Shown here: in pieces, positions 1 to 64,000 of the stretch | Layout of the letters: each line of letters begins with the position of its first letter | How positions within the stretch are numbered: the first letter of the stretch is position 1 | Notes under the pieces: model-generated | What the model saw: only the letters and a program-made list of their open reading frames with translations | Told to the model about the DNA's origin: nothing | Databases searched by the model: none | Made by a program: the position numbers and the translations under genes | Origin: Sphingomicrobium sp. | GTDB lineage: Bacteria > Pseudomonadota > Alphaproteobacteria > Sphingomonadales > Sphingomonadaceae | Length of the DNA: 64,000 nucleotides | Assembly (NCBI GenBank): GCA_037721775.1 | Contig: JBBJOG010000012.1 | Location: 1,635-65,634, forward strand | Direction: 5' to 3'

Positions 1-225
1 GAAGTCCTCGGACTCGACCATATTGTCCTGCTTGTCGCCGCGCAGCCCATGCTGCGGCCCGAAGGCGGCGGTCAGGTTGATTCCGACGCGGGCAAACGCG
101 TCGAGGCTGTGCGTCAAATCGGCGGTCACCGAAGCGGGATGGGCGAGCAGCGCGACCCGCTTGCCTTCGAGCGGACGGCGAAGGCCGGGCTCGGCGAGCA
201 GCCGGTCGATTCCGAACAGGGTCAT
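1..225 (-). CDS. DUF1343 / NamZ-like (exo-beta-N-acetylmuramidase family) protein, 5' part only (runs off window edge)
   Basis: Not in ORF track. Manual translation from ATG at 225: MTLFGIDRLL...RVALLAHPASV...FGPQHGLRGDKQDNMVESEDF, matching the DUF1343 N-terminal signature. Confidence 0.85.
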   Translation of the reverse strand, partial: MTLFGIDRLLAEPGLRRPLEGKRVALLAHPASVTADLTHSLDAFARVGINLTAAFGPQHGLRGDKQDNMVESEDF

Positions 226-235
226 GCTTTGCTGT

Positions 236-772
236 CTAGGCAAGCCGCGCGGCGAAGCAATCGGGCGCGTGGAAATCGGGCTTGTCGCCCGGCGGATGAG
301 CCAGAGCCCAGTACGACTTGATCCCGTCCTGCTCCTCGAGGACCGCGGACAGGCCGAGCTGCCACGGCCCGGCGTCGACGGCCAAAGTGACTCCAACCTG
401 CCACCAGGTGAGATTGTCCTGCACCACGATGTCCGGCGCGAAGCCGACGTCGGCGTTGGCCCGCTGCTCCCGGTAGCCGGGGAAGTCATAAGCCGCCCAC
501 TGCCCCGACGGCGCGAAATTCCACTCGCGATAGGCTTCCTCGCCGACCCACCGCAAAAACATCTCGAAGCAGGTGGTTTGCCACAGCCGGTCGGCGCGCG
601 ACGGCTCCGCGGGCTCGGCGACAGCGAAACGCTGGATCGGCGCGCTTACGCAAAACCAGATCTTGGTCGAGGCGGTGGTGCCGAGGATGTGCGCATGCTC
701 GACGTCGGCCCAGACTTTGAGATCAGGATCGGACGACGGGGATGCCGGGTGCGGGACGAGATTGTACTGCAT
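236..772 (-). CDS. DOMON-like domain protein
   Basis: RADRLWQTTCFEMF, EWNFAPSGQWAAYDF and YWALAHPPGDKPDFH motifs; start moved to internal ATG 772. Confidence 0.75.
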   Translation of the reverse strand: MQYNLVPHPASPSSDPDLKVWADVEHAHILGTTASTKIWFCVSAPIQRFAVAEPAEPSRADRLWQTTCFEMFLRWVGEEAYREWNFAPSGQWAAYDFPGYREQRANADVGFAPDIVVQDNLTWWQVGVTLAVDAGPWQLGLSAVLEEQDGIKSYWALAHPPGDKPDFHAPDCFAARLA

Positions 773-820
773 CGAGCTAACTATCGCCATTCCGGCGAGT
801 TGGCTAAGCGGCAATCAATG

Positions 821-2029
821 ATGACCTACCGCTCCTCCCTGCTCAAGCTGCTCGACGAGCGCGGCTACATTCACCAGCTGACCGATGCCGCCGGGCTCGA
901 CGCGCTTGCCCAGAAGGAAATCGTCACCGCTTACGTCGGCTTCGACGCGACCGCGCCGTCGCTGCATGTCGGTAGCCTGGTACAGATCATGCTCCTGCGG
1001 CGGCTTCAGCAGGCCGGGCACCGGCCGATCGTGCTGATGGGCGGCGGCACGACCAAGGTCGGCGATCCGTCGGGCAAGGACGAGGCGCGCAAGCTGCTCA
1101 CCGACGACGACATTGCCGCCAACATCGCCGGGATCCGCACCGTGTTCGAGCGCTTCCTGTCGTTCGGCGACGGGCCGACCGACGCGGTCCTGGTCAACAA
1201 TGACGACTGGCTGGGCAAGCTCGACTATGTCCCTTTCCTGCGCGAGGTCGGCCGCCACTTCACCATCAACCGAATGCTGACTTTCGACAGCGTCCGGCTG
1301 CGCCTCGACCGCGAGCAGCCGCTGACCTTCCTCGAATTCAACTATATGATCCTGCAGGCCTACGATTTCCTCGAGCTGTCGCGGCGGCTGGGGTGCCGGG
1401 CCCAGCTCGGTGGGTCCGACCAGTGGGGCAACATCGTCAACGGCATCGAGCTTGCCCGCCGAATCGAGGGGACGGAGACGTTCGGGGTCACCACCCCGCT
1501 GATCACCAACCCCGACGGGTCGAAGATGGGCAAGACCGCCCAGGGCGCGGTATGGCTCAACGAGGATTTGCTCAGCGCGTACGATTATTGGCAATTCTGG
1601 AGGAACACCGCCGATTCCAGCGTCGGCCTCTTCCTCCGCCGCTTCACCGACATCCCGCTGGACGAAGTTACCCGTCTGGAAGCGCTGCAAGGCGCCGAGA
1701 TCAACGACGCCAAGGTCGCGCTGGCCAACGCCGCGACGGCAATGCTCCACGGCGAGGAAGCGGCGCGGACCGCGGCGGAAACGGCTCAAATGACGTTCGC
1801 GAAACGCGGCGTCGGCGACGATTTGCCGACTTTGTCGGTCGGCGACGGACTCAACATCGCCCATGCGCTCACGGCACTCGGATTCACGCAGTCCAACAAG
1901 GAAGCCAAGCGCAAGATCGCCGAGGGCGCCGTGCGGCTGAATGACGAGCCGGTTACGGACCCCGGCCTGGTCGTCACCGAAGGAAAGCTCAGCCTCGGCC
2001 GCAAGAAGCACGGGCTGCTGGTCCGCTAG
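821..2029 (+). CDS. tyrS: Tyrosine--tRNA ligase
   Basis: YVGFDATAPSLHVG (HIGH), QLGGSDQWGNI, KMGKT (KMSKS) and C-terminal S4 domain. True start at ATG 818 or 821, not 23. Confidence 0.98.
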   Translation: MTYRSSLLKLLDERGYIHQLTDAAGLDALAQKEIVTAYVGFDATAPSLHVGSLVQIMLLRRLQQAGHRPIVLMGGGTTKVGDPSGKDEARKLLTDDDIAANIAGIRTVFERFLSFGDGPTDAVLVNNDDWLGKLDYVPFLREVGRHFTINRMLTFDSVRLRLDREQPLTFLEFNYMILQAYDFLELSRRLGCRAQLGGSDQWGNIVNGIELARRIEGTETFGVTTPLITNPDGSKMGKTAQGAVWLNEDLLSAYDYWQFWRNTADSSVGLFLRRFTDIPLDEVTRLEALQGAEINDAKVALANAATAMLHGEEAARTAAETAQMTFAKRGVGDDLPTLSVGDGLNIAHALTALGFTQSNKEAKRKIAEGAVRLNDEPVTDPGLVVTEGKLSLGRKKHGLLVR

Positions 2030-2041
2030 CTTTCGTTTAGG

Positions 2042-4102
2042 TCACCCCGACCTGATCAGCCCCACCGCCTGGTCGCGCTCGAACAGATAGAGGCAGGTTC
2101 GCGCAGCTTGCCCGCGCGGCCCCGACAGGCCGCCGTCGCGCTCGAGCAACAGCCGGGCGTCACTCTGGGCTACGGGCGCCAGCGCTTCGACGTCCTCGGG
2201 CCTGGCAACCCGAAAAGCGACATCGCCCGACTGGCGTAGCCCAAGAATTTCACCCGGCCCGCGAAGGCGCAGATCCTCCTCGGCGATCTTGAAACCGTCA
2301 TTGCTCTCGCGCATCAGCGCAAGCCGCGCCCGTGCGCTCTCGGTCAAAGTGCCGCCCCGGATCAGCAGGCAAATGCTCTTGCCCGTCCCGCGTCCGACCC
2401 GGCCGCGCAATTGGTGAAGCTGGGCGAGGCCGAACCGCTCGGCCCCTTCGACCACCATCAGCGTTGAATTGGGCACGTCGACCCCGACCTCGATGACGGT
2501 GGTGGCGACCAGCACGGCGATGTCGCCGCCGGCGAACGCGGCCATGACTCTGTCCTTGTCCGGCCCCTTCATCCGGCCGTGGACCAGCCCGACCTTGTCC
2601 TCGCCGAAGCGGCTCTTGAGGACCCGCGCGCGCTCTTCGGCAGCGGCGGCGTCGCTGGTCTCGTTCTCCTCGACCAACGGGCACACCCAATAAGCCTGGC
2701 CGCCGTCGCCGATGTGGCGGCCCAATGCGCTGATGACCTCGGACAATTTCTCGTCGCTGATTACCCGCGTCTCGACCGGGGTTCGGCCAGGCGGCATCTC
2801 GTCGATGAAGCTGACGTCCATCTCGCCATAATGGGTGAGCGTCAGCGTGCGCGGGATCGGGGTCGCGGTCATCACCAGCAGATGCGGCGGCCGCTCGGCC
2901 TTTTGCGACAGCAGCAGCCGTTGCGACACTCCGAAGCGGTGCTGCTCGTCGATCACCGCCAGGCCAAGGCTCTTGTACGCGACCTTCTCCTGAAAGATGG
3001 CGTGGGTGCCGACGAGGATATCGATCGCGCCGGCGGCGAGGCCCATCAATATGCTCTCGCGCGCCTTGCCCTTCTCCCGCCCGGTCAGCACCGCCACATG
3101 CACGCCGAGCGAAGTCAGCTGCTTCGAGAGCGTGTCGAAATGCTGGCGGGCGAGGATTTCGGTGGGCGCGAGGAGCGCGGCCTGGGCGCCCGCTTCGACC
3201 GCGGTCAGCATCGCCTCCAGAGCAACGAGAGTCTTGCCCGAGCCGACGTCGCCCTGGAGCAGCCGGAGCATCGGCACATTTTGCTCCATGTCGCCGCGAA
3301 TCTCGCCGATCACCCGCCGCTGCGCGCCGGTCAGCTGGTAGGGCAGCTTGAGCGCTTGGGTCAGCCGGCCGTCCCCGGCCAGCGGCACCCCGCGCTTGCG
3401 CCGCGATGACTGGCGAAGGAGCAGCAGCGCCAGCTGGTTGGCGAACACTTCGTCGTAGGCGAGCCGGCGACGCGCTTCGGTGGCGGCGGGATCGGCGTGA
3501 CTCTGCGCAAAAGCGGCACGCCACGACCGCCACGCCTCTTTTTCCAGTAAGCTCGGCTCGATCCATTCGGCCAGCTCCGGCGAGCGCTCCAGCGCATGGA
3601 CCGCAAGCTCGCGCATGCGCTTGTTGGCGACGCCCTCGGTCAGCGGATAGACCGGCTCGCGCACCGCGATATCGGTCTCGGCCCCCGGCTCGATCACGTC
3701 GGGATGAATGATCTGCCACTCGTCGCCATAGGCTTCGAGCTTGCCCGAGACGGTGCGCATCTCGCCCAGCGGCAGGCTCTTCTTCGCCCATCCGGGATTG
3801 TTGAAATATACCAGCGCAATCGTGTTGCCGTCGCTGTCGGACGCGAACACCCGCGTCGGCCCGCGCCCGGACCGCGGGCTGCGCGTTTCGAACGGCGTCA
3901 GCTCCAGGATGACGGTTCGGCCAAGCAGAGCCTGGGTCGCCGCGGTCACGCGGATCCGCTCGATGACTCCGGTCGGCAGATGATAAAGCATGTCAACGGC
4001 GCGGGTGATGCCGATCCGCTTGAGCGCCTTGGCGATCTGCGGCCCCACGCCAGGCAGCGTCTCGACCTCGGCGAACAAGGGGTTGAGGATGTCCGGGCGC
4101 AT
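2042..4102 (-). CDS. recG: ATP-dependent DNA helicase RecG
   Basis: [40 protein letters not shown]; start MRPDILNPLF at 4102. Confidence 0.98.
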   Translation of the reverse strand: MRPDILNPLFAEVETLPGVGPQIAKALKRIGITRAVDMLYHLPTGVIERIRVTAATQALLGRTVILELTPFETRSPRSGRGPTRVFASDSDGNTIALVYFNNPGWAKKSLPLGEMRTVSGKLEAYGDEWQIIHPDVIEPGAETDIAVREPVYPLTEGVANKRMRELAVHALERSPELAEWIEPSLLEKEAWRSWRAAFAQSHADPAATEARRRLAYDEVFANQLALLLLRQSSRRKRGVPLAGDGRLTQALKLPYQLTGAQRRVIGEIRGDMEQNVPMLRLLQGDVGSGKTLVALEAMLTAVEAGAQAALLAPTEILARQHFDTLSKQLTSLGVHVAVLTGREKGKARESILMGLAAGAIDILVGTHAIFQEKVAYKSLGLAVIDEQHRFGVSQRLLLSQKAERPPHLLVMTATPIPRTLTLTHYGEMDVSFIDEMPPGRTPVETRVISDEKLSEVISALGRHIGDGGQAYWVCPLVEENETSDAAAAEERARVLKSRFGEDKVGLVHGRMKGPDKDRVMAAFAGGDIAVLVATTVIEVGVDVPNSTLMVVEGAERFGLAQLHQLRGRVGRGTGKSICLLIRGGTLTESARARLALMRESNDGFKIAEEDLRLRGPGEILGLRQSGDVAFRVARPEDVEALAPVAQSDARLLLERDGGLSGPRGQAARTCLYLFERDQAVGLIRSG

Positions 4103-4107
4103 CGAAC

Positions 4108-4177
4108 CGTCATTGCGTGGAGCGAAGCGACGAAGCAATCCACCTCGCTGGATTGCTTCGCTCCGCTCGCAATGACG
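4108..4177. repeat. 70-bp palindromic (REP/RPE-like) element
   Basis: CGTCATTGCG...CGCAATGACG outer arms and CGAAGCAATCCA/TGGATTGCTTCG inner stem; fills most of the recG-sdhE intergenic gap. Confidence 0.85.
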
Positions 4178-4201
4178 AAAGACCTGCCCTATCTGCCGCT
4201 A

Positions 4202-4468
4202 ATGCATCCCGACGAAGACCTGAAGCGCCTTGAGTGGCGGGCGCACCATCGCGGCACGCGCGAGGGGAACATCCTCGTCGGCGGGTTCTTCGATGCTCAC
4301 CACGGGCAATGGGGTTCGCCGGAACGAGCGTTGTTCGCCGAGATGCTCGAGGAGCAGGACGCCGACATTATTGCCTGGGCGATCGGAACCGCCGAGGCTC
4401 CGAAATGCTTCCAGGGGCCAATGCTCGAAGCCCTCCGCAAGCTCGATTATATTCCGATCTCGCGATGA
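4202..4468 (+). CDS. sdhE: Succinate dehydrogenase assembly factor 2 (FAD assembly factor)
   Basis: KRLEWRAHHRGTREGNILVGGF (RGxxE motif); stop overlaps mfd ATG; alternative in-frame ATG at 4172. Confidence 0.9.
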   Translation: MHPDEDLKRLEWRAHHRGTREGNILVGGFFDAHHGQWGSPERALFAEMLEEQDADIIAWAIGTAEAPKCFQGPMLEALRKLDYIPISR

Positions 4469-7400
4469 GCGAACCGCTTCCGCGCATCCTTGAAGCGCGC
4501 GAGCCGCTGACGCTTGCCGGCGTCCCGGCGGGCTTCCTGCCGTGGCTCGCCGCCGATTTGGCGCGGGCCGCGCACGGGCAGCCCAGGCCGGCGCGAGCGG
4601 TGGTGGTGGCGGCCGACGAAGCGGCGATGCGTGCGCTTGCCGACACCGTGCCCCTGTTCGCGCCCGAGGTGCAGGTGCTCGCGCTGCCCGCGTGGGACTG
4701 CCTGCCTTACGACCGCTCGTCGCCCGCTCTTCGAGTCATGGCCGAACGACTGGCGACGCTGCACGCGCTGCAGCAGCCGCTGACCACACCGCAGCTGCTG
4801 GTCGCCACCGCCAACGGCGCCACCCAGCGTGCGCTGAGCCCGTTCCGCATCCGCCAGCTGACGCGCTCCATTGCCCAGGGCGAACGAATCGACCGCGACC
4901 TGCTGATCAAACAGCTGACCGCGCTTGGCTACCAGCGCAGCGATTCGGTCGCCGAACATGGCGAATATGCGGTCCGCGGCTCGCTGGTCGACCTGTTCCC
5001 CTCGGGCGAGGCGAACGCGCTGCGGCTCGACTTTTTCGGCGACGAGATCGAGAGCCTGCGCCGCTTCGACCCCGCCGACCAGCGCTCGACCGGGACCGCC
5101 GAGGGCTTCCTGCTGATGCCCGCGTCGGAAGCTTTGCTCGACGAGGACAACATCAAGCGCTTCCGCGAGCGTTACCGGGAGACGTTCGGAGCGACCGCGA
5201 CCGGCGACCCGCTTTACCAGGCGGTGTCGGACGGGCGGCGGCTGGCAGGGATGGAGCATTGGCTGCCTTTGTTCGAAGAGCGGCTGGCGACGATGTTCGA
5301 CTATCTCGCCGACGATGACCTCGTGGTGCGCGACGCCGGCGTCGACGGCTCGCTCGATGCTCGCTGGGAAAGCGTCGAGGATTATTTCCAGAACCGCACC
5401 CGTGCGATGCAGTCGGAGCCGGGGAGTTATCGGCCGCTGCCGCCCGCCGCGCTGTACCTGGCCTGCGACGAATGGGGTGAAGCGCTAGCCGCCCGGCCGA
5501 TCCACCGAACCTCGGGATTCCGCGAGGCGGAAGGCAAGAGCACCATCGATTTCGGTGTCGATCCGGCGCGCGACTTCGGGCCCGAGCGGGCGCGCAACGC
5601 CAACGTCTACGAAGCGGTCGCCGACCATATTGCAGCGCTTCGCAAGAGCGGCCGCAAGGTTGTCCTCGCAAGCTACAGCAATGGCGCCCGCGAGCGGCTC
5701 GGCGGGCTGCTCGAGGATCATGGGGTCAAGGCCGCCAGGCCAGTCGACAGCTGGCAGCAAGCGTTCGCGGCCTCTTCACCTTCGCTGTTGGTGCTACCCC
5801 TCGACCACGGTTTCACCGGCGATGAGGTGGCGGTGATCACCGAGCAGGACATGCTCGGCGACCGGCTGGTGCGCCGCCGCAAGCGCCGCAAGAGCGCCGA
5901 CGCCTTCCTGTCGGAGCTGGCTGCACTCACCCCGGGCGACCTCGTCGTCCACGCCGAGCATGGCATCGGCCGCTATGAGGGGCTGACCTCGATCAAGGTC
6001 GGCAAGAGCCCGCACGATTGCGTCGCAATTTCGTACAACGGCGGCGACAAGCTCTATCTGCCGGTCGAGAATATCGAATTACTGTCGCGCTACGGCAGCG
6101 AGAATGAGGCCGTGAGCCTCGACCGGCTCGGCGGCGAAGCGTGGCAGCGGCGCAAGTCGCGGATGAAGGACCGGATCCGCCAGATCGCCGGCGAGCTGAT
6201 CAAGGTCGCGGCCCTTCGCGCGACCCGCCCGGCTCCGATTGCTCAGGCCGATTCGGCCTTCCCGCAATTCGTCGACCGATTCCCCTACGAGGAGACCGAC
6301 GACCAGGACCGGGCGATCGAGGACGTGCTCGGCGACCTCGAGGCCGGCAGGCCGATGGACCGGCTGGTGTGCGGCGACGTCGGCTTCGGCAAGACCGAGG
6401 TCGCGCTCCGAGCCGCCTTCGTCACCGCCATGGCGGGCATGCAGGTCGCGCTGATCTGCCCGACGACCTTGCTCGCCCGGCAGCATTATTCCAACTTCCT
6501 CGATCGCCTGCACGGCTTTCCGATCGAGCTCGGCCGGCTGTCGCGGCTGGTGCCGGCAGCCGAGACCAAAAAGACCAAGGAGGGCCTGGAAAAAGGCCTC
6601 GTCGACATCGTCATCGGCACCCACGCTCTTTTGGCAAAAGGTTTGAAATTCAAGAAGCTGGGACTCGTCATTGTTGACGAGGAGCAGCATTTCGGAGTGA
6701 CTCACAAGGAGCGGCTGAAAGCGCTCAAGGCCGACGTTCATGTGCTGACCCTGACCGCCACCCCGATCCCGCGCACGCTGCAGATGGCGATGAGCGGGCT
6801 TCGCGATCTCAGCGTGATCCAGACGCCGCCGGTCGACCGGCTCGCGGTGCGCACCTACGTCACGCCGTGGGACGCGATCGTCGTCCGCGAGGCTTTGCTT
6901 CGCGAGCATTACCGCGGGGGCCAGACCTTCTTCGTCGTGCCGCGCATCTCCGACCTTCCCGACATCGAGCAATGGTTGCGCGAGCAAGTGCCCGAGGTGA
7001 CGTTCGTCACCGCTCACGGCCAGATGAGCGCGACCCAGGTCGAAGAAAGGATGAGCGCTTTTTACGACCGCAAGTATGACGTACTGCTGTCAACCACCAT
7101 CGTCGAAAGCGGCCTCGACATCCCCAGCGCCAATACGCTCATCGTCCACCGCTCCGACAGCTTCGGGCTTGCCCAGCTCTACCAGCTTCGCGGCCGTGTC
7201 GGGCGGGCCAAGATCCGCGCCTACGCGTATCTGACGACCCCGGCGAACCGGCAGATCACGGCAACCGCCGAGAAACGGCTACAGGTGCTGGCCAACCTCG
7301 ACAGCCTCGGCGCCGGCTTCCAGCTCGCCAGCCATGATCTCGACATCCGCGGCGCCGGCAATCTGCTCGGCGACGAGCAGTCGGGACACATCAAGGAAGT

Positions 7401-7950
7401 CGGCTTCGAATTGTACCAGTCGATGCTGGAGGAGGCGATCATCGAGGACAAGGCCGGCGGCATGCCGCGCCCGGACGAATTCTCGCCGCAGATCAGCGTC
7501 GACGCGCCGATCCTCATTCCCGAGCATTACGTGCCCGACCTCGACTTGCGGATGGGCCTGTACCGGCGCCTCGGCGACCTGGAAGACAAGCGCGCGATCG
7601 ATGAATATGCGGCCGAGCTGATCGACCGCTTCGGTTCGCTTCCGACCGAGACCTCGAACCTGCTCAAGATCGTCGAGGTCAAGCTCAACTGCAAGAAAGC
7701 GATGATCGCCAAGCTCGACATCGGGCCCAAGGGCGCGCTCGTCACCTTCGCGCCGAGCGGCTTTCCAGATCTGCAGGCGCTGCTTGGCTACATCGAACGG
7801 CTCAAGGGCTCGGCCAAGCTTCGCCCCGACAGCAAGCTGGCGGTGTCGCGCAACTGGCCGCGGCCCGAGGACGGGCTCAACGGCGCGCTTCAGGTCTCGC
7901 TCGGCCTCGCTCGCGTGGCCATGGCCAGCGTCGCCTCGGTGGCGGCCTAG
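4465..7950 (+). CDS. mfd: Transcription-repair coupling factor
   Basis: UvrB-like N-terminus, RID ([14 protein letters not shown]), [24 protein letters not shown]-terminus; start ATG 4465. Confidence 0.98.
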
Positions 7951-8070
7951 CGTCGCCGACGCCTCGCGGGAAGCGATTCAGAGCCGATACGCTAAGTAGC
8001 AGACCTGCACCTTTCTGATTGGTCGCATTTACTATAATAGTGAGGGTTTGCGCAGGTCCATGGAGCGGAG

Positions 8071-9126
8071 ATGTCTGACAAGGCGCCGAAGGATCAAGAG
8101 CAGAAGAAAGCCGAGGCCGAGGTCGCGGAGTTCAAGCACGATCTTGGCCCGTTCGTCATTGCCGCCGAAACCACCCGCATGGCGATGGTGTTCACCGACG
8201 CCTGCGAGCCCGACAATCCGATCATCTTCGTCAACGACGCCTTCCTGAAGCTGACCGGTTACGAGCGCGACGAAGTGCTGGCGCAGAGCTTCAACTTCCT
8301 GCTCGCCTCGGGCACCGACCAGGAGGCGATGGAGCAGATCAAGACCGCGTTCGCGCGCCACACCGACGATTCGCCCGAAATCCATTATCGCCGCAAGGAC
8401 GGCAGCGAATTCTGGGCGTCGCTGTTCGTCAACGCGGTCAAGGACGATGATGGCGCGGTCGTGCAGCACTTCATCTCGCTGGCCGAAACCACCCGCACCA
8501 AGCTAGCGCAGCAAAATGCGGCGATGCTGATCGATGAGCTCAACCATCGCGTCAAAAACACGCTCGCGACCGTGCAGTCGATCGTCGCCCAGGCGGTGCG
8601 CAATAATAGCGATCCAATGATCGTGCGCGAATCGATCGAAACTCGAATCGCCGCTCTGTCGCGCTCGCACGACCTGCTCGCCCGCGACAAATGGGTCGGC
8701 GCCGGCCTGCACGATCTGGTCGATCAGGCGCTCGAGCCGTTCAGCGTGACCGAGGGCCGCGCCGAACGCTTCACGGTCGAAGGTGACAATGTCCGGTTGT
8801 CGCCCAAGGCGACGCTGGCTTTGGGCATCGCGTTCCACGAGCTGGCGACCAACGCCGTCAAATATGGCGCCTTTTCGAACGAGGCGGGGACGATCTCGAT
8901 CCGCTGGACTATCGAATCGAAGGACGGTGGCCGGTGGCTGTGCCTTCGTTGGCGCGAGAGCGACGGTCCTCCGGTCAAGGCTCCGTCGCGCAAGGGGTTT
9001 GGGTCGCGTGTCATCGAACAGGGCCTGGCGCACGAACTGAACGGCAAGGTCGATGTCGATTACGCGCCCAGCGGAATGGTTTGCACGCTCAAGATTCCGG
9101 TGCCACTAGCTGTGCTGGATGGCTGA
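8071..9126 (+). CDS. PAS (degenerate LOV-like) HWE-family sensor histidine kinase
   Basis: ELNHRVKNTLA H-box, HELATNAVKYGA, WRESDGPPV (HWE); N-terminal PAS DNPIIFVNDAFLKLTGY...RKDGSEFW. Confidence 0.92.
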   Translation: MSDKAPKDQEQKKAEAEVAEFKHDLGPFVIAAETTRMAMVFTDACEPDNPIIFVNDAFLKLTGYERDEVLAQSFNFLLASGTDQEAMEQIKTAFARHTDDSPEIHYRRKDGSEFWASLFVNAVKDDDGAVVQHFISLAETTRTKLAQQNAAMLIDELNHRVKNTLATVQSIVAQAVRNNSDPMIVRESIETRIAALSRSHDLLARDKWVGAGLHDLVDQALEPFSVTEGRAERFTVEGDNVRLSPKATLALGIAFHELATNAVKYGAFSNEAGTISIRWTIESKDGGRWLCLRWRESDGPPVKAPSRKGFGSRVIEQGLAHELNGKVDVDYAPSGMVCTLKIPVPLAVLDG

Positions 9127-9517
9127 TCAGCTCCTCTCGGACACGCGAGTCCTCATCGTTGAGGACGAAATGCTCATCATGATGCAAATCGAGGACATGC
9201 TCGCCGACCTCGGATGCACGCAAATCACGCGGGCATCCAACGTCGATCAGGCGCTGTCCGCGATCGGCAATCAATTCTTCGATCTTGCAACGCTCGACCT
9301 CAATCTCGGCGGGACCCGAAGCGATAAAGTCGCCGATGCGCTAACCGACCATCTTGTTCCGTTCGCTTATTCTACGGGCTATGGCGCAAATGCCATCGAT
9401 GACGGCCATTGCCGGCATCCCCTGCTCAACAAGCCGTTCAGTTCCGCAAACTTCTCCGAGGTGATGACAAAATTGCTCACACCGACCGCGAACAAGCCAG
9501 CCTTGAGCGCCTCTTAA
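9119..9517 (+). CDS. Single-domain response regulator
   Basis: VLIVEDE, LDLNL (phospho-Asp), STGYG, LLNKPF; overlaps kinase stop. Confidence 0.9.
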   Translation: MADQLLSDTRVLIVEDEMLIMMQIEDMLADLGCTQITRASNVDQALSAIGNQFFDLATLDLNLGGTRSDKVADALTDHLVPFAYSTGYGANAIDDGHCRHPLLNKPFSSANFSEVMTKLLTPTANKPALSAS

Positions 9518-9686
9518 GCCTCAGCCGCTTTGGCTTCGCAGACGGCGACGAATCGGGCGAGCTAGGCCTCATCGATCGGCGCTTGGTTCCCCGCAGCGGG
9601 AGGATCGCTTATGCTGCGGCCACCGACATTTATTCTGAGGTAGCCGATTGAGCCCCAACGATGGATCGAGACCGGCGGCAGGCGAG

Positions 9687-10460
9687 GTGGCGACGCTCAG
9701 CCTCGGGCTGGTCTCCTCGCACACGCCGGTAGCCAAGGCGGCCGAGCAGATGCTCCGCTCGCGCTATGACTGGGCGGACTCGGACACTGCCGAGACACTG
9801 GTCGCGCTGGGCGGCGATGGGTTCATGCTGCAGACTCTTCACGACATGCTGACAAGCGGCCACTCGCGCCCGGTGTTCGGGATGAACCGCGGCACCGTAG
9901 GCTTTCTGATGAACGAGTGGCGGATCGATCTGCTCGCCGAGCGGATCGCCGGCGCCAAGGCGATCCGGGTGACTCCGCTGGAGATGACGGCGCGGACGGT
10001 TTCCGGCGATATCGCCCGCCATGCCGCGATCAACGAAGTGTCGCTGCTCCGCGAAACCCGCCAGACCGCAAAGATCGAAGTCTCGGTCAACGGCCGCGTC
10101 GTCATCCCCGAATTGGTGTGCGACGGCGTGCTGGTGGCGACCCCGGCGGGATCGACCGCCTACAATTTGTCCGCCCACGGCCCGATCCTGCCGCTTGCGG
10201 CGAAGCTTCTGGCGCTGACCCCGATCAGCCCGTTCCGCCCGCGCCGCTGGTCGGGCGCGATCCTGCAGGACGACGCCTGCATTGGCTTCAAGGTGCTCGA
10301 GCCCGAAAACCGTCCGGTGTCGGCGGTCGCCGACCAGTTCGAGGTGCGCGACGTCGCCCAGATCGACATCAAGCTCGATCGGGAGCGCTCGCTGACCCTG
10401 CTGTTCGACCCTGAGCATGCGCTCGACGAGCGCATAGCGATGGAGCAGTTCGCGACCTGA
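9687..10460 (+). CDS. nadK: NAD kinase
   Basis: LGGDGFML, INEV, DG..VATPAGSTAYNLSAHGPIL; start uncertain (GTG 9687 or TTG 9648). Confidence 0.95.
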   Translation: MATLSLGLVSSHTPVAKAAEQMLRSRYDWADSDTAETLVALGGDGFMLQTLHDMLTSGHSRPVFGMNRGTVGFLMNEWRIDLLAERIAGAKAIRVTPLEMTARTVSGDIARHAAINEVSLLRETRQTAKIEVSVNGRVVIPELVCDGVLVATPAGSTAYNLSAHGPILPLAAKLLALTPISPFRPRRWSGAILQDDACIGFKVLEPENRPVSAVADQFEVRDVAQIDIKLDRERSLTLLFDPEHALDERIAMEQFAT

Positions 10461-10463
10461 AGT

Positions 10464-11210
10464 TCAGACGGCGGCCCGGAACGGCGTGAAGTCGGTATGC
10501 TCGTCGAACACGTCGACCCCTTCGCGCCGCTTCAAGAAACCGATCACCGCATAAGTGACAGGCGTCAGCAGCGCTTCCCAGGCGACCTTTAGCACCCATT
10601 GGGTGACCATCACGGTCAGCACCAGCTGATGGCTCCATCCGGGCGCGCCCAAAAATGCCAGCGGATAGAAGATCAGGCTGTCGATCCCCTGCCCGACGAC
10701 GGTGCTGCCGATGGTCCGGGTCCACAAATGCCGGCCGCGGCTCCATATCTTCATCTTGGCCATGATGAAGCTGTTGGCGAACTCGCCCGCCCAGAAAGCC
10801 ACGATCGAGGCGAAGACAATGCGCGGCACCTGGCCGAACACCTGCTCGTAAGCCGCCTGCCCGCCCCAATCGCGGGCCGGCGGCAGAGCGACGACGACGG
10901 TGGCCATGAACGCCATGAACAGCATCGCCACGGTCCCCGCCCAGATGCACCGCCGGGCGCGGGCGTAGCCGTAGACTTCGGTCAGCACGTCGCCGAGCAC
11001 ATAGGCCAGCGGGAAGAACAGGATCCCGGCGCCGAACGGCCACTCGCCGACCAGCGGCAGCTGGATCACCGCGACCTTGCCGGCGCCGAGCACGTTGGAC
11101 AGCAAAAGGATCGTGACGAACGCCGCCATGGTGAAGTCGAACCAGCGCAGCGGCCGCGCGTGCAGCGCCTGGGCGTCCACCTTCACCGGGTTCTGATCGA
11201 TCTCCCCCAT
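10464..11210 (-). CDS. Queuosine precursor transporter (YhhQ/VUT family)
   Basis: LLSNVLGAGK, FPLAYVLGDVLTEVYG, ASIVAFWAGEFANS, multiple TM segments. Confidence 0.88.
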   Translation of the reverse strand: MGEIDQNPVKVDAQALHARPLRWFDFTMAAFVTILLLSNVLGAGKVAVIQLPLVGEWPFGAGILFFPLAYVLGDVLTEVYGYARARRCIWAGTVAMLFMAFMATVVVALPPARDWGGQAAYEQVFGQVPRIVFASIVAFWAGEFANSFIMAKMKIWSRGRHLWTRTIGSTVVGQGIDSLIFYPLAFLGAPGWSHQLVLTVMVTQWVLKVAWEALLTPVTYAVIGFLKRREGVDVFDEHTDFTPFRAAV

Positions 11211-11251
11211 AAGCGGCCGTGTATCGCGGCTTCAGCGGCGGCGGAAGAGCG

Positions 11252-11272
11252 CCCTTCGACGCCGCTCAGGAC
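11252..11272. repeat. Partial REP-like copy (CCCTTCGACnnCGCTCAGGAC family)
   Basis: CCCTTCGACGCCGCTCAGGAC resembles one arm of the element at 60938-61014. Confidence 0.55.
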
Positions 11273-11317
11273 ATGCGTTGACGCTGCTGGGGCGACCACC
11301 TACTTCGGCGCCGCCAC

Positions 11318-11391
11318 GCGGGTATGATGTAGTGGTAGCCTGTCAGCTTCCCATGCTGATCGTGCGGGTTCGATTCCCGCTACCCGCTCCA
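11318..11391 (+). tRNA. tRNA-Gly(CCC)
   Basis: GCGGGTA acceptor stem / TACCCGC-TCCA; anticodon arm TCAGC-TTCCCAT-GCTGA; T-loop GGTTCGATTCC. Confidence 0.96.
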
Positions 11392-11448
11392 CGCACAGGC
11401 TGTCCGGGGGACAGCCGAGCATGGAGCGCACGCGAGCGGGGCGACAAA

Positions 11449-12198
11449 TTAGCGCGGCTCGAACCCCGCCTTGCGCAAGCGCTCCGCCAACGCTTCCGCG
11501 CACGCATCGACCAGCGCCTCGTCCTCCGAGCGCACGACGAAATCAGCGCCAAACCGGCCATCGCGGTAGAACGGATAGCTGCCGATCGCCACGCCCGGAT
11601 GCTCGTCCTGCACCCGGCCCAGAAGCTCGGCGACCTCGCTTTCCGGCGCGTTGGCGCTGACCGTGGCCGACACCATCGGCTTGCCCCCTTCCAGCTTGCC
11701 GGTCACCGCTTCGAGCATCCGGGCGGCGATGTGCGGCACGCCGGCGAGGATGAAGACGTTGCCAATCTGAACGCCCGGAGCCCCCGAGGTCGGGTTGGGG
11801 ATGAGCTCGGCGCCCTCGGGCACCCGCGCCATCCGCAGCCGCGCGTCGGTGACCCCGCCCCGCTCGGCATAGTAATCCTCGAGGATCGCCCGCGCCTCGG
11901 CATGGACGGTCACCGGCACCTCGAATGCGGCGGCGATGGCGTCGACGGTGATGTCGTCGTGGGTCGGGCCGATGCCGCCGGTGGTGAACACATAGTCGTG
12001 TGCCGGGCGAAGCGCGTTGACCGCGGCAACGATCCGCTCCTGCACATCCGGAACCACGCGCACCTCAGCCAGACGGATGCCCTCGCCGTTCAGCCAGCGA
12101 GCGACCAAAGCGACATTCTTGTCCTCGGTGCGCCCCGACAATATCTCGTCGCCGATGACGACCAGCGCGGCGGTCCACACCCTCGATCGCTCAGTCAC
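11449..12198 (-). CDS. CinA-like molybdopterin-binding domain protein (COG1058-type)
   Basis: VIGDEILSGRTEDKN, TTGGIGPTHDDIT motifs. Confidence 0.9.
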   Translation of the reverse strand: MTERSRVWTAALVVIGDEILSGRTEDKNVALVARWLNGEGIRLAEVRVVPDVQERIVAAVNALRPAHDYVFTTGGIGPTHDDITVDAIAAAFEVPVTVHAEARAILEDYYAERGGVTDARLRMARVPEGAELIPNPTSGAPGVQIGNVFILAGVPHIAARMLEAVTGKLEGGKPMVSATVSANAPESEVAELLGRVQDEHPGVAIGSYPFYRDGRFGADFVVRSEDEALVDACAEALAERLRKAGFEPR

Positions 12199-12246
12199 TT
12201 GCCTGTTTCCGGTGACTCACGCCGCCCGAATGCCTATGTAACCGCC

Positions 12247-13077
12247 ATGACTCAATACATTACGGTTGCCGACGACGATCGGGTCGAAGCGCGCAACGGC
12301 GTCATCAAGCTGCACGGCGCCGAAGGATTCGCCGGAATGCGCGCCGCCGGTCGCCTGGCCGCGCAAATCCTCGACGCGCTGGTCGCTCATGTCGTCCCCG
12401 GCGTCACCACCGACGAAATCGACGCGATCATCTACGAGATGGCGCTAGACGCCGGCGGCGTTCCGGCGACGCTTGGCTATCGCGGCTACACCCGCAGCTG
12501 CTGCACCTCGATCAACCATGTCGTGTGCCACGGAATTCCGGGCGAGAAGATCCTCAAGGACGGCGATATCGTCAACGTCGACGTCACCCCGATGCTCGAT
12601 GGCTGGCACGGCGACACCAGCCGCATGTATCTGGTCGGCGACGTGCCGCTGAAGGCGCGGCGGCTGGTCGAAATCACCTACGAATGTTTGATGCTCGGGC
12701 TCGAGCAAGCCAGGCCCGGCAACCGCCTGGGCGACATTTCCAATGCGATCCAGAGCCATGCGGAAAAGCACCGTTACAGCGTCGTCCGCGATTTCTGCGG
12801 CCACGGCGTGGGGCGATTGTTCCACGATTCGCCCGAAGTGGTCCACGCCGGCCGCCCCGGGACCGGCCCGGAGCTTCGCCCCGGCATGTTCTTCACCGTC
12901 GAGCCGATGATCAACATCGGCCGCGCCGACGTCAAGTTGCTCGAGGACGGCTGGACCGCGGTCACCCGCGACCGCTCGCTGTCCGCCCAGTTCGAGCATT
13001 CCATCGGCATCACCGAAACCGGCTGCGAGATTTTCACCAAGAGCCCCAAGGGCTTGGACGCGCCGCCCTACGTTTAG
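12247..13077 (+). CDS. map: Type I methionine aminopeptidase
   Basis: CTSINHVVCHGIP, DGWHGDTSR, FCGHGVG, FTVEPMIN, SAQFEHS; start ATG 12247. Confidence 0.97.
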   Translation: MTQYITVADDDRVEARNGVIKLHGAEGFAGMRAAGRLAAQILDALVAHVVPGVTTDEIDAIIYEMALDAGGVPATLGYRGYTRSCCTSINHVVCHGIPGEKILKDGDIVNVDVTPMLDGWHGDTSRMYLVGDVPLKARRLVEITYECLMLGLEQARPGNRLGDISNAIQSHAEKHRYSVVRDFCGHGVGRLFHDSPEVVHAGRPGTGPELRPGMFFTVEPMINIGRADVKLLEDGWTAVTRDRSLSAQFEHSIGITETGCEIFTKSPKGLDAPPYV

Positions 13078-13088
13078 CTGGGCAGAGC

Positions 13089-13115
13089 GTCCGCTTTCGA
13101 CCCATTGCGGACATT
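13089..13115 (+). repeat. Hairpin repeat copy 1 (GTCCGC-N12-GCGGACATT)
   Basis: GTCCGC TTTCGACCCATT GCGGACATT. Confidence 0.8.
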
Positions 13116-13192
13116 CCGCCGCGAGAACCCTTTTCGGCCTTGAGCCAAGGACAGGCTAGAGTTTAGGGAAATGGGGTCGAAAGGACACTGCG

Positions 13193-13669
13193 ATGCTAGG
13201 TATAGGTCTCTGGGTTATGCTTGTGGCTGCACAGGCTGATGTGGTGATGACACCTGCTAACCGGGCCGCCGCGGCAGCCCTGAAGCACCCGCGTGTCGCT
13301 GCTGCGTTCCAGGCACGAATGAAGGTGCAGACGGCTCTTATCGAGGGGGCCAGCACCGCCTTTGGGAATGGCTTTACTCCGGACGCCGTGGTGAACAGTC
13401 CGCTCAACAATGTGACCACGCCGGCTGAGGCAGTGCGGCGATCCGCCGCTGGTGCGCTCAACTACAAGTATCTTCATACATCGATCGAATATGCCGCTCC
13501 GCGTCGGGAAGATGAGGTCATCTTCATGGGCGAGGAGACCTATGAGCCTGCGGCCGGAGCAGCGCATGCAGGTAAGACCGTTCGCCGGCGCTTCACTGAC
13601 CTCTACCGCAAGCACAAAGGTAGGTGGCTGCTTAGCCTCCGACAGGCCACCATAATCTCTGTGCAGTAA
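13193..13669 (+). CDS. DUF4440 / NTF2-like exported protein
   Basis: Signal-peptide-like N-terminus; VRRRFTDLYRKHKGRWLLSLRQAT C-terminal strand typical of DUF4440; many A/T-ending codons. Confidence 0.75.
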   Translation: MLGIGLWVMLVAAQADVVMTPANRAAAAALKHPRVAAAFQARMKVQTALIEGASTAFGNGFTPDAVVNSPLNNVTTPAEAVRRSAAGALNYKYLHTSIEYAAPRREDEVIFMGEETYEPAAGAAHAGKTVRRRFTDLYRKHKGRWLLSLRQATIISVQ

Positions 13670-13715
13670 AGGATCAGACCGCTCCTGGGTCGCACATGCC
13701 AGACGCGGCAGCATT

Positions 13716-13742
13716 GTCCGCCTTCCACCCAAAGCGGACATT
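13716..13742 (+). repeat. Hairpin repeat copy 2 (GTCCGC-N12-GCGGACATT)
   Basis: GTCCGC CTTCCACCCAAA GCGGACATT, same orientation as copy 1. Confidence 0.8.
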
Positions 13743-13745
13743 CTG

Positions 13746-14492
13746 CTAAGCGGCGGCTGGCTTCTTTGCCGCGTCCCAGCTCCGGGCCAGCGCCTGGGCG
13801 CCTTCGACGTCCTCGGGGAAATCGACCTCGCCCCATTGCTCACCGCTGATGTCGAGCGTCCATACGTCGCTCGTCTCGGCGATGTGATGGATGACCCGCA
13901 AATACCAGATTGTCGTGCCCTCGGGCGTCCGGATGGCGCGGTCGATGGCCTTGGCGAATTGCTCGGCGCCGCCGGATCGGAAGGCGAGCAAGCCGATCGA
14001 TTCGGCATTGACGCCATCGCTGATCCGCTTGCCGATCGCTTTCAGCCGCCCGCCGTCCTCGACCACCTTCATGTCGTCGTCGTCGTAAGGTTCCTTGCGG
14101 TCGATGGTGACGCAGATGCCGGAGCGGGTGTTGGCGACGACCCTGGCCATCAGCGGGTTCGAGACCAGCGTATCGCCATTCCACACCAGACAATCCCCGA
14201 AGAGATGCTGCCGCGCCATATATAGCGAGCCGGTGTTATCGGCGACCTTGTAGAAGGGGTTGAAGACGGTGGTGACATCCGGCCCGCCGCTCCGCGCCGC
14301 GATCGCGGCATCGACCAGATCGTCGTGAAAGCCGGTGACGACGACAGCCTCGCCGACACCATTGGCCTCCAGCGTGTCGAGCTGACGGTCGAGCAGCGTG
14401 CGGCCGTTGAACTCGATCAGGCACTTGGGCCGATCATCGGTCATGTGGCCGAGGCGCGAGCCCTGCCCCGCCGATAGGATGATCGCTTTCAT
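13746..14492 (-). CDS. Phosphocholine cytidylyltransferase-family nucleotidyltransferase
   Basis: MKAIILSAGQGSRLG..T..RPKCL, NGD, WGEVDFPED. Confidence 0.85.
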   Translation of the reverse strand: MKAIILSAGQGSRLGHMTDDRPKCLIEFNGRTLLDRQLDTLEANGVGEAVVVTGFHDDLVDAAIAARSGGPDVTTVFNPFYKVADNTGSLYMARQHLFGDCLVWNGDTLVSNPLMARVVANTRSGICVTIDRKEPYDDDDMKVVEDGGRLKAIGKRISDGVNAESIGLLAFRSGGAEQFAKAIDRAIRTPEGTTIWYLRVIHHIAETSDVWTLDISGEQWGEVDFPEDVEGAQALARSWDAAKKPAAA

Positions 14493-14547
14493 TTACGAGC
14501 GCGCCCTGCCTTTCAAATGCGGCGCCGATTGGGCATTAGGCCACTAG

Positions 14548-14913
<366 letters not shown>

Positions 14914-14920
14914 CGCCTGA

Positions 14921-15145
14921 ATGGACGACCCGCGCCCAAATCCCGAACTACTCGCCTCGATGGCGCCCGACGAGTTGAAATCGGCGATGCGCACGCTTGG
15001 CTATCGAACCCAGAACGACCTGGCCCGGGCGATCGGGGTCAGCCGCTCGGCAGTGAGCCTGTGGCTTGAAGGCAAGGTCGGCGTCCCAAGGCCGGTCGCG
15101 ATGCTGCTCAGGATGCTGGTCGCGGCGCAGCGGCGCGCTTATTGA
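14921..15145 (+). CDS. Small XRE/Cro-like HTH protein
   Basis: TQNDLARAIGVSRSAVSLWLEGKVGVP helix-turn-helix; 7 bp after glnB. Confidence 0.8.
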   Translation: MDDPRPNPELLASMAPDELKSAMRTLGYRTQNDLARAIGVSRSAVSLWLEGKVGVPRPVAMLLRMLVAAQRRAY

Positions 15146-15154
15146 TGCCACGAA

Positions 15155-15183
15155 AAAGGGCGCCTGCAGCGCAGACGCCCTTT
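15155..15183. terminator. Probable bidirectional intrinsic terminator
   Basis: AAAGGGCG...CGCCCTTT stem between convergent genes. Confidence 0.7.
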
Positions 15184-15209
15184 CAAGTTCACGCGTGCTC
15201 TTGCGTGAT

Positions 15210-15455
15210 TTAGTTCATGTTGCCGTCCTCGACTGCGTCGGCAGTGTTATCGCCTTCGGCGCGGACTTCCTCGGCCCGGTTCTCGGCATTCATCTCCATG
15301 TTTTCGGTCATCATGTCGGCATTCTCTTCGATCATGTCGGCGGTGTTCTCGGCACTGGCCTCGATGTTGTCGGCCTGCTCTTCCTGCGGGCTCGAGTTGC
15401 AGGCGGCAAGCGCCGAAACGCCAAGAGCGACGGCGATGGCTACGGTGTAACGCAT
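15210..15455 (-). CDS. Small acidic lipoprotein
   Basis: Lipobox LAAC after hydrophobic stretch; E/N/A-rich mature part. Confidence 0.8.
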   Translation of the reverse strand: MRYTVAIAVALGVSALAACNSSPQEEQADNIEASAENTADMIEENADMMTENMEMNAENRAEEVRAEGDNTADAVEDGNMN

Positions 15456-15596
15456 GATATTCCCCTATTGGTTCGGTCAACAGTAGCGCATGAGTGGCGC
15501 ATCGGTTCCGCATGCGCAACAGTCGCGTGTCAAAATGGAGACGGGCAGCCGGGTGCTGCTTGGCCCAAAAAAATAGCTTCACGGCTAGTTCGGCGG

Positions 15597-15634
15597 AAAA
15601 GGCCGGTTCGTTCGTCGCTCCGGCCTTTTTCTTG
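15597..15634 (+). terminator. Terminator-like hairpin upstream of glnA
   Basis: AAAAGGCCGG...CCGGCCTTTT followed by T-rich tract. Confidence 0.6.
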
Positions 15635-15808
15635 TGTCGGACGCGCCCGGTGAAAAGTTCACGGACGGCTGGATTCGTCCCGCCTCCTCCCCGAAAACGT
15701 CGTCCTAAGCTTCGGATTCGCTGATGCAGCCTGCGCGCCACCTTGGTTTCGCAGGCGCGGCGGCGTTCGTCCGGGGCAGCGAAATCGAGACACCAGGGAG
15801 CGGTGCAA

Positions 15809-17221
15809 ATGGCGGCGAATTCGGGCGATATCCTCAAGCGGGTCAAGGATGACGAGATCGAGTGGATCGACCTCCGCTTCACCGATCCCAAGGGCAAGTG
15901 GCAGCATCTCACGATGGCTTCGGGCCTGGTCGATGAGGACCAATTGTCCGACGGCTTCATGTTCGACGGAAGCTCGATCGCCGGCTGGAAGGCGATCAAC
16001 GAGAGCGACATGATCTTGAAGCCCGACCTCGACGCGGCTTACTTCGACCCGTTCAGCGCGACCCCGATGCTGGTTCTGTTCTGCAACGTCGTCGAGCCGT
16101 CGACCGGCGAGCTTTACGGCCGCGACCCGCGCTCGACCGCGACCCGCGCCGAAGCCTATCTCGGCCAGACCGGCATCGGCGACACGGTGTTCGTCGGGCC
16201 CGAAGCCGAATTCTTCATGTTCGACGACGTCCGCTTCGAAGACACCTACAACTCCTCCTCCTTCCGGATCGACGACATTGAACTGCCGACCAACACCGGC
16301 CGCGACTATGCCGGCGGCAACATGGGCCACCGGCCCCGCGCCAAGGGCGGCTATTTCCCGGTCGCGCCGGTCGATTCTGCGATGGACATCCGCGGCGAGA
16401 TGGTCTCGACGATGATCGAGATGGGGCTGCCGATGGACAAGCACCATCACGAGGTTGCCGCGTCGCAGCACGAGCTCGGGCTGACCTACGGAAGCCTGGT
16501 CCAGACCGCCGACCGCATGCAAATCTACAAATATGTCGTCCACATGGTCGCCCATGCCTACGGCAAGACCGCGACCTTCATGCCCAAGCCGATCGCTCAG
16601 GATAACGGGTCAGGCATGCACACCCACTTTTCGGTGTGGAAGGGCGCAAAGCCGTTGTTCGCCGGAAACGGCTATGCCGGCCTGTCCGAGATGGCGCTCT
16701 ATTTCATCGGCGGGGTGATCAAGCACGCCCGGGCGCTCAACGCCTTCACCAACCCGACGACCAACAGCTACAAGCGCCTGGTGCCGGGCTTTGAAGCGCC
16801 GGTGCTGCTGGCTTATTCGAGCCGCAACCGCTCGGCGAGCTGCCGAATCCCCTACGGCGCCGGCGAGAAGTCGAAACGGGTTGAGTTCCGCTTCCCCGAC
16901 GCGATGGCCAACCCCTATTTGGCATATTCGGCGATCCTGATGGCCGGGCTGGATGGCATCCAGAACCGCATCCACCCGGGCGACCCGATGGACAAGAACC
17001 TCTACGATTTGCCGCCGCAGGAGCTGGTCAACGTGCCGACCGTGTGCGGGAGCCTGCGCGAAGCTTTGGTGTCGCTGGCCGCCGACCGCGGCTTTTTGAC
17101 CAAGGGCGACGTGTTCAGCGACGACCAGATCGACAGCTACATCGAATTGAAGTGGGACGAAGTGATGCGCTGGGAGACGACGCCCAGCCCAGTCGAGTTC
17201 GACATGTATTATTCGAGCTAA
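15809..17221 (+). CDS. glnA: Glutamine synthetase type I
   Basis: [47 protein letters not shown] (adenylylation site); start ATG 15809. Confidence 0.99.
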
Positions 17222-18519
17222 TCTTCCTCGATCAGACTGGTGGTCTTGGTCTCGCGCATGGTGATGTAGGCAATAAGCGAGAGGGCCGCGAGCCCGGAGA
17301 TATACAGATAGAACCAGCGCTCGTGGCCGGCCGACTTGAGCCACAAGGCGACATATTCGGCGGTGCCGCCGAAGATGGTGTTGGCAAGCGCGAACGGCAG
17401 CGCCACGCCGAGCGCCCGGATGTGCGCCGGGAACAGCTCCGCCTTCACCACCGCGTTGATCGACGTATAGCCGGTGACGATGACCAGGCTCGTCATCACC
17501 AGAGCGAACGCAATGACTGGGTCGCGCACCTTCTCCAGCGCGGTGAACAACGGGTAAGTGAACAAAGTCGCGCAGACGCCGAAGAAGATCATCATCGGCT
17601 TGCGACCCACCCGGTCGGACAAGGCGCCGGCAAGCGGCTGGATCACCATCATTATCGCAAGGCCGAGCGTCATGATCCGCGACGCGGTTTCGCGGTCGAA
17701 GCCGCTCGTGTTGACCAGGAATTTCTGCAGATAGATGGTGTAAGCGTAGAATGACGCGGTGCCGCCCGCGGTCAGCGCCATCACCAGCAAAGCCTCGCAC
17801 GAATGGTCCCTGAACAGGTTGCGACCGGTCGATTTCGGGCGGTCCGAGCGCGCCGCGACATTCTTGAAGCTCAATGTCTCGTCGAGGCGCCGGCGGATGA
17901 CGAAGACCACAACCGCGAGCAAGCCGCCGGCGGCGAAGGCGATTCGCCAACCCCACGCGTCAAGCTCGGCAGGCGTGAGGATCAATTGCAGAAACAGGAG
18001 AAACGCGAGCGCGCTTAGCTGTCCGCCGATGATCGTGACATATTGAAAGCTCGACCAGAAGCCGCGGCGCTTCTTGCCGGCCATTTCCGACAAATAGGTC
18101 GCGCTGGAGCCATATTCCCCGCCCAGGCTCAACCCCTGGATCATCCGCGCGACGACCAGGATCGCGGGAGCCCACAGCCCCGCCTGCGCGTGGGTCGGCG
18201 CGACCGCGATCAGCAGCGATCCGGTGCACATCAGGGTGACCGACAAGGTCAGCCCCGCCTTGCGGCCCTTGCGGTCGGCGTAAATGCCCATCAGCCAGGC
18301 GCCGATCGGCCGCATGACGAAGCCGACCGCGAACACCGCCGCCGCCTGAAGCAGCTCCGCCGTCGGGTCTTCGGACGGAAAGAAGCTGTGGGCGAAATAG
18401 ATGGCGAAGGCTGCGTAGACGTACCAGTCGAACCATTCGACGAGGTTGCCCGCCGACCCGCCGACGATGTTCCTGAGGCGGCGCGCGGAGGTCGAGCTTT
18501 CGCTCGCCGCCTTAGCCAA
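17218..18519 (-). CDS. MFS transporter, MHS family (alpha-ketoglutarate permease-like)
   Basis: [27 protein letters not shown]; probable TTG start 18519. Confidence 0.9.
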
Positions 18520-20008
18520 CCCGCGCCGCCCGTAGTTCGGCCTCGCTCTCCTCGAACGTGCGGAGCACGCTCTGTGGCGGGCGCGGCCCGACGAGACTGA
18601 CCAGAATCGCGGCGAGGCCGCTGAGGGCAAAGCCCGGGACGATTTCGTAGATGAGCGAGCTCAAGGCGGCTCCTTCCGCGAGCACCGGCGCGTATATCCA
18701 GAACAGGACGGTCGCCGCGCCGACGAGGATGCCGGCGAGTGCGCCGTTGCGGGTCAGCCGTTGCCACGTCAGAGACAGGATCACCACCGGGCCGAAGGCG
18801 GCGCCGAAGCCGGCCCAGGCGTTGGCGACGAGGCCGAGGATGGTGTTGTCCGGGTCGTAGGCGAGCCAGATGGCGACGAGCGCCACCAGCAGCACGCAGA
18901 TGCGGCCGACCGTCACCAGCTCCCTCTGGCACGCCTCGCGGCGCAGATAAATGCGGTACATATCCTCGGTCAGCGAGCTGGACGAGACCAGCAGTTGCGA
19001 GGAGATAGTGCTCATTATAGCGGCGAGCAGCGCCGCGAGCAGGAAGCCGGTGACCAGCGGGTCGAACAGCACGTCGGCGAGCAGGATGAAGATCGTCTCG
19101 GGATCGTCCAGCGGCGTGCCGGTGCGGGCCACGTAGGCCGCGCCGATCAGGCCGGTGGCGACCGCGCCGATCAACGCGACTCCCATCCAGGTCATGCCGA
19201 TGTTGCGCATCGCCGGAACGTCGCGGACCGAGCGCACCGCCATGAAGCGAACGATGATGTGCGGCTGCCCGAAATAGCCAAGCCCCCAGGCGAGGGAGGA
19301 GATAATTGCGAGCCCGGTCATGCCGGACATGATGTCGAACGCGCCGGGCTTGGCCGCCTCGAGCGCGCCGGTAAACTCCCCGCCGAGCTCAAAGAAAGCG
19401 ACGACGGGAAGCAGCACCAGGGCGACGAACATGATGCATCCCTGGACGAAATCGGTGAGGCTGACCGCGAGGAAGCCGCCGAACATCGTGTAGGCAACCA
19501 CCACTCCGGCAGTGAGCCACAGTCCCAATGCATAGTCCGCGCCGAACGCGCTCTCGAACAGCTTGCCGCCCGCGACCATTCCGGCGGAAGTATAGAGGGT
19601 GAAGAAGAGGATGATCACGACCGAGGCGATGACCCGAAGCGAATGGCTACGATCCTCGAAGCGTTTCTCGAAGAATTCCGGAATGGTGATGGAGTTGCCA
19701 GTGCGCTCGGTATGAACGCGCAGCCGCGGGGCGACGATGATGTAGTTGAGCAGTGCGCCGACTAAGAGGCCGATGGCGATCCAGCTGGCGCTCAGTCCCG
19801 CCACATAAGCGGCACCGGGAAGGCCTAGCAGCAGCCAGCCCGACATGTCCGAAGCGCCGGCCGACAACGCCGCCACCGCCGGGCTAAGCTGGCGTCCGCC
19901 AAGCAAATAGCCGTCGATGTCGTCGGTCGATTTCCTCCACGCCCAAAGCCCGATGCCGAGCATTGCTAGGAAGTAGATCGCGAGCGAAACGATAACGCCG
20001 GTATCCAT
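18512..20008 (-). CDS. putP: Sodium/proline symporter
   Basis: SAGASDMSGWLLLGLPG, WGLGYFGQPHIIVRFM, AAIMSTISSQLLV. Confidence 0.95.
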   Translation of the reverse strand: MDTGVIVSLAIYFLAMLGIGLWAWRKSTDDIDGYLLGGRQLSPAVAALSAGASDMSGWLLLGLPGAAYVAGLSASWIAIGLLVGALLNYIIVAPRLRVHTERTGNSITIPEFFEKRFEDRSHSLRVIASVVIILFFTLYTSAGMVAGGKLFESAFGADYALGLWLTAGVVVAYTMFGGFLAVSLTDFVQGCIMFVALVLLPVVAFFELGGEFTGALEAAKPGAFDIMSGMTGLAIISSLAWGLGYFGQPHIIVRFMAVRSVRDVPAMRNIGMTWMGVALIGAVATGLIGAAYVARTGTPLDDPETIFILLADVLFDPLVTGFLLAALLAAIMSTISSQLLVSSSSLTEDMYRIYLRREACQRELVTVGRICVLLVALVAIWLAYDPDNTILGLVANAWAGFGAAFGPVVILSLTWQRLTRNGALAGILVGAATVLFWIYAPVLAEGAALSSLIYEIVPGFALSGLAAILVSLVGPRPPQSVLRTFEESEAELRAARVG

Positions 20009-20053
20009 GAACTCCCTTTCGTACGCGCAAGTGGAAGAAAATAGGCGCGCCCG

Positions 20054-23000
20054 TCAATAATCCTTCGACACGCGCACGTTGGCCGAGGTCCGCCCGATGG
20101 TCGAGATCGACGACAGCAACGAGAGCCAGCGGGTGACCTGATATTCGATCCGGGTTGCCGAATAATCCTGCCCGTCGGTGATCACTTCGACGTAGAGCTT
20201 GCGGCCGATATATTTGCCGGCGGCAACCGCGGTCTTCTGGCCGGTGGCGATATCTGCCGGGACGATCCGCAACCGGTCGAGCCCGACGGCTCGGCGAACC
20301 GCGTTGATCGGGTCGAGATTGCCCGAGCCCGAATTGAGCGCCGCCACCGCCGATGCGAGCTGGATCGCCTCGGGCGCCGACAAATTGGTGATCGAGGTCC
20401 CGAACAGGATCCGCGACAGCAATTCGTCCTGCGGCAGCGCCGGGACGCTGGCGAACTGGATGTCGGGCTTAAGGCCGGTGCCCTGCACCAGGACGCTGGC
20501 GTTGAGCCCCTGCACGTCGGCGACGGCGCGGATGTCGAGCAACGGATTGGCCGGGCTTTCGCCACGAAAGCTGATCACCCCGCGGTCGAGCCGGAAGCTG
20601 CGGCCGGCGAATTCGTAATAGCCTCGCACGAGGTCGACACGCCCGCTGAAGCGCGGCTCGTCGGCATAGCCGCCGATGGCGAGGTCGGTGCTCCAGCTGC
20701 TGTTGATGCCGAGGCCGCGCACCCGCAAATTGCGGCCGGCAAGCTTCATGTCGAGCCGCCACGGGCGCAGCTCGCGCGCGTCGATCACTTGGTCATCGTC
20801 GCGGCCGCGATGCTGGACTGCGAGCTGCGGAATGGCCGCGGCCTTGCTTGCGCGTCCCAAGGTGAAGCTGCCGTTGTTGAGCCGGAAGTTGCCGGAGATG
20901 GCGCCGCCGTTGCCGCCCGAGACGATCTTAAGCGGCCCGGTGACCGTCGCGGCCACGTCGTCGCGGTTCAAAAGCCGAGCATTGGCGGCGTTGAACGCAA
21001 GGTCGAGCGCGGTCCGACCGCCGCTGAAATTGACCGTTCCCGAACCTGACAGCGAGCCGCCGGCTCCGGCCCGGCCGGAAATCCGGCTGAACACCAGCCG
21101 TGGACCGTCGAACCGGCCCTCGGTGGCGAGCTGGTCGATTACCGTCCCGGTCACCGCGCTTTCGAGCCGCGCGTTCCGGGTCCGAAGTGAGCCGCGAATG
21201 ACGGGATCGACCAGCCGGCCGCTGATGTCGGCGCCGATCGCCGCCGGGCCGGTGAGGTCGATGATCTCCACCCCCGACAGCCGCCACAAGGTATCGGCCG
21301 GGCCGTCGTAGCGAAGCTGGGCGAGCAAAGGCGCGTTCATCAGCGCGGCGACCACCGATCCGCCCGCGAGCGGCGCGAAGCGGGCCTGGGCGCGGCCGAT
21401 GGTCTTGCCGCCGCTGTTGGCGACCGCGCGCATCCCGGCTTTGTCGCCGGTCAGAACCGCGGCAAGGCCGACGTCGATCGGCTGCGAGGCGAGGAGGAGG
21501 CCGGCGCGGCTCAAGCCCCGGATGGTGAGGTTGGCGCGGCCCGATCGGCCACCCTTCCACGCATAATCGAGCTGCCCGCTGGCGCGCCCGCTAAGGTCGA
21601 GGTTGGGCCAGCCGATGTCGAGCACCTCCATCGGCATCGAGGCGAGCTGCGCGTGAACCGCGGGGCGCGAGCCGCTGTTGCCGGACACGGTCGCCCGTCC
21701 GCCGCCGAACGTCAGCCGCGTCGGCGCCAGAGCCCAGCCGTCGCCGGCGCGGGTCAGCACGGCCGCTTGCTCGAGCACCAGCGGCCGCCGTTCGATATTG
21801 CCGCGCCCGGTCAGGCTGATCCGGTCGGGCGTCACATCGGCCAAAGTGACGAAGTCGAAGGCGGCGCCGCGGCGGCCGGCGAAAGCGGCGCGGACTTGGC
21901 CGGACCCGTTGACGAGGCTGGCGTTGGCGGTGACCCGGGCGAGTGTCAGGCCGCTCAGCTCGAGCCCGCGCGCGTCGAGGACTCCGTTGAGCGTCGTTCG
22001 CCCGTCGGCAAGCAGGATGGTGCCATCGAGGCGGCCGCTGCGCACCGCAAGCGCGCCCGGGAAGCGCGCCGACGAAGCCGCGAGATGCGCTTCGATCTTC
22101 TGCGCTCCGCCGGCCGGCGCGAAAGCCAGCGTCCCGTCGAGCCCGCCGCCGGCCAGCGCCAGCGTGCCGGTGAAGCCGCCGGGGTCGGAGCGGAGGTTGC
22201 CGCTGGCCGTCGTGCCGCCGACGTTGAGCGCGGCGATAGCGATGGTGGTTCGCCCGCCGCGCGGCAGCAGGATCCGGCCGTTGCTGGTGAAGGCGCCGAG
22301 CCGCGACCCGCCCGCGGCGCGATAATCGAAGCCGGCTGCAATTGGGCTGAGCAGCAGCCGAACGTCCTTGAGGCCCATGCTGTCGTTGGGCCGGTCGAGC
22401 AGCAGCTCGACCCTCGGCCGTGCGATATTGCCGTCAAGCGTCATCCGCAGCGGGCCGTATTTGGCCTGGCGCCCGGACGCGACGATGTGGAAGGTGCCAT
22501 CGCGGTTGCGCCTGCCCTCCCCCGACAGCCGAAGCTTGGGCGAGAACAACTGCAAATTGTGGAGGCGCAGGATGCCGTCGGGGCCGCGGGTGAGGCCGGT
22601 TTCGATGCGCGGGAGACCGCCGGTCAAATCGGCGAAGAAACTGTTATCGAGCCGCCGGACCCAGGCCTTGGCGCTGCCGGTAACCAGCGAGCCCTTGCCG
22701 CCCGGGCCGGGGACGACGCGCAATTCGGTCAGAACGTCGACGAGGCCCAGGCCCTCGATGAAATAGCGCTTGAGGCCGCCCAACAGCAGTATTTCGAACC
22801 GTCCCGTGGCGAGGTCGATCAGAAGCGAGACCTTGCCCGACAGCTTGTCGCTGCGCAGCTGCAGCCCTTCGCCGCGGACTAGCTTGGGCGTGATCGTCAG
22901 CATCCCGTCGAGGCTGGCGTTACGAAGGATATCGCTGGCGGTGTCGCCGACTCCGGTAATGGCGCGGGCTTTCAAATGCAGCGGCACCCGCATCGGCCAG

Positions 23001-24229
23001 CCGGTCAGCCGCCCCTTCCCTTCGGCGCGCACGTCGATGAAGCCGGTCGCATCGAAGACGAGGTTGGGCGCGGTCAGCCGATAAGCGTAATTGGCGCTTC
23101 TAAACGGGCCGTCCAGGGTCCACGTCATGCGCACGTTGCGCCCCCGCATGTTGGGGAGCAACGCCTCCGGGCGAAGCAAATCGACGCCGGCGCTGACGCC
23201 GCGGTAACGGCCCCGTCCAAGGTCGATCGCGCCGCTGGCGACGGCGCGGAGCGCGGTCGAGCCGAGCGCGATTCGCCCGTCGAGAATTCGGTCCTCCAGC
23301 GTCGCGTTGCCGCGCACCCGGACGACCGGCGCGGTCAGGCGGAGCAGCCGGCCCTTGAGGAATTGCGACGGGCTAAGCGTTCCGGCCAGGCCGAAGCGGC
23401 CGTTCTCGGTGCTCAGCGCGAGGCGGCCCGCGGCGCGCCCGGCAAGGTTGAGCGAGCCGTTTCCGCGCCAGCGGGTCCACGTTCCGTCGCCGCTGATCGC
23501 CAGGTCGATCGATCGCTTGATCCCGACCATCGCGGGAAGCACGCCGTCGGCCGGCGAGCTGGCCCGCGCCTCGATGTCGAAGCGGTCGCCGTCGGGTTCG
23601 GCGTCGAGCTTGAGCGCTAACCGATCGGCACCGTCGACGATGGCATTGAGCTCGACCAACGCCCGGCCCGAGCGGATGTCGGCGGTCCCGCTCAGCCGCC
23701 CGGCCCGGGGCGTTCCGGCTACCCCGCGCTGAATCTCCAGCCGGTCGATCGACAATTTGCCAATTGAGATATCGAAGCCGGGCAGCATCGGGCCGGTTCG
23801 CCCGGTCGGCTTGAGCCGGGGCAGCCGGATCAGCGTGGCCCGGTCCGCGTGGACGCTTTCGATCGTCAGCTTGTTGTAGAGCCAGGCGGCAGGGGTCCAG
23901 TCGAGCTCGATCTCGGGCGAGGTGAAGAACACCCCGCTTCCATCCATCACCGCGACGTTCCTCAGCCGCGATTGGCCGAAGATCGAGCCTTCGATCCGGC
24001 CGATGCGGAACTTGAGGCCGGTCGCGGTCTGGATCTGGCCGATGCGGTCGACGATGAAGCGGTGACCGGGCGCGGTGTCGAGCAGTACCAGGCCGACGAC
24101 CAGGAGCAGCGCCAGCCCGACCAGCAGGGCCACCAACTCCTGCATCAGGCGTCTGGCCCAATTGCGCTTCAATCGATAGCGAGAGGGCTCCGTCGGCGCC
24201 TCGTCGAGCGTCGCGACTTCGTCCGTCAA
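20054..24229 (-). CDS. tamB: Translocation and assembly module TamB
   Basis: N-terminal TM anchor, long beta-rich body, DUF490-like C-terminus (GKYIGRKLYVE...EYQVT); TTG start overlaps tamA stop. Confidence 0.9.
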   Translation of the reverse strand: MTDEVATLDEAPTEPSRYRLKRNWARRLMQELVALLVGLALLLVVGLVLLDTAPGHRFIVDRIGQIQTATGLKFRIGRIEGSIFGQSRLRNVAVMDGSGVFFTSPEIELDWTPAAWLYNKLTIESVHADRATLIRLPRLKPTGRTGPMLPGFDISIGKLSIDRLEIQRGVAGTPRAGRLSGTADIRSGRALVELNAIVDGADRLALKLDAEPDGDRFDIEARASSPADGVLPAMVGIKRSIDLAISGDGTWTRWRGNGSLNLAGRAAGRLALSTENGRFGLAGTLSPSQFLKGRLLRLTAPVVRVRGNATLEDRILDGRIALGSTALRAVASGAIDLGRGRYRGVSAGVDLLRPEALLPNMRGRNVRMTWTLDGPFRSANYAYRLTAPNLVFDATGFIDVRAEGKGRLTGWPMRVPLHLKARAITGVGDTASDILRNASLDGMLTITPKLVRGEGLQLRSDKLSGKVSLLIDLATGRFEILLLGGLKRYFIEGLGLVDVLTELRVVPGPGGKGSLVTGSAKAWVRRLDNSFFADLTGGLPRIETGLTRGPDGILRLHNLQLFSPKLRLSGEGRRNRDGTFHIVASGRQAKYGPLRMTLDGNIARPRVELLLDRPNDSMGLKDVRLLLSPIAAGFDYRAAGGSRLGAFTSNGRILLPRGGRTTIAIAALNVGGTTASGNLRSDPGGFTGTLALAGGGLDGTLAFAPAGGAQKIEAHLAASSARFPGALAVRSGRLDGTILLADGRTTLNGVLDARGLELSGLTLARVTANASLVNGSGQVRAAFAGRRGAAFDFVTLADVTPDRISLTGRGNIERRPLVLEQAAVLTRAGDGWALAPTRLTFGGGRATVSGNSGSRPAVHAQLASMPMEVLDIGWPNLDLSGRASGQLDYAWKGGRSGRANLTIRGLSRAGLLLASQPIDVGLAAVLTGDKAGMRAVANSGGKTIGRAQARFAPLAGGSVVAALMNAPLLAQLRYDGPADTLWRLSGVEIIDLTGPAAIGADISGRLVDPVIRGSLRTRNARLESAVTGTVIDQLATEGRFDGPRLVFSRISGRAGAGGSLSGSGTVNFSGGRTALDLAFNAANARLLNRDDVAATVTGPLKIVSGGNGGAISGNFRLNNGSFTLGRASKAAAIPQLAVQHRGRDDDQVIDARELRPWRLDMKLAGRNLRVRGLGINSSWSTDLAIGGYADEPRFSGRVDLVRGYYEFAGRSFRLDRGVISFRGESPANPLLDIRAVADVQGLNASVLVQGTGLKPDIQFASVPALPQDELLSRILFGTSITNLSAPEAIQLASAVAALNSGSGNLDPINAVRRAVGLDRLRIVPADIATGQKTAVAAGKYIGRKLYVEVITDGQDYSATRIEYQVTRWLSLLSSISTIGRTSANVRVSKDY

Positions 24230-26229
24230 AACGCCTGTCCCAGCGAAACCGCGACGGCGATCCGGCTGTCGCCCTGGCGCGGGTTGAGCGGGGTGCCGAC
24301 GTCGACCCGGATCGGGCCGAACGCCGAATAATAACGCAGACCGAGCCCCGCGCCGAATTGCCACCCGTTCAAGTCGGGCGTGATCCTGTTGGCAAGCGTG
24401 CCGCCATCGAGGAAGGGGACGATCCCGAAACTGCCGAAGCGCACCCGCGCCTCGAGCGAGAATTCGGCCAGCGCCCGCCCACCGATCGGATCGCCCTGGA
24501 AATCGCGCGGCCCCAGCCGCTGGTAGCCGTAGCCGCGGACCGACCCACCGCCGCCCGAATAGAAACGGCGCGACGGCGCGATCGACGGAGCGTCGGCACC
24601 GACGATCGAACCCAGCCGCACTCGCCCGGCGATCACCGTGTTCGACGCCAGAGGTAGGTAAGCGGAGCCGTCGATCTGCGCCCGGGCGTAAGTGAACGAG
24701 CCGCCCTGCGCCGAAATCTCCGGGCTCAACCGGCCGCCGAGGCGGAAGCCCCGCGTCGGGTTGAGCAGATCGTCGCTGCCATCATAGTAAAGCGTAGCCG
24801 GAAGCGCGGCGATGAGGAAGGTGCGGGTCTCCTCGGCCGCCGGGTCGCTGAAAATCCCGCGCTCGTCGGTGGCGAGCAGCTCGGTGCCGATGCTCCACGT
24901 CCATTTCTTGCGCCAGATGATGTTGCTCTGCCGCTCGATGTTCGCCGCAAGCATGATGGTTTTGGCATCGTAAGCGGCAAATTCGGTGTTGCTTGCGACC
25001 AGCTGCGCGTTGAGCGCCCGGTCCCGGCCGCCAAAGTTGTTGCGGCGGAAACTGATGCCGGCCAGCTGCTCGCGGGTGCCGGCGACCCCGCGCACGGTAA
25101 TCGCGCCCTCGGGCGGCAAGAAATTGCGGTGCTGCCAGCTGGCTTCGGCGCGGAAGCCCTCGCCGGTGCCATAGCCGAGCTGCCCGGCGACGGTGCGCAT
25201 CGGCGCCGGCTGCATGTTGACGGTCAAGTCGACCCGGTTGCCGGCCGCCGGCACCACCTGCACTTCGGCGATGGAGACGAGGCCGGTGGCGATCAGTGCG
25301 CGGCGCAGATCGTCGACCTTCGCGCCCTCGAACCGGTCGCCCGGGTCGAAGCGGGCGATCCGGGCGACATGCTGCGCGTCAAACGGCGGATTGCCGCCAA
25401 CCCGAATCGCGCCGAACGCTGCCAGCGGCCCTGGGTCAACGGGGAGCACCAGGGTCGCCAAGCGAGTGCTGTGGTCGATGATGATTTCCTGCTGGCCGAC
25501 CGTTGCCAGCGCGAACCCCTGCTCGCCCAGCGCGACTTTCAAATTGACGTTGGCGGCGATGACGTCCTCGGCAACGACCGAGTCGCCGGCCTTGACGCCA
25601 AACGCCTCGCGCAGCCTGGCCGCTTCCGCGCCCGCGGCATCGAGCCCGGCCAACTCGACCGACTGGAATCGGTATTGCTCGCCGGGGTCGGCGTCGAGGG
25701 TAACCAGCAGCGCTTGCCCCCGCAGCTCGATCCGCGGCGCGACCTCGGCATCGTAAAAGCCCTGCGACCGGAGCAGCTCGGCGAGCAGCTCGGAATCGGC
25801 TTCCGAGCGACGCTGGATCTGCGCGGCGTTGGTGTCCTGCTTGCGCCCTTCGTACAGCGCCGATTGCTTTTCGAACGATTCCACCAGCGCCGGCGCGTTG
25901 CCGAGCCGGTCGAGGCCTTCGATGGCAACCGCATATTGCCGCTCGGCATTGGCATCGAGGATCGTCGCATCGGCGGGAAGCGGCGGGGCATCGGCAAGCG
26001 GCGCGCTTTCGGTAAGGGGAGCTAGCGGCTCCGTGGCAAGGTCGGGCCAGTCCACCCCGATGTCCGGCATCGGGTCGAGCGGCGCGGACGGATCGAGGGG
26101 CGGCGCTGGCTGAGCTTGCTGGGCGGATCCAGGCGATGCGCATAGGGCAATTGTCGCGGCCGCGCACAACAGCCACGCGGCTGCCCGCGCTTTGCCCCGA
26201 TCCCTCATCGAAATCAGCCTAGTGGGCAC
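24226..26229 (-). CDS. tamA: Omp85-family autotransporter assembly factor TamA
   Basis: POTRA-like region, RFYSGGGGSVRGY, C-terminal AVSLGQAF; start position uncertain. Confidence 0.9.
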   Translation of the reverse strand: MPTRLISMRDRGKARAAAWLLCAAATIALCASPGSAQQAQPAPPLDPSAPLDPMPDIGVDWPDLATEPLAPLTESAPLADAPPLPADATILDANAERQYAVAIEGLDRLGNAPALVESFEKQSALYEGRKQDTNAAQIQRRSEADSELLAELLRSQGFYDAEVAPRIELRGQALLVTLDADPGEQYRFQSVELAGLDAAGAEAARLREAFGVKAGDSVVAEDVIAANVNLKVALGEQGFALATVGQQEIIIDHSTRLATLVLPVDPGPLAAFGAIRVGGNPPFDAQHVARIARFDPGDRFEGAKVDDLRRALIATGLVSIAEVQVVPAAGNRVDLTVNMQPAPMRTVAGQLGYGTGEGFRAEASWQHRNFLPPEGAITVRGVAGTREQLAGISFRRNNFGGRDRALNAQLVASNTEFAAYDAKTIMLAANIERQSNIIWRKKWTWSIGTELLATDERGIFSDPAAEETRTFLIAALPATLYYDGSDDLLNPTRGFRLGGRLSPEISAQGGSFTYARAQIDGSAYLPLASNTVIAGRVRLGSIVGADAPSIAPSRRFYSGGGGSVRGYGYQRLGPRDFQGDPIGGRALAEFSLEARVRFGSFGIVPFLDGGTLANRITPDLNGWQFGAGLGLRYYSAFGPIRVDVGTPLNPRQGDSRIAVAVSLGQAF

Positions 26230-26260
26230 ACCTGAACGGCGCTAGTCCGCCGGAGGAGTA

Positions 26261-26470
26261 TTAGTGGACGGTTCCGCGCACCTGGTCGCTGGCGAGGGTG
26301 GCGATCACCCGCTCGATCTGCCGCCAGTGGCAAAAGCCGACGACATTGTCGTTGTCGCGGCTCCGCTCGGCGCGGGCGGCGGCCTCGAAGCCGGCATCGT
26401 CGCCGAACCGCTCGATCAGATCGGCGGCGTCGTTAAGGGCCGGACGGCCGGTGATGAACGGGGACTCCAT
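26261..26470 (-). CDS. Hypothetical protein (69 aa)
   Basis: Host-like codon usage; fits gap upstream of tamA. Confidence 0.7.
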   Translation of the reverse strand: MESPFITGRPALNDAADLIERFGDDAGFEAAARAERSRDNDNVVGFCHWRQIERVIATLASDQVRGTVH

Positions 26471-26536
26471 GGGCCAACTGTTAACCCGCGACCGGTTTCG
26501 CGACTGCCGACAAGTGTCGTCAATAGTACGTTGACC

Positions 26537-26734
26537 ATGTCGGACGGCGCTCCCAAGAAGCGGGTGATGAAGAAAACTCCACTTGCCGGCGGATTTTTCC
26601 TGGTGGCGCCGATCGTGATCGGCTTCGCGGCCGGCCTCGCCACCGGCGACGCGATGCGCGGGGTGATCATCGGCACCGCGATCGGCATCGCTTTTGCCGT
26701 CGCTTTGTGGCTGGTCGACCGCCGCCGCGCCTGA
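26537..26734 (+). CDS. Small two-TM membrane protein
   Basis: MSDGAPKK... with two hydrophobic helices and RRR tail; ATG 26537. Confidence 0.65.
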   Translation: MSDGAPKKRVMKKTPLAGGFFLVAPIVIGFAAGLATGDAMRGVIIGTAIGIAFAVALWLVDRRRA

Positions 26735-26738
26735 CGGC

Positions 26739-27386
26739 CTAGCCGATCTTGCGGCCGGCCCAGATCACCCGGCCGATGCACTGAACGTCGTCGATGTCGC
26801 AATCGGGCCAGTCGGGATAAGCCGGATTGTCCGACTGGATCGTCACCCGGCGGCCGGCGGGGTGGAGCGCGAGCCGCTTGACCACTAGCACATCGTCGGC
26901 GCGAAGCACGTAAATCCCGTCGCGCAGGCGCTCCATGCAATCGCCGAGGTCGACCAGGATATCGTCGCCGGCACTGAGCGTCGGCGCCATTGAATCGCCA
27001 TCGACCCGGATGATCGACAGCTTGCCCGACGACGTGCCGGTCAGCGACCTCAGCCACCTTTGGTCGAACGCGAAATAGGGGCGCCCCGCTTCCTCGGCAG
27101 GATAAGCGCCCGGTCCCGCCGATGCCTGCACCAGGGTGCGCGTGACCGGGACCAGGCCGGCCGGCCCATGGTCGCCGCTGTCCGGCCCGCCGAGCATCGA
27201 TTCGGGAATCGAGAAGTAACGGGCAAGCTTGCGCCGTTCCGCTTCCTTCAGCTTCTTGGGGACGCCGCGGCGGACGAACTGCTGAATGTAGGCCGGGTTG
27301 CGGCCCAGCATTCGCGACAGGCCGGCAAAATCTTCACCGCGCTCCGAGCAGAGGCGTTCAAGAACGGCGCGGGCATCGGCTGACAT
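26739..27386 (-). CDS. LexA/CI-like repressor with S24 peptidase domain
   Basis: N-terminal HTH (LSRMLGRNPAYIQQFV), RVDGDSMAPTL (Ser), VVKRL (Lys); start ATG 27386. Confidence 0.9.
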   Translation of the reverse strand: MSADARAVLERLCSERGEDFAGLSRMLGRNPAYIQQFVRRGVPKKLKEAERRKLARYFSIPESMLGGPDSGDHGPAGLVPVTRTLVQASAGPGAYPAEEAGRPYFAFDQRWLRSLTGTSSGKLSIIRVDGDSMAPTLSAGDDILVDLGDCMERLRDGIYVLRADDVLVVKRLALHPAGRRVTIQSDNPAYPDWPDCDIDDVQCIGRVIWAGRKIG

Positions 27387-27478
27387 GGTTCGAATGCATT
27401 TAACCATAGGTAATAGCCTAGACAAGTAGGAAAAGCATTGGGAAAGGATGTGCAGCCGAGTCGAGCAAAGGGTGAGGG

Positions 27479-27658
27479 ATGAAGAGTGTATTTGCTCCGA
27501 GAAGTCGAGAAATTTTGAACGCGCGACGAGTCGCGCCCGCTCGGTTCGGCCGTGACGTAGTCGGCGATCCACGGTTCGTCTTCGATCTGCCCAACGGAAG
27601 AGAGCCACGGCCTCAAACGGTTGCGCGAGTCCGGGCCTATCTGGAGGCCGCGCGATGA
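27479..27658 (+). pseudogene. Cro-like small DNA-binding protein, apparently frameshifted near 27513
   Basis: GTG 27486 gives VYLLREVEKF-stop; one extra T gives ...KFLNARRVAPARFGRDVVGDPRFVFDL...RAYLEAAR. ATG 27479 gives an uninterrupted 59-aa alternative. Not in ORF track. Confidence 0.6.
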
Positions 27659-27990
27659 TGCGGATCGCGTTGTCGCCGGCCGCCGCTGGGCTGCTCCGTT
27701 CGCTGCTTGCGAGGACGGGTGTGGATCGAAGTAGGATTTTGCTTACCGAGTTCCGTTCAATCGATTGGCAATCGCTTACTTTCATCGGTGAGCGCCATGA
27801 GCTCAGGCTGCGCGTGCCGGGTCCCGATTCGGGCGAGATCCTGTCGCGCTTGCTGACCGGGCTCGACGACGCGGAGTTCGCCATTCCCGGCCATCTGGTC
27901 GCCGACATTGGCGTGGTCGACCAACCCCGCCGCGAAGCGGACGGATCGATGACGGTCGCGTTGGAGGCGTTGACGGTTGCCGAAGACTAG
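27655..27990 (+). CDS. Hypothetical protein (111 aa)
   Basis: ATGA overlap with upstream Cro-like ORF; host-like codon usage. Confidence 0.75.
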   Translation: MMRIALSPAAAGLLRSLLARTGVDRSRILLTEFRSIDWQSLTFIGERHELRLRVPGPDSGEILSRLLTGLDDAEFAIPGHLVADIGVVDQPRREADGSMTVALEALTVAED

Positions 27991-28008
27991 CGAGCCGGTT
28001 GCCGAGGA

Positions 28009-28424
28009 CTAACGGACGGCGCGGCGCAGCTGGTCAAGAGCCTCGCGCAGCTGTTCGGTCGCGTCGGGCAGCGCTTCGTTGGTGCCGGGCATGTCGCCGG
28101 CGGGCAGCGCCGCGCGAAACCGACGAACCACCGGCGACGGGAGTGAACCGGCGGCGACCGGCTGATCGAGCAGCAGATCGCCGCGCTCGCCGAGCGTCAG
28201 CATGGCGCCGGTGAATTCGAGCGGCGCCGGAACGAAGCCGGGGAAAACTGGCGGCGACGCCGGCAGCCGCACCAGGCTGGTGAAGACCCGCACGAAGACC
28301 AGCCCGCCAATGCTGCCCGCGACAAGCAGCGGCAATGGAAGATACTGGCGACCGCAAAGCATACGGCAGCGCCGAGAATGAGGGCGGCGGCGGCGTCGAT
28401 TGCTGAGCGGAAAGGGTGAGCCAT
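28009..28424 (-). pseudogene. Membrane protein split by an apparent 1-nt frameshift near 28340
   Basis: Hydrophobic N-terminus MAHPFRSAIDAAAALILGAAVCFAVASI continues naturally as LPLPLLVAGSIGGLVFVRVF in another frame. Confidence 0.5.
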
Positions 28425-28531
28425 GGGGCCGTGACTATCGCCCAATCCTTGCCATCCGGTTTCGACCCGCGAGGAACCGGCCCGCCCGCCGCTCGCTTAA
28501 GCGGGCTCATGCAACAGCAACCCCACAGTTG

Positions 28532-29581
28532 ATGCTCCGCCACGCCAGCGACGGCGAGCCCGGCTACTCGCGCAAGCAGATGGGCCGATACTGGGCCTAT
28601 TTCGACGATGATGGCGAGCGGGTCACCGGCCGCGAGACGATCGACCGGCTCAACTCGGTCGCGCTTCCCCCCGCCTACGACAATGCCTGGTTTTGCAAGG
28701 ACACCAACGGTCACCTGCAGGCGACCGGAGTCGATGCCCGGGGCCGCAAGCAATATCGATACCACGCCGACTATCGCGCCCGCCGCGACAAGAAGAAATA
28801 TAGCGGCACTCGGGAGTTCGGGGCGGCCCTGCCCAAGCTGAGGCGGCGGGTCGCGGCCGACCTCAAGAAGCGCAAGCTCAGCCGCGATGCGGTGCTCGCC
28901 GCGATCGTGCGATTGCTCGACACCCAATATTTGCGCGTCGGCAATGAACAATATGCCAAGGACAACAACAGCTACGGGGCGACCACGCTCCGTTCGCGCC
29001 ACGTCAAGCGCAGCGGCATCAAGCTGATGATGCGCTTCAAGGGCAAGCACGGAATCGTCCGCGAGGTCCCGATCACCGACTCCAATTTGAAGCGCATCGT
29101 GTCCAAGTGCGACGAGCTGCCGGGTCAGCATCTCTTCCAGTATCTGGCCGAGGACAACGAGCCCTGCCCGATCACCTCGGCGGACGTGAACGATTACATC
29201 CGTGAGGCGACCGGCGGCGACTTCACCGCCAAGAACTTCCGCACCTGGGGCGCGAGCGTGATCGCCTTCGAGGCGATGCTCGAATCGCAGCTGCTGGATA
29301 AGGCCAAGGTTTCCTTGAAGACGGTGCTGGAGCCGGTCGCCGAAGCGCTTGGCAACACCCCCGCGATCAGCCGCAAGTCCTATGTTCATCCCCGGCTGAT
29401 CGAGGCGACGCGCGACCGCCCGCGCGATCCGCTGGGACGCATGGACGTGCCGCGGGCGCGCAAATGGCTGTCGTCGGGTGAGGTCGGGCTGCTCGCTTTC
29501 CTGTCGGCAAGGAAACTGCCCGGGCAATCCGGTTCGAAGCAGGCCGGGCGCACCGCCGGGGCGTCGCAAGCCGACGCTTGA
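28532..29581 (+). CDS. Bacterial DNA topoisomerase IB
   Basis: LPPAY, GHLQATGVDARGRKQYRY, LRVGNE, FTAKNFRTW, LGNTPAISRKSYVHP (catalytic Tyr); start ATG 28532. Confidence 0.95.
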   Translation: MLRHASDGEPGYSRKQMGRYWAYFDDDGERVTGRETIDRLNSVALPPAYDNAWFCKDTNGHLQATGVDARGRKQYRYHADYRARRDKKKYSGTREFGAALPKLRRRVAADLKKRKLSRDAVLAAIVRLLDTQYLRVGNEQYAKDNNSYGATTLRSRHVKRSGIKLMMRFKGKHGIVREVPITDSNLKRIVSKCDELPGQHLFQYLAEDNEPCPITSADVNDYIREATGGDFTAKNFRTWGASVIAFEAMLESQLLDKAKVSLKTVLEPVAEALGNTPAISRKSYVHPRLIEATRDRPRDPLGRMDVPRARKWLSSGEVGLLAFLSARKLPGQSGSKQAGRTAGASQADA

Positions 29582-29601
29582 TAGCAAGCGAGGCTGCCGC
29601 C

Positions 29602-30720
29602 ATGAGCAACACAATGGAGGCGCCTTCACAACGCTGGGACCAGCTGGCCGACTGGTTCGAAGCCAATGACCAGGCGTTGCTGATTGGCGGCCTTGTTGCC
29701 GCCGGGCTGGTCGCGGCGATGCTCGTGCTTCGCTCGATCGGTCACCGGATTCTCGCCGCCGACCCCGAATGCCGGACATGGAAAGCGGTCATTGCGCGGG
29801 TGCTGGCCAAGACTAGCCTCGCCTTCATGGTCATCGCCGCGCTCGACGCGGTGACGGCTTATGTCGAGCCGCCACGCCGCCTCGCGCGTCCGATCGATGT
29901 CCTGTTCATCATCGCCTTTGCTTTGCAGGGCGCGGTGTGGGCGCGCGAGCTGATCCTCGGCGTGATCGGCCGCCGGGTCGGCGATGATCCGAACGACACC
30001 ACGCTCGGCAATGCCCGCGCCGTCATCCGGGTGCTGGTCAGCGTGCTGCTGTTCGCGGTCGCCTTCATCGTCATCCTCGACAATCTCGGCGTCAACGTCA
30101 CCGCTTTGGTCGCCGGCCTAGGCATCGGCGGAATCGCCATCGGCCTGGCCGCGCAGGGCATTTTTTCCGATTTGTTCGCGGCGCTCGCGATCCTGTTCGA
30201 CAAGCCGTTCCGCCGCGGCGACGTAATCAGCTACGGGACCAGCATCGGCACGGTCGAGCGGATCGGGCTCAAGACCACGCGGATGCGGGCGCTGAGCGGC
30301 GAGCAATTGGTGATGGCCAACACCAAGCTGCTCGAACAGGAAATCCGCAACCTCGCCGACGGGCTGGTCCGCCGCACCACGCTCAACTTCGGCGTGGTCT
30401 ACCAGACCGGCCCCGACATGCTGAAGCGGATCCAGGAGATTACCCACGAGGCGGTCAACGCGCAGCGCGGCTGCGGCTTCGTGCGCTGCTCGATGACCGC
30501 GTTCGGCCCCTCCAGCCTCGACCATGAAGTGGTGTACGACACCGCCAGCGTCGACCCCAACGTCATCGCCGCGGACCGCTCGGCGATCATGATGCGGCTG
30601 ATCGAAGCCTTCGCCGCCGAGAAGGTCGAATTCGCTTACCCGACCCAGACCACATTCACCGCCGCGCCCGACGGCACCTACGTCATGCCCTACGCGCCGC
30701 CCAAGCCGGACCAGGGCTAG
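29602..30720 (+). CDS. MscS-family mechanosensitive channel
   Basis: LVAGLGIGGIAIGLAAQ, FDKPFRRGD, GTVERIGLKTT, FAYPTQT. Confidence 0.93.
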   Translation: MSNTMEAPSQRWDQLADWFEANDQALLIGGLVAAGLVAAMLVLRSIGHRILAADPECRTWKAVIARVLAKTSLAFMVIAALDAVTAYVEPPRRLARPIDVLFIIAFALQGAVWARELILGVIGRRVGDDPNDTTLGNARAVIRVLVSVLLFAVAFIVILDNLGVNVTALVAGLGIGGIAIGLAAQGIFSDLFAALAILFDKPFRRGDVISYGTSIGTVERIGLKTTRMRALSGEQLVMANTKLLEQEIRNLADGLVRRTTLNFGVVYQTGPDMLKRIQEITHEAVNAQRGCGFVRCSMTAFGPSSLDHEVVYDTASVDPNVIAADRSAIMMRLIEAFAAEKVEFAYPTQTTFTAAPDGTYVMPYAPPKPDQG

Positions 30721-30725
30721 CGCGC

Positions 30726-31181
30726 ATGCCGATTGTCCCGCTCGACGAGATCCGTGCCCGAGTCGGCGAGGAGATCGGGACGTCGGACTGGATCATTGTC
30801 GACCAGGCGCGGATCGAGGCGTTCGCCGACGCCACCGAGGATCGCCAGTTCATCCACGTTGACCCGGTTATGGCGGCGCAAACCCCGTTTGGTGGGACCA
30901 TCGCTCACGGTTTCCTGTCGCTGTCGCTGCTGTCGCGGATGGCGGCGGAGGCGATGCTGGTCCCCGACAGCGTCACGATGGCGGTCAATTACGGCTTTGA
31001 GCGCGTGCGCTTCCTGGCGCCGGTGCGATCGGGAAAGCGCATCCGCGGCCGCTTCACGCTCCAAAGCGTCGAGCAGAAAGCGCCGGGACAGATTCTCCTG
31101 CGCCACCTCGTCACCGTCGACATAGACGATGAAGACAAGCCGGCGCTTTCCGCCCAATGGCTCACCTTGTTGTTCGCTTAA
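30726..31181 (+). CDS. MaoC-family dehydratase
   Basis: FADATEDRQFIHVDP, TIAHGFLSLSLL, VNYGFERVRF. Confidence 0.92.
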   Translation: MPIVPLDEIRARVGEEIGTSDWIIVDQARIEAFADATEDRQFIHVDPVMAAQTPFGGTIAHGFLSLSLLSRMAAEAMLVPDSVTMAVNYGFERVRFLAPVRSGKRIRGRFTLQSVEQKAPGQILLRHLVTVDIDDEDKPALSAQWLTLLFA

Positions 31182-31191
31182 GGAGACTTGA

Positions 31192-32370
31192 ATGCCCCGC
31201 GACGCAGTGATCGTTTCGACCGCCCGCACCCCGATTGGACGGGCCTATCGCGGCGCGTTCAACGCCACTCCGTCGCCGACCCTCGCCGCTTATCCGATTC
31301 GAGCCGCCATCGAGCGCGCCAAGCTCGACCCGGCCGAGGTCGACGACGTGATCATGGGCGCCGCGCTTCAACAAGGCGTGCAGACCACCATCGGCCGCAC
31401 CGCCGCGTTGCGCGCAGGGCTTCCGGTCAGCGTCGCGGGCATGTCGATCGACCGCCAGTGCGCATCGGGGCTGATGGCGATCGCCACCGCCGCCAAGCAG
31501 GTGATCGTCGACCGGATGGACGTGATCGTCGCCGGCGGAGTCGAATCCATCAGCCTCGTGCAGACCGGCGAGCTTCGGGTCGGCCCCGACCCCGAGCTGC
31601 TGTCGATGCACAACGGCGTCTACATGCCGATGATCGACACCGCCGAAGTCGTCGGCAACCGCTACTCCATCTCGCGCGAGCGTTGCGACGACTATGCGCT
31701 CCGCTCGCAGCAGCGCACCGCCGCTGCCCAAACCGAGGGCCGCTTCGCCGACGAAATCATAGCCGTTACCGCGACGATGGGCGTCAAGGACAAGGAAACC
31801 GGCGCGGTGTCGATGCGCGAAGTCACCCTCGACAAGGACGAGGGCAACCGGCCGGAGACGACGCTGGAGGGCCTGGCCAAGCTGGAGCCGGTGCGCGGGC
31901 CGGACAAACTGATCACCGCCGGCAATGCCAGCCAGCTCAGCGACGGCGCGTCGGCCTGCGTGGTGATGGAAGCCGCGCTTGCCGAGCAGCGCGGGCTCGA
32001 TCCGCTCGGCCGCTACGTCGGCATGGCGGTTGCCGGCACCGAGCCCGAGGAAATGGGCATCGGGCCGGTGTTCGCCGTGCCTAAATTGCTCGAGCGCTTC
32101 GGCCTGAGCGTCGACGACATCGGCCTGTGGGAGCTCAACGAAGCGTTCGCGGTGCAGGTGCTCTACTGCCAGGACAAGCTCGGCATCCCCGACGACAAGC
32201 TCAACGTCGACGGCGGCGCGATCTCGATCGGCCACCCATACGGAATGTCCGGGGCCCGGCTGGTCGGCCACGCGCTGATCGAAGCCAAGCGCCGCGGCGA
32301 GCGCTACGTCGTCGTCACCATGTGCGTCGGCGGCGGAATGGGCGCGGCCGGCCTGTTCGAGGTGCTCTAG
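31192..32370 (+). CDS. Acetyl-CoA C-acyltransferase (thiolase)
   Basis: [31 protein letters not shown]. Confidence 0.95.
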
Positions 32371-32639
32371 GCGCCGAAGCCATAGCCATGCAGAGCGATC
32401 AGCTCCCCGTCCCGCTCGCCGACCAGGTCGCGCAGCGCAGCGCCATAAAATCCCAGGTCGGTGCCGCTTATCGCCGCTAGCTGCGGGCCAGGGAGGTTGA
32501 GGCCGCGGCCGGTGTATGATCGGGGCAGAGCGCGAACGAGCAGCTCGAGACGCTCACCGCTCGTGCCCAGGTTCAGCCGCACGCAGCCGCCCACGAGCGA
32601 GCGTTTGTCGAGGACAGGTTGGCCGGCGATGTCGAACAT
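32367..32639 (-). CDS. Hypothetical protein (90 aa)
   Basis: Fills gap, divergent from DUF4126; no recognised motif. Confidence 0.45.
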
Positions 32640-32707
32640 CGGCTGAGTTTACCGAGGACGACACCTTTTGGCGAGACATTGCATGGCGTTTGGCTAAGCT
32701 TGCAGCG

Positions 32708-33307
32708 ATGGACGCCGTCGAACTCATCGCCCTCGCCTCCTCGGTCAGCTTGCTTGCCGGCTGGCGCTTGTATCTGGTCACTTTCGCGACGGGGCTGGCA
32801 ATGAAGTGGGGCTGGATCGACCTGCCGGATCAGCTTCAGGCGCTCGACGTCATCGCCAACAATTGGGTGATCGGCATCGCCGGGGCCGGTGCGCTCGCCG
32901 AATTCTTCGCCGACAAGATCGCCTGGGTCGACAGCGCTTGGGACGCCGTCCACGGCTTCATCCGTCCGCTCGGCGGGGCGCTGCTGTCGCTGGCGGTGAT
33001 CGATGCCGGCGACCCGACGTGGCAGGTGGCGAGCTTCCTGCTCGGCGGCGGAGCGGCCTTTCTCGCCCATGCCGGCAAGGCCGGGGCGCGGACGATAGTC
33101 AACGCCAGCCCCGAGCCCTTTTCCAACGTCGTCGTGTCGAGCGCCGAGGATGTCGCCACCGGCGGCCTGTTCGCGCTGGCCGTCGCCTACCCGATCGCCG
33201 CAGCGCTGATCGCCGCGACGCTGGTCGGCCTGTCGTTGTGGCTGGTGTTCAAGGCGCGGCGCTTCCTAAAGCGGTTGCTTCCGCCGCCGCGGCCAAAAGC
33301 GAATTGA
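32708..33307 (+). CDS. DUF4126 membrane protein
   Basis: AGWRLY, EFFADKIAWVDSAWD, SPEPFSNVVVSSAED; ATG 32708. Confidence 0.88.
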   Translation: MDAVELIALASSVSLLAGWRLYLVTFATGLAMKWGWIDLPDQLQALDVIANNWVIGIAGAGALAEFFADKIAWVDSAWDAVHGFIRPLGGALLSLAVIDAGDPTWQVASFLLGGGAAFLAHAGKAGARTIVNASPEPFSNVVVSSAEDVATGGLFALAVAYPIAAALIAATLVGLSLWLVFKARRFLKRLLPPPRPKAN

Positions 33308-33354
33308 ACCGCACGCGCCGGCGGGTTCTCGAAAACAGAAAAAGGGAGAGGCGA

Positions 33355-33612
33355 ATGCCGGTTTCAGAAAAGCCGTTGGTCGAACGGGTTGCGCGGGTGC
33401 TTGCCGGCGCGGCGCACAGCAGCAACGCCGAAGGCAGCGACCCGTCGGCCGGGGACAAGGTGGACCTGGTCTGGCGCGAGCATGTCAACCAGGCGCTAGC
33501 GGTGCTCCACACCATGCGTGAGCCGGACGAGGAGATGGCGAGCGCCGGCGATGCCGAAAGCTGGTCGACGATGGTGGAAACGGCGATCTCCAGCTGGGAG
33601 CGGCGCGACTGA
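33355..33612 (+). CDS. Hypothetical protein (85 aa)
   Basis: SD GGGAGAG before ATG 33355; followed by hairpin. Confidence 0.7.
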   Translation: MPVSEKPLVERVARVLAGAAHSSNAEGSDPSAGDKVDLVWREHVNQALAVLHTMREPDEEMASAGDAESWSTMVETAISSWERRD

Positions 33613-33626
33613 CCGCACAAGAATGC

Positions 33627-33659
33627 GAAAGGCCGCCCGGTCGCTCGGACGGCCTTTCC
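33627..33659. terminator. Bidirectional hairpin terminator
   Basis: GAAAGGCCG...CGGCCTTTC. Confidence 0.7.
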
Positions 33660-33783
33660 ATTGTCGAGCCTGAAGCGGCCTGACGTCATTAAGCGCAAAC
33701 TCCAACGGAGGCTGCGCTCACCAGACGGACCGCGAACGGCAATTGACAATGAGACATCAGACCACCTCCTTTCAGCTGTTGAA
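33627..33783 (-). ncRNA. Candidate structured RNA / micro-ORF element copy A (ORF 33689-33757, MSHCQLPFAVRLVSAASVGVCA)
   Basis: TTCAACAGCTGAAAGGAGGTGGTCTG-ATGTCTCAT; AGCGCA...TGCGCT hairpin; terminator; paralog at 37781-37940. Confidence 0.55.
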
Positions 33784-33901
33784 CAGTGGAGCGAAGGTCC
33801 GGCGAAGCCCTGGCTGAGCATGTCGGCCGCAGCCTCGATGGCTGCATCGAGCTGGAGGTAAAACGGCCGCTTGAGCGAATCTACGCCCGTTGGCGCCGGG
33901 A

Positions 33902-35155
33902 TTAAGCTGGCTTTCGGGGCGGCGCGCCGTCGTTGGCGGTGATCCAGGCATCGACCACCGGCGCGATCTTCTCGCGCCACTTGCGGCCGTTGAAGATGCC
34001 GTAATGGCCGACGTCCTTGGCCATGAAATAGCTTTTCTTGCGCGGCGGCAATTTGGGCGCGAGGCCGAGCGCCGCCTTGGTCTGGCCAAGCCCGGAAATA
34101 TCGTCGCGCTCGCCCTCGATCGCCAGCAGCGCGGTGTCGCGGATCGCGCCCGGATCGACCTTGCGGCCGCGGTGGCTGAGCTTGCCCTTGGGCAGCAGGT
34201 GCCGCTTGAACACCGCATCGACGGTCTGCAAATAGAATTCGGCGGTCATGTCGGCGACCGAGCGATATTCGTCGTAAAAGCTTTTGGTCGAATCCGCGCT
34301 TTCCTCGTCGCCTTCGACCAGATGTCTGAACATCTCCCAGTGGCTGACCAGATGGCCGCCGAGGTTCATGGTCATGAATCCGGCAAGCTGCAGGAAGCCC
34401 GGGTAAACCTTGCGGCCGCTGCCCGGGTAATAAGCGGGCACGGTGGCGACGACATTATTCTCGAACCAGCCGAGCGGGCGTTCGGTAGCCAGCGTGTTGA
34501 CGGCGGTCGGCGCTTGGCGCGTATCGACCGGGCCGCCCATCATCGTCAGCGACTTGGGCCGCCACTTGTTTTGATCGGCGTTCATTAGCGCGGTCGCGGC
34601 CAGCGCCGGGACCGACGGCTGGCACACCGCCAGCAGATGCGGCCGCTCGCCGGTCTCCTCGCCGATCAGCTCCATGAACTCGATCAGATAATCGATGTAA
34701 TCGTCGAGATCGAAGCTGCCCTCACTGGTCGGCACCAGCTTGGCGTCGCGCCAGTCGGTGATGTAGACTTCGTGGCGCGGCAGCATCCGCTCGACGGTGC
34801 CGCGCAGGAGGGTCGCGAAGTGGCCCGACATCGGCGCGACGATCAGCAGCCGTGGCCCCTTGTCGACGCCTTCACGAACGAAGCGCTTCAACTGCCCGAA
34901 CGGCTTGCGAAGGACGATTTCCTCGCGGACCGCGACTGACTTCCCCGCCACTTTTGTCGAGGCAATGCCGAATTCCGGCTTGCCGCGCGGCGACGCTGCA
35001 TGTGCGAAGACGTTGAGGCTGGCGGCGATCAGCGGGCTCGACGAAGCATAAGCAAAGGGATTGGTCGGATTGTTGAGCCACCCGGCGCTAAAGCCCGCGA
35101 GCTTGCTCGCCCCGGCCAGGAATGAGCGTTGGACTTCATAGGCGTCGTAGAGCAT
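33902..35155 (-). CDS. phaZ: Intracellular polyhydroxyalkanoate depolymerase
   Basis: VAPMSGHFATLLR, YITDW, LAVCQP, EGERDDISG, VGHYGIFNG; start ATG 35155. Confidence 0.93.
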   Translation of the reverse strand: MLYDAYEVQRSFLAGASKLAGFSAGWLNNPTNPFAYASSSPLIAASLNVFAHAASPRGKPEFGIASTKVAGKSVAVREEIVLRKPFGQLKRFVREGVDKGPRLLIVAPMSGHFATLLRGTVERMLPRHEVYITDWRDAKLVPTSEGSFDLDDYIDYLIEFMELIGEETGERPHLLAVCQPSVPALAATALMNADQNKWRPKSLTMMGGPVDTRQAPTAVNTLATERPLGWFENNVVATVPAYYPGSGRKVYPGFLQLAGFMTMNLGGHLVSHWEMFRHLVEGDEESADSTKSFYDEYRSVADMTAEFYLQTVDAVFKRHLLPKGKLSHRGRKVDPGAIRDTALLAIEGERDDISGLGQTKAALGLAPKLPPRKKSYFMAKDVGHYGIFNGRKWREKIAPVVDAWITANDGAPPRKPA

Positions 35156-35294
35156 TCGACCTCGCTTCGTGGCTGTCAGTCGCTGTTCAAAACGGTTTGG
35201 GCGCCATTTGGTCCCCGCGCAAGGCTGATGCTGCACTGCAACAGGTGGCTTCCGGCGAATTGAGCGCAAGCTGCGGCGCTGCTAGGGCCGGGCC

Positions 35295-37073
35295 ATGGCG
35301 GGGATCCCGGACAAGGCGCGATCGAGCATCGGCAACCTCAAGCTCGTCTGGCGGGCGGCGGCAAGATATCCACAGCAAATCGCAGCCGCTTTGTTTTTCC
35401 TGTGCCTGTCGTCGGCGGCGACCCTGGCCATACCCTACGGCTTCAAGCGGGTGATCGACCGCGGCTTCGGCCAGGCCGGCGCCAGCGAAGCGGCCGTCGG
35501 CCACGCGTTCCAATATTTGCTAATGATCGTCGTCGTGCTGGCAGCCGCCACCGCGATGCGATTTTACTTCGTCTCGTGGCTGGGCGAGCGGACGGTTGCC
35601 GACCTTCGGGTTGCCGCGCAGAAAAATCTTCTCACTTTGCCGCCGCGCTTCTTCGAGGAGAACCGGCCGTCGGAAATCGCCTCGCGGCTGACCGCCGACA
35701 CCGCTATCCTCGAGCAAGTGATCGGGTCGAGCGTGTCGATCGCGCTTCGCAATCTCGCCACCGGCATCGGCGGGATCATTTACCTGTTCGCTTTGTCGCC
35801 CAAGCTCGCCGCGATGCTGGTCGTCGGAATCCCGTTCGTGTTCGGGCCGATCATCCTGTTCGGGCGGCGCATCAGAACGCTCAGCCGCTCGTCGCAGGAC
35901 CGAATCGCCGACGTCGGTTCGGCGGTGTCGGAGACGCTGGGCGCGATGAAGGTGGTGCAGGCGTTCGGGCAGGAGAGCCGCGAGCTCGGCCGCTTCGGCG
36001 CCGCGGTCGAGCGCGCCTTCGCCGTTGCCCGCCGCCGCTTCACCTTGCGCGCGGTCATGACCTTCATCGTCATCGCGTTGATCTTCAGCGCCATCGTCCT
36101 GATCCTGTGGGAAGGCGCCATCGACGTCGCGGCGGGGCGGATGACCGGCGGCGCGATCGCCGCTTTCGTCTTCACCGGGGTATTGGTCGGCGGAGCGTTC
36201 GGCGCGCTGACCGAAGTCTATGGCGATTTGCTGCGCGGCTCCGGCGCCGCCGGGCGGCTGTATGAGCTGATGGTTGCGCGTCCCGAGATCAAGGCGCCGG
36301 AAACCCCCGTCGCGCTGCCTTTGCCGGCGCGCGGCGCGCTGGCGTTCGAAGGCGTGACTTTCCTCTATCCGACGCGGCCCGACGAAATGGCGCTGCACGA
36401 ATTGTCGCTGACGATCGCGCCGGGCGAGACGGTCGCGGTGGTCGGCCCGTCGGGCGCCGGCAAGTCGACCCTGTTCCAGCTGGCGCTTCGCTTCTACGAC
36501 CCGCAGGAAGGCCGGGTGACTCTGGACGGCATTGACCTTCGCGACGCCGACCCCGCCGAGGTCCGCGAGCGAATCGCGGTCGTGCCGCAGGAAACGGTGA
36601 TCTTTGCCGCTTCGGCGCGCGACAATATCCGCTACGGGCGCTGGCAGGCGAGCGACGAGGAAATAGCCGACGCCGCACGGGCCGCCAACGCGCACAAGTT
36701 TTTGAGCCAGATGCCCGACGGCTACGACAGCTTCCTGGGCGAAGGCGGAGCCCGCCTGTCGGGCGGCCAGCGCCAGCGGATCGTCATCGCCCGGGCGCTG
36801 CTTCGCGACGCGCCGCTTTTATTGCTCGACGAGGCGACGTCGGCGCTCGACGCGCACAGCGAAAAACTGGTGCAGGAAGCGCTTGAGCGGCTGATCAAGA
36901 CGCGAACGACGATCGTCATCGCCCACCGGCTGGCAACCACCCGCGCGGCCGACCGGATCATCGTCATCGATAATGGGCGGATCGTCGAGCAAGGGACCCA
37001 CAAGTCCCTCAACGCCGCGGACGGGCTATACGCGAGCCTGGCGCGGCTTCAGTTCGCCGGCCAGGCTGCGTAA
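35295..37073 (+). CDS. ABC exporter, fused TMD-NBD (MsbA-like)
   Basis: 6-TM domain, GPSGAGKST, LSGGQRQR, LLLDEATSALD. Confidence 0.93.
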   Translation: MAGIPDKARSSIGNLKLVWRAAARYPQQIAAALFFLCLSSAATLAIPYGFKRVIDRGFGQAGASEAAVGHAFQYLLMIVVVLAAATAMRFYFVSWLGERTVADLRVAAQKNLLTLPPRFFEENRPSEIASRLTADTAILEQVIGSSVSIALRNLATGIGGIIYLFALSPKLAAMLVVGIPFVFGPIILFGRRIRTLSRSSQDRIADVGSAVSETLGAMKVVQAFGQESRELGRFGAAVERAFAVARRRFTLRAVMTFIVIALIFSAIVLILWEGAIDVAAGRMTGGAIAAFVFTGVLVGGAFGALTEVYGDLLRGSGAAGRLYELMVARPEIKAPETPVALPLPARGALAFEGVTFLYPTRPDEMALHELSLTIAPGETVAVVGPSGAGKSTLFQLALRFYDPQEGRVTLDGIDLRDADPAEVRERIAVVPQETVIFAASARDNIRYGRWQASDEEIADAARAANAHKFLSQMPDGYDSFLGEGGARLSGGQRQRIVIARALLRDAPLLLLDEATSALDAHSEKLVQEALERLIKTRTTIVIAHRLATTRAADRIIVIDNGRIVEQGTHKSLNAADGLYASLARLQFAGQAA

Positions 37074-37079
37074 AAAGGC

Positions 37080-37652
37080 TTAGCTCGGGATTGCGCCCGA
37101 GCCGCCGGAATCGCTCGAGCCGCCGCTGCGCGGGCGCGATGCCGTCGAGCGGCTGCGGGTCGATTTGCGAGCGGTGGTCTTGCGCTTGGTGGCGGTTTTC
37201 GCCGCGCCGCCGGTCTTGGCTGCGCTCGAACGCGATGTGGTGCTCTTGGCGCGGGCCGGCTTGGCCTTTGCGGTCGAGCGAGACGCTGTCGAGCGCGGCT
37301 TGGTTGCGCTGCTTCGCGATCCGCTGCTGGAGCTGTCGTCGTCCGACCATTTGCCGGACATCACGCGCTGCGCCGCATCGGCGACCGCTTCGGCGATCAG
37401 CGATCCCAGGCGCGTCGCGCTCGACATCATGCTGTTGGCCGCCGAGCTGGCGCTATCGGCAGCGTCCATTCCGGCGTCGCGGATTTTCTTGCGCGCGGAC
37501 GGGCTGGCGCTGATCGCCGCAGCCGCTGCCGCGAGGCCCGCTGCGAGCATTTCCTTGCTCATCGCCGCCTTGGCGATCTTGTCGACGGTGCTGTCGTTCG
37601 ATTTTGACTTCGATGCAGACTTCGATTTTGTTTTTCGACTGGATTTTGCCAT
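37080..37652 (-). CDS. Low-complexity basic (histone H1-like) protein
   Basis: K/S/R/T/A-rich termini, Ala-rich helical core; SD AGGGAGG before ATG 37652. Confidence 0.8.
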   Translation of the reverse strand: MAKSSRKTKSKSASKSKSNDSTVDKIAKAAMSKEMLAAGLAAAAAAISASPSARKKIRDAGMDAADSASSAANSMMSSATRLGSLIAEAVADAAQRVMSGKWSDDDSSSSGSRSSATKPRSTASRSTAKAKPARAKSTTSRSSAAKTGGAAKTATKRKTTARKSTRSRSTASRPRSGGSSDSGGSGAIPS

Positions 37653-37780
37653 GGCAAACCTCCCTGTTTCGGTCGCACCCATTAGACACACGAGCGCGGC
37701 AACAGTTCCGTTGCGGGCACGAAAAGGCCGCGGATTTGCGTCAGTTCGCCGGCTTGAAATTCAGTTGCGGGACAAGTCAA

Positions 37781-37809
37781 AGGGGATCGTCGCTTGGCGA
37801 CGATCCCCT
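37781..37809. terminator. Perfect 13-bp hairpin
   Basis: AGGGGATCGTCGC-TTG-GCGACGATCCCCT. Confidence 0.75.
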
Positions 37810-37940
37810 CGAACATGGTCAGCGGCCGGAAGGTGACCAGCCGTTCCGAAAAAGCGCTAGGCGCTCACCTCCCGAACGACATCCCCCGACCTCTGTGCTG
37901 AACCATGAGACATCGGATCACCTCCTTTCGCTGTGTTGAA
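37781..37940 (-). ncRNA. Candidate structured RNA / micro-ORF element copy B (ORF 37857-37913, MSHGSAQRSGDVVREVSA)
   Basis: TTCAACACAGCGAAAGGAGGTGATCCG-ATGTCTCAT; AGCGC-CTA-GCGCT hairpin; terminator. Confidence 0.55.
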
Positions 37941-38056
37941 GCTGGGGACGATCATGAATCGGGAACGGGTTTAGAACAAGACTTGTAATGCAAAAATCTT
38001 TGGGTAATTCTCGTTGACTTCGCGCGGCCGGCAAGCTTGCTACGGCGCCGGCCTTT

Positions 38057-38530
38057 TCAGCTCCTGCAATCCTCGATCACGCGGCTGGTTTCCGGCCAGG
38101 CGGGAACCGCGAGCAGCGGCGCGCCCACCGCCGATGTCGCGAACTTGCCGCGGCTCAGCGAGATTGCGTCTAGCAGCGGGTCAGTGATGGCGAGGTCGGC
38201 GGTCAGCACCCTCGTAACCTCGAACCGCGCGGGCACGCTGCGCGACAGCGAGCTGGTCCACACCGCCAACGTCGGGGTCGCCGCGGCAACGCCGGTGCGC
38301 ATGATCGAAACGGTGCGCGCGACGCGGTTGCAGCGGATCGAAAGCCGGGTGCCGCCGGCGTCGGCGAACGCCGCCTCGCTGCCGCCGGCATAGGACCGGT
38401 ACGACCAGTTGCCCGCCACTGCGGTCACGCTGTCGACGCTGAAGGCGGGAGCGGGCGCAATTTGCGCCGCCGACGCAATCGGGCAGCACAGCGCGGCAAG
38501 CGTCGCCAGGGCAATTGGAAAGCTGTTCAT
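38057..38530 (-). CDS. Exported hypothetical protein
   Basis: Signal peptide; overlaps phaR stop (coupled). Confidence 0.75.
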   Translation of the reverse strand: MNSFPIALATLAALCCPIASAAQIAPAPAFSVDSVTAVAGNWSYRSYAGGSEAAFADAGGTRLSIRCNRVARTVSIMRTGVAAATPTLAVWTSSLSRSVPARFEVTRVLTADLAITDPLLDAISLSRGKFATSAVGAPLLAVPAWPETSRVIEDCRS

Positions 38531-39051
38531 TTGTTTAAGCGATCAACCTTTGCCTGGAGCGCGGCAAGCTCCGCGCGCAATTGCTCGACCTCGTCCGGCG
38601 CCGGTGCTTCCGCCGGCCCCTTCGTCGCGCCAGGCGTAAACCCCCGGCTCGCATCCTCGAACGCCGCCATGTTGCGCTTGGCGATGTCGGCGAACGCATT
38701 GCCGCCGAACGCATCGCCGATCGCCTGCTGGTTGCGCTTGAACGCGTCCATCGCCGCCTCCAGATATTGCGGCACGACGCCCTGCATCGAATTGCCGTAC
38801 AGCCCGATCAGCTGCTTGAGGAAATTGACCGGCAGCATGGTCGATCCGCGCGCTTCCTCGTCGACGATGATCTGGGTCAGCACGTGGCGGGTGATGTCTT
38901 CGCCGCTCTTGGCGTCGACGACTTCGAACTCGCGCCCCTCGCGGACCAGCTCGGCAAGCCGGTCGAGGGTGATGTAAGAAGAGCTTTCGGTGTCATAAAG
39001 CCGCCGGTTGGCGTATTTCTTGATCGTCACCTTGCCCGAGGTTTTGGCCAT
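38527..39051 (-). CDS. phaR: PHA synthesis repressor PhaR
   Basis: IKKYANRRLYDTESSSYITL, GEDITRHVLTQII. Confidence 0.95.
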   Translation of the reverse strand: MAKTSGKVTIKKYANRRLYDTESSSYITLDRLAELVREGREFEVVDAKSGEDITRHVLTQIIVDEEARGSTMLPVNFLKQLIGLYGNSMQGVVPQYLEAAMDAFKRNQQAIGDAFGGNAFADIAKRNMAAFEDASRGFTPGATKGPAEAPAPDEVEQLRAELAALQAKVDRLNK

Positions 39052-39099
39052 GTTAGCTCCAGCGCCGTGAAGCGTAGCCTACCACCGGCCGATAGTGCG

Positions 39100-40125
39100 G
39101 TGCAACATAAGCACGCCCCGCGCCCGCTGCCCTTGTTCCTGCAGCTGGTGCGGATCGCGTCGGAAAGCGACCCCGGGCTTGGCGCGGCGGCGCTGCGCGG
39201 GCTGGCGCAATACGAGAAGGCGCGGCGGCCCAAGGTGCGCCCCGAACGGCCGGTGGTCGCCCAGGCAGGCGCTGCCAGCCTGCGCGATTGCGGCGGCAGC
39301 GGCGCGGCCGTCGTGCTGGTGCCGTCGCTGATCAACCCGCCCGACATCCTCGACCTCGACCAAAACGTATCGCTTGCCGCCGCGGTGGCGAAGACGGGGC
39401 GGCGGGCGCTGCTACTCGACTGGGGCGAGGCTGGCTGGCGCTCGTCGCTCGACCTGGGCGGGCACATCGAGCAATTGCTGGTGCCGCTGCTTGCGCAACT
39501 GGACGAGCCGCCGGCGCTGGTCGGCTATTGCCTGGGCGGGACGATGGCGCTGGCTGCCGCCAACCTCGTCCCCGTCGAGCGGGTGGCGACGATCGCCGCG
39601 CCGTGGCGCTTCGCCGGTTATCCCGATGACGCGAGGGCGGCGCTGGCGCGGCTGTGGACCGCCGCGCGCCCTGCAGCCGAGCGCATCGGCGCATTGCCGA
39701 TGGAAGTGCTGCAGGGCGCCTTCTGGTCGCTCGACCCGCAGCGCACGGTGGCCAAGTTCGCCCGTTTCGCGGAAGCTCCGCCTGACAGCGCGCGCGCCCG
39801 CCGCTTCGTAACGCTCGAGGATTGGGCGAACGAGGGCGAACCGCTCCCCTTCCCCACCGCGCGCGAGCTGATCGAGGATCTGTTCGGGCGCGACCTGCCC
39901 GGCTGCGGCGAGTGGCGGGTTGCCGGGCGCGACATAGCCGACAGGCCCGATTGCCCATTGCTCCACGTCACCGCGGCGAACGACCGAATCACGCCGGCCG
40001 CAAGCAGCCCGGCCGGCAAATCTGTGCAAATCGAGGCCGGCCATGTCGGCATGGTGGTCGGATCCGCGCGAACGAGGCTCCACCGAGTGTTGGCAGAGTT
40101 TCTACGCACGAAGCGCTCGTCCTGA
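39100..40125 (+). CDS. Alpha/beta hydrolase, PhaC-like (class III/IV size)
   Basis: VPSLIN, LDWG, GYCLGG Cys lipase box, D (NDRITP), GHVGM; GTG 39100. Confidence 0.8.
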
Positions 40126-40157
40126 GCGCAGACGCGCAGCGCCGAAGTCGAAGGGCG
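40114..40157. repeat. Degenerate REP-like copy
   Basis: CGCTCGTCCTGAGCG...AAGTCGAAGGGCG, same family as 60938-61014. Confidence 0.55.
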
Positions 40158-40220
40158 CAGAACGAACGGGTGCCTTGCCTCCTTGCCGCTGACGGCGCCC
40201 ATCGCTAAGTGCGCCCGCAC

Positions 40221-40297
40221 GCACCCATAGCTCAGCTGGATAGAGCGCTGCCCTCCGAAGGCAGAGGTCAGAGGTTCGAATCCTCTTGGGTGCGCCA
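40221..40297 (+). tRNA. tRNA-Arg(CCG)
   Basis: GCACCCA/TGGGTGC-GCCA; anticodon arm CTGCC-CTCCGAA-GGCAG; GGTTCGAATCC. Confidence 0.98.
40282..40297 (+). repeat. attL core (16 bp)
   Basis: CCTCTTGGGTGCGCCA, identical to 50670-50685. Confidence 0.92.
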
Positions 40298-40307
40298 CCT
40301 TCCGCAT

Positions 40308-41387
40308 TTATCCCTCCTCTTTCAGTGGTTTACGCGCGCCGATGGCTAACCGTTCGCGCAGGTTAGCCATTAGTTTCTCGCCAGCGGCGTCCGAAAGCAG
40401 CTCTTGATCGGCCGCTGCCGTGTATCGGGAAACCTCGGAATCCGTGGCGTGTCCCGTCCAGGCTTTGATGAATTGGTTGCTACAGCCTGCCTCAGCTAAT
40501 CTGCGTGCAGCAGCCTTCCTCAACCCGTGCGCCGAGCATTGGGGAAGCCCTGCTTCGTCGCACCATTGGCGCACCTTGTTGCCGAAGCCCTTGCGGCTGA
40601 ATGGCTTGCCGTGATCGCTCAACAGGAAAACCAATCCACCGGACGGTGCAGCCATGATCGACTCGGCAAGCGCCGGAAGGATTGGAAGCGATACGCTCGT
40701 GCCCGTCTTTTCCTGGGTGACGTGTAGCCGCTTGTTCCGAACATTCGGCGGTCCCATCAGCCTTGCATCGCCGCCCCGCTGCCCCGTCCACAGCATCAGG
40801 TCGAGCGCCAGCCGCGCCTTCGTTCCGACCGGGTGCCGCGCTTCATACCGGGCGATTTCTTCCTCGCTCCAGGTGTGGAAGCCGGTGCCCGCCACCTTGT
40901 AAGGCTTGGTCGCGATGACCGGGTTGCCGGTCGCCATCCCTTGCCGGATCGCAAACTGCATTAGCGCCCGCAGACGCTTGCGGAGCATATTCGCCGCCGT
41001 CCGGTGCGGGAGCATTTCGGACATCATATCCTCGACGTGGCGCGGCTCTAGATCGCGGATTAGTGCGTCTCCATATTTGACCCGCCACCGTTCAATGACG
41101 CCTCGATAAACGACTCGCGTGCGATCGCTAGGATCGAGGAAGTCGGGAGACCGATAGTAGCGCGTTATCAGGTCATGGAAGGTGCCAGGCCGGACGCGCT
41201 CGGCACCGGCCATGATCGGCTCCGCCGCAATGCCTTCGATGCACGCCCGATATTCGGCGCGGAAACCCTCGGTTCCGGGCGCGTGCTTGAATAGATATTG
41301 CGCGAAGCCCTTGCGACGGAAGCGATAGCGCGGCTTGCCGTGGCGGTCGCGGAACTCACTAACCCATCTCGGCAACCAGCGATTCAT
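40308..41387 (-). CDS. int: Tyrosine recombinase / phage integrase
   Basis: WTGQRGGD (Arg), AHGLRK (HxxR), GH...RY (Tyr); adjacent to attL. Confidence 0.96.
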   Translation of the reverse strand: MNRWLPRWVSEFRDRHGKPRYRFRRKGFAQYLFKHAPGTEGFRAEYRACIEGIAAEPIMAGAERVRPGTFHDLITRYYRSPDFLDPSDRTRVVYRGVIERWRVKYGDALIRDLEPRHVEDMMSEMLPHRTAANMLRKRLRALMQFAIRQGMATGNPVIATKPYKVAGTGFHTWSEEEIARYEARHPVGTKARLALDLMLWTGQRGGDARLMGPPNVRNKRLHVTQEKTGTSVSLPILPALAESIMAAPSGGLVFLLSDHGKPFSRKGFGNKVRQWCDEAGLPQCSAHGLRKAAARRLAEAGCSNQFIKAWTGHATDSEVSRYTAAADQELLSDAAGEKLMANLRERLAIGARKPLKEEG

Positions 41388-41569
41388 TGCACCGCCCTCA
41401 GCCGGTCGAAGCTATTGCTCGCAACAGCGGGACCGTCTCCGAACTGCATCTCTATGTCACCAGTCGCCGGATTGACCCGACAGCCGCGCGGCTCAAGCCC
41501 AGCCTTCCGCGCACCGCGAAGGGCACGGGTCAAGTCAGCTTGCTTAAAAGTGGCGCGGCGTGCGACCAT
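41384..41569 (-). CDS. Putative excisionase-like small protein
   Basis: 61 aa, ATFKQADLTRALRGARKAG, stop overlaps integrase start. Confidence 0.7.
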   Translation of the reverse strand: MVARRATFKQADLTRALRGARKAGLEPRGCRVNPATGDIEMQFGDGPAVASNSFDRLRAVQ

Positions 41570-42828
41570 TATGCCGCCGCCCTCCCAAGGAAGCGATAGA
41601 CCGCCTCAATGCGACCGTCTTTGTTGTGGACAGGGACGGTAAGCTCATGCGGAGGCAGCGAGGCGCGCTCCTCGCTTGGGGTGCCTCGCGGGTTCCAGCC
41701 TTCCACCTGCCGGATTTCGTCGGGATCGAGCACGCCGGTTTCGACCGCAATCTTGTGCGACTGCCAGCGGGTTTCCGGATCGGAGCGCAGCAGGCTCGAC
41801 ATGTCGAACTCAAGCTCGAAACGAGAGTCGGGGCCAAGCAATGCGCGGCTCAGCTCAGCCTCAAGCCGACGAACGCGCGGAGTGAGCGTGAATTGGCCAA
41901 ACCAGCGCGCTGCTTCCCGGCTGTTCGTGAAAGTGCCGTGCGACAGGTCGCCGACCAAGGGCGGGGGCACGCCATAAATGCGGGCGATTTCCTCCACAGC
42001 GAAGCGACGGCTCGCCAGCAATTCAGCGTCCTCTGGGCTTATTTGACTGGCCTGCCATTCAAGCCCGCCGTCTAAAATAAGGGTGCTGCCCGCCTTCGCG
42101 GCGCCCTGGTGGCGCTCAGCGAATGTCTCACGGAGAGTATGCCGCTGTTCCGCTGTCATTGCGCCAGGGTGTTTGATGATGCCGCTTGGCTGCGCACCCC
42201 GGTCGAGGAACGTGCGGGCAAATGTCTGTTGCGAGGTCGCGGTGCGGAGAACGTCGCGGGCGCGGCTGAGCCTGGAGCGCCCGATAAAGCCGTCGTCGCT
42301 GCGGTCTTTCAAGTGAACAGCGTCGTCAGCTAGCAGTCGCCGTTTTACCGTAGACGTTCCCGGTTGAGTCGGCTCGTAAACGTCGAAGGCCACGCGCCCG
42401 CTGGGCAGGAGCTGCATCTGGACCCATGCCCAGGGCAGGAAACGAAGCTCGGCAACGCTGCCGTCGCCGTTGCGGATAATCTCGATCAGCGCATTGCCCG
42501 CCAGCTCGACGCTGGCGATGGCCGATTCCAGCAGCGCACCCCAAACCTGATTAGGGTTAGGACCGTAGCGCACTAGGTCGAGCAGCCAATGCCCGCCAGC
42601 CTCGCGGCGGGTGAGGCCGTCCCGCTCATATACCAGCAGCGGGAAGCTCGCCATGTTGCTTGAGATGACGTTGATGCACGCCAGTGCGACCGCGAGGTTT
42701 TCCGCTTGCGCCGCGCTGAACTCGCACTCCCGCTCCATATAGGCGACGGTGACGGGATGCGCGGTCGCTGCCCATGCGTCCCGCTGTTCGGGCGCGAAGT
42801 AGGACCGAACGGTCTGGAGAAAGTTCAT
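41569..42828 (-). CDS. HK97-family portal protein
   Basis: AVALACINVISSNMASFPL, SRRFAVEEIARIYGVPP, DEIRQVEG. Confidence 0.95.
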   Translation of the reverse strand: MNFLQTVRSYFAPEQRDAWAATAHPVTVAYMERECEFSAAQAENLAVALACINVISSNMASFPLLVYERDGLTRREAGGHWLLDLVRYGPNPNQVWGALLESAIASVELAGNALIEIIRNGDGSVAELRFLPWAWVQMQLLPSGRVAFDVYEPTQPGTSTVKRRLLADDAVHLKDRSDDGFIGRSRLSRARDVLRTATSQQTFARTFLDRGAQPSGIIKHPGAMTAEQRHTLRETFAERHQGAAKAGSTLILDGGLEWQASQISPEDAELLASRRFAVEEIARIYGVPPPLVGDLSHGTFTNSREAARWFGQFTLTPRVRRLEAELSRALLGPDSRFELEFDMSSLLRSDPETRWQSHKIAVETGVLDPDEIRQVEGWNPRGTPSEERASLPPHELTVPVHNKDGRIEAVYRFLGRAAA

Positions 42829-43340
42829 CGGTAAGCCTCCAGTCTGAGGCGCATGAGATCCAGCGCGAAAGCAGCGTTGCGCGCCTCCACGGTCGTCGCG
42901 GTATAAGCCGGGAAAGATTGAACGACGCTGATTTCATGCAAGTGGATATTGCGAAGCGTTCGTGTTGTGCCCCGCCATTCATCGCCGCCCTTGGGGGTCG
43001 AGAAGCCGAAGCTCATTCCGCCAGCATCGCCGCGCTCGACCAGTGCGAGCACATCGCGGGCCGCGCTTGTCTCGGGCAGGTCGATTTCAAAGGCGAGGCC
43101 CCGGCTATCCTCGGACAGTCGAAGCGAGCCGCTTTTCGTTCGGCCCAGCAGCTTTCCTGCATCGTGATCGACAAGAGCGAGGATATCGCGCCCACCGCCA
43201 AGCGAAGCCGTGACGGCTCCAGGAGCAATGATTTCCCGGTGCCCATTGATACGCGCCTCGCTGCCATAAACGAGGGCATATCCGGAGAGGGTGCGGCCTT
43301 CCGACCGCACCTCCCCCTGGATGGATGCCCGCCGCTCCAT
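42825..43340 (-). CDS. HK97-family prohead protease
   Basis: LSGYALVY, HDAGKLLGRT, GMSFGF, LHEISVVQSFPAY. Confidence 0.95.
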   Translation of the reverse strand: MERRASIQGEVRSEGRTLSGYALVYGSEARINGHREIIAPGAVTASLGGGRDILALVDHDAGKLLGRTKSGSLRLSEDSRGLAFEIDLPETSAARDVLALVERGDAGGMSFGFSTPKGGDEWRGTTRTLRNIHLHEISVVQSFPAYTATTVEARNAAFALDLMRLRLEAYR

Positions 43341-43341
43341 C

Positions 43342-44655
43342 TTATGCCGCCCTCAAGCCAGTGATGCGGGCGATCGCCGCAGGCCGTGCAATGGCAACAT
43401 CGGCGCGAAGCCATCCGACGAAGCCGACCTGCCCAACCTCCGCGAAACGCTCCTGGAGCACCGTAATCTGGAGCTGAGTGCGAATGCCGACCAGAACCTG
43501 CGAAAAGTCGCCAATGAAAGCGGAACTGGCGTTCGTGCTCGTTCCTTGGGTTTCAGCGATCGGCAGCCCCGTCGTCGTCAACACCTTTAATTTCCGAAAG
43601 AGGGGCGGAGGCTCGATCGGCTGGCCGGTCGTATCGACTAGGCCCGCCAGCGTGCGTGCTGTCCGGGGCGCATAAACAAGCGCGGTGATGTCGCTTTCGT
43701 TCACGTTTTCGAGTGCCAAGATAGCATCGAGGAACGGCCCGTAATTGGCCAGCACCGCACCGTTACCGCCCGTGCTAATCGTCTGGATGCCGGGAGTGTT
43801 GGCAATGCCCAAGGGAGTGTTGGACGTTCCGGTGCCGTAAAAAATTGCGGTGTCGAGGCCACGAGCAAAGGCTTGCCCCATCACGGCGCGGAGCTGGCCA
43901 TCCAGATTAGGCGCGTCTTCCAGCAATTCGCGGGAAACGTTGAAGCGAACCGCAAGCGTCTTTGCATCCAGCGACAAGTCGCCGAAGACAGGCTCGCTCT
44001 CGGCGATATTCGCGTTTTCCGCTCTCCACTGCGGCACGGGATCAGAGATGACTTTCGCCATCCGCAGAGTCTTTGCCGTCATCGGAATCGTTCGAGCACC
44101 GGCCTGAAAAGCAACATTGCGCGTCCGGGCCGCGTCAATAACCTCGGTTGCGAGCGGCGTCGGAAGCAGCGCCCCACCTGAAGCCACAGCCCCTTCAGAA
44201 AGAGCACGCTTTTCGGTGTCAGTGCGGGGGCCGTTTACAAGCGCCCGCAACACGCCCTGCAAGCCGATTTCAGACGCCGCAGATTCCTCTGCCGGAAGAT
44301 ATTCCGAAATCCTTTGCTCAATGCCTAGGACCGGCACGCGATCGCCTTCAGGGGTGCGCCATGCTTCCGGGTCGGTTGCGGAAGTCGATTTTACATTGGC
44401 AAAAACGCGATATTCGACGCCGTTGCTGCCGGGGTTGCCATTCAAGGGCTTGCCCTTGGCGTCCGCATCTTCGCGCGCGATGCGCTCCAGGCGGGTTTCG
44501 TCGCCCAGGATGCGGTCGAGCTCGACAATCTTGCCGTCATAGTCGGTGCGCTGTTCGTCGCTAAGCAGGCCATCGGTGCCAGCGGGTGCGTCAATGATCG
44601 CCTTGGTAGCGGAGCGAAGCTCTGCCTTCCGCTGGCGCAAGGTGTGCAGGTTCAT
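43342..44655 (-). CDS. HK97-fold major capsid protein with delta domain
   Basis: N-terminal coiled coil, GGALLPTPLATEVI, VSRELLEDA, YGTGTSNTPLGI, FIGDFS. Confidence 0.95.
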   Translation of the reverse strand: MNLHTLRQRKAELRSATKAIIDAPAGTDGLLSDEQRTDYDGKIVELDRILGDETRLERIAREDADAKGKPLNGNPGSNGVEYRVFANVKSTSATDPEAWRTPEGDRVPVLGIEQRISEYLPAEESAASEIGLQGVLRALVNGPRTDTEKRALSEGAVASGGALLPTPLATEVIDAARTRNVAFQAGARTIPMTAKTLRMAKVISDPVPQWRAENANIAESEPVFGDLSLDAKTLAVRFNVSRELLEDAPNLDGQLRAVMGQAFARGLDTAIFYGTGTSNTPLGIANTPGIQTISTGGNGAVLANYGPFLDAILALENVNESDITALVYAPRTARTLAGLVDTTGQPIEPPPLFRKLKVLTTTGLPIAETQGTSTNASSAFIGDFSQVLVGIRTQLQITVLQERFAEVGQVGFVGWLRADVAIARPAAIARITGLRAA

Positions 44656-44867
44656 TTTACAAGTCCTTCAATCTGGCCGGGCAAATTCCGGAATTCGCGG
44701 AATTTGGACCCGGCACGGTGAAAGCCGACAGTCTCTCGACGTTGGCATGGTGAGCGGGTGAGGCCCGCAAGCTCGAATAGCTCGACCTGGTGCAAAGCGT
44801 CCCCTGCACCTTTCGGCAACGGCAGACGCGCCAGCCGACCCCTGGTCGAAGGGAGATTTTTGTTCAT
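44652..44867 (-). CDS. Hypothetical protein (71 aa)
   Basis: Start and stop both overlap neighbouring genes (coupling); no known motif. Confidence 0.45.
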   Translation of the reverse strand: MNKNLPSTRGRLARLPLPKGAGDALHQVELFELAGLTRSPCQRRETVGFHRAGSKFREFRNLPGQIEGLVK

Positions 44868-45337
44868 CAGTCGTCGGTTTCCGGGTCGCCAATTATCGAT
44901 CGCTCTTCCTCGGTGTAGTGCGCGACCAAATCGCGTTCCTTGCCGATGCGGAAGGTCGTGACGGCGCGAATGTCGGTGCCGCTAAAAAGCACGTCGTCCC
45001 AAGTCTCAGGTGCTGGAACGTCAGACGCGAGATGGGCGTGACCGCCCCGGAAATAGCTCTCGACATAGCTAACGGCGCGCGCCTCAGGGTGGAGTTTGGC
45101 AACCTCCCCGATCGCACAGGCGATCGTGCCCGCGCGCTCAACGGTGTAACCGTCGTCGAGCAAGCGTTTGAAGAGGAATAGCGTCAGCATGTCGTCCGGG
45201 TCGAAAAGGCGAGCGCGGCCGGGAACTGTCCTCGGTGCACAGCCATAATGGCCAGCGGCAACATACTCGTTGAAGCGATCCCGGTTGAGGCCCGCTATTC
45301 GGCAGGCGACGGGGGTGGTAACTTTCGGGACGGCCAC
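44867..45337 (-). CDS. Putative HTH (MerR/AlpA-like) DNA-binding protein
   Basis: ACRIAGLNRDRFNEYV...GRARLFDPDDM resembles winged HTH; SD GAGGAG before GTG. Confidence 0.65.
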   Translation of the reverse strand: MAVPKVTTPVACRIAGLNRDRFNEYVAAGHYGCAPRTVPGRARLFDPDDMLTLFLFKRLLDDGYTVERAGTIACAIGEVAKLHPEARAVSYVESYFRGGHAHLASDVPAPETWDDVLFSGTDIRAVTTFRIGKERDLVAHYTEEERSIIGDPETDD

Positions 45338-45417
45338 AGCTTAATCTCCTCTTGGGTCGATCCGATAGGTAGACTAGCTCTCGGCTCAAAGCAAGAGGTG
45401 TCCAACTCGGTTCGTCG

Positions 45418-45453
45418 CAAAAAGCTGCCCCCGGCCCGCTAATGCCGGGGCAG
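45418..45453 (-). terminator. Intrinsic terminator inside satellite
   Basis: Minus strand CTGCCCCGGC...GCCGGGGGCAG-CTTTTT. Confidence 0.7.
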
Positions 45454-45461
45454 TCACTGAG

Positions 45462-45749
45462 TTAGACGCCGTCGTCGTATCCTTCCGGGTCGTCGTCCAC
45501 GCCCCGGTCAGGGTCAGCAATCGGGCACCCAGGCCCCTCGCCGCCGTGCTGCATAAAGTCGTCCTCCGAAGCGTTTCCGTCCGCTTCGTCGCCGTTCAGC
45601 TCAACGTCGGTGTCGCCGTCCATTGCGTCGGCAAGGTCGATCGCAACGGCGATGAAGCCGCTAAGTTGTTTCCGGTCGAAGCGCGACAGGATCGCCATGA
45701 CGGCTGGCGCTGGCGGATATGCTGAGGGGAACTGTGCGACGTTACCCAT
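45462..45749 (-). CDS. Highly acidic small phage-type protein
   Basis: 21 D/E in last 58 residues. Confidence 0.7.
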   Translation of the reverse strand: MGNVAQFPSAYPPAPAVMAILSRFDRKQLSGFIAVAIDLADAMDGDTDVELNGDEADGNASEDDFMQHGGEGPGCPIADPDRGVDDDPEGYDDGV

Positions 45750-45933
45750 GACGCGCCTCCCGCTCGTGACGGAGAGAAATGACGCCGAAGTCGAACATTG
45801 CTTCCCAGGCGCGCAAATGCGCCTGGTTGCGAGGATCGAACGCCGGAACGTCAGCTCGCAGCGGACGCGGGCGGGGTGTGAACTTAACGAGATTGTCGGG
45901 GGCGGATTCCGCCCTATGGGTATTTGTAGCCAT
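45742..45933 (-). CDS. Hypothetical protein (63 aa)
   Basis: SD AGGAG before ATG; overlaps next gene. Confidence 0.7.
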   Translation of the reverse strand: MATNTHRAESAPDNLVKFTPRPRPLRADVPAFDPRNQAHLRAWEAMFDFGVISLRHEREARHG

Positions 45934-46003
45934 TGGTCGCTCCTAAATAGCGGTTGGTGGTTAGGCTCGGGTCGGGCGTTTCAGCACCCGGCTCGGGCCG
46001 TCT

Positions 46004-46050
46004 CGTTACCTAACGGACTTGCGTTAGTGACGTCAAGCCGTTAATAACGG
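46004..46050. promoter_or_regulatory. Divergent promoter/operator region
   Basis: Three CGTTA-N1-2-T(A/G)ACG palindromes; TTGCGT-N17-TAATAA (+) and TTGACG (-). Confidence 0.65.
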
Positions 46051-46053
46051 CGG

Positions 46054-46371
46054 ATGGCTTTATCCAATTCCGAACGACAGGCTCGCTACCGCCAGCGGCT
46101 CAAAGATGCCGCTCAGGGCGTAACGCCGGAAATGGTCGTCGCGGCGGCCCGAATCATTTTCGAAGTGGCAGCAGAAGAAAATCCATCGATTGGCAACTGG
46201 CAGGATTTTCTGATTAAATCGCGACAGAAAAGATACCGCACCAATTGGGAAGAGATGGTGCCGGACGATCCTAGGCCAAACGCTTACTGGTTTCTTGAAG
46301 GCGACGATCGCAGGCTAGTCGAAAGTGTTGCAGCCGTTATTAACGCTGCCACGGTTCCGCCGGCTGGCTAA
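46054..46371 (+). CDS. Putative satellite regulator (only plus-strand gene of the element)
   Basis: Basic N-terminal helix LSNSERQARYRQRLK; probably leaderless. Confidence 0.75.
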   Translation: MALSNSERQARYRQRLKDAAQGVTPEMVVAAARIIFEVAAEENPSIGNWQDFLIKSRQKRYRTNWEEMVPDDPRPNAYWFLEGDDRRLVESVAAVINAATVPPAG

Positions 46372-47981
46372 ACCCACATCGGCCCGGTGCCCTTGTAAAC
46401 CTCGGGACCAGTGTCCTTCGCCGCCAATCCGCAGGCCATCACTAGAGCCTGTAAGCCGTCAATGCGATCAATGGAGCGCGCCTTCGACAGCTTCCTCGCT
46501 CCGGCTGCATCAGTGTCGAACACGGCATTGCCAGCGTTCCATCGCAGGACCGGGTGCATCCCATGCCGCAGCTCGCCAGCAAGAAGGGCGCGCTCGAAAG
46601 CATCGACCGCAGGCCCCATGCTAACATAGCCCTGGCCCCACTCGACTAGCGGGAGCTGGACGCCCTCCCCGTCCAGGATAACTTGCAGGTCTTTGAATCC
46701 CCATCGATCATAAGCGACTCCCCGCAGGTCGAAGTCGGCAATAATCTTGGCAATGCGCCGCGAGATAAAGCGTTTGTCGATTGCCGCTCCCGGCGTTGTT
46801 TCCAGGTGCCCTTGCTTCGCCCAAGTCCGGTAAGGAACGCGGTCGGTTTCCTCTTTGACCGCGAGGTTAGTCTTCGGCGTCCAGAAGTAGGGCAGGACCG
46901 CGCCGCCATCCTCGGGAAAGTAGAGCACTAGAGCCGCTAGATCGCGCACTGAGCCAAGGTCGAGTGCCCCGTAGCATGGCCGACCGCGAAGGGCTTTAGC
47001 GTCCACCGGGTCGCCGCACGCGGCCCACTCAGCCGGATTGATGGCCTTAGGTTCCGCGTCCACCCGCATATTGCAATGCAGGTTCAAAAACGCCGGTTCG
47101 AATGTCGGGAGCCGCTTCGCCCGGTCCGCTTCGTCGGCAATTTGCTCAGCGGAAACGAACGTGCCCAACGCCGGGTTGGCGAGCACCCAATTCGCCGGAT
47201 CGAACGGGTCTGCATCCTCGGGAACGGCATAAACAACGCCGTGGAAACTGGCGTCCTCGACCTCCCCGCTGTTCACTCGACCGGCATAATCGACCAGCTC
47301 GCTCATCAGGTTCTCGGGGTGCGGCGATTGCGTGCCGATAACCAGCATCAGCGGCTCTTTGCGCTTCCCCATCGAGGTCCGCAGCACGTCGAACAGCTCC
47401 CGCTTTTTCCACTGTGCCAATTCGTCGGCGCAGATGAAGCTCGACGCGGTTCCATGAACGCTCCCGCCGTCACTGGCGAGCGCCCGATAGGTCGAGCCGG
47501 TTTCCAGGTCCTCGATCCGTTTGTGGAAGCGTTGCACGTTGAGTCGCGCGGCGAGCCACGGCACCGCGAATATCACGGCTTCCATCTCGGCAAAGATCAG
47601 CGCGGCCTGTTCCTTGGTCGCGCCCGCCGAATAGCATTCGCCGCGCTGTTCAGCCTCAGGCCCCGCAAGGTGACAAATGCAAAGCAGCGCGGCGAGCACA
47701 GTTTTTCCCTGGCCTCTTGCAACTGACATGAGGCCGGTGCGGACCCGTCGCTGCCCATTCTCGCCCTCGGCATAGATCGCCTCGATCCACTCCCGCTGAA
47801 ACGGGAGGAGCTTCACGTTCTCGCCAGCGCCAAAGCCCTTGGTTATCGGCATGGATTCGATGAACAGGATAACCCGCTCGGCACGGGTGAGGTTTGCAGC
47901 TTCCCAAGCGTGCGGCCCGCAATGCTCGGCTTCCTCAGCCGCCTTCCGCATCCGGCTCGCGCCTGGTCCCCTAGCGCCCAT
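46368..47981 (-). CDS. terL: Terminase large subunit
   Basis: Walker A ARGQGKT, Walker B ICADEL, nuclease GALDLG and RIDG. Confidence 0.95.
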   Translation of the reverse strand: MGARGPGASRMRKAAEEAEHCGPHAWEAANLTRAERVILFIESMPITKGFGAGENVKLLPFQREWIEAIYAEGENGQRRVRTGLMSVARGQGKTVLAALLCICHLAGPEAEQRGECYSAGATKEQAALIFAEMEAVIFAVPWLAARLNVQRFHKRIEDLETGSTYRALASDGGSVHGTASSFICADELAQWKKRELFDVLRTSMGKRKEPLMLVIGTQSPHPENLMSELVDYAGRVNSGEVEDASFHGVVYAVPEDADPFDPANWVLANPALGTFVSAEQIADEADRAKRLPTFEPAFLNLHCNMRVDAEPKAINPAEWAACGDPVDAKALRGRPCYGALDLGSVRDLAALVLYFPEDGGAVLPYFWTPKTNLAVKEETDRVPYRTWAKQGHLETTPGAAIDKRFISRRIAKIIADFDLRGVAYDRWGFKDLQVILDGEGVQLPLVEWGQGYVSMGPAVDAFERALLAGELRHGMHPVLRWNAGNAVFDTDAAGARKLSKARSIDRIDGLQALVMACGLAAKDTGPEVYKGTGPMWV

Positions 47982-48399
47982 GTCGGTTGCCCTTTGAAAC
48001 TAACTCTATATTTTGGTTCGGGCGCGGTCTTACCCCACCAGCCCTGAGCGATTTTGCTCGATCAATAGTGGGAAAACTGTTCCCACTATTCCACGGGTGC
48101 GCCGGGTCGAGCGGCGTGCCATCGGGGTTGCATCCCTTCCTTGGCTTCGTGCTCTTGATCGCCCCGGCTTCCCCCCCGCGTGCCGTCTTCGCGCTGTGAC
48201 AGCCCGGACAATATGAGGCGAGGCCATCATGCCCAGGGAAGGCAGGCCCGCCCTCGCTCATAGCGTGCCGGTGATCCACGGTGTTCGCCATGCGATAGGG
48301 CTTGCCCATCGCTGTGCATCCTTCGCAGAATGGGAAGCGGGCAAGGTGCGCGGCCCTGAGCTTACGCCATGCGCCGGTGTTGTAAGGCCAGTCAGCCAT
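47971..48399 (-). CDS. HNH endonuclease (terminase-associated type)
   Basis: PFCEGC...TVDHR...YCPGCHSAKT; GCNPDGTPLDPAHPW tail. Confidence 0.9.
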   Translation of the reverse strand: MADWPYNTGAWRKLRAAHLARFPFCEGCTAMGKPYRMANTVDHRHAMSEGGPAFPGHDGLASYCPGCHSAKTARGGEAGAIKSTKPRKGCNPDGTPLDPAHPWNSGNSFPTIDRAKSLRAGGVRPRPNQNIELVSKGNRHGR

Positions 48400-48604
48400 G
48401 CTCAGGCCCCATCATTGCGATTAGGTGCCAATCCTTGAGCACGCTCGCTAGGATCGTGGCACGCGATCGGGAGACGCGGCTGCCGCGCAGCACGCCCTCG
48501 ATCTCCCTTGCCGTCATCGGGCGGGATACCGCGTCGAGCACCAGGATGGCCGTCTGTTTCTGTTCCGGCGTCATGTCCTCGATCAGCTCGTGCAGGTCAG
48601 CCAT
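48392..48604 (-). CDS. Hypothetical protein (70 aa)
   Basis: Overlaps flanking ORFs. Confidence 0.65.
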   Translation of the reverse strand: MADLHELIEDMTPEQKQTAILVLDAVSRPMTAREIEGVLRGSRVSRSRATILASVLKDWHLIAMMGPEHG

Positions 48605-48758
48605 GCGCCAGCCCCCTCAGCTCGCGGGAGTATAGATGTGCCGCTGGCGGCACATTTGGAGGTGTCTGGTGGATGTAGCGTTCCGGGTTGCTCCAATCGG
48701 GCGATAGCCGTCCGATCTCGCGGGCAAGGTCGAGCATCTTGGTATCCGGGGCCATCAT
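48597..48758 (-). CDS. Hypothetical protein (53 aa)
   Basis: Not in ORF track; MMAPDTKMLDLAREIGRLSPDWSNPERY...; ATG overlaps helicase stop. Confidence 0.55.
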   Translation of the reverse strand: MMAPDTKMLDLAREIGRLSPDWSNPERYIHQTPPNVPPAAHLYSRELRGLAHG

Positions 48759-50137
48759 GCCTGCCCCCAATCAATGTCATCTTCATCGGGGGCAGGCGGC
48801 CCAAGGGCCTGCCCCTTATTATACGTAGTATATAGGGGGGTTGGCGCACGCACCTTGGCGCAAGTGTTTTCAATGACTTGGCTAGGGGCATGGCGCGGGT
48901 CAGCGCAGGGGGTTGGCGCAGGGGTTAGCGCGCACTTTTCAGCCGCTTTGATGCCGACCGCAAAGTGCCGGTTTGGCAGTTTCCAAAGCTCCTGATTGAG
49001 CTGGATTCTGCCCAGGTGCAGCAGTCGCTCGAACGCGGCTTCGTATGCCTTGCGCGAGAATTGCCTGCCCTCGGTCATCTTCGCAAAGACGGTCGGGGCA
49101 TAGTTGACGCCGGGGTTATGAGAGACGGCGCGGTTGCTTTCCGTCGCCGCCGCCAAGCATCGCATGAAGGCTTCGTTTTCAGCCGACGCTTGAATGGTCA
49201 GCGCAATGTCCCTCGCTGCATCAGCGGGCAAGTCGGACTCGCGAACATAGGCCATCCGGTGCCAGCGGAACGCGAGCGTTTCACCGTTGCGGGCATAGTT
49301 GGATTTCTGGCGCGACAGCACTCTAGCGTCGGGATCGAGCACCGACCCGTCACTGTCCTTTGGCGTCTCCATGAACAGCCGGGAGCGAACCTGATTCTCC
49401 CAGGCCGTCGAGCCGGAGAAGCTATCGCCAGCCTTGTTCGGATGGCCGATGAACAGCACCGACCCCTTTACGGTCATGGCGAGCTTGTTAAGCAGGTTCA
49501 CGAATTGAGCGACCTCGTGCCGGATATTCTCGTTTCCCGCAAACAGGTGCGCCACGTTGTCGATGCCAATGAAACGGGCACCGATCGCTTGCGCCATGCC
49601 ATTGAGCGCCTGCCAGCGCGGCGTCGTCTGCATTGACGGGCTTGTGTTGCCGAACTCGTCTTTCACTTGGGCATGGCCGAACGTCGCCAGCTCAGTGTCG
49701 GTATGCCCCGCGAGCGAAACAAGGTGCAGCTTGCCGTCAAGCGCGCTCAGCGGCACGCCCAGCGCATCGCAGATGGCCTTCTGACGTTGATGCAGGGCAA
49801 TCTCGTCGTCTTCGCAGGTGATGTAGAGCGCGACCGATTGCCGCGTCTCCACGCCCATGAACGGCAAGCCCAGCGCGATGGCGGTGCATAGCTGTTGCGT
49901 TAGTAACGACTTGCCCGATGCGCCCGGGCCGGTGAGGTAGGTTGCTTGCCGCGCCGGTATCCAGTCGGTGAGCGCCCATTCCCGCTCAGGCGTCGGTTGC
50001 CCCTGCCATGTTGCCGGATTGAGCAACGGCATAGTTTTGCGCCATTGATCCACCATTGAACTGTTGCCGAAAGCAATGCTTTCCGCGGCCTGTTCGAACG
50101 GTGCCCATGCGTCATCATTGTTAGTTGGCTGGAGCAT
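48755..50137 (-). CDS. RepA-like (AAA_25/SF4-type) helicase
   Basis: YLTGPGASGKSLL, YITCEDD, IGIDN, IGHPNK, FSGSTAWEN..R; start probably ATG 50137. Confidence 0.88.
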   Translation of the reverse strand: MLQPTNNDDAWAPFEQAAESIAFGNSSMVDQWRKTMPLLNPATWQGQPTPEREWALTDWIPARQATYLTGPGASGKSLLTQQLCTAIALGLPFMGVETRQSVALYITCEDDEIALHQRQKAICDALGVPLSALDGKLHLVSLAGHTDTELATFGHAQVKDEFGNTSPSMQTTPRWQALNGMAQAIGARFIGIDNVAHLFAGNENIRHEVAQFVNLLNKLAMTVKGSVLFIGHPNKAGDSFSGSTAWENQVRSRLFMETPKDSDGSVLDPDARVLSRQKSNYARNGETLAFRWHRMAYVRESDLPADAARDIALTIQASAENEAFMRCLAAATESNRAVSHNPGVNYAPTVFAKMTEGRQFSRKAYEAAFERLLHLGRIQLNQELWKLPNRHFAVGIKAAEKCALTPAPTPCADPRHAPSQVIENTCAKVRAPTPLYTTYNKGQALGPPAPDEDDIDWGQA

Positions 50138-50453
50138 CGAAGCCTCCCATCCGGTCGAGCGTCGAGGCCGTGCAAAGCAGCCGGAGACAGACGTTCGCAG
50201 CATCCTCCAGGTTGCCCAGGTCCTGAAACCTAAAGACATAGGCCGCCGACACATCGAGAATGACTTGATGCAGGCTAAGCGCCTGGTCGGTATGCCCGCT
50301 CGGGTTCGACAGTGCGGTTGTCGCGAGGTCTCGCGAAGTCATCAGCCGCTTGCGGAGCTTCCTGATATTCTCAGGCTCATTGATGGGCACCAGGGCCGAC
50401 AGCGCCGCGTCGTATCGGTCGGGAACGGTGATCGCGGGGAAGGGCATATTCAT
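50121..50453 (-). CDS. Hypothetical protein (110 aa)
   Basis: Overlaps helicase start; SD GGGAGGG upstream. Confidence 0.65.
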   Translation of the reverse strand: MNMPFPAITVPDRYDAALSALVPINEPENIRKLRKRLMTSRDLATTALSNPSGHTDQALSLHQVILDVSAAYVFRFQDLGNLEDAANVCLRLLCTASTLDRMGGFDAPAN

Positions 50454-50669
50454 TGCGCTGCCCTCCCGCTTGCGGTATCATTCGCTTGCCTGCCCGCTGC
50501 TATGGAAAGGCCCGCCCTCGCATCGGTTGCCGCCGACGCGGGGGCTTCTTTTTGCCCCGGCGGAGCGCCTGAGCGGTTAGCCATTGGGAAAAGGTCGCGA
50601 GAGCAATTCGTGATCGACAGCGTGCCGGTTAGCCTTTGCTTGTCACTGTTTTCGTTAGACTGTTGCACC

Positions 50670-50685
50670 CCTCTTGGGTGCGCCA
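50670..50685 (+). repeat. attR core (16 bp)
   Basis: CCTCTTGGGTGCGCCA duplicate of the tRNA-Arg 3' end. Confidence 0.92.
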
Positions 50686-50714
50686 ATCTTTTCACCTTCG
50701 GCTAGAGTACAAAG

Positions 50715-51773
50715 CTAGTCCTTGCCGTCGCCTGGCATCGGCGTGTCGGTGTGCAGCGTCTCGATCACGTACAGGCGCTTGACCAGCACGAGGGTGACGA
50801 CCGCCAGCGGCGCGGCGAGGATCACGCCCAAGGTCCCGAACAATGTGCCGAAACCGATCAGCGCGAACAACAGCACAACTCCGGGAAGGTCGACCGCATA
50901 TTGCTGAATCATCGGGGTCAGCAAAGTGCCTTCGATCTGCTGGACGCCGAGGTAAAGCAGGATAACCCACAAGGTCACCTCCGGCCCCATCGCAAGCGCC
51001 AGCAGCACCGCCGGCACCGCGGCAATGAACGGCCCGGCGAACGGGATGAACTCCAGCAGGCCGGCAAGCAGGCCGAGCGCAAGCGCCGACGGCATTCCGA
51101 GCAGCCACAAGCCAATTCCGATCGTCAAACCCACCACCACCATCGCGATCGCCTGGCCCATGAGCCACAGGCGCAGCGCGCGCTCCGATTCCAGCATAGC
51201 CTCGGCGGCGACCTTGCGCCTCTCTTGCGGAACCAGCTTGATCACGCCCGTGCGATAGAATTTGGGCTGGGTGGCAAGATAGATTCCGGCGAAGATCACC
51301 ACCACCAGATCGGCGATCCCGCTGCCGACCGACAGCAGGGTCCGGCCGAAGCCCGACAGGCTGCCGCCGCCCGGGGTGCTGATGCTTGCCGCCAATTGCT
51401 CGAGCTGGTTGCCGAGGCCGAAGTTGCCGATCCGCTTCTCGAACGCTTCCCACGCCGTCGGCAGTTTGTCCCAGAGCGACTGCATTTCCTGGCCGATATG
51501 CGATCCGAACACGGCGATCAGCGACACTAATCCGCCAAGCACCAGCAGGATCGCCAGCGCCGTCGACGCCCAACCGGGCAGCCGCGTGACCCGGAAAATG
51601 CCGTCGGCGACGGCGCGGAAAATGCTAGCGATGACAACCGCGCCGAACAGCATCAGCAGCAAAATGCGCAGTTTCCAGACGAGAAAGAACAGCGCCGCGA
51701 GACCGAGCGCGATCAGGACCCGGTGGACGAACACCTTGTCGCTAATTGCTTTGGGAGCCTGCCGATCCGCCAC
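50715..51773 (-). CDS. AI-2E family (PerM-like) transporter
   Basis: GLLEFIPFAGP, QQIEGTLLTP, GVILAAPL. Confidence 0.9.
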   Translation of the reverse strand: MADRQAPKAISDKVFVHRVLIALGLAALFFLVWKLRILLLMLFGAVVIASIFRAVADGIFRVTRLPGWASTALAILLVLGGLVSLIAVFGSHIGQEMQSLWDKLPTAWEAFEKRIGNFGLGNQLEQLAASISTPGGGSLSGFGRTLLSVGSGIADLVVVIFAGIYLATQPKFYRTGVIKLVPQERRKVAAEAMLESERALRLWLMGQAIAMVVVGLTIGIGLWLLGMPSALALGLLAGLLEFIPFAGPFIAAVPAVLLALAMGPEVTLWVILLYLGVQQIEGTLLTPMIQQYAVDLPGVVLLFALIGFGTLFGTLGVILAAPLAVVTLVLVKRLYVIETLHTDTPMPGDGKD

Positions 51774-51972
51774 TCTGCCTCCGACCTGATGCCGGAAGGT
51801 TCAAAGCACGGCGCCGTCACCTGTTCCGCGACAGCAACGAAACCCGGCTAGGCGAGTTCGCTTTGCCTGCTCTGCTTGGTAGTTTTCTGCCGTGCCGCTT
51901 CGGTCTTGAGCACGATCTTGGTGCAGCAACCTCCATCGATGGAGGGTCAACAGCGGCACTGGCCGCCGGTTC

Positions 51973-53157
51973 CTACGCTTCCTGCCAAGTCTCGATCAGT
52001 TCGACGAAACGGGTCAGCCACGCGTTGGTCTGGTGGCCGTCGACGACGCGGTGGTCGATGGTCAGGGTGACGTAGGCCATCGGCCGGATGACGATCGCGT
52101 CGTCGCCATCGACCTCGCGCACCACGACGCGCTTTTCCAGCTTGCCGATGCCGAGGATCGCGGCTTGCCCCTGGTGCAGGATGATCGGGGAGGCCAGCAG
52201 GGATCCCGACACGCCGTGGTTGGAAATAGTGAAGCTTCCGCCCGACACGTCGGCGCCGGTCAGCTTGCCGTCGCGGGCACGGCTGGTGAGGTCGTCGAGC
52301 TTTGCGCCGATCTGCTCGAGGCTGAGCGAGCCCGCATCCTTGACCACCGGGACAATCAGCCCCTTTTCGCCGAGCGCGGTGCCGACGCCGATGTCGATCG
52401 TCGGCGCGACGGCGATTCGGTCCTCTTCCCAGCGCCCGTTGATCGCCGGCGCGGCGGCCATCGCTTCGGCCGCCGCCTTGACGATGTAAGCGGTATAGCT
52501 AAGCTTGGTGCCGCGCTCCTCAAGCGCCGCTTTGTGCGCGGCGACCGCCGAGAAATCGGCTTCGAACAAAGCGGTGACGTGCGGCGCCTCGGCCACCGCT
52601 CGGACCATGTTCTCGGCGATCTTGAGCCGCATCCGGTCATGCGGGATATCGGACGACGCGAACTTGCGCGGTTGCGCTGTGGCCGGCTCGCCGACGGTGA
52701 CCACGGTGGCATCGGCCACGGCGCGATCGACGTCCTCGCGGGTGATCCGCCCGCCCCGTCCGCTGCCCTGGATGCGCGCGGGGTCGATCCCATGCTGCAG
52801 GCAGGCTCGGCGAACCGAGGGGGAGAGGCGGTTCTCCGCCCCTCCGTTCCCCGGCGCAAGCCGGGGCCCAGGAGCGCCGGATGGCGCTGCTTGCGCATCG
52901 CCTTGGGCCCCGGCCTGCGCCGGGGAACGTGCATCGATCCGCCCCAACACCGCCCCGGGCACCGCATCCGCATCCGTATCCAGAACGATCTCGGCAAGTA
53001 CGCCGGCCGCCGGCGCCGGCACCTCCTGGGTCACCTTGTCGGTCTCCAGCTCGACCAAAGGATCGTTGAGAGCGACAGTGTCGCCGACCTGCTTGAGCCA
53101 AGCGCGAACGACGGCTTTGGTGCCCTCCTGCTCGTCGGGAACGCGAACCTCGATCAA
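51973..53157 (-). CDS. 2-oxoacid dehydrogenase E2 (dihydrolipoamide acyltransferase)
   Basis: Lipoyl ETDKV, PSBD (GSGRGGRITREDV), DHRVVDG. Confidence 0.95.
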   Translation of the reverse strand: MIEVRVPDEQEGTKAVVRAWLKQVGDTVALNDPLVELETDKVTQEVPAPAAGVLAEIVLDTDADAVPGAVLGRIDARSPAQAGAQGDAQAAPSGAPGPRLAPGNGGAENRLSPSVRRACLQHGIDPARIQGSGRGGRITREDVDRAVADATVVTVGEPATAQPRKFASSDIPHDRMRLKIAENMVRAVAEAPHVTALFEADFSAVAAHKAALEERGTKLSYTAYIVKAAAEAMAAAPAINGRWEEDRIAVAPTIDIGVGTALGEKGLIVPVVKDAGSLSLEQIGAKLDDLTSRARDGKLTGADVSGGSFTISNHGVSGSLLASPIILHQGQAAILGIGKLEKRVVVREVDGDDAIVIRPMAYVTLTIDHRVVDGHQTNAWLTRFVELIETWQEA

Positions 53158-53160
53158 CGC

Positions 53161-55212
53161 CTAAAACCCCACCAGCCGGTCGATCTCGGCGCGGATTTTT
53201 GCGACCGACGGAAGCGCCCATTCGAGCAGCTTGGGGTGATGCGGGCTTGGGATGTCGGGCATCGTCACCCGCGCCACCGGAGCGTCGAGGTCGATGAAGG
53301 CTTCGTCGGCGACCACGGCGGCAATCTCGGCGCCGAAGCCGCCGGTGCGCAAATCCTCGTGGACAATGAGGCAGCGGCGGGTGCGGCGAACGCTGTCCAG
53401 CACCATGTCGCGGTCCCACGGCATAAGCGTGCGCAGGTCGATGACGTCGGCGCTTACGCCCTCGGCCGCCGCCTCGCAGCGCGGCACCATCGCTCCCCAA
53501 GTGACGATGGTGATCGAGTCGCCTTGCCTGGTCTTGTTGGCCAGACCAAACCGAAGCACACAATCCTCGCCGGGCCACGGCCGCCTCGCCCAGGCGTCGT
53601 CGAGCATCGCGCGATGCTCGAAGAAGATGACCGGATCGTTGCCGCGAAGCGCGGCCCGAAGCAGGCCGACCGCGTCCTCGGCGTTGGATGGGACAGCAAC
53701 CTTCCAGCCCGGGTTGTGAATGAACTCGACCTCGTTGGTCATGCTGTGCCACGGGTCGCCGCACTTGAAGAAGCCGCCCGGCACCCGAAGAACCATCGGC
53801 GCAGCGAAGCGGTTGTGGGTGCGCCAGCGCATCGTTCCGCAGTCGTGGATCTGCTCGGTCGCCGGCTCGGAATATTTGCGGAACTGGATTTCGGGCACCG
53901 GCATCAGCCCGGCGAGCGCCATTCCGACGGCGCGACCGACAATCCCTTCCTCGTTCAATGAGGTATCGAACACCCGGGCGCGGCCGAACTTGTCCTGAAG
54001 CCCGAGCGTAACCGCGTGGACCCCGCCCTTGGGCCCGACATCCTCGCCGAACACCAGCACGCGCGGGTTGGCCTCGAGCTCCTGCTCGAGTGTGCGGCGG
54101 ATCGCGGTGACCATGTTGATCCGCTGGCCCTCGCCGTTCGGCTCGCCAGTCGACGGTGGCGCCTGGTAGCCCGAGTTCCACAGGCCCCCGACCTGCTGCA
54201 GCTCGCCGTTCGAAAAGACATGCTCGGTAACCCGCTCGGGATCCGAAATTCCGCGCGACTCGGCTTGTGCCAGCGCCGCCGCGACTTCACGAGCGACCTC
54301 GCGCTCGACCTCCTCCCAGTCGCCGTCGGAAAGACCCGACTGCGCTTTCAGCCTGGGCAGCGGGTCGCGCGACCACTCGGCGGCGATCTCTTGCTCGCTC
54401 TTGTACGCCTGCGTGTCCTGGGCGCTGTGGCCCTCGAGCCTCGGCATCGTCAGCCGCAGGAGTGCAGGCGCGCGCTTTTCGCGTACATGCCGCGTGGCGT
54501 TCGCGATCAGCCGCGACGCCTCGACCGGGTCGGTGCCGTCGCCGCTGAAGATGGTCAGCCCGGCGAAGCCCGCGAGGTTGGCGGCGATGTCCTTGCCCGG
54601 CGTTTGATATTCGGACGGCACCGAGATGCCATAGCCATTGTCCTCAATATAAATTAACAGAGGCAATTGTTGCGTCGTAGCAATAGTTAGCGCTGACCAA
54701 AATCCACCGGTAGCGACGCTCGCGTCACCGCCCAGCACCAGCGCGATGGCGTCGTCCGGTCCCTCTTTCAGCACCTCGCTCTTGTAGACGATGGCCTGCG
54801 CCCAACCGGCCGCGGGCGTATATTGCGCGCCCACCCCGCCGCACATCGGCAGCGCGTGGGCGCCGCCCGGGTTCGGGTAATTGAACACGACGCCGATATC
54901 GCGGCCGTCCGAATAGCCGCCGGCCAGGCCCATGCCCGAGCCCAATGCATCGGCCAGCTGAACGCCAAGCGCCAGCAACAGCGGTCGCGATCGGTAATAG
55001 CCGCAGGCCGCATCGCCGTCCCTGAGCTGCATGCCCAGCATCACCTGCGCCATGTCGTGGCCGCGCGCGGAAAATTGGTAGAGCACCTTTTTCGCCGGGA
55101 CGAGCTCCTGCTCCTCCAGCCGGTCGAGCTCGCGGCTGGTCAGCACCAGCCGAACCACCTGCCGCCAGTCGAGATCGGCCTGCGCTACCCGGCCCGGATT
55201 CCGATCAGCCAT
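53161..55212 (-). CDS. 2-oxoacid dehydrogenase E1, fused alpha/beta
   Basis: TPP motif GGDASV...IEDNGYGIS; beta half VFGEDVG, DTSLNE; start ATG 55212 overlaps aminotransferase stop. Confidence 0.93.
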   Translation of the reverse strand: MADRNPGRVAQADLDWRQVVRLVLTSRELDRLEEQELVPAKKVLYQFSARGHDMAQVMLGMQLRDGDAACGYYRSRPLLLALGVQLADALGSGMGLAGGYSDGRDIGVVFNYPNPGGAHALPMCGGVGAQYTPAAGWAQAIVYKSEVLKEGPDDAIALVLGGDASVATGGFWSALTIATTQQLPLLIYIEDNGYGISVPSEYQTPGKDIAANLAGFAGLTIFSGDGTDPVEASRLIANATRHVREKRAPALLRLTMPRLEGHSAQDTQAYKSEQEIAAEWSRDPLPRLKAQSGLSDGDWEEVEREVAREVAAALAQAESRGISDPERVTEHVFSNGELQQVGGLWNSGYQAPPSTGEPNGEGQRINMVTAIRRTLEQELEANPRVLVFGEDVGPKGGVHAVTLGLQDKFGRARVFDTSLNEEGIVGRAVGMALAGLMPVPEIQFRKYSEPATEQIHDCGTMRWRTHNRFAAPMVLRVPGGFFKCGDPWHSMTNEVEFIHNPGWKVAVPSNAEDAVGLLRAALRGNDPVIFFEHRAMLDDAWARRPWPGEDCVLRFGLANKTRQGDSITIVTWGAMVPRCEAAAEGVSADVIDLRTLMPWDRDMVLDSVRRTRRCLIVHEDLRTGGFGAEIAAVVADEAFIDLDAPVARVTMPDIPSPHHPKLLEWALPSVAKIRAEIDRLVGF

Positions 55213-56422
55213 CCATCGCGTCCACGATCGCAGCGGTGAATCGGTCGACCGCCTCGTCGGACATGCCGACGACGTTGAACCGCCCGCTGTCGGCCATGTA
55301 GATGGCGTGGCTGTCACGAAGCTTGAACACCTGCTCCTTGGCCAGCGGCAGCATCGAGAACATGCCGAACTGGCGGCCGATGAAGCCAAGCCGCGGGTCG
55401 GCGGCGGCGACTCGCCGGCGAACCGCGTTGATCCGGTCGCGCATCGCGGCGAGCTCGACTAGCCAGTCGGCGCTTAGCTTCGGGTCGTCGAGGATGATCC
55501 GCACCGCGGCGGCGCCATGGTCGGGCGGCATCGACCACATCTCGCGCGCCCGCTGGGCGGCATGGGCCATCGCGGTCGCCGTCGATTGCGCGGAGCCGGT
55601 CTTCACGAACAGCGATCCGACGCGGTCGCGATAGACGCTGAAATTCTTGTCGCAGCTCTGCGCGATAACGACCTCGTCGCACGCCTCGAGCAGCATCCGA
55701 ACGCCGGCCGCGTCCTCGTCGATGCCGCGAGCGAACCCCTGATAGGCGATATCGATGAACGGGATCAGCCCGGTCTGCGACACCACGCTGGTCACTTCGC
55801 GCCACTGCTCCTCGCTCAAATCGGCGCCGGTCGGGTTGTGGCAGCAGCCATGCAGCAAGGCGACGTCGCCCCGCCTTGCCGAGCGCAACGTGGCGATCAT
55901 CTCATCGAAGCGGATCGCCGCCTGGCCGCGCTCGTAATAAGGAAAGTCGACCTGTTCGAGCCCGACCGCGCGGATGATCGGCGGATGGTTGGGCCAGGTC
56001 GGCGTCCCGACCAGCACCCGGGCCTGGCGGTTGGCGGTGGCGATCAGCTCGAAGCCGAGACGAAGCGCGCCGCAGCCGCCGGGCGTGTGCAACCCGGCGA
56101 TTCGATCGTCGTCGGCGTACGGCCCAAGCAGGATCGGGCGAAGCAAGTCGGTGAAACGCTTGTCGCCGCCGGTGCCGAGATAGGCCTTGGTCGACTGGGT
56201 CTCGAGCAAGCGCCGCTCAGCCTCCTTCACCACCTTGAGGATCGGCGTGTTGCCGGCGCCGTCGCGGAATACGCCGACCCCGACGTCGATCTTGTCGGGC
56301 CGCGGGTCGGCGCCGCACAGCGCGATCAGCTGCAGCAGCGAATCGCTGACGACCGGCGGTAGATCGGCAAGCCCCCCGGTTCTTGACGAGTTTTGGGCGT
56401 GCACCTCGGTTTCACTCTGCAT
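55205..56422 (-). CDS. tyrB: Aromatic/aspartate aminotransferase (AspC/TyrB type)
   Basis: KIDVGVGVF, HGCCHNPTG, DIAYQGF, SCDKNFSVYRDRVG, SGRFN. Confidence 0.9.
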   Translation of the reverse strand: MQSETEVHAQNSSRTGGLADLPPVVSDSLLQLIALCGADPRPDKIDVGVGVFRDGAGNTPILKVVKEAERRLLETQSTKAYLGTGGDKRFTDLLRPILLGPYADDDRIAGLHTPGGCGALRLGFELIATANRQARVLVGTPTWPNHPPIIRAVGLEQVDFPYYERGQAAIRFDEMIATLRSARRGDVALLHGCCHNPTGADLSEEQWREVTSVVSQTGLIPFIDIAYQGFARGIDEDAAGVRMLLEACDEVVIAQSCDKNFSVYRDRVGSLFVKTGSAQSTATAMAHAAQRAREMWSMPPDHGAAAVRIILDDPKLSADWLVELAAMRDRINAVRRRVAAADPRLGFIGRQFGMFSMLPLAKEQVFKLRDSHAIYMADSGRFNVVGMSDEAVDRFTAAIVDAMDG

Positions 56423-56441
56423 GGACGTGCGATTAGCGAAC

Positions 56442-57515
56442 TCAGGCGTCGTAATCCACCGCCACCCCGTCGCCCGCGGGTACCGACTGGCAGGTCAGCA
56501 CGTACCCCGCCTCGACCTCCTCGTCGGTGAGCCCGTAGCGGGCCGCCATCTCGACCTTTCCGCCGGTCACCTTGGCGCGGCAGGTGGCGCACACCCCCGC
56601 CTTGCAGGCGAACGGCGCCGGCAGCCCCGCCTCGCGCGCGCTGTCGAGGATATTGGCTTGGGTGAACTCGACCCGGCGGGTACGGCCGTCGAGCGTAACC
56701 GACATCATGATCCCGGCCGCCTTGCTTTGCAGCTCGGCCATTTCCCGCACCAAAGATTCGGGCGGCCGGTCGGCGGTGAACCGCTCGATATGGATTCGCT
56801 CGCGCTCGACTCCGCGATCGGTGAGCGCGGCTTCGGCAGCGTCCATCATCGGCCCGGGCCCGCAGATGAACCAGCCGTCGACCTCGCCTGGATCGCCGAT
56901 CAGATGCTCGAGCGCTTGCGTGCAGCGCGTTCGGTCGAGCATGCCGTTGAACAGGTCGACGTCGCCTTCTTCCTCGGCGAGGAAATGGTAAAGCTCCAGC
57001 CGCCCCATGTGGCGGTCCTTGAGCATCGCCAGCTCTTCCAGAAAGATGATCGAGCCGCTGTCGCGATTGCCGTAAAGCAAGGTGAAGCGGCTCTCCGGCT
57101 CCTGTTTCAAGGTGGTCCGAAGCAACGACATGACGGGCGTGATCCCGGAGCCGCCTGCAATGCCGACCAGATGGCGGCGCGCGCCCGGCTCGAACGTCGT
57201 CGTGAAGCTACCGTGCGGCGGCAACACCTCGACCGTATTGCCGGCCTTGAGATTGTCGCCGACCCAGTTGGAAAATACGCCGCCGGCGATGCGTTTGACC
57301 GTCACCATCCAGTCCTGCTCGTCGGGCGCCGTGCACAGTGAGTAATTGCGGCGAACCTCCTCGCCGTCGATCTCGGCCTTGAGCGTCAGGTGCTGGCCCG
57401 CGCGAAACGCGAAACTGTCGCGAAGCACTTCGGGCATTTCGAAGCGGATCGAATTTGCTTCGGCGGTCTCCGGCACGATCTCAGCCACCCGCAGCGGGTA
57501 GAATCGAGCGCTCAC
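56442..57515 (-). CDS. paaE: Phenylacetyl-CoA epoxidase reductase subunit
   Basis: RAGQHLT, RRNYSLC, AGGSGITP, 2Fe-2S CKAGVCATC...LTCQ. Confidence 0.95.
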   Translation of the reverse strand: MSARFYPLRVAEIVPETAEANSIRFEMPEVLRDSFAFRAGQHLTLKAEIDGEEVRRNYSLCTAPDEQDWMVTVKRIAGGVFSNWVGDNLKAGNTVEVLPPHGSFTTTFEPGARRHLVGIAGGSGITPVMSLLRTTLKQEPESRFTLLYGNRDSGSIIFLEELAMLKDRHMGRLELYHFLAEEEGDVDLFNGMLDRTRCTQALEHLIGDPGEVDGWFICGPGPMMDAAEAALTDRGVERERIHIERFTADRPPESLVREMAELQSKAAGIMMSVTLDGRTRRVEFTQANILDSAREAGLPAPFACKAGVCATCRAKVTGGKVEMAARYGLTDEEVEAGYVLTCQSVPAGDGVAVDYDA

Positions 57516-58357
57516 CAGACCGCGTCGGGATAGGTGCGGGGCAGATATTGCATCGGCGCTAGGATATGGCCGAGATGCTCGCTGTGATGTCCGCGCCGGC
57601 CGCCGAGAATCGGCCGCTGGTCGGCCGGCGCGTCCAGCTTCGCATCCCGGAGCACGGCGGCAAGCGCGGAGCGATAGTCGTCTTCGAAGGCGCGCGGATC
57701 GGGCGCGGCGCCGCGCTCGATCAGCCCTTCTAAAACGTCATCAACCTCGAACAATTCGGGGATGAAGCGCCAGCACCAGTCTAGCCCGTCGGCCATCCGC
57801 CGCGCGCTCTCCTCGCTGCCGTCGCCGAGGCGGACCGTCCATTCCGACGCGAGATCGCGGTGGTAGGCGACTTCCTTGACTGCCTTGGCCGCGAACTCGC
57901 TCAGGAAGCGGTCGGTCGATGCGGTCAACCGCTGCAGCAACAGGTGCTGCCAGGTCGAATAGAGCAATTGCCGCGCGATCGTCCGGGCAAAGTCGCCATT
58001 GGGCTGCTCGACCAGCAGGCAATTGCGGAAATCGAGCACGTCGCGGCGGAAAGCAAGCGCGTCGCCGTCGCGTCCCTCGCCTTCGCACGCCCCCGCCTCA
58101 TTGAGCGCGTGGGTCGCCTGGCCGATCAGGTCGAGCGCGAAATTGGCGAGGCTGAGGTCGACCTCGAGCGCCGGTGCGTGCCCGCACCATTCGCTCAAGC
58201 GCTGGCCAAGGATCAGAGCGTCGTCGCCAAGCCGCAGAAGATAGTCGAAGCGCGCCCCATCGTGGAGTGAGTCGGCAGGCGCGTCGAACGCGCCGTGAGG
58301 CCGCGTGCGTGCAGCGATCGCCTCGTCTTCGGGCCGGATCGGCGGCAGCGACGGCAT
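57512..58357 (-). CDS. paaC: Phenylacetyl-CoA epoxidase subunit C
   Basis: LGDDALILGQRLSEWCGHAP, EQPNGDFA, KEVAYH, GRRGHHSEHLG. Confidence 0.96.
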   Translation of the reverse strand: MPSLPPIRPEDEAIAARTRPHGAFDAPADSLHDGARFDYLLRLGDDALILGQRLSEWCGHAPALEVDLSLANFALDLIGQATHALNEAGACEGEGRDGDALAFRRDVLDFRNCLLVEQPNGDFARTIARQLLYSTWQHLLLQRLTASTDRFLSEFAAKAVKEVAYHRDLASEWTVRLGDGSEESARRMADGLDWCWRFIPELFEVDDVLEGLIERGAAPDPRAFEDDYRSALAAVLRDAKLDAPADQRPILGGRRGHHSEHLGHILAPMQYLPRTYPDAVW

Positions 58358-58641
58358 CAGATGTGCTTCACCTCGTCCGGAATGTCGTAGAATGTCGGGT
58401 GGCGGTAGATCTTGTCGGCCGCCGGCTCGAACAGTTCGCCGGCTTCATCGGGGTCCGAAGCGGTGATCTCAGCCGAGCGCACCACCCACAGGCTCACCCC
58501 TTCCTGCCGCCGCGTATACGTGTCGCGCGCGTGCCGGATCGCGAGCTCTTCGTCAGGAGCATGAACGCTGCCAACGTGGCGATGCGAAAGACCGCCTTTG
58601 GTACGAATGAAAACTTCCCAGAGCGGCCAGTCACCGGTCAA
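58357..58641 (-). CDS. paaB: Phenylacetyl-CoA epoxidase subunit B
   Basis: [33 protein letters not shown]. Confidence 0.97.
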
Positions 58642-59618
58642 GCCGCCGCCCTTTCGCGACGCTTTGCCTCATGCGCGGCCGCCGCCTCGCGCACCCAGGC
58701 GCCGTCATCCCACGCGTTGCGACGCGCTTCCATCCGCTCCTTCGCGACAGGGCCCTCGCCCTTCACCACCGCGTAGAATTCGTCCCAGTCGACCGCGCCG
58801 AAATCGTAACCGCCTTTGCCCTCATTCCACTCGAGGTCCGCGTCGGGGACGGTGAGGTTCAGGAACTCCGCTTGCGGCACTGTGATGTCGACGAACTTCT
58901 GGCGAAGCTCGTCATTGGTCTCGCGCTTGATCCGCCAGCGCATCGATTGGGCGGTGTTGGGGCTGTCCTCGTCGGGCGGGCCGAACATCATCAGCGATGG
59001 CCACCACCAGCGGTTGAGCGCATCCTGCGCCATCCGCTTCTGCTCAGCCGTGCCATTGGCGAGCGCGATCATGATCTCATAGCCCTGGCGCTGGTGGAAG
59101 CTTTCTTCCTTGCACACGCGGACCATCGCTCGGGCATAGGGGCCGTAGCTGGTGCGCTGCAGCGGCACCTGGTTCATTATCGCGGCGCCGTCGACCAGCC
59201 AGCCGATCGCGCCGATGTCGGCCCAGGTCAGCGTCGGATAATTGAAGATGGTGCTGTACTTCGCCTTGCCGCTCAAGAGCGCCTCGGTCAGCTCGTCGCG
59301 GCCCACGCCCAGCGTCTCCGCCGCGCAATACAAATAGAGGCCGTGGCCGGCCTCGTCCTGTACCTTGGCCAGCAAGATCGCCTTGCGGCGAAGCGACGGC
59401 GCGCGGCCGATCCAGTTTCCCTCGGGCAGCATACCGACGATCTCGCTGTGCGCATGCTGGCTGATCTGCCGCATTAGGGTGCGGCGATAGGCCTCGGGCA
59501 TCCAGTCCTTGGGCTCGATGAACTCGTCGGCGGCAACCCGCGCCTCGAACGCCTCGAGAAGCTCGGGGTCCTCGAGGTTCTCGATCCTGGCAGTCTTCTG
59601 CAATTCGGTCGTGTACAT
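58638..59618 (-). CDS. paaA: Phenylacetyl-CoA epoxidase subunit A
   Basis: [28 protein letters not shown]; start 59618 or 59627. Confidence 0.98.
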
Positions 59619-59695
59619 AAGCCTCATGTAGCGATTGCCGCTTCCCGCTTCAAATGGCGGTGCAGCTAAGATTTTTCACGCGGAGGCGCGAACCA

Positions 59696-60118
59696 TTACA
59701 GAATCACCGCTCCGCCGATGGTGCGCGAGTAGCCGGTGAACTCGGCGATCGTCCGTCCGTCGTCGGTTCGAACCGCAACGCGCGTGACTCCGCTTCTTCC
59801 CTCCGCCGCCACTTCTTCGGCTTCCGCGACCAGCGTCTCGCCCGCTTCGGCGCTGCCGAGAAACACGATGGACGCCTGGGCGGCGACGGCGCGCTCGTTT
59901 CGGCCGTTGCAGACGTAAGCGAAAGCGGTGTCGGCGAGCGCGAAGACCATCCCGCCATGGGCGATGCGGTGACCGTTGAGCATGTCGTCGCGAAGCCGGA
60001 TCGAAATGCGAGCATAGCCGGCGCGCGCCTCGTCGATGCTTATCCCCCAAGCGGGCCCGGTGCCCTCGGCGGCGAGCATCTCGTGGGCAACCTTCGCCGC
60101 AAGTTCGTTTGCGTCCAC
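59696..60118 (-). CDS. paaI: Hydroxyphenylacetyl-CoA thioesterase
   Basis: MLNGHRIAHGGMVFALADTAFAYVCN; GTG 60118. Confidence 0.92.
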   Translation of the reverse strand: MDANELAAKVAHEMLAAEGTGPAWGISIDEARAGYARISIRLRDDMLNGHRIAHGGMVFALADTAFAYVCNGRNERAVAAQASIVFLGSAEAGETLVAEAEEVAAEGRSGVTRVAVRTDDGRTIAEFTGYSRTIGGAVIL

Positions 60119-60143
60119 GCCCTCTCCTTGGCAAAGCGAAGGC

Positions 60144-60929
60144 ATGGCTCACGAGACAATCGACTGCAAGGTTGAGGACGGCGTCGCCCGGATCACGCTC
60201 AACCGGCCGGACAACCTCAACAGCTTCAAGTCGGCGATGCACCAGGAGCTTCGTGACGCGCTGCGGTCCGTCGAGCAAAGCGCGCGGGTGATAGTCCTCA
60301 CCGGCGCCGGCCGAGGCTTTTGCGCGGGCCAGGATCTGGGCGAGCGCACAGTGTCCTCCGGCGGGGAGCCGGTCGATCTCGGAGCCACCGTCGAAGCCAC
60401 CTGGAACCCGCTGATCCGCGCGCTGGTGTCGATGCCGCAACCGGTGATCGCCCGGGTCAACGGCGTGGCGGCCGGGGCCGGCGTCAGCATCGCGCTGGCC
60501 TGCGACATCGCCATCGCCGCAAAGTCGGCGAAATTCGTCCAGAGCTTTTCGGCGATCGGCCTGATCCCCGACAGCGGCGGCAGCTGGGTGCTGCCGCGCC
60601 TCGTCGGCCAAGCCCGTGCGCTCGGTCTGGCGCTGACTGGCGAACCGTTGACGGCCGAAAAAGCCGCCGAATGGGGCCTGATCTGGAAATGCGTCGACGA
60701 CGACCAGCTCGACGTGGAAGTGGACGCGCTTGCCGCCAAACTGACGTCGCTGCCGCCGCTTGGGCTGGCCGCAATCAAGTCGATCATCCGCTCGACGTGG
60801 GGCCGGACGCTCTACCAGGAGCTCGACCTCCAGCGCGACGAGATGCGCCGATTGGGCTTCACCGACGACTATCGCGAAGGCGTCGCCGCTTTCCTGGAGA
60901 AGCGGCAAGCGAAGTTTACGGGCAAGTGA
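60144..60929 (+). CDS. paaG: 1,2-epoxyphenylacetyl-CoA isomerase
   Basis: Crotonase fold, GFCAGQDL, GLIPDSGG; ATG 60144. Confidence 0.93.
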   Translation: MAHETIDCKVEDGVARITLNRPDNLNSFKSAMHQELRDALRSVEQSARVIVLTGAGRGFCAGQDLGERTVSSGGEPVDLGATVEATWNPLIRALVSMPQPVIARVNGVAAGAGVSIALACDIAIAAKSAKFVQSFSAIGLIPDSGGSWVLPRLVGQARALGLALTGEPLTAEKAAEWGLIWKCVDDDQLDVEVDALAAKLTSLPPLGLAAIKSIIRSTWGRTLYQELDLQRDEMRRLGFTDDYREGVAAFLEKRQAKFTGK

Positions 60930-60937
60930 CACCCTTG

Positions 60938-61014
60938 CGTTCGTCCTGAGCGAAGTCGAAGGGCGCTCGTGAGACGGTCGTGCCAACGTGCTTCGACTTC
61001 GCTCAGCACGAACG
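60938..61014. repeat. REP-like inverted repeat pair
   Basis: CGTTCGTCCTGAGCGAAGTCGAAG ... CTTCGACTTCGCTCAGCACGAACG. Confidence 0.85.
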
Positions 61015-61038
61015 GATGTTGGTAAGGACCAAGGCGAC

Positions 61039-63060
61039 GTGAAAACACCCCAGCTGCTCAATTATGCGCAGGACCGCTGGCTCCCCGGGGAGAGCGGGCT
61101 GTCAGAGATCGCCAGCGCGATCGACGGGGCACCGGTGGCGGTCACCGGCTCCGGCGGCATGGATTTCGCCGCCATGCTGCGCCACGCCCGCGAGGTCGGC
61201 GGCCCGGCGCTGCGCAAGATGACCTTCCACGAGCGCGCGCGGCTGTTGAAGGCGCTCGGCCAGGCGATCATGGCGCGCAAGGAGGAGCTGTACGAGCTCA
61301 ACTATCAGACCGGAGCGACCCGCAAGGACGGCTGGATCGACATCGAAGGCGGCGCCGGCACCCTCTTCTCTTTCTCCTCCAAGGGCCGCCGCGAGCTTCC
61401 CGACGCGCACGTCCTGCTCGACGGCGCGCTGGAGCCGCTGTCGAAAAGCGGCGCGTTCGTCGGCCAGCACATCTACACCCCGCTGCAGGGCGCCGCGCTG
61501 CACATCAACGCGTTCAACTTCCCGGTCTGGGGCATGCTCGAAAAGCTCGCCCCGGCGCTACTCGCGGGCGTTCCGGCGATCGTCAAGCCGGCGTCGGCGA
61601 CCGCCTATTTGGCCGAAGCGGCGTTCCGGGTGATGATCGAAAGCGGCGTGGTCCCCGACGGCGCGATCCAGCTGATCGTCGGCGGGGTCGGCGATGTGTT
61701 CGACCATCTGACCGGCCAGGACGTGGTCGGTTTCACCGGCTCGGCCTCGACCGCGCTCAAGCTTCGCTCCCACCCGACGGTGCTGCGCGAAAGCGTCAGG
61801 TTCGTCGCCGAGCAGGACAGCCTCAATGCGTCGGTGCTCGGACCCGACGCCGCGCCGGGGACGCCCGAGTTCGACCTGTTCGTGCGCGAAGTGGCGATCG
61901 AGATGACGGTCAAGGCGGGCCAGAAATGCACCGCGATCCGGCGAGCGCTCGCCCCGGCAGATTACATGGACGCACTCGAACAGGCGCTGCGCGAGCGGCT
62001 GGCCAAGACCAAGGTCGGCGACCCGCGCTCCGAAGACACACGCATGGGCGCTCTCGTCAGCACTGCGCAACGCGACGATGTCCGCGCGAAGATCGCCGAG
62101 CTGGAAGCGGCGGGAGCGCGCATCGTCGCCGGCGATCCCGACGCCGAGCCGCCGGTCAGGGGCGGCGCGTTCCTGTCGCCCGTGCTGCTGCGCACCGACC
62201 AGCCGTGGGTATGCGCGGCGCCGCACGACGTCGAACCGTTCGGCCCGGTGTCGACGATCATGCCCTATGCCGACCTCGGCGACGCCATCGCGCTGGCCAA
62301 CCGCGGGCGGGGCAGCCTGGTGCTGTCGATGTTCACCCATTCGCCCGAGGCAGCGCGCGACTTCGTGCTCGGCGCCGGCTCGTTCCACGGGCGGATGCTG
62401 GTGGTCGACCGCGACAATCACAAGGATTCCACCGGCCACGGCTCGCCGCTGCCGGTCCTCGTCCACGGCGGCCCCGGCCGCGCCGGCGGGAGCGAGGAGA
62501 TGGGCGGCGTGCGCGGCGTCAAGCATTACATGCAGCGAACCGCGATCCAGTCGTCGCCGGCGATGATCGCCGCAATCTCCAGCCAATATATGCCCGGCGC
62601 GCCCAAGCGCATGGTCGGCGTCCATCCGTTCCGCGGCAAGATGAGCGAGCTTGCCATCGGCGACACGTGGAAGACCGGCAGCCGAACCGTCAGCATCGCC
62701 GACATCGAGCAATTCGCCGACTTCACCGGCGACAAATTCTACGCCCACATGGACGAGGAAGCGGCCAGGGCCTCGCCGATCTTCGAGGGGCGGGTCGCCC
62801 ACGGCTATCTGGTGCTGTCGTTCGCCGCCGGGCTGTTCGTCGACCCCGATCCCGGCCCGGTGCTGGCCAACACGGGCCTCGAGAATTTGCGCTTCCTCAC
62901 CCCGCTCTACCCGGGCGATTCGATGCGCGTCGAGCTTTCCGTCCGCGCCAAATCGGTGAAGTCGGAGGACACCGGGCAGGTGCGCTGGGCCGTGGAAGTG
63001 TTCAATCAGGACGACGAGCTGGTCGCCACTTACGACCTCCTGACCGAGAACGTGCCTTAA
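61039..63060 (+). CDS. paaZ: Oxepin-CoA hydrolase / 3-oxo-5,6-dehydrosuberyl-CoA semialdehyde dehydrogenase
   Basis: ALDH domain ([14 protein letters not shown]) fused to MaoC domain ([13 protein letters not shown]); GTG 61039. Confidence 0.97.
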
Positions 63061-63127
63061 GCCGCAACGCCCGGCACCGCCGTTCGTTCTTCGCTTTGAC
63101 TCAACACATTTGCAGGGAGAGCGAGCG

Positions 63128-63559
63128 ATGAAGATCAGGGACGTGATGACCCGCGAGGTCCAGACCATAAGGCCCGACCAGACGGCGCAGGAGGCGGCTT
63201 CCTTCATGCTTCGCGAAGATGCCGGATCGATGCCGGTCAGCGACGGCGACAAGCTCATCGGCATGATCACCGACCGCGACATCGCGATCCGCGGAGTGGC
63301 CAAGGGCTACGGGCCGGAAACCCTGGTCCGCGAGCTGATGACCGACGATGTGGTGTGCGCGCGGATCGACGACGATGTCGAGGAAGTCGCGATACAGATG
63401 AGCGAAGCGCAGGTCCGGCGGCTCCCGGTGCTCGACGAGAATGAGAAGCTATGCGGGATCGTCAGCCTCGGCGACCTCAGCCGCAAGACCGAAGGCGAGG
63501 CAGCGCATCACGCGCTCGAAGGCGTCAGCGCCGACGGCGAGCAACACAGCCAGGGCTAA
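63128..63559 (+). CDS. CBS-domain protein
   Basis: Tandem CBS (GMITDRDI, VRRLPV, GIVSLGDL); ATG 63128. Confidence 0.92.
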   Translation: MKIRDVMTREVQTIRPDQTAQEAASFMLREDAGSMPVSDGDKLIGMITDRDIAIRGVAKGYGPETLVRELMTDDVVCARIDDDVEEVAIQMSEAQVRRLPVLDENEKLCGIVSLGDLSRKTEGEAAHHALEGVSADGEQHSQG

Positions 63560-63561
63560 GC

Positions 63562-64000
63562 CTAGCGGGTGTTCCCGAGATCGCCGATCGCCGAATCGAC
63601 CAGCGCCGCATCGGCCTTGGCGTCGAGCCGCTCGGCGATCAGCCGGGCGGCCGCTCGGCTTGCCGTGTCAGCGGCGGCGGCACGAAGCTGCTGGATTGCG
63701 GCAAGCTCTTCGGCGGCGATTTTCTCCTCGGCCATCCGGGTGCGGCGCTCGACCAAAGCCTCGGCGTCGTCGCGGGCCTTGGCGAGCAACGCGTCGGCTT
63801 CGTGGCGTGCCCGCTCGACCATCGCCGCGGCGTCGGCCTCGGCTGCGGCCGCTTTGGCTTCATATTCGCCTTTCAATGCCTCGGCTTCCTTGCGCAGCGC
63901 CTCGGCCTCGGCCAGCTGCTCGCGGATCCCGCCGATCTTGTGATCCAGCGCCTTGCCGATCGCGGCCGGCACCTTTTTCCACGCCATCATCGCCAGGACG
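63562..64000 (-). CDS. atpF: F0F1 ATP synthase subunit b (5' end outside window)
   Basis: WKKVP..I.KALD..I..IR.QL.EA..LR.EA coiled coil. Confidence 0.88.
   Translation of the reverse strand, partial: VLAMMAWKKVPAAIGKALDHKIGGIREQLAEAEALRKEAEALKGEYEAKAAAAEADAAAMVERARHEADALLAKARDDAEALVERRTRMAEEKIAAEELAAIQQLRAAAADTASRAAARLIAERLDAKADAALVDSAIGDLGNTR

What the first reader, a model, noticed from the sequence alone, without database searches (positions are those of the whole stretch)
33627..37940. Pair of paralogous unannotated RNA/micro-ORF elements with a 16S-complementary ribosome-binding site
Seen: two minus-strand loci 4.2 kb apart share TTCAAC(A)CAGC-GAAAGGAGGTGRTCYG-ATGTCTCAT, then GGTGAGCGC opening a hairpin of different length (AGCGCA-..CTCC-GTT-GGAG..-TGCGCT versus AGCGC-CTA-GCGCT), then a strong terminator. 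Copy B contains GAAAGGAGGTGATCC, a 15-nt complement of the usual 16S rRNA 3' end. Peptides are MSHCQLPFAVRLVSAASVGVCA and MSHGSAQRSGDVVREVSA (shared MSH and VRxVSA). A G5 run at 37883-37887 makes the copy B frame indel-sensitive (G4 would give MSHGSAQRSGMSFGR). Both lie in the PHA neighbourhood. Inference: a family of structured small RNAs or micropeptide mRNAs (ribosome sponge, type I toxin-like or dual-function RNA).
Basis: partly seen in the sequence, partly recalled or inferred. Interest (0 to 1): 0.75.

Follow-up and report, generated by a model that had tools for sequence, protein, structure and literature searches.

The report
Two ribosome-docking small mRNAs (CC2171/rre)
The two look-alike loci are real, but they belong to a known and still unexplained class of alphaproteobacterial mini-mRNAs (Rfam CC2171, the "rre" type) whose ribosome-binding site matches nearly the whole free tail of 16S rRNA. 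One copy is the standard form; the other is a Sphingomonadaceae-wide variant that falls below the Rfam threshold.

Summary
Two minus-strand elements 4,156 bases apart share GAAAGGAGGTGRTCYGATGTCTCAT (0 of 100 shuffles give a match). Each folds much better than shuffles (z about -4.6) and ends in a terminator hairpin.

They are not a new family.
- Copy A (33629-33781) passes the gathering score of Rfam RF01867 (CC2171): 76.2 bits against 75.
- Copy B (37782-37937) matches the full model at 51.3 bits (E 8e-9).
- This is the rre kind of small mRNA with an extended Shine-Dalgarno (Hahn et al., PMC5711450). rreB binds 30S strongly and is translated weakly. Its function is unknown.

What 164 homologues add:
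- Copy B represents a Sphingomonadales variant. An exact 26-mer, mostly of the B form, occurs in 241 of 301 Sphingomonadaceae genomes. Every B element scored stays below the Rfam threshold.
- The short frame is kept in length (18 or about 24 codons) and all three stop codons interchange. The peptide sequence is not conserved, so translation matters more than the peptide.
- An internal anti-SD-like stretch can cover the ribosome-binding site. The GAAA bases at its 5' end are predicted mostly unpaired.

Most likely both RNAs dock on 30S subunits. The PHA setting is local.

The parts
33629..33781 (-). Copy A: whole RNA as matched by Rfam RF01867 (CC2171), canonical type
   Evidence: 76.2 bits against a gathering score of 75, E 8e-14, model positions 1-159. 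MFE -76.7 kcal/mol, z -4.67, 0 of 200 shuffles as good.
33757..33773 (-). Copy A extended SD region GAAAGGAGGUGGUCUGA. The last A is the A of the AUG.
   Evidence: 11 contiguous Watson-Crick pairs plus wobbles to the 16S tail of congeners. Duplex energy -26.5 kcal/mol against -9.2 for AGGAGG.
33689..33757 (-). Copy A micro-ORF: 22 codons plus TAA (MSHCQLPFAVRLVSAASVGVCA)
   Evidence: In the canonical set the frame-0 ORF has a median of 24 codons and 95% lie within 3 codons of it.
33745..33751 (-). Copy A P1 5' strand, CAUUGUC
   Evidence: Pairs with GACAAUG. 58 of 104 homologues have exactly this pair and variants keep pairing. This helix is in the Rfam consensus structure.
33659..33665 (-). 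Copy A P1 3' strand, GACAAUG
33672..33687 (-). Copy A mask, GACGUCAGGCCGCUUC, just after the stop codon. Predicted to pair with the SD and the AUG.
   Evidence: 16-bp helix in the MFE and in the centroid structure. Duplex -19.9 kcal/mol, z -2.9. The same site occurs in the orthologues L003, L004 and L153.
33692..33718 (-). Copy A internal hairpin AGCGCAGCCUCC-GUU-GGAGUUUGCGCU, inside the ORF; it contains CCUCC
33627..33658 (-). Copy A terminator hairpin: 13-bp stem, then GCATTCTTGT
37782..37937 (-). Copy B: whole RNA, Sphingomonadales-specific variant of the family
   Evidence: RF01867 at 51.3 bits (below the gathering score of 75), E 8e-9, model positions 1-159. MFE -78.6 kcal/mol, z -4.58.
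37913..37929 (-). Copy B extended SD region GAAAGGAGGUGAUCCGA
   Evidence: 15 Watson-Crick pairs plus one G-U to CUGGAUCACCUCCUUUC. Duplex -29.9 kcal/mol. The 26-mer pattern that includes it matches exactly in 241 of 301 Sphingomonadaceae genomes, mostly as this B form.
37857..37913 (-). Copy B micro-ORF: 18 codons plus TAG (MSHGSAQRSGDVVREVSA)
   Evidence: B-type ORFs run 15-20 codons and 43 of 60 have exactly 18. Among the 18-codon ORFs the stops are TAA 22, TGA 11, TAG 6.
37897..37907 (-). Copy B P1 5' strand, CAUGGU-U-CAGC
   Evidence: RNAalifold consensus of 47 B-type sequences. CAUGGUU with GACCAUG in 53 of 60.
37814..37823 (-). Copy B P1 3' strand, GCUGACCAUG
37828..37838 (-). Copy B mask, GGUCACCUUCC, an imperfect copy of the 16S tail. 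Predicted to pair with GGAGGUGAUC.
   Evidence: MFE and centroid, duplexfold. In B-type RNAs a 7-mer able to pair fully with GGAGGUG lies just 5' of GCUGACC in 50%, against 4% of control windows.
37853..37865 (-). Copy B small hairpin AGCGC-CUA-GCGCU, holding the stop codon
37782..37808 (-). Copy B terminator hairpin GGGGAUCGUCGCC-AAG-CGACGAUCCCC, then UUUGACUUG
   Evidence: The simple terminator scan did not list it because the T run is short.
37951..37980 (-). Copy B putative own promoter: CTTGTTC, 17-nt spacer, CATGAT
   Evidence: Same boxes at the same distance in the congeneric B-type loci shown: CTTGyr, about 17 nt, CATCTT. This is inference; no transcript data.

Best explanation
Both loci are genes for stand-alone structured small mRNAs of about 155-170 nt, of the CC2171/rre class. 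Copy A is the orthologue of the canonical alphaproteobacterial CC2171 RNA. Copy B is a paralogous variant found across Sphingomonadales.

Each RNA has, in order:
- a short 5' leader;
- a ribosome-binding site extended to 15-17 bases of complementarity with the free 3' tail of 16S rRNA;
- an AUG followed by invariant UCU CAU;
- a reading frame of fixed length (22 and 18 codons);
- an internal CU-rich stretch that resembles the 16S tail and can cover the ribosome-binding site;
- a long-range helix (P1) that closes the body of the RNA;
- an intrinsic terminator.

Proposed mechanism:
1. The four 5' bases GAAA of the complementary region, predicted mostly unpaired, serve as a toehold for the 16S tail.
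2. The tail displaces the internal mask, and the RNA docks very tightly on the 30S subunit (about -26 to -30 kcal/mol, against about -9 for an ordinary SD).
3. Initiation and clearance are then poor, so the RNA acts mainly as a ribosome-bound RNA whose own fate is decided on the ribosome.
4. The frame is translated at least sometimes, and where the ribosome stops is under selection. The peptide itself probably is not.

Shown here: family membership, the architecture, conservation of ORF length and stop, and support for P1 and for the mask helix.
Taken from the literature on rreB: 30S binding, weak translation, and stability that depends on the start codon.
Inferred: that these two copies behave the same way, the toehold and strand-displacement order, and what the cell gains from it.
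For: Identity:
- RF01867 matches both copies over the whole model.
- The family is in 62 of 401 alphaproteobacterial genomes. The B-type 26-mer pattern is in 241 of 301 Sphingomonadaceae genomes, 99 of 112 genera.

16S complementarity:
- Congeneric 16S ends read CUGGAUCACCUCCUUUC.
- Duplex energies are -26.5 (copy A), -29.9 (copy B) and -32.4 (consensus), against -9.2 kcal/mol for AGGAGG.

The frame is used:
- Frame-0 ORF length lies within 3 codons of the median in 95% of canonical and 100% of B-type RNAs. The other frames give 8-37%.
- TAA, TAG and TGA interchange at the stop while the neighbouring codons are almost random.
- AUG and GUG interchange at the start.
- GC3 is 0.80 against 0.63 and 0.62 in canonical ORFs, with no phase bias after the stop.

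The peptide is not the main target of selection:
- Variability is flat across codon positions.
- The rare codons UCU CAU UGU/GGU are invariant.
- Compensatory RNA changes alter residues: Cys to Gly between types, and Trp to Gly in L134 while pairing is kept.

Structure:
- P1 covaries between the types: CAUUGUC/GACAAUG against CAUGGUU/GACCAUG.
- The SD-mask helix is 85.9% paired against 30-49% for slid partners, with 3 pairs changed on both sides.
- Both window copies mask the SD in their MFE and leave GAAA(G) unpaired.
- Mean unpaired probability is 0.65-0.71 for the toehold and 0.21-0.37 for the SD core.

Biochemistry of the class:
- rreB co-sediments with 30S, its 5' extension is needed for that, translation is weak, and replacing the start codon stabilises the RNA (PMC5711450).
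- CC2171 was seen on Northern blots in Methylorubrum.
Against: - No transcript, 30S-binding or translation data exist for these copies or for any Sphingomonadales member.
- rreB and rreR are not sequence homologues of CC2171, so carrying their biochemistry over is an analogy.
- Neither copy reaches the 16-17 perfect matches of rreB. Copy B has 15 plus a wobble; copy A has 11 plus wobbles.
- Copy A lacks the CTTGAA/CCATCT promoter boxes of its orthologues, so it may be poorly expressed or made by read-through from phaZ.
- The mask helix rests on few independent compensatory events, because the SD hardly varies.
- Fold predictions differ between the subfamilies. P1 is in the MFE of 81% of canonical RNAs but only 25% of B-type RNAs.
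- P1 and the mask helix cross each other. They could coexist as a pseudoknot, which the tools used cannot evaluate.
Confidence: 0.7

Rival explanations
1. The RNAs are ordinary mRNAs for functional micropeptides of 22 and 18 residues, and the strong ribosome-binding site simply maximises their output.
For: - Start, frame length and stop are conserved.
- GC3 is raised in canonical ORFs.
- The N-terminus MSH(C/G) is almost invariant.
- Hahn et al. consider RreB and RreR to be small proteins conserved within their clades.
Against: - Beyond residue 4-6 the peptides are not conserved even within the family.
- Variability is equal at all three codon positions.
- The invariant N-terminal codons are rare codons with no synonymous change, which points to selection on the nucleotides.
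- Changes that keep RNA pairing change the residue.
- Very long SDs lowered translation in the rreB reporters.
- The synthetic RreB and RreR peptides were unstructured.
- None of four peptides looked up, including copy A's, is called as a protein in a collection of about 15 billion sequences.
Confidence: 0.12
2. They are trans-acting base-pairing small RNAs, or sponges. Their exposed GGAGG-rich 5' end binds CU-rich partners other than 16S rRNA, for example small RNAs with anti-SD-like loops, and the ORF is incidental.
For: - The 5' region is the best conserved part and is partly single-stranded.
- Further GGAGG-like motifs lie inside the RNA.
- Small RNAs with CCUCC loops are known in Alphaproteobacteria (from memory, not tested here).
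Against: - Complementarity spans exactly the free 16S tail, 15-17 bases, and stops where 16S helix 45 begins.
- The conserved start, frame length and interchangeable stops are unexplained by this reading.
- rreB physically associates with 30S.
Confidence: 0.1
3. They are cis-regulatory pieces of the neighbouring genes: leader or attenuator of the downstream gene, or 3' UTR of the upstream gene, controlling PHA metabolism.
For: - Copy B lies between a conserved 157-aa gene and a 203-aa gene, all on one strand. Copy A follows phaZ.
- The 157-aa gene sits directly upstream of the B-type RNA in 51 of 60 loci.
- Copy A has no recognisable promoter of its own.
Against: - Each element ends in its own terminator.
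- B-type and canonical members show -35 and -10 boxes at a fixed distance.
- The downstream gene is conserved only within the genus, and PhaR and the ABC transporter likewise.
- Genomic context is not conserved across the class.
Confidence: 0.05
4. They are type I toxin-like loci encoding membrane-damaging peptides held in check by RNA structure.
For: A small ORF, a sequestered ribosome-binding site and a highly structured stable RNA are also features of type I toxin mRNAs.
Against: - The peptides have 15-27 residues, are polar or basic in the B type, and lack a hydrophobic stretch of membrane-spanning length.
- No antisense RNA gene is evident.
- There is a single copy in nearly every genome of a whole bacterial family, at a syntenic site.
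- rreB constructs expected to overproduce the peptide did not affect growth.
Confidence: 0.02

Closest known systems
Rfam RF01867, 'Caulobacter sRNA CC2171'. By my recollection it comes from the Caulobacter crescentus tiling-array sRNA screen of Landt et al. 2008. Northern-validated in Methylorubrum extorquens (bioRxiv 10.1101/2022.01.24.477521); predicted in Mesorhizobium huakuii (PMC5596092).
   Same: Copy A matches the full model above the curated threshold. Copy B matches the full model with E 8e-9. Shared features: 5' CAACA..GAAAGGAGGUGAUCC, start codon, UCUCAU, the P1 helix and the terminator.
   Different: - Rfam treats the family as a non-coding sRNA and does not draw the SD-mask pairing or the ORF.
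- Copy B and all B-type relatives scored reach only 30-57 bits, below the gathering score of 75.
- In the B type P1 has a different sequence (CAUGGUUCAGC/GCUGACCAUG), the ORF has 18 codons rather than about 24, and the mask lies after the ORF rather than inside it.
rreB (Bradyrhizobiaceae) and rreR (Rhodobacterales) small mRNAs with a 17-nt extended Shine-Dalgarno. Hahn et al., RNA Biol 14:1353, PMC5711450.
   Same: - Stand-alone RNA of about 165 nt with its own promoter and terminator.
- Ribosome-binding region complementary to the whole free 16S tail.
- sORF of 14-18 codons.
- Only the first few bases of the complementary region are predicted single-stranded.
[quoted passage not shown]
   Different: - No sequence homology of RNA or peptide to rreB or rreR.
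- The start is AUG, not GUG, so complementarity stops before the start codon (15-16 rather than 17).
- Sphingomonadales were not among the orders listed.
- No biochemistry exists for this lineage.
SD-sequestering translational switches (RNA thermometers such as ROSE and fourU; standby-site type I toxin mRNAs). From general knowledge.
   Same: An internal CU-rich sequence pairs with the SD and the start codon.
   Different: Those elements control a downstream protein gene and use ordinary 4-6-nt SDs. Here the whole transcript is the element, and the SD is three times longer.

Membership tests
Rfam RF01867 (CC2171) | Covariance-model score at or above the curated gathering score of 75 bits | tested here: met
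   Copy A scores 76.2 bits. Copy B scores 51.3 bits, E 8e-9, with full-length model match. It is below the threshold but clearly homologous.
Rfam RF01867 (CC2171) | Long-range helix P1 (CAUuGuC with GaCaAUG) enclosing the body, followed by a terminator hairpin | tested here: met
   Copy A: CAUUGUC/GACAAUG. Copy B: CAUGGUU/GACCAUG, a compensatory change. Terminators.
Rfam RF01867 (CC2171) | Expressed as a discrete small RNA | not testable with these tools
Expression is shown only for Caulobacter and Methylorubrum members.
rre small mRNAs (Hahn et al.) | At least 16 nt of complementarity to the 16S rRNA 3' end directly upstream of a sORF | tested here: inconclusive
   Copy B has 15 Watson-Crick pairs plus one G-U. 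Copy A has 11 Watson-Crick pairs, then G-U, U-A, C-G, U-G, G-U. The comparison is with congeneric 16S tails, because the own assembly lacks the 16S end. The canonical relatives have the full 17.
rre small mRNAs (Hahn et al.) | Short conserved sORF starting at the end of the complementary region | tested here: met
   22 and 18 codons. The length is conserved in 164 homologues and the three stop codons interchange. The start is AUG, not GUG.
rre small mRNAs (Hahn et al.) | Only the 5' few bases of the complementary region are single-stranded (seed); the rest lies in a conserved stem | tested here: met
   In the MFE and centroid of both copies the GAAA(G) bases are unpaired and the SD is paired. 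Across the families the toehold has unpaired probability 0.65-0.71 and the core 0.21-0.37. These are predictions only.
rre small mRNAs (Hahn et al.) | Strong association with 30S subunits, weak translation, and stability dependent on the start codon | not testable with these tools
   Needs fractionation, reporter fusions and half-life measurements.
Type I toxin-antitoxin | Hydrophobic membrane peptide plus an antisense RNA antitoxin | tested here: not met
   The peptides are polar or basic or only weakly hydrophobic, with 15-27 residues. No second small-RNA family matched the locus in the Rfam scan.

The most novel reading that the evidence does not exclude
The CC2171/rre RNAs may be ribosome-directed riboregulators with two folds rather than protein genes. 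In this reading:
1. The free GAAA toehold lets the 16S tail strip off an internal copy of itself.
2. In the B type this releases the strand that completes helix P1. Predicted P1 formation rises from 25% to 95% when the SD region is held open, against 44% for a control stretch.
3. P1 locks the first codons, leaving a 30S subunit tethered but unable to initiate freely.
4. The fixed-length frame acts as a ruler that sets where an occasional translating ribosome stops.

The Sphingomonadaceae B form would be a distinct, near-universal lineage of this device. The exact 26-mer occurs in 99 of 112 genera, and a block of about 44 nt is nearly invariant in 47 aligned B sequences.
Probability: 0.25. Interest if true: 0.7.

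Novelty: new member of a known kind. Interest (0 to 1): 0.35.

Why it matters
The class itself is an open puzzle. It is an RNA conserved across Alphaproteobacteria that pairs with the entire free tail of 16S rRNA, binds 30S, is barely translated and has no known role.

This case adds three things:
- The class extends to Sphingomonadales, where a sub-threshold variant is present in about 80% of genomes sampled and so goes unlabelled under Rfam's gathering threshold.
- One genome carries both forms side by side, which gives a natural pair for comparison.
- Comparative evidence shows that selection acts on the RNA sequence and on the position of the stop, not on the peptide.

That evidence narrows the experiments worth doing. 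It does not reveal the function and has no demonstrated link to PHA metabolism.

Tried and rejected
- The genome's own 16S 3' end: absent from the assembly. Congeners were used instead.
- Exact look-up of four micropeptides, including copy A's, among about 15 billion proteins: none on record. The 18-residue peptide of copy B is too short for that tool.
- Pfam and NCBIfam for the flanking 157-aa and 203-aa proteins: no family.
- Literature search for the exact RNA motifs, and for Sphingomonas together with extended SD: nothing. No functional follow-up of rreB was found in the library.
- E. coli-type promoter scan: no hit in the region. Promoter boxes were inferred from conservation instead.
- PHA link: rejected as a general feature. 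Only 9 of 80 loci syntenic for the ABC transporter carry an element, and PhaR adjacency is limited to the genus plus one Sphingomonas (S. rhizophila, L207).
- 'VRxVSA' and the G5 run as meaningful features: rejected, because relatives do not keep them.
- Strict mutual exclusion of P1 and the mask helix: not claimed. The two helices cross and could form a pseudoknot.
Full report
**1. Observation**

Their 25-mers begin 4,156 bases apart.
- Copy A reads GAAAGGAGGTGGTCTGATGTCTCAT at 33749-33773.
- Copy B reads GAAAGGAGGTGATCCGATGTCTCAT at 37905-37929.
- This pattern, allowing up to two mismatches, occurs exactly twice in the window and in none of 100 dinucleotide shuffles.
- The ORFs (A 33689-33757, 22 codons; B 37857-37913, 18 codons), the internal hairpins and the terminal hairpins are as described.
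- As RNA each copy folds far better than shuffles: A -76.7 kcal/mol, z -4.67; B -78.6 kcal/mol, z -4.58; 0 of 200 shuffles as good in each case.

**2. Identity**

An Rfam scan settles what they are.
- Copy A matches RF01867, 'Caulobacter sRNA CC2171', over the whole model at 76.2 bits (gathering score 75).
- Copy B matches the whole model at 51.3 bits, E 8e-9.
- The Rfam consensus already contains GAAAGGAGGUGAUCCAGUGUCUCAU, a long-range helix CAUuGuC/GaCaAUG and a terminator.
- CC2171 has been seen on Northern blots in Methylorubrum extorquens and predicted in Mesorhizobium. No condition or function is known.
- Earlier notes of this scan pointed to Hahn et al. (PMC5711450), which I read. rreB of Bradyrhizobiaceae is a 165-nt mRNA with a 17-nt complement of the 16S 3' end before a 14-codon GUG ORF.
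  - It co-sediments with 30S and is translated weakly.
  - It is stabilised when the start codon is replaced.
  - Overexpression gave no growth effect.

**3. Organism and 16S tail**

The closest relatives of a neighbouring gene are Sphingomicrobium MAGs. The assembly has 2.15 Mb in 32 contigs and lacks the 16S 3' end. Three congeners end their 16S with CUGCGGCUGGAUCACCUCCUUUC. Against that tail:
- copy B gives 15 Watson-Crick pairs plus one G-U (-29.9 kcal/mol);
- copy A gives 11 Watson-Crick pairs plus wobbles (-26.5);
- the class consensus gives 17 (-32.4);
- a plain AGGAGG gives -9.2.

**4. Two subfamilies**

I collected 164 distinct homologues.
- The canonical form starts MSHC, mostly from GUG, with about 24 codons. 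It occurs across Alphaproteobacteria: 62 of 401 genomes, 48 of 308 genera, nearly always one copy. Copy A belongs here.
- Copy B represents a second form that starts MSHGSA from AUG, with 18 codons. Among named records it was found only in Sphingomonadales.
- An exact 26-mer pattern occurs in 241 of 301 Sphingomonadaceae genomes and 99 of 112 genera. The matches are overwhelmingly B-type and usually single; about 13 genomes have two or more.
- In 47 aligned B sequences the block CGAAAGGAGGTGATCCGATGTCTCATGGTTCAGCAnnGAGGTCGG and the block GCTGACCATG are invariant or nearly so.
- B-type elements score 30-57 bits in Rfam, always below the threshold, so annotation that applies the gathering score would leave them unlabelled.
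- Within the genus 22 of 24 genomes have a family match. Every one read is a B element, except a weak 26-bit hit in G023. Only three genomes, counting the window's own, also have the A form.
- The A-ABC transporter-B arrangement recurs in two other Sphingomicrobium genomes.

**5. Is the frame used?**

Several signs say yes.
- Frame-0 ORF length has a median of 24 codons, with 95% within 3 codons, in the canonical set. In the B set it is 18 codons, with 100% within 3. The other two frames give 8-37%.
- The stop is TAA, TGA or TAG at the same codon (B: 22/11/6), next to codons with almost maximal entropy.
- The start alternates between AUG and GUG.
- The SD-mask site keeps its phase relative to the stop in 67 of 82 cases.
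- GC3 is 0.80 against 0.63 and 0.62 in canonical ORFs, and there is no phase bias after the stop.

The peptide, however, is not what is conserved.
- Entropy is flat across codon positions (B 1.15/1.19/0.86; canonical 1.46/1.46/1.32).
- Codons 2-4 are invariant rare codons with no synonymous change.
- RNA-preserving changes alter residues: Cys to Gly between the types, and Trp to Gly in L134.
- None of four peptides looked up, including copy A's, is in a collection of about 15 billion proteins.

I conclude that translation to a fixed point is selected, and that the peptide is largely free to vary.

**6. RNA architecture**

- P1 is kept with compensation between the types: CAUUGUC/GACAAUG against CAUGGUU/GACCAUG. 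In the B type it extends to CAUGGU-U-CAGC/GCUGACCAUG plus GGUCGG/CCGGCC.
- In the canonical set a stretch inside the ORF, CCUGGAUC-GUC-GCCUCC, mimics the 16S tail and pairs with the SD region.
  - 85.9% of cells pair, against 30-49% for slid partners.
  - Three pairs show changes on both sides, and 0 of 500 shuffles reach the observed values.
  - Examples of the compensation are CCGG/CCGG, CUCG/CGAG and CCCG/CGGG.
- In the window the mask of copy A lies just after the stop (GACGUCAGGCCGCUUC, 33672-33687) and recurs in its orthologues.
- The mask of copy B is GGUCACCUUCC (37828-37838).
- In B-type RNAs a 7-mer fully able to pair with GGAGGUG lies next to P1's 3' strand in 50%, against 4% of control windows.
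- In both MFE structures the SD is paired and GAAA(G) is free. Across the sets the toehold is unpaired with probability 0.65-0.71 and the SD core with 0.21-0.37.
- Opening the SD costs 5-7 kcal/mol, far less than the gain from pairing with 16S.
- Holding the SD open raises predicted P1 formation in the B set from 25% to 95% (control stretch 44%). In the canonical set P1 is already in 81% of MFEs.
- P1 and the mask helix cross, so they are either alternatives or a pseudoknot. This was not resolved.

**7. Context**

- The flanking genes are PHB depolymerase (33902-35269, -), an ABC transporter (35295-37073, +), a 203-aa ORF, a secreted 157-aa ORF, PhaR (38527-39051, -) and a thiolase.
- Only 9 of 80 loci syntenic for the transporter carry an element.
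- PhaR and the 203-aa gene are neighbours only within the genus, plus one Sphingomonas (S. rhizophila, L207).
- The exception is the 157-aa gene, which lies directly upstream of the B element on the same strand in 51 of 60 loci. No family could be assigned to it.
- B-type loci share CTTGyr, about 17 nt, then CATCTT. Copy B has CTTGTTC-N17-CATGAT.
- Orthologues of copy A have CTTGAA-N17-CCATCT, but the window's copy A does not.

**8. Verdict**

The elements belong to a catalogued family and a described class.
- The most likely mechanism is docking on the 30S subunit through the extended SD, gated by an internal mask, with inefficient translation of a ruler-like ORF.
- The steps beyond architecture are inferred from rreB. 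Rivals are scored in their own sections.
- Novelty is that of new members, one of them representing a lineage-wide variant that falls below the Rfam threshold. Interest is modest.

Noticed in passing
window 38057-38530 (-): A 157-aa protein with a signal peptide and no Pfam or NCBIfam family lies directly upstream of the B-type RNA, on the same strand, in 51 of 60 Sphingomonadales loci. It is the only conserved neighbour of the element.
   Followed up: partly
window 33782-33901 (-): Copy A lacks the CTTGAA (-35) and CCATCT (-10) boxes that its orthologues carry at fixed distance. It sits 120 nt after the phaZ stop, so it may be weakly expressed or made by read-through.
   Followed up: partly
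L188:3846 (+) and L209:1323 (+), Azospirillum MAGs: The same extended SD plus ATG TCT CAT GG opens a 59-60-codon ORF with a signal-peptide-like N-terminus (MSHGASPVVAALFGLATLLTAG...) instead of a micro-ORF. Hahn et al. note that the Azospirillum rre gene is plasmid-borne and starts with ATG.
   Followed up: no
whole genome G000: The assembly (32 contigs, 98% complete) has no 16S rRNA 3' end. The only match to GGATCACCTCCTTTC is the complement of copy B.
   Followed up: yes
L145 (record titled MAG: Bordetella parapertussis): A canonical alphaproteobacterial CC2171-type element sits on a contig labelled as a betaproteobacterial MAG. Mislabelling or mis-binning is likely.
   Followed up: no
genus-level genomes G004 and G022: Two congeneric genomes, one of them 100% complete in 3 contigs, gave no RF01867 match at E <= 0.001 under the stricter filters. 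The B element may have been lost or may be too divergent there.
   Followed up: no

Follow-up and report, generated by a model that had tools for sequence, protein, structure and literature searches.

We found that a 10,388-bp stretch of the window (the whole 64,000-nucleotide piece of Sphingomicrobium sp. DNA analysed here) has inserted as a discrete unit at the 3' end of a tRNA-Arg(CCG) gene and encodes a head and packaging set, a replication helicase and an integrase. It probably belongs, as an intact element, to a separate alphaproteobacterial lineage of integrative elements that form capsids, lack tails and work like satellites of the capsid-forming PICI (cf-PICI) type. Satellites that form capsids have until now been characterised in Gammaproteobacteria and Firmicutes. 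The family to which the element belongs, size-locked, capsid-forming and tail-less, is apparently undescribed; its members most likely spread via the tails of other phages, and we infer both packaging and dependence on a helper.

An integrative element at tRNA-Arg(CCG)

The boundaries of the element were read directly. The last 16 nt of the tRNA gene occur at 40282-40297 and again, identically, at 50670-50685, which sets the unit at 10,388 bp; this agrees with the exact 16-bp repeat described in an earlier note on this DNA, and ARAGORN places the tRNA accordingly. By our arithmetic, a 16-mer would be repeated by chance in ~12 kb about 3e-6 times, and here the repeat falls exactly on the tRNA 3' end and adjoins the integrase gene. 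The 10-bp motif GGTTAGCCWT is present in four copies in the 64-kb window, against 0.07 expected, and all four lie less than 100 bp from the att cores, a placement that fits putative integrase arm-type sites. Boundary and intergenic features are as follows.

40221..40297, plus strand: tRNA-Arg(CCG), the integration target (ARAGORN; Rfam tRNA, 70.7 bits)
40282..40297, unstranded: attL core cctcttgggtgcgcca, the last 16 nt of tRNA-Arg(CCG) (direct reading)
40342..40370, unstranded: inverted GGTTAGCCAT motif pair (40342-40351 and 40361-40370), putative integrase arm-type sites, integrase-proximal arm
45429..45450, minus strand: intrinsic-terminator-like hairpin (seven G-C pairs, then a T run), between the replication/packaging operon and the head operon
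50575..50636, unstranded: two direct GGTTAGCCWT motifs (50575-50584 and 50627-50636), putative arm-type sites, distal arm
50670..50685, unstranded: attR core cctcttgggtgcgcca, identical to the attL core (direct reading)

The GC content of the element is 61.6%, against 66.3% in both flanks. All named genes are uninterrupted and lie on the minus strand. The element is 87% coding, its gaps measure 211, 124, 434 and 532 bp and its largest unassigned ORF has 95 aa; there is therefore no room for tail or lysis genes, as had been claimed. No ORF matched a tail-module or lysis gene in Pfam or PHROGs, and no candidate for receptor binding or membrane fusion was found in the element. An ORF at the attR end ("f36") was rejected as a gene, being of low complexity and conserved at the DNA level in a manner matching arm sites and a hairpin; plus-strand ORFs at 50350-50580, 46054-46371 and 45610-46044 were likewise without support as genes.

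A complete HK97-type head-and-packaging set

The element carries a complete HK97-type head-and-packaging set composed of capsid, protease, portal, TerL and HNH. Its genes are listed below.

40308..41387, minus strand: tyrosine integrase, 359 aa (PF00589, 7e-20; phrog_1, 1e-41; HGLR and C-terminal Y)
41384..41569, minus strand: conserved 61-aa protein between portal and integrase (22 homologs of ~60 aa)
41569..42828, minus strand: HK97-family portal, 419 aa (PF04860, 1e-89)
42825..43340, minus strand: prohead serine protease (S78), 171 aa (PF04586, 6e-39)
43342..44655, minus strand: HK97-fold major capsid protein, 437 aa (PF05065, 9e-39; Phage_capsid domain, residues 160-432)
44867..45337, minus strand: CvkR-like MerR-type transcription regulator, 156 aa (PF13411, 7e-5), first gene of the head operon
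45462..45933, minus strand: variable accessory slot, orf95 (acidic, 45462-45749) and orf63 (45742-45933), no family match
46368..47981, minus strand: large terminase (TerL), 537 aa (PF03354, PF20441; phrog_9, 6e-134), ATPase and nuclease domains
47971..48399, minus strand: HNH endonuclease, 142 aa (PF01844, 4e-5; phrog_2323, 2e-21)
48392..48604, minus strand: orf70, conserved small protein (77% identical in the relative L006, dN/dS 0.18; no family match)
48597..48770, minus strand: 57-aa family-wide protein with motif RLxPDWxNPERY (in 11 of 14 elements; C-terminal half divergent in the window copy)
48755..50254, minus strand: RepA-like AAA_25 helicase, longest ORF 499 aa (PF13481, 6e-29; phrog_906)

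The earlier note had listed uninterrupted genes for integrase, portal, protease, capsid, TerL, HNH and RepA-like helicase, and the Pfam and PHROGs searches bear out each of them. Its statement that the catalytic motifs and both att sites are intact also holds: besides the integrase residues and the exact repeats, Walker A (GQGKT) and Walker B (FICADE) were read directly in TerL, and VDHD and GMSFG in the translation of the protease. TerL is 39% identical to that of HK544-like (lambdoid) coliphages. An HNH endonuclease of such kind helps cos cleavage in HK97-like packaging. Among PDB sequences, the portal matches those of HK97 (8cez) and RcGTA (6tba, E 7e-26). Judging from HK97, the ~160 aa in front of the Phage_capsid domain probably form a delta (scaffolding) domain. 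The capsid protein has 360 homologs, many from contigs of ~10.5 kb, and the window's own capsid had no match in an exact-protein look-up. No Terminase_4 or other TerS match was obtained with Pfam or PHROGs on any ORF of the element.

Regulator, replication and small genes

The 156-aa MerR-like protein was modelled by AF2 at a pLDDT of 92, and its top Foldseek match is CvkR (7xn2, E 8e-6) over the full length. Homologs 57-85% identical to it are found in other satellite-like islands carrying their own Terminase_4. This protein is the probable master regulator of the island; SatelliteFinder takes merR profiles as regulator, and AlpA was not found in the window copy. A role as small terminase was rejected on the full-length CvkR fold match and on the separate Terminase_4 that lies alongside the protein in the islands L145 and L147. 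The regulator is highly conserved and recurs in at least three alphaproteobacterial kinds of island that differ in architecture, hinting at a common induction switch.

The helicase, whose true start is probably near 50137, is 52% identical to the helicase part of a Toprim-AAA_25 protein in the relative L009. The window copy has no primase domain, and the replication modules of relatives are Toprim+AAA_25, VapE-like or PriCT_2+AAA_25. The 61-aa protein, which adjoins related integrases in L001, L008 and L041, was modelled as beta-alpha-beta-beta (AF2 pLDDT 78). It had been called xis-like; it has no sequence family in Pfam or PHROGs and no Xis-like sequence or fold, so that label was positional only and a classical excisionase was rejected. 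From its position and its co-variation with integrase subtype, it is a candidate recombination directionality factor. The position of orf95 and orf63 is occupied by different genes in every relative. Neither ORF has a Pfam, PHROG or PADLOC match, and a defence role for the slot was rejected after PADLOC, Pfam and PHROGs were negative on ten accessory proteins.

A size-locked family across Alphaproteobacteria

Thirteen more complete units with the same gene order were found in Sphingomonadaceae, Acetobacteraceae and Hyphomonadaceae, either integrated or circular. This order (rep, small ORF, HNH, TerL, variable slot, MerR-like regulator, capsid, protease, portal, small ORF, int, tRNA) was seen in Sphingomonas MAGs, Acetobacter, Gluconacetobacter, Gluconobacter, Hyphomonadaceae and Caulobacterales. 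The 13 units measure 10,163-11,028 bp and, with the window element added and circles included (n = 14), the mean is 10,536 bp (SD 268). Exact direct repeats at seven different tRNA genes delimit units of 10,164-10,836 bp, and the same unit with exact att repeats is present in at least 10 other genomes. Unit length is locked at 10.2-11.0 kb across the family, less than the 11.6-kb minimum given for tailed phages and P4 (PMC13669383).

Integrated copies occur in Acetobacter pomorum LHT 2458, Acetobacter farinalis KACC 21251 and Gluconacetobacter dulcium LMG 1728. Two integrase-less circles come from cultured isolates, Roseomonas sp. BN140053 (10,710 bp) and Belnapia arida T18 (11,028 bp); an IMG/VR member, L070, is circular at 10,163 bp and has an integrase, and the assembly of L067 wraps around. 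The Belnapia arida element has a coverage of 554, and one 19.5-kb contig from that assembly a coverage of 243 (~2.3x); that genome has no other HK97-type Phage_portal gene. About two copies per chromosome in Belnapia arida shows autonomous plasmid-like maintenance, for which a helper is not required.

Against the 83%-identical relative L006, dN/dS is 0.09-0.10 for TerL, capsid, protease and portal, ratios that are rough because dS is saturated (above 1.3); these values (~0.1) indicate that the core genes are under strong purifying selection. Occurrence is sporadic, with the element in 2 of 300 genomes of the host family and 1 of 400 of the class (<1%), and the congener G305 has an empty integration site.

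Tails, helpers and alternative explanations

All six Acetobacteraceae-clade elements examined encode a gp6-like head-tail adaptor (PF05135, 27.8 bits against a cut-off of 21.2) between HNH and TerL. Work on cf-PICIs has established that adaptor and connector determine which tails are used, and the adaptor in this sister clade points to tail theft as in cf-PICIs. No head-tail adaptor was found in the window copy or the Sphingomonad clade by hmmsearch with the f28 profile, hhalign, Pfam or PHROGs; a hidden adaptor in the window's clade was rejected after the f28 profile, hhalign against the 115-aa ORF at the adaptor position of L006, and a PDB profile search were all negative. A head-tail connector had no match in any family member examined, and no TerS is recognisable anywhere in the family. 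Apart from the element, the window genome (98% complete) contains neither a portal nor a TerL gene, and tape measure protein and Phage-tail_3 genes are missing from it altogether; by this measure it is without a recognisable resident helper prophage. HK97-like tailed prophages are present in the genus; the one in G357 sits at the same tRNA and includes a tape measure protein, an HK97-gp10-like protein, TerL and portal.

We propose a life cycle in which the CvkR-like regulator heading the capsid operon would silence the island until it is signalled, probably by a helper phage that infects the cell or is induced in it. The integrase, possibly with its 61-aa partner, would excise the island, and the AAA_25 helicase module would replicate it. 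Its own capsid, protease and portal would assemble a small head sized for ~10.5 kb. HK97 has a T=7 head and 40 kb; scaling from it as L ~ T^1.5 (our arithmetic) predicts a T=3 or an underfilled T=4 head. TerL and HNH would package unit-length DNA, cos-type as in HK97-like phages. Release and tail attachment would require a tailed helper phage, since genes for lysis, tails and receptor binding are missing from the element. The gp6-like adaptor of the Acetobacteraceae clade would dock the borrowed tail, and in the Sphingomonad clade the helper would supply neck and tail, because no adaptor is recognisable there.

The closest competitor is an autonomous plasmid- or virus-like element whose small capsid involves no tail theft, being either a tail-less, DNA-filled particle freed by host lysis or vesicles, or a capsid for maintenance or defence. 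We consider this unlikely. Such an element would fit the window clade's want of a recognisable adaptor, connector or TerS, but portal, TerL and HNH together are tailed-phage head machinery, and the conserved Acetobacteraceae adaptor makes sense only with an attached tail. It would also fit the missing helper in the window genome, the integrase-less circles kept in pure Roseomonas and Belnapia cultures, and the ~2.3x coverage (relative to one 19.5-kb contig) of the Belnapia element in a genome with no other Phage_portal gene; yet cf-PICIs are known for tail-less heads that are released and later joined to free tails, and the window element offers neither a lysis gene nor any candidate for receptor binding or membrane fusion, its largest unknown ORF being 95 aa.

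A wider conjecture, to which we give little weight, is that the family comprises the smallest self-packaging HK97-lineage genomes known, has a T=3-class head and is a fourth independently evolved capsid-forming lineage. It would then have two lifestyles without precedent: its integrase-less members would be low-copy "plasmid-satellites", and its Sphingomonad clade would either capture a complete neck-plus-tail from a helper or move as tail-less capsids without a helper tail.

It is very improbable that the element is what remains, as head and packaging genes, of a decaying prophage whose tail and lysis modules have been lost. The structural genes are all phage-derived and the rest of the phage is absent from the genome, but the 10.2-11.0-kb unit recurs with exact att repeats in at least 10 other genomes and at seven tRNA genes, circular forms exist, and every ORF and motif is intact. 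The earlier note had argued for a satellite with its own architecture, and the 13 syntenic units, the size lock, dN/dS of ~0.1, the empty site and the sporadic occurrence uphold this. It had named homologues with full tail modules as what would refute its view; no tailed relative was found among 50,697 phage genomes, in which the capsid reaches at most 28% identity and the portal at most 35.5%. A PLSDB plasmid search gave no close relative either. A domesticated particle system that serves its host, akin to a gene transfer agent and suggested by the alphaproteobacterial host, HK97-type head and RcGTA-like portal, is more improbable still, given the element's own integrase, att sites and replication module, its presence in <1% of related genomes at varied tRNA sites with an empty site in a congener, a GC content unlike the host flanks, and a size lock that fits packaging of its own genome and not of host DNA.

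Comparison with known systems

Criteria for cf-PICIs were taken from He et al. (bioRxiv 10.1101/2025.02.11.637232) and SatelliteFinder (PMC10085698). The att-flanked window element lies, at 10,388 bp, at the very bottom of the ~10-18 kb range; it has an integrase, a replication module, a regulator of one of the accepted types (AlpA, MerR or Stl), here MerR, capsid, protease and portal, HNH and TerL, and no lysis or tail genes. It has no recognisable TerS, head-tail adaptor or head-tail connector, genes that belong to the definition of a cf-PICI. Sequence kinship falls short against the Klebsiella cf-PICI-like record LR881103.1 (portal 32%, protease 46%, TerL 26%; capsid shell not alignable by BLAST), and the window TerL is nearer to that of lambdoid coliphages (39%).

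Like cf-PICIs, members of the family are integrative islands that bring a replication module along with an HK97-type capsid, protease, portal, HNH and TerL of their own, and they are devoid of tail and lysis genes. Further likenesses are head genes only distantly akin to those of any phage, a slot for variable accessory genes, replication and integrase modules that can be exchanged, and the unusual sub-order capsid-protease-portal, reported for proteobacterial cf-PICIs (prototype EcCIEDL933, 15.4 kb; Alqurainy et al., bioRxiv 10.1101/2022.09.08.507074). The family differs in that its units are about one third smaller (10.2-11.0 kb versus 15.4-16.5 kb), HNH-TerL lies upstream of the head genes and not downstream, the head operon has the integrase at its far end, TerS and connector are not recognisable, the gp6-like adaptor is confined to the Acetobacteraceae clade, and the regulator is CvkR-like MerR and not AlpA. 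The window lineage is separate from the gammaproteobacterial cf-PICIs, and the cf-PICI and SatelliteFinder papers do not mention Alphaproteobacteria as hosts. The family would extend the capsid-forming strategy to Sphingomonas, Acetobacter, Gluconobacter, Gluconacetobacter, Roseomonas and Hyphomonadaceae, which are of environmental or industrial importance. Its design, stripped to ~14 genes in 10.5 kb without TerS or connector, offers a minimal system from nature in which to study how small HK97 heads assemble and how capsid size is set, in culturable carriers (circular in Belnapia arida T18 and Roseomonas sp. BN140053, integrated in acetic acid bacteria strains).

P4 (11.6 kb) is similar in genome size, tRNA-gene integration, possible plasmid state, small head and use of a helper for tail and lysis, but it has no capsid, portal or terminase of its own and remodels the capsid of its helper P2 with Sid and Psu, whose genes are absent from the window element. 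RcGTA is likewise alphaproteobacterial, with a small HK97-type head and a detectably similar portal; however, GTAs have tails, lack integrase, att sites and replication module, occupy a fixed, vertically inherited locus and package host DNA, whereas the window element has an integrase and att sites, no tail genes and no such locus, and is sporadic, mobile and sized to its own genome. The cf-PICI-like island L147 of Azospirillum brasilense is also alphaproteobacterial and has a MerR/CvkR-like regulator 66% identical to that of the window element; it likewise encodes a portal and TerL, with protease and capsid fused in one protein. It differs from the window element in its canonical order (int, regulators, primase, portal, protease-capsid, head completion, TerS, TerL), in having Terminase_4 and HCP-type head-completion genes, in its size of >14 kb and in carrying the integrase at the opposite end.

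Gene content and boundaries of the element

The 16-nt 3' end of tRNA-Arg(CCG), cctcttgggtgcgcca, is repeated exactly at 50670-50685, so that the two copies delimit a unit of 10,388 bp, in agreement with the earlier note, which had described an exact 16-bp direct repeat around 10.4 kb. The genes of this element are uninterrupted and all lie on the minus strand. The features are as follows:

40221-40297: tRNA-Arg(CCG), identified with ARAGORN
40308-41387, minus strand: integrase
between integrase and portal, minus strand: 61-aa ORF
41569-42828, minus strand: portal, HK97-family
42825-43340, minus strand: prohead protease, S78
43342-44655, minus strand: capsid protein, HK97-fold, with ~160 aa N-terminal to the Phage_capsid domain
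44867-45337, minus strand: MerR-like protein, 156 aa
45450-45429: strong terminator-like hairpin
between the MerR-like gene and TerL, minus strand: two small ORFs without assigned function
46368-47981, minus strand: TerL
47971-48399, minus strand: HNH
between HNH and helicase, minus strand: two further small ORFs
48755-50254, minus strand: AAA_25 RepA-like helicase

The hairpin divides a replication/packaging operon from a head/integration operon, and the first ~160 aa of the capsid protein are probably a delta (scaffolding) domain. The coding share of the unit is 87% and its biggest ORF without assignment has 95 aa; tail and lysis genes are therefore truly absent, as had been proposed from the lack of space for them. 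Both att sites and all the catalytic motifs checked are intact, again as proposed. The earlier list of uninterrupted ORFs (integrase, portal, protease, capsid, TerL, HNH and RepA-like helicase) stands, except for the “xis-like” label given to the 61-aa ORF, which was positional only: its modelled fold (beta-alpha-beta-beta) matches no excisionase. This ORF has ~20 homologs, all of ~60 aa, and pairs with this integrase subtype at two compared loci (L001 and L008) and one Rhizobium locus.

The predicted attP junction reads ...TGTTGCACC-core-CCTTCCGCAT..., the core being the 16-bp repeat. Four copies of the 10-bp motif GGTTAGCCWT stand in the 64-kb window (0.07 expected), each no more than 100 bp from an att core: an inverted pair next to the integrase and, on the opposite arm, a direct pair. 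Integrase arm-type sites are arranged in this way, which argues for a functional attP. The GC content of the element is 61.6%, versus 66.3% in each flank.

Three smaller features were observed. Firstly, in the non-coding right arm, a plus-strand G+C-rich hairpin followed by TTCTTTTT (50510-50556, plus strand) is kept as a hairpin in Sphingomonad relatives (alignment A5) and could be a terminator for a plus-strand transcript opposed to all element genes. Secondly, Rfam gives, in the 434-bp gap after TerL, a hit below threshold to the R1162/RSF1010 plasmid antisense RNA (45926-46000, minus strand; 38.5 bits versus a gathering score of 55, E 8.5e-4); since the helicase is of the RSF1010 RepA (AAA_25) kind, a plasmid-style antisense control RNA is conceivable there. 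Thirdly, a small protein with the family-wide motif RLxPDWxNPERY (48597-48770) has a diverged C-terminal half in the window copy (IHQTPPNVPPAAHLYSRELRGLAHG versus the consensus F-x-DR-x-EIE-x-L-x-LA), which may be a compensated frameshift and is the sole hint of wear in the element.

The element belongs to a conserved family of near-constant length

A capsid search returned 360 homologs, strikingly many of them on contigs of 10.3-11.2 kb; the loci compared here were fetched from genomes and IMG/VR. The same order (rep, small ORF, HNH, TerL, variable slot, MerR-like, capsid, protease, portal, small ORF, int, tRNA) recurs in Sphingomonas MAGs, four species of Acetobacter, Gluconacetobacter, Gluconobacter, one Hyphomonadaceae isolate and Caulobacterales. 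Ten integrated copies, 10,164-10,836 bp in length, are flanked by exact 16-47-bp repeats of the 3' ends of seven tRNA genes (Arg-CCG, Arg-CCT, Glu, Gly, Phe, Ala and Ser). Circular assemblies were found in Roseomonas sp. BN140053 (10,710 bp) and Belnapia arida T18 (11,028 bp), and a further IMG/VR contig (L067) wraps round on itself. Carriers that can be cultured include, besides these two strains, Acetobacter pomorum LHT 2458, Acetobacter farinalis KACC 21251 and Gluconacetobacter dulcium LMG 1728, in which the element is integrated. The circular IMG/VR sequence L070 (10,163 bp) carries an integrase and is thus an excised form. The 14 complete units average 10,536 ± 268 bp, with capsid identities of 41-83%, a narrow spread of length that would be expected if capsid capacity constrains unit-length packaging.

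The closest relative, L006, has a capsid 83% identical to that of the window. Between the two, TerL, capsid, protease and portal give dN/dS values of 0.09-0.10 and the 70-aa ORF one of 0.18; these are rough because dS is saturated, though clearly far below 1. In a congeneric genome, G305, the same tRNA is followed after ~190 bp by the window's right-flank gene, i.e. the site is empty. The family is also rare (2/300 Sphingomonadaceae and 1/400 alphaproteobacterial genomes), which together with the empty site fits a horizontally moving rather than a domesticated element.

A tailed version was sought in phage genomes, in PLSDB and among the viral contigs of capsid relatives, and none was found. 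Among 50,697 phage genomes, no capsid is more than 28% and no portal more than 35.5% identical, and the best TerL match, to HK544-like coliphages, reaches 39%; PLSDB holds no close relative of the element; and no relative with a capsid identity of at least 40% exceeds ~12.6 kb as a viral contig. Homologs with full tail modules, which would have spoken for a decayed prophage, are thus missing from the phage genomes and viral contigs searched. Recurring order, locked length, circles, dN/dS and the empty site all sustain the earlier proposal of an intact element with its own architecture, a member of a conserved family rather than a wreck.

Probable use of borrowed tails and of an external helper

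In the sister clade (Acetobacter, Gluconacetobacter, Gluconobacter), 6/6 elements examined carry, between HNH and TerL, a 110-113-aa gene matching Pfam Phage_connect_1 (gp6-like head-tail connector; 27.8 bits versus a cut-off of 21.2) as well as PHROG head-tail adaptors. As a head-tail adaptor serves no purpose unless a tail is joined to it, this gene is the best evidence in our data for heads completed with borrowed tails, a process demonstrated experimentally for capsid-forming PICIs (cf-PICIs; bioRxiv 10.1101/2022.09.08.507074; bioRxiv 10.1101/2025.02.11.637232). Neither profile search nor hhalign detected the adaptor in the Sphingomonad clade to which the window belongs, and neither connector nor TerS was recognisable in any member of the family.

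The genome of the window (2.15 Mb, 98% complete) has a single portal and a single TerL, those of the element, and no PhageMin_Tail or Phage-tail_3 gene was found in it; any helper must therefore be external. The genus does contain HK97-like tailed prophages. One of them, a 43-kb island of G357 (G357:C1:2350097-2392938; L167-L169), occupies the same tRNA-Arg and encodes TerL, portal, integrase and tape measure protein together with an HK97-gp10-like protein. This prophage has a 49-bp partial tRNA repeat, and other inserts of 1-8 kb lie at tRNA-Arg(CCG) among G338, G306, G352, G333 and G336; the tRNA is an integration hot spot in this genus.

By analogy, and given the lack of lysis, tail and receptor genes and the sister-clade adaptor, the element would depend on a helper. 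A tail-independent or plasmid-first lifestyle has a real, if minor, probability, as the plasmid-like members show that some of the family can be maintained with no helper present. The Roseomonas and Belnapia isolate circles lack an integrase and have primase-helicase modules. Coverage of the Belnapia element contig is 554, that of a 19.5-kb contig from the same assembly 243; no other HK97-type portal was found in that genome, and the element lives there as a low-copy episome.

Comparison with known satellites

The closest known kind is the cf-PICI. Like cf-PICIs, the element integrates as an island, brings along its own replication module and encodes its own capsid, protease, portal, HNH and TerL; it has neither tail nor lysis genes, and it shows the unusual capsid-protease-portal order reported in proteobacterial cf-PICIs (bioRxiv 10.1101/2022.09.08.507074; bioRxiv 10.1101/2025.02.11.637232). 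Unlike them, it is two thirds the size, its packaging genes precede its head genes, its integrase stands at the end of the head operon, its regulator is CvkR-like, and its family lacks TerS and connector and has the adaptor in one clade only. Alignment with the Klebsiella cf-PICI-like LR881103.1 (portal 32%, protease 46%, TerL 26% identical; capsid shell not alignable) points to a remote relation. Because three defining cf-PICI components (TerS, adaptor and connector) were looked for and not recognised in the element, we do not file it as a cf-PICI but as a lineage of its own, which most likely functions in the same manner. Marine VEIMEs differ from it in lacking capsid genes, and “twilight” HK97 mini-genomes in lacking portal and terminase. 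Our literature search found no paper on capsid-forming satellites in Alphaproteobacteria, which go unmentioned in the SatelliteFinder (PMC10085698) and cf-PICI papers.

LR881103.1 itself (L170; “Escherichia phage vB_KppS-Ant”, 16.5 kb, “induced prophage” in its record) has the cf-PICI gene set and order (capsid, protease, portal, gp9, connector, HNH-like, TerS, TerL), plus integrase, primase and an ORF annotated as tape measure protein. Although entered in the database as a phage, it seems to be a satellite.

A shared regulator and exchangeable modules

In structure, the MerR-like protein (modelled with pLDDT 92) comes closest, over its whole length, to CvkR, the MerR-type repressor of type V-K CRISPR-associated transposons. 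Homologs 57-85% identical occur in many Alphaproteobacteria, among them in a capsid-less Ancylobacter island (L145 10001-10477) whose genes include TerS, TerL and one resembling a tape measure gene, and in an Azospirillum brasilense island of canonical cf-PICI-like order with its own Terminase_4 (L147 10001-10471). Since these islands are of quite different build, the protein is a shared regulator, and probably the master switch. We had considered it as a small terminase, a role rejected on the CvkR fold match and on the presence of a separate Terminase_4 beside its homologs in both L145 and L147. The present family, L145 and L147 make at least three alphaproteobacterial island types of different architecture that are headed by this regulator, which is better conserved than the capsid; this suggests a common induction switch across them.

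Other modules vary. The replication module is swapped freely among members (AAA_25 alone, Toprim+AAA_25, VapE-like, RepA_N-like, PriCT_2+AAA_25), and the slot between TerL and the regulator differs in gene content in every element; its proteins matched no defence model. In the Acetobacteraceae clade the slot holds a 156-221-aa protein with a twin-arginine signal (SRRDIFPA...AGLAKPE; L017 8862-9362, homologs in L018-L021 and L028), a secreted cargo protein to which no function is assigned.

Capsid homologs beyond the family were also observed. Distant ones (39-48% identical) form the final gene of small islands in Gamma-/Betaproteobacteria and Novosphingobium (L023, L027, L033, L035, L024), in which no portal, protease or TerL was detectable with the window's proteins as queries. 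A second set of ~10.3-10.6-kb units (L095-L102 and L106 from IMG/VR, L031, L036), with capsids 38-41% identical and the order TerL-protease-capsid-portal, includes one circle (L102; 10,483 bp, terminal overlap 127 bp) and suggests a broader set of ~10-kb head-only elements. Finally, PLSDB matches H20-H36 (e.g. NC_008226.2) are Clostridioides difficile plasmids of ~7.8 kb (pCD630-like) with a capsid homolog 27-28% identical, a further case of very small replicons bearing an HK97-type capsid gene.

Follow-up and report, generated by a model that had tools for sequence, protein, structure and literature searches.

The heads of tailed phages are closed and joined to tails via adaptor and stopper proteins, and in cf-PICIs the small terminase (TerS) is what makes packaging island-specific. 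The locus described here raises the question of how an island with its own capsid genes can spread when it carries neither a neck gene nor a separate TerS gene. It lies in a 64,000-nt stretch of Sphingomicrobium sp. DNA (contig JBBJOG010000012.1), called the window below, to which all coordinates refer. Published definitions of cf-PICIs include an adaptor, a connector and TerS (10.1101/2025.02.11.637232; PMC10085698), and the tails that a cf-PICI head can take are set by its adaptor and connector (10.1101/2025.02.11.637232). An earlier note on this DNA had likened the island to cf-PICIs and had stated that these carry head-completion proteins and TerS, which agrees with the published definitions.

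An intact island at a tRNA-Arg gene

The island comprises 10,404 bp (window 40282-50685) and is bounded by exact copies of a 16-bp direct repeat, CCTCTTGGGTGCGCCA (40282-40297 and 50670-50685), which form the att sites at tRNA-Arg. Its gene set consists of rep, HNH, TerL, major capsid protein (MCP), protease, portal, xis-like and integrase genes (Table 1). Like the cf-PICIs EcCIEDL933 and KpCIDSM30104, it is an integrative element in the size range of about 10-18 kb with an integrase, a replication module (AAA_25 rep) and regulation (the CvkR-like o156 and the divergent arrangement of o105 and the capsid operon). It also shares with them an HK97-type capsid, protease and portal of its own (Pfam matches far above cut-offs), HNH and the large terminase (Pfam HNH, TerL_ATPase and TerL_nuclease; phrog_9 5.6e-134), and the lack of tail and lysis genes, with helper tails presumably hijacked. 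The full set of ORFs enclosed by the att repeats is accounted for, without a match to any tail or lysis family in Pfam, PHROGs or NCBIfam. The island differs from cf-PICIs in lacking adaptor, connector and separate TerS, all of them cf-PICI core parts, in its head gene order (MCP, protease, portal) and in the placing of the integrase gene, which closes the capsid operon.

The MCP is the sole Phage_capsid match in the genome, and its residues 1 to ~159 can be read as an HK97-style scaffolding (delta) region. The HNH belongs to the kind that accompanies HK97-type terminases; its gene, described earlier as abutting TerL, overlaps it by 11 nt. The true start of rep is probably near 50137, and in relatives the rep start overlaps the stop of the ORF upstream.

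Table 1. Position of the island genes, the att repeats and neighbouring host features in the window.
Feature	Position	Strand	Matches and remarks
tRNA-Arg(CCG)	40221-40297	+	ARAGORN; last 16 nt (40282-40297) are the att core, integrase end
Tyrosine integrase, 359 aa	40308-41387	-	Pfam Phage_integrase 7.3e-20; phrog_1 1.4e-41
xis61, 61 aa	41384-41569	-	No family match (Pfam, PHROGs, NCBIfam)
HK97-type portal, 419 aa	41569-42828	-	Pfam Phage_portal 1.4e-89
Portal C-terminal tail, last ~30 codons	41572-41661	-	...SLPPHELTVPVHNKDGRIEAVYRFLGRAAA; lineage-specific
Prohead serine protease, 171 aa	42825-43340	-	Pfam Peptidase_S78 5.8e-39
HK97-fold MCP, 437 aa	43342-44655	-	Pfam Phage_capsid 8.6e-39 (residues 160-432); phrog_10 4.7e-57
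71-aa ORF	44652-44867	-	GC3 0.60, lowest in the minus-strand operon
o156, MerR-type (CvkR-like) transcription regulator, 156 aa	44867-45337	-	Pfam MerR_1 7e-5
95-aa and 63-aa ORFs, acidic early-operon family	45462-45933	-	DGDPD and GPGCPIxDP motifs
o105, 105 aa	46054-46371	+	Only plus-strand gene; convergent with TerL, divergent from capsid operon
HK97-type large terminase (TerL), 537 aa	46368-47981	-	TerL_nuclease 4e-40; TerL_ATPase 1.7e-21
TerL N-terminal extension, residues 1-35	47877-47981	-	MGARGPGASRMRKAAEEAEHCGPHAWEAANLTRAE; precedes RVIxFIE core
HNH endonuclease, 142 aa	47971-48399	-	Pfam HNH 3.7e-5; phrog_2323 1.5e-21
o70, small helical (winged-helix-like) protein, 70 aa	48392-48604	-	Overlaps HNH gene by 8 nt
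o57, conserved, 57 aa	48597-48770	-	RLxPDWxxPERY motif; family HMM E 2.6e-21
AAA_25 (RepA/helicase-like) replication protein (rep)	48755-50254	-	Pfam AAA_25 6.3e-29; phrog_906 6.4e-32
o110, helical protein, 110 aa	50121-50453	-	Overlaps rep; conserved directly upstream of rep
att core repeat, far island end	50670-50685	.	Exact 16-bp copy of 40282-40297
AI-2E transporter, host gene	50715-51773	-	First beyond far att

We gathered related loci by tblastn and HMM annotation and built a tree of their portals. About 165 loci with the same architecture were found in genomes, metagenomes and IMG/VR, at different tRNAs. Their genes follow the order rep, o57, (o70), HNH, TerL, switch, HTH regulator, MCP, protease and portal, then, where present, adaptor and head-completion protein, and finally xis and integrase. 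The window shares this order and has a homologous portal, protease, MCP, TerL, HNH, rep and o57; it is intact and belongs to a large family of integrative elements of ~10 kb that are capsid-forming but tail-less. The IMG/VR records of the family are mostly 9.6-11 kb long, and one of 10,148 bp carries direct terminal repeats. The hosts are so far mostly Alphaproteobacteria, a relative occurs in ~4% of sampled genomes of the host's family, and this alphaproteobacterial family is apparently unnamed so far. A single genome of the same genus was searched and lacks the island, which is thus a variable, mobile trait.

Neck genes as an optional cassette

The earlier observation that the portal gene is followed directly by an xis-like gene, with an overlap of 1 nt, is correct. 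Since the xis-like ORF in turn overlaps the integrase gene by 4 nt, there is no room for a neck gene at this junction. None of the small ORFs of the island matched an adaptor, connector or head-completion family (Pfam, PHROGs, NCBIfam). The family's gp6-like adaptor HMM found nothing in a six-frame search of the island (best E 0.5), the head-completion HMM (PF05521) found nothing there (best E 1.2) or in the genome, and the PF05135 adaptor is absent from the genome. Remnants of adaptor or head-completion genes were likewise found neither in the island nor elsewhere in the genome. In a positive control, the profiles of the relatives' adaptor and head-completion proteins recognised HK544 gp6 and gp7 at 94% and 96.5% hhalign probability, respectively. 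The claim that the island has no neck gene thus withstood Pfam, PHROGs and NCBIfam searches, custom six-frame HMMs and hhalign with controls.

Some relatives do carry neck genes: a gp6-like adaptor (PF05135, up to 42 bits) and a head-completion protein (PF05521, 77.8 bits) occupy precisely the slot that separates portal from xis/int. Among 129 distinct portals, the adaptor alone follows in 27 cases and the adaptor together with the head-completion protein (PF05521) in another 27; 54 have neither, a class that could hide neck genes of families outside the two HMMs. Of the 110 lineages scored, 54 are neck-less, and these occupy many different integration sites. The window portal falls into a 30-member clade (SH-aLRT 99), in which 22 of the 23 scored members are neck-less and one has an adaptor. 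Well-supported branches of the portal tree, a quick search with support by SH-aLRT only, force at least nine gains or losses of neck genes.

The earlier note held that neck genes at the portal-xis junction of close relatives would point to a simple recent deletion. Such genes occur exactly there, but their carriers are distant (~50% portal identity), and the four nearest relatives (66-82% portal identity) are all neck-less. Because these four lack the genes too and no remnant was found in six frames, the neck-less state of the window is not the result of a recent deletion. By the gene orders compared, the neck genes form an optional one- or two-gene cassette in the portal-xis slot, of which the window clade has none. 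Within the neck-less clade portal, MCP and protease are under purifying selection (dN/dS 0.17-0.24; portal vs neck-less relatives 0.17-0.23).

The C-terminal extension of the portal had been singled out as unusual, and it is indeed absent from five relatives compared; it is common only to the window and L013, the closest relative (82% identity), with 28 of 30 residues the same. The tail has no similarity to the adaptor of the island family. Solved portals have their C-terminus in the crown, on the inner side of the capsid, whereas adaptors bind the clip on the outside. The suggestion that the tail replaces an adaptor is unlikely, as only the window and this one close relative have it, and the suggestion that it is a deletion remnant can be rejected on the same two grounds as a recent loss of the neck genes. 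Since the tail is missing from other neck-less relatives, it cannot explain the clade, and it is a sub-lineage feature unrelated to the neck.

Small terminase and the TerL extension

No island ORF matched a TerS family in Pfam, PHROGs or NCBIfam. Terminase_4 was found in 0 of 50 family records and is absent from the genome, and an HMM of sphingomonad prophage TerS had no match in the island, the genome or any family locus. These searches, together with hhalign, uphold the earlier statement that there is no separate TerS gene. Only one family locus, L080, has such a gene (P27-like).

The island TerL has its nearest phage relatives among HK97-like coliphages (39% identity), and HK97-type phages have a TerL without the MGxRGP extension. 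Of 74 distinct family TerLs, 73 start with [MVL]GxRGP and carry a 32-54-aa N-terminal extension, whereas the TerLs of L080 and phage HK544 start at the RVIAFIE core, without extension. Among family lineages a separate TerS and the TerL extension are perfectly anti-correlated, and the window displays the defining trait of the family, an MGxRGP-extended TerL with no separate TerS. The start of the extension (MGxRGP) resembles that of P27-type TerS, but hhalign of extension vs TerS gave a probability of ~1% with only the first 6-7 residues alike; the link between the two rests on the 73-to-1 correlation and this short motif.

We tentatively suggest, as a possibility with the odds against it, that a TerS gene between HNH and TerL was deleted except for its first codons, which were joined in frame to TerL. 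Together with HNH, the arm of ~35 aa so formed (MGxRGP...HPWE) would then do the job of TerS or dock a helper TerS, and helper head completion would be a stable, repeatedly evolved condition in the neck-less half of the family. If this is true, these elements would be the smallest known self-encapsidating satellites, with three head genes and two packaging genes.

Small ORFs

ORFs of 61, 63, 70, 71, 95, 105, 110 and 156 aa are present; the earlier note had proposed that a diverged one among those of 70, 71, 95, 110 and 156 aa acts as TerS or connector. This proposal largely fails for the 156-, 110-, 95- and 71-aa ORFs and retains some standing for the 70-aa ORF. The structure and profile-profile comparison that it had called for identified o156 as a MerR regulator, gave no fold match for o70 and was negative (hhalign) for o110, o70 and o57. 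Predicted structures cover two ORFs, o156 and o70, and the dissimilarity of o70, o57, the acidic protein and xis61 in profile or fold leaves room for a novel TerS or neck protein.

In relatives the xis61 family is always directly upstream of the integrase and downstream of neck genes if these are present, and it alternates with HTH_17 excisionases in the same slot; xis61 is a probable recombination directionality factor, not a neck protein. The 71-aa ORF belongs to no conserved ORF cluster, and relatives have a variable 160-200-nt intergenic stretch at its place. We rejected it as TerS or connector because it is not conserved and has a weak coding signal, and it is probably a non-coding spacer between the regulator and capsid genes. 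The AF2 model of o156 (pLDDT 93.3) has 7xn2 CvkR as best Foldseek match (E 6.5e-6, TM 0.60/0.62), the sole full-length structural match, and there was no TerS among the 50 matches listed. Homologues of o156 occur in early regions of elements with their own Terminase_4 TerS. As its predicted model folds as a CvkR-like MerR regulator, o156 was discarded as TerS.

The cluster of acidic proteins spans 20 loci and is placed between the TerL and capsid genes. Neither the 95-aa nor the 63-aa ORF had a family match (Pfam, PHROGs, NCBIfam), and the 95-aa ORF was dropped as TerS or connector, being an acidic early-operon protein. At the place of o105 a small ORF on the reverse strand, with a weak RHH_1 match below threshold (E 0.066), is present in some relatives; we infer that o105 is a candidate repressor of the switch. 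For o110 hhalign vs gp6, gp7 and TerS stayed below 1% in all cases. We set it aside as adaptor because it overlaps rep and because relative L020 carries both the 110-aa family gene and an adaptor gene; it is read as a partner of the replication module.

How the island may spread

We favour, with a probability of about 0.6, an intact TerS-less (TerL-extended), neck-less island that packages itself and takes neck, tail and lysis from a helper, and whose named small ORFs include no hidden TerS or connector. After induction, MCP, protease and portal of the island would assemble into an HK97-type procapsid of its own, and the island DNA would be packaged by HNH and the extended TerL. Adaptor, head-closure protein, tail and lysis functions would be taken from an incoming helper phage. 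Among the options of the earlier note, the helper-borrowed neck appears to be the best reading. In the host genome (98% complete) four Pfam families gave no capsid, portal or TerL besides those of the island; nor did we find a tape-measure protein, a gp6-like gene or a detectable helper prophage, and a gp6-like gene was present in 0 of 4 host genomes of neck-less relatives.

Packaging would be conventional if a diverged small ORF were the TerS, either o70 or o57 together with o70. TerS proteins are hard to detect by sequence, and both ORFs lie directly upstream of HNH-TerL and overlap its start. The o70 model (AF2 pLDDT 86; helix-helix-strand-helix-helix-strand) may be read as a winged-helix-like DNA-binding fold; the o57 domain, which the earlier note had not listed and which has 628 clusters in a 1.8-billion-protein library, adjoins the TerL gene in two unrelated elements. 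We nevertheless regard this as unlikely. o70 occurs in only part of the family, and Foldseek found nothing similar to it in PDB (best E 1.4) or BFVD (best E 0.78). o57 is found alongside a canonical HNH-TerS-TerL in ~40-kb (prophage-sized) viral contigs, where it closes the early region and HNH follows 1-2.5 kb downstream. Both families scored below 1% in hhalign against HK544 TerS, Terminase_4 TerS and the sphingomonad TerS family, and at 57 and 70 aa they fall well short of the TerS proteins encountered, which have 139-161 aa.

A somewhat less probable case is that a helper TerS recognises the island DNA, while the island's own contribution is limited to a TerL and an HNH that match its portal. 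Cos-type SaPIs use the helper terminase, and both these (e.g. SaPIbov5) and P4 are, like the island, without a TerS of their own, with helper functions setting packaging specificity; however, they have no TerL, portal or capsid genes and rely on the helper for the entire head and terminase, whereas the island supplies these itself. The absence of a separate TerS from 73 of 74 family members fits this case, the island's TerL type normally works with a P27/HK97-type TerS, and sphingomonad prophages with HNH-TerS-TerL exist. On the other hand, we know of no satellite that pairs its own TerL with a helper TerS, cf-PICI definitions include TerS, and this case gives no reason for the conserved TerL extension, except if the helper TerS docks there.

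It is improbable that the island is a decaying remnant which lost neck and TerS and can no longer spread. Its core cfPICI parts number no more than 8 of 11 (our count against the published description), the host genome holds no helper, and the window o57 has the conserved FExRxE stretch replaced by 8 aa; but all core ORFs are intact and mutually overlapping, the dN/dS of portal, MCP and protease is low as given above, the neck-less and TerS-less states are widespread in the family, and the island is a variable, mobile trait. Weakest of all is the reading of neck-less heads as final, with the portal binding a helper tail directly or tail-less filled capsids as the vehicle, perhaps helped by the portal tail kept in one close relative: released tail-less cf-PICI capsids that later join tails have been described, but tail fit there depended on the adaptor and connector genes of the island (10.1101/2025.02.11.637232), and the portal tail sits at the capsid-interior end of the fold and is missing from other neck-less relatives.

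Comparison with known systems

The cfPICI model of SatelliteFinder has 11 components, of which at least 9 are required (PMC10085698), and by hand count from its description the island falls below this number. Since finders require 9 of 11 cfPICI parts, the whole alphaproteobacterial family is probably missed by current satellite finders; the SatelliteFinder paper (PMC10085698) does not use the word Alphaproteobacteria, the host class of the island, anywhere in its main text. The family offers a widespread natural case in which own neck genes and TerS are dispensable or replaced. Its members with no neck gene, with adaptor only and with adaptor plus head-completion protein are a ready comparison for head-tail fit, and L080 vs the rest is one for how much terminase specific packaging needs.

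HK97-like phages (the HK97, HK544, HK022 group) share with the island the TerL family, HNH, a PF04860 portal, an S78 protease and an HK97-fold MCP. They carry TerS, TerL, portal, protease, MCP, gp6, gp7, tail and lysis genes in ~40 kb, whereas the island is without TerS, neck, tail and lysis genes, has ~35 aa more at the TerL N-terminus and has the head-gene order reversed. HK97-fold capsid genes, a size of ~10 kb and the lack of a tail are also common to the island and the 'twilight-zone' mini viral genomes (5-11.6 kb), metagenomic sequences for which a satellite lifestyle has been proposed (PMC13669383). Passages of that paper discuss portal-less and non-canonical packaging, whereas the island family is integrative and has portal, TerL and HNH.

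Gene Content of the Island and Its Relatives

The 10,404-bp satellite-like island lies between two identical 16-bp copies of a direct repeat, one of which forms the 3' end of tRNA-Arg(CCG), and its genes lie on the minus strand throughout with the sole exception of o105 (ORFs are named here by their length in aa). The large genes were identified with high scores in both Pfam and PHROGs. Gene overlaps claimed in the earlier note are exact: 1 nt for portal/xis61, 4 nt for xis61/integrase, and 11 nt for HNH/TerL.

Features of the island in window coordinates, in order of transcription
Feature	Position	Strand	Remarks
Direct repeat, distal copy	50670-50685		16 bp
o110	50121-50453	-	first in transcription order
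AAA_25 replication protein (rep)	48755-50254	-	after o110
o57	48597-48770	-	conserved 57-aa ORF, missing from the earlier gene list
o70	48392-48604	-	between o57 and HNH
HNH	47971-48399	-	between o70 and TerL
TerL	46368-47981	-	large terminase, after HNH
o105	46054-46371	+	between TerL and o63/o95
o63 + o95	45462-45933	-	two overlapping ORFs, between o105 and o156
o156	44867-45337	-	before o71
o71	44652-44867	-	between o156 and MCP
Major capsid protein (MCP)	43342-44655	-	before S78 protease
S78 protease	42825-43340	-	between MCP and portal
Portal	41569-42828	-	between protease and xis61
xis61	41384-41569	-	61-aa xis-like ORF, between portal and integrase
Integrase	40308-41387	-	last in transcription order
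Direct repeat, tRNA copy	40282-40297		3' end of tRNA-Arg(CCG)

Portal searches recovered 3 relatives in reference genomes, 530 metagenome stretches, and 251 IMG/VR stretches; about 165 loci (L numbers below) were examined, and o156 homologues led to further ones. Members of the family share the gene order rep, o57, (o70), HNH, TerL, switch, HTH protein, MCP, protease, portal, xis, integrase, and are integrated at differing tRNA genes; most of the IMG/VR records measure 9.6-11 kb. One such record, L155 (10,148 bp), has direct terminal repeats, and in a 21.5-kb metagenome contig, L055, the unit occurs twice in tandem, repeating every ~10 kb, which suggests circular or concatemeric element DNA in an environmental sample. 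Of 120 other species genomes sampled within the taxonomic family of the host, 4 carry a portal with 49-55% identity, and none was found in the one same-genus genome searched.

The head genes are ordered MCP, protease, portal on one strand in the island (41569-44655) and in all family loci, opposite to the portal, protease, MCP order of HK97 type that phage HK544 shows. HK97-like coliphages, which encode the TerLs nearest to that of the island among phages (39% identity), run TerS (small terminase), TerL, portal, protease, MCP, gp6, gp7, with the neck genes after the capsid gene; in family loci that have neck genes, these come after the portal instead. Two rearranged loci were also seen: L104 has portal, adaptor, HNH, and TerL without an intervening integrase, and L149 has its adaptor gene upstream of the capsid gene.

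Neck Genes at the Portal-xis Junction

The absence of neck genes and of a separate TerS gene, reported in the earlier note, holds within the reach of Pfam, PHROGs, NCBIfam, HMM, and hhalign searches. Searched against Pfam (E up to 0.1-1), PHROGs, and NCBIfam, the island's small ORFs matched no family of TerS, adaptor, connector, or head-completion proteins; 40 proteins of the same small-ORF families from relatives, scanned singly, were equally without a match. Profile HMMs of the adaptor and head-completion proteins found within the family returned only noise from a six-frame translation of the island (best E 0.5 and 1.2), and the whole 2.15-Mb genome had no match. As a positive control, the same two profiles recover gp6 and gp7 of HK544 with hhalign probabilities of 94 and 96.5%, respectively.

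The portal-xis junction is indeed the correct slot, since it is exactly where relatives hold these genes. In many of them an 89-aa gp6-like adaptor (PF05135, scoring up to 42 bits with the cut-off at 21.2) comes after the portal, joined in a subset by a 106-aa head-completion protein (PF05521, 77.8 bits); xis and integrase are next. Among 129 distinct portals, 27 are followed by adaptor plus head-completion protein, 27 by the adaptor only, and 54 by neither; 21 were left unclassified (19 short of downstream sequence and 2 adaptor-positive but cut by the contig end). A conserved ORF of ~210 aa (MTLQNG...YLWTDT...) without a Pfam match occupies the slot between portal and xis61 in L017, L067, L139, L142, and L157; it may have an accessory or defence role.

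A simple recent deletion, the refuting case named previously, would leave neck genes in close relatives. In the portal tree the window's portal branches within a 4-member group (SH-aLRT 100) nested in a 30-member clade (SH-aLRT 99), where 22 members are neck-less, an adaptor is present in 1, and 7 are without a neck call. The portal runs directly into an excisionase-type ORF in the near relatives L012 and L008 and into a xis61 homologue in L013, whose short contig stops there; in L092 the integrase lies ~280 nt downstream of the portal with no adaptor match. A dN/dS of 0.17-0.24 inside the neck-less group shows purifying selection on portal, MCP, and protease. Recent deletion is therefore rejected. 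Over the whole portal tree, at least 9 changes of neck state are forced by well-supported branches, and the best tree requires 17.

It had also been proposed that the C-terminal extension of the portal might replace an adaptor. This tail of ~30 residues past the conserved EGWNPRG motif is missing from five relatives and is otherwise found only in L013, the closest relative, which has 28 of 30 residues identical and the same xis61 gene next. Solved portal structures place the C-terminus in the crown, within the capsid, and have adaptors bind the clip outside, so an adaptor-replacing role is unlikely. The tail resembles neither the adaptor nor the rest of the loci, and was rejected as a frame-shifted remnant of an adaptor or excisionase.

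Small ORFs of the Island

A diverged small ORF might serve as TerS, and o156 was considered as a Nu1-like TerS with a MerR-type HTH. Its homologues are strongly conserved (57-85% identity over several alphaproteobacterial orders), and its AlphaFold model, built from 67 sequences, has a pLDDT of 93.3. The sole full-length structural match is CvkR, a MerR-type regulator (7xn2; E 6.5e-6; TM 0.60/0.62); the remaining matches are MerR N-terminal domains, with no terminase among the 50 matches listed, and the o156 profile found nothing under E 1 in PDB sequences. Homologues also occur in the early regions of L004 and L005, elements with their own Terminase_4 gene. The predicted CvkR-like fold and this co-occurrence rule out o156 as TerS; judged by its model, it is a regulator. 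Other family members have different proteins of 180-255 aa at this position, of which 2 of 5 tested match MerR_1 (E 1.1e-5 and 0.0028); the remaining 3 have no Pfam match, and their N-termini look HTH-like by eye. Alignment of the o156-to-MCP spacers gave no clear signal of a conserved site.

Against HK544 TerS, gp6, gp7, gp10, and gp11 and a Terminase_4 TerS, the o57, o95, o110, and o156 families stayed below 2% in hhalign; the o70 family reached 13% against gp6 across 18 columns only and <1% against the others. The o70 model (pLDDT 86) is a small helical, winged-helix-like protein without a significant fold match in PDB or BFVD, and o70 is found in only part of the family. The o110 ORF always lies upstream of rep and overlaps it, and L020 holds it together with an adaptor gene. 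As for o71, it has the weakest coding signal of the minus-strand operon and is unconserved, relatives having a variable spacer of 160-200 nt at its site. The o95 and o63 ORFs belong to an acidic, Cys-motif early-operon family of 20 loci (cluster C0) with the motifs LDxxDGDPD and GPGCPIxDP, which matched nothing in any library searched; the two overlapping ORFs of the window correspond to a mostly single ORF in relatives (median ~119 aa, with some cluster members far longer).

The o57 family is large and widespread (628 clusters at 50% identity; motif RLxPDWxxPERYFE), and o57 was a TerS candidate as the one small ORF present across the packaging module and directly after the TerL gene in two other elements, L173 and L176. 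In the ~40-kb viral contigs L195, L201, and L206, o57 closes the early region (at the early/late boundary), 1-2.5 kb upstream of HNH. L201 has an ORF between HNH and TerL whose homologues carry the source name "phage terminase small subunit"; the corresponding ORFs of L195 and L206, without a significant BLAST match, are read as putative TerS from their sequence. We rejected o57 as TerS because all three contigs hold it in addition to such an ORF. Longer o57-domain proteins are not informative as fusions: the majority look to be ORFs extended too far, and no Pfam domain is present in any of them. In the o57 of the window, the conserved FExRxE stretch is replaced over 8 aa.

The xis61 ORF always lies directly upstream of the integrase, downstream of neck genes where present, and alternates with HTH_17 excisionases in one slot, which makes the earlier label "xis-like" reasonable. 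The family comprises proteins of roughly 60 aa with the motif RRAxFKQADxxRALRAAxxAG in the window and about 25 loci, without a family match. Its constant tyrosine integrase neighbour and its interchange with HTH_17 excisionases make it a candidate for a novel class of recombination directionality factor.

TerL Extension and Absence of a Separate TerS Gene

Terminase_4 was found in 0 of 50 family records, and a sphingomonad prophage TerS HMM matched no family locus. When every HNH-to-TerL gap was inspected, a separate P27-like TerS was present in L080 only (146 aa, starting MGRRGPKSKP, with 28% identity to a Terminase_4 protein, E 1e-7). Wide gaps in some other relatives do not hide a TerS, the HNH being fused there to a P-loop domain. 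HNH proteins of ~290 aa with a C-terminal P-loop domain (GPPGSGKT) lie directly upstream of TerL in L024 (3996-4886), L040 (1049-1915), and L143 (4241-5098).

The TerL of L080 starts MGRADRVIAFIE and that of phage HK544 starts MTRGERVIAFIE. The remaining 73 distinct family TerLs, including that of the window, start [MVL]GxRGP; ahead of the L080/HK544-type core they have 32-54 additional residues (median 35), among them a conserved (H)PW motif. The one-to-one anti-correlation between extension and separate TerS, together with the shared first residues, suggests that a deletion joined the first part of TerS to TerL; we propose this tentatively and consider it possible but rather improbable. Comparison of the extension with TerS by hhalign was not significant, the stretch being too short for homology to be confirmed by profile. 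The TerS-less terminase, if it holds, would be the most novel element of the island.

Helper and Comparison with cf-PICIs

The host genome (98% complete) yielded no further capsid or portal gene, no further TerL across four Pfam families, and no tape-measure protein, gp6-like gene, or Terminase_4. A resident helper or gene transfer agent was rejected on these searches, and any helper must come from outside the host genome. Of 4 genomes hosting neck-less relatives, 0 have a gp6-like gene. Most economically, the island would make its own procapsid, HNH and the extended TerL would package the island DNA, and an external helper would provide adaptor, stopper, tail, and lysis. The analysis demonstrates the gene content, how the family is distributed, which genes are missing, the o156 fold, and the TerL extension; all that concerns function is inferred from these.

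The listed core features of cf-PICIs, the capsid-forming satellite class, include TerS, adaptor, and connector (10.1101/2025.02.11.637232; PMC10085698). The island would work alike but is without these three, and by our own count of parts it probably falls below the 9-of-11 rule of SatelliteFinder (PMC10085698). Elsewhere in the genome, a second AAA_25 (RepA-like) gene (contig C8:3832-4881), 32% identical to the island rep, may mark another small mobile element.
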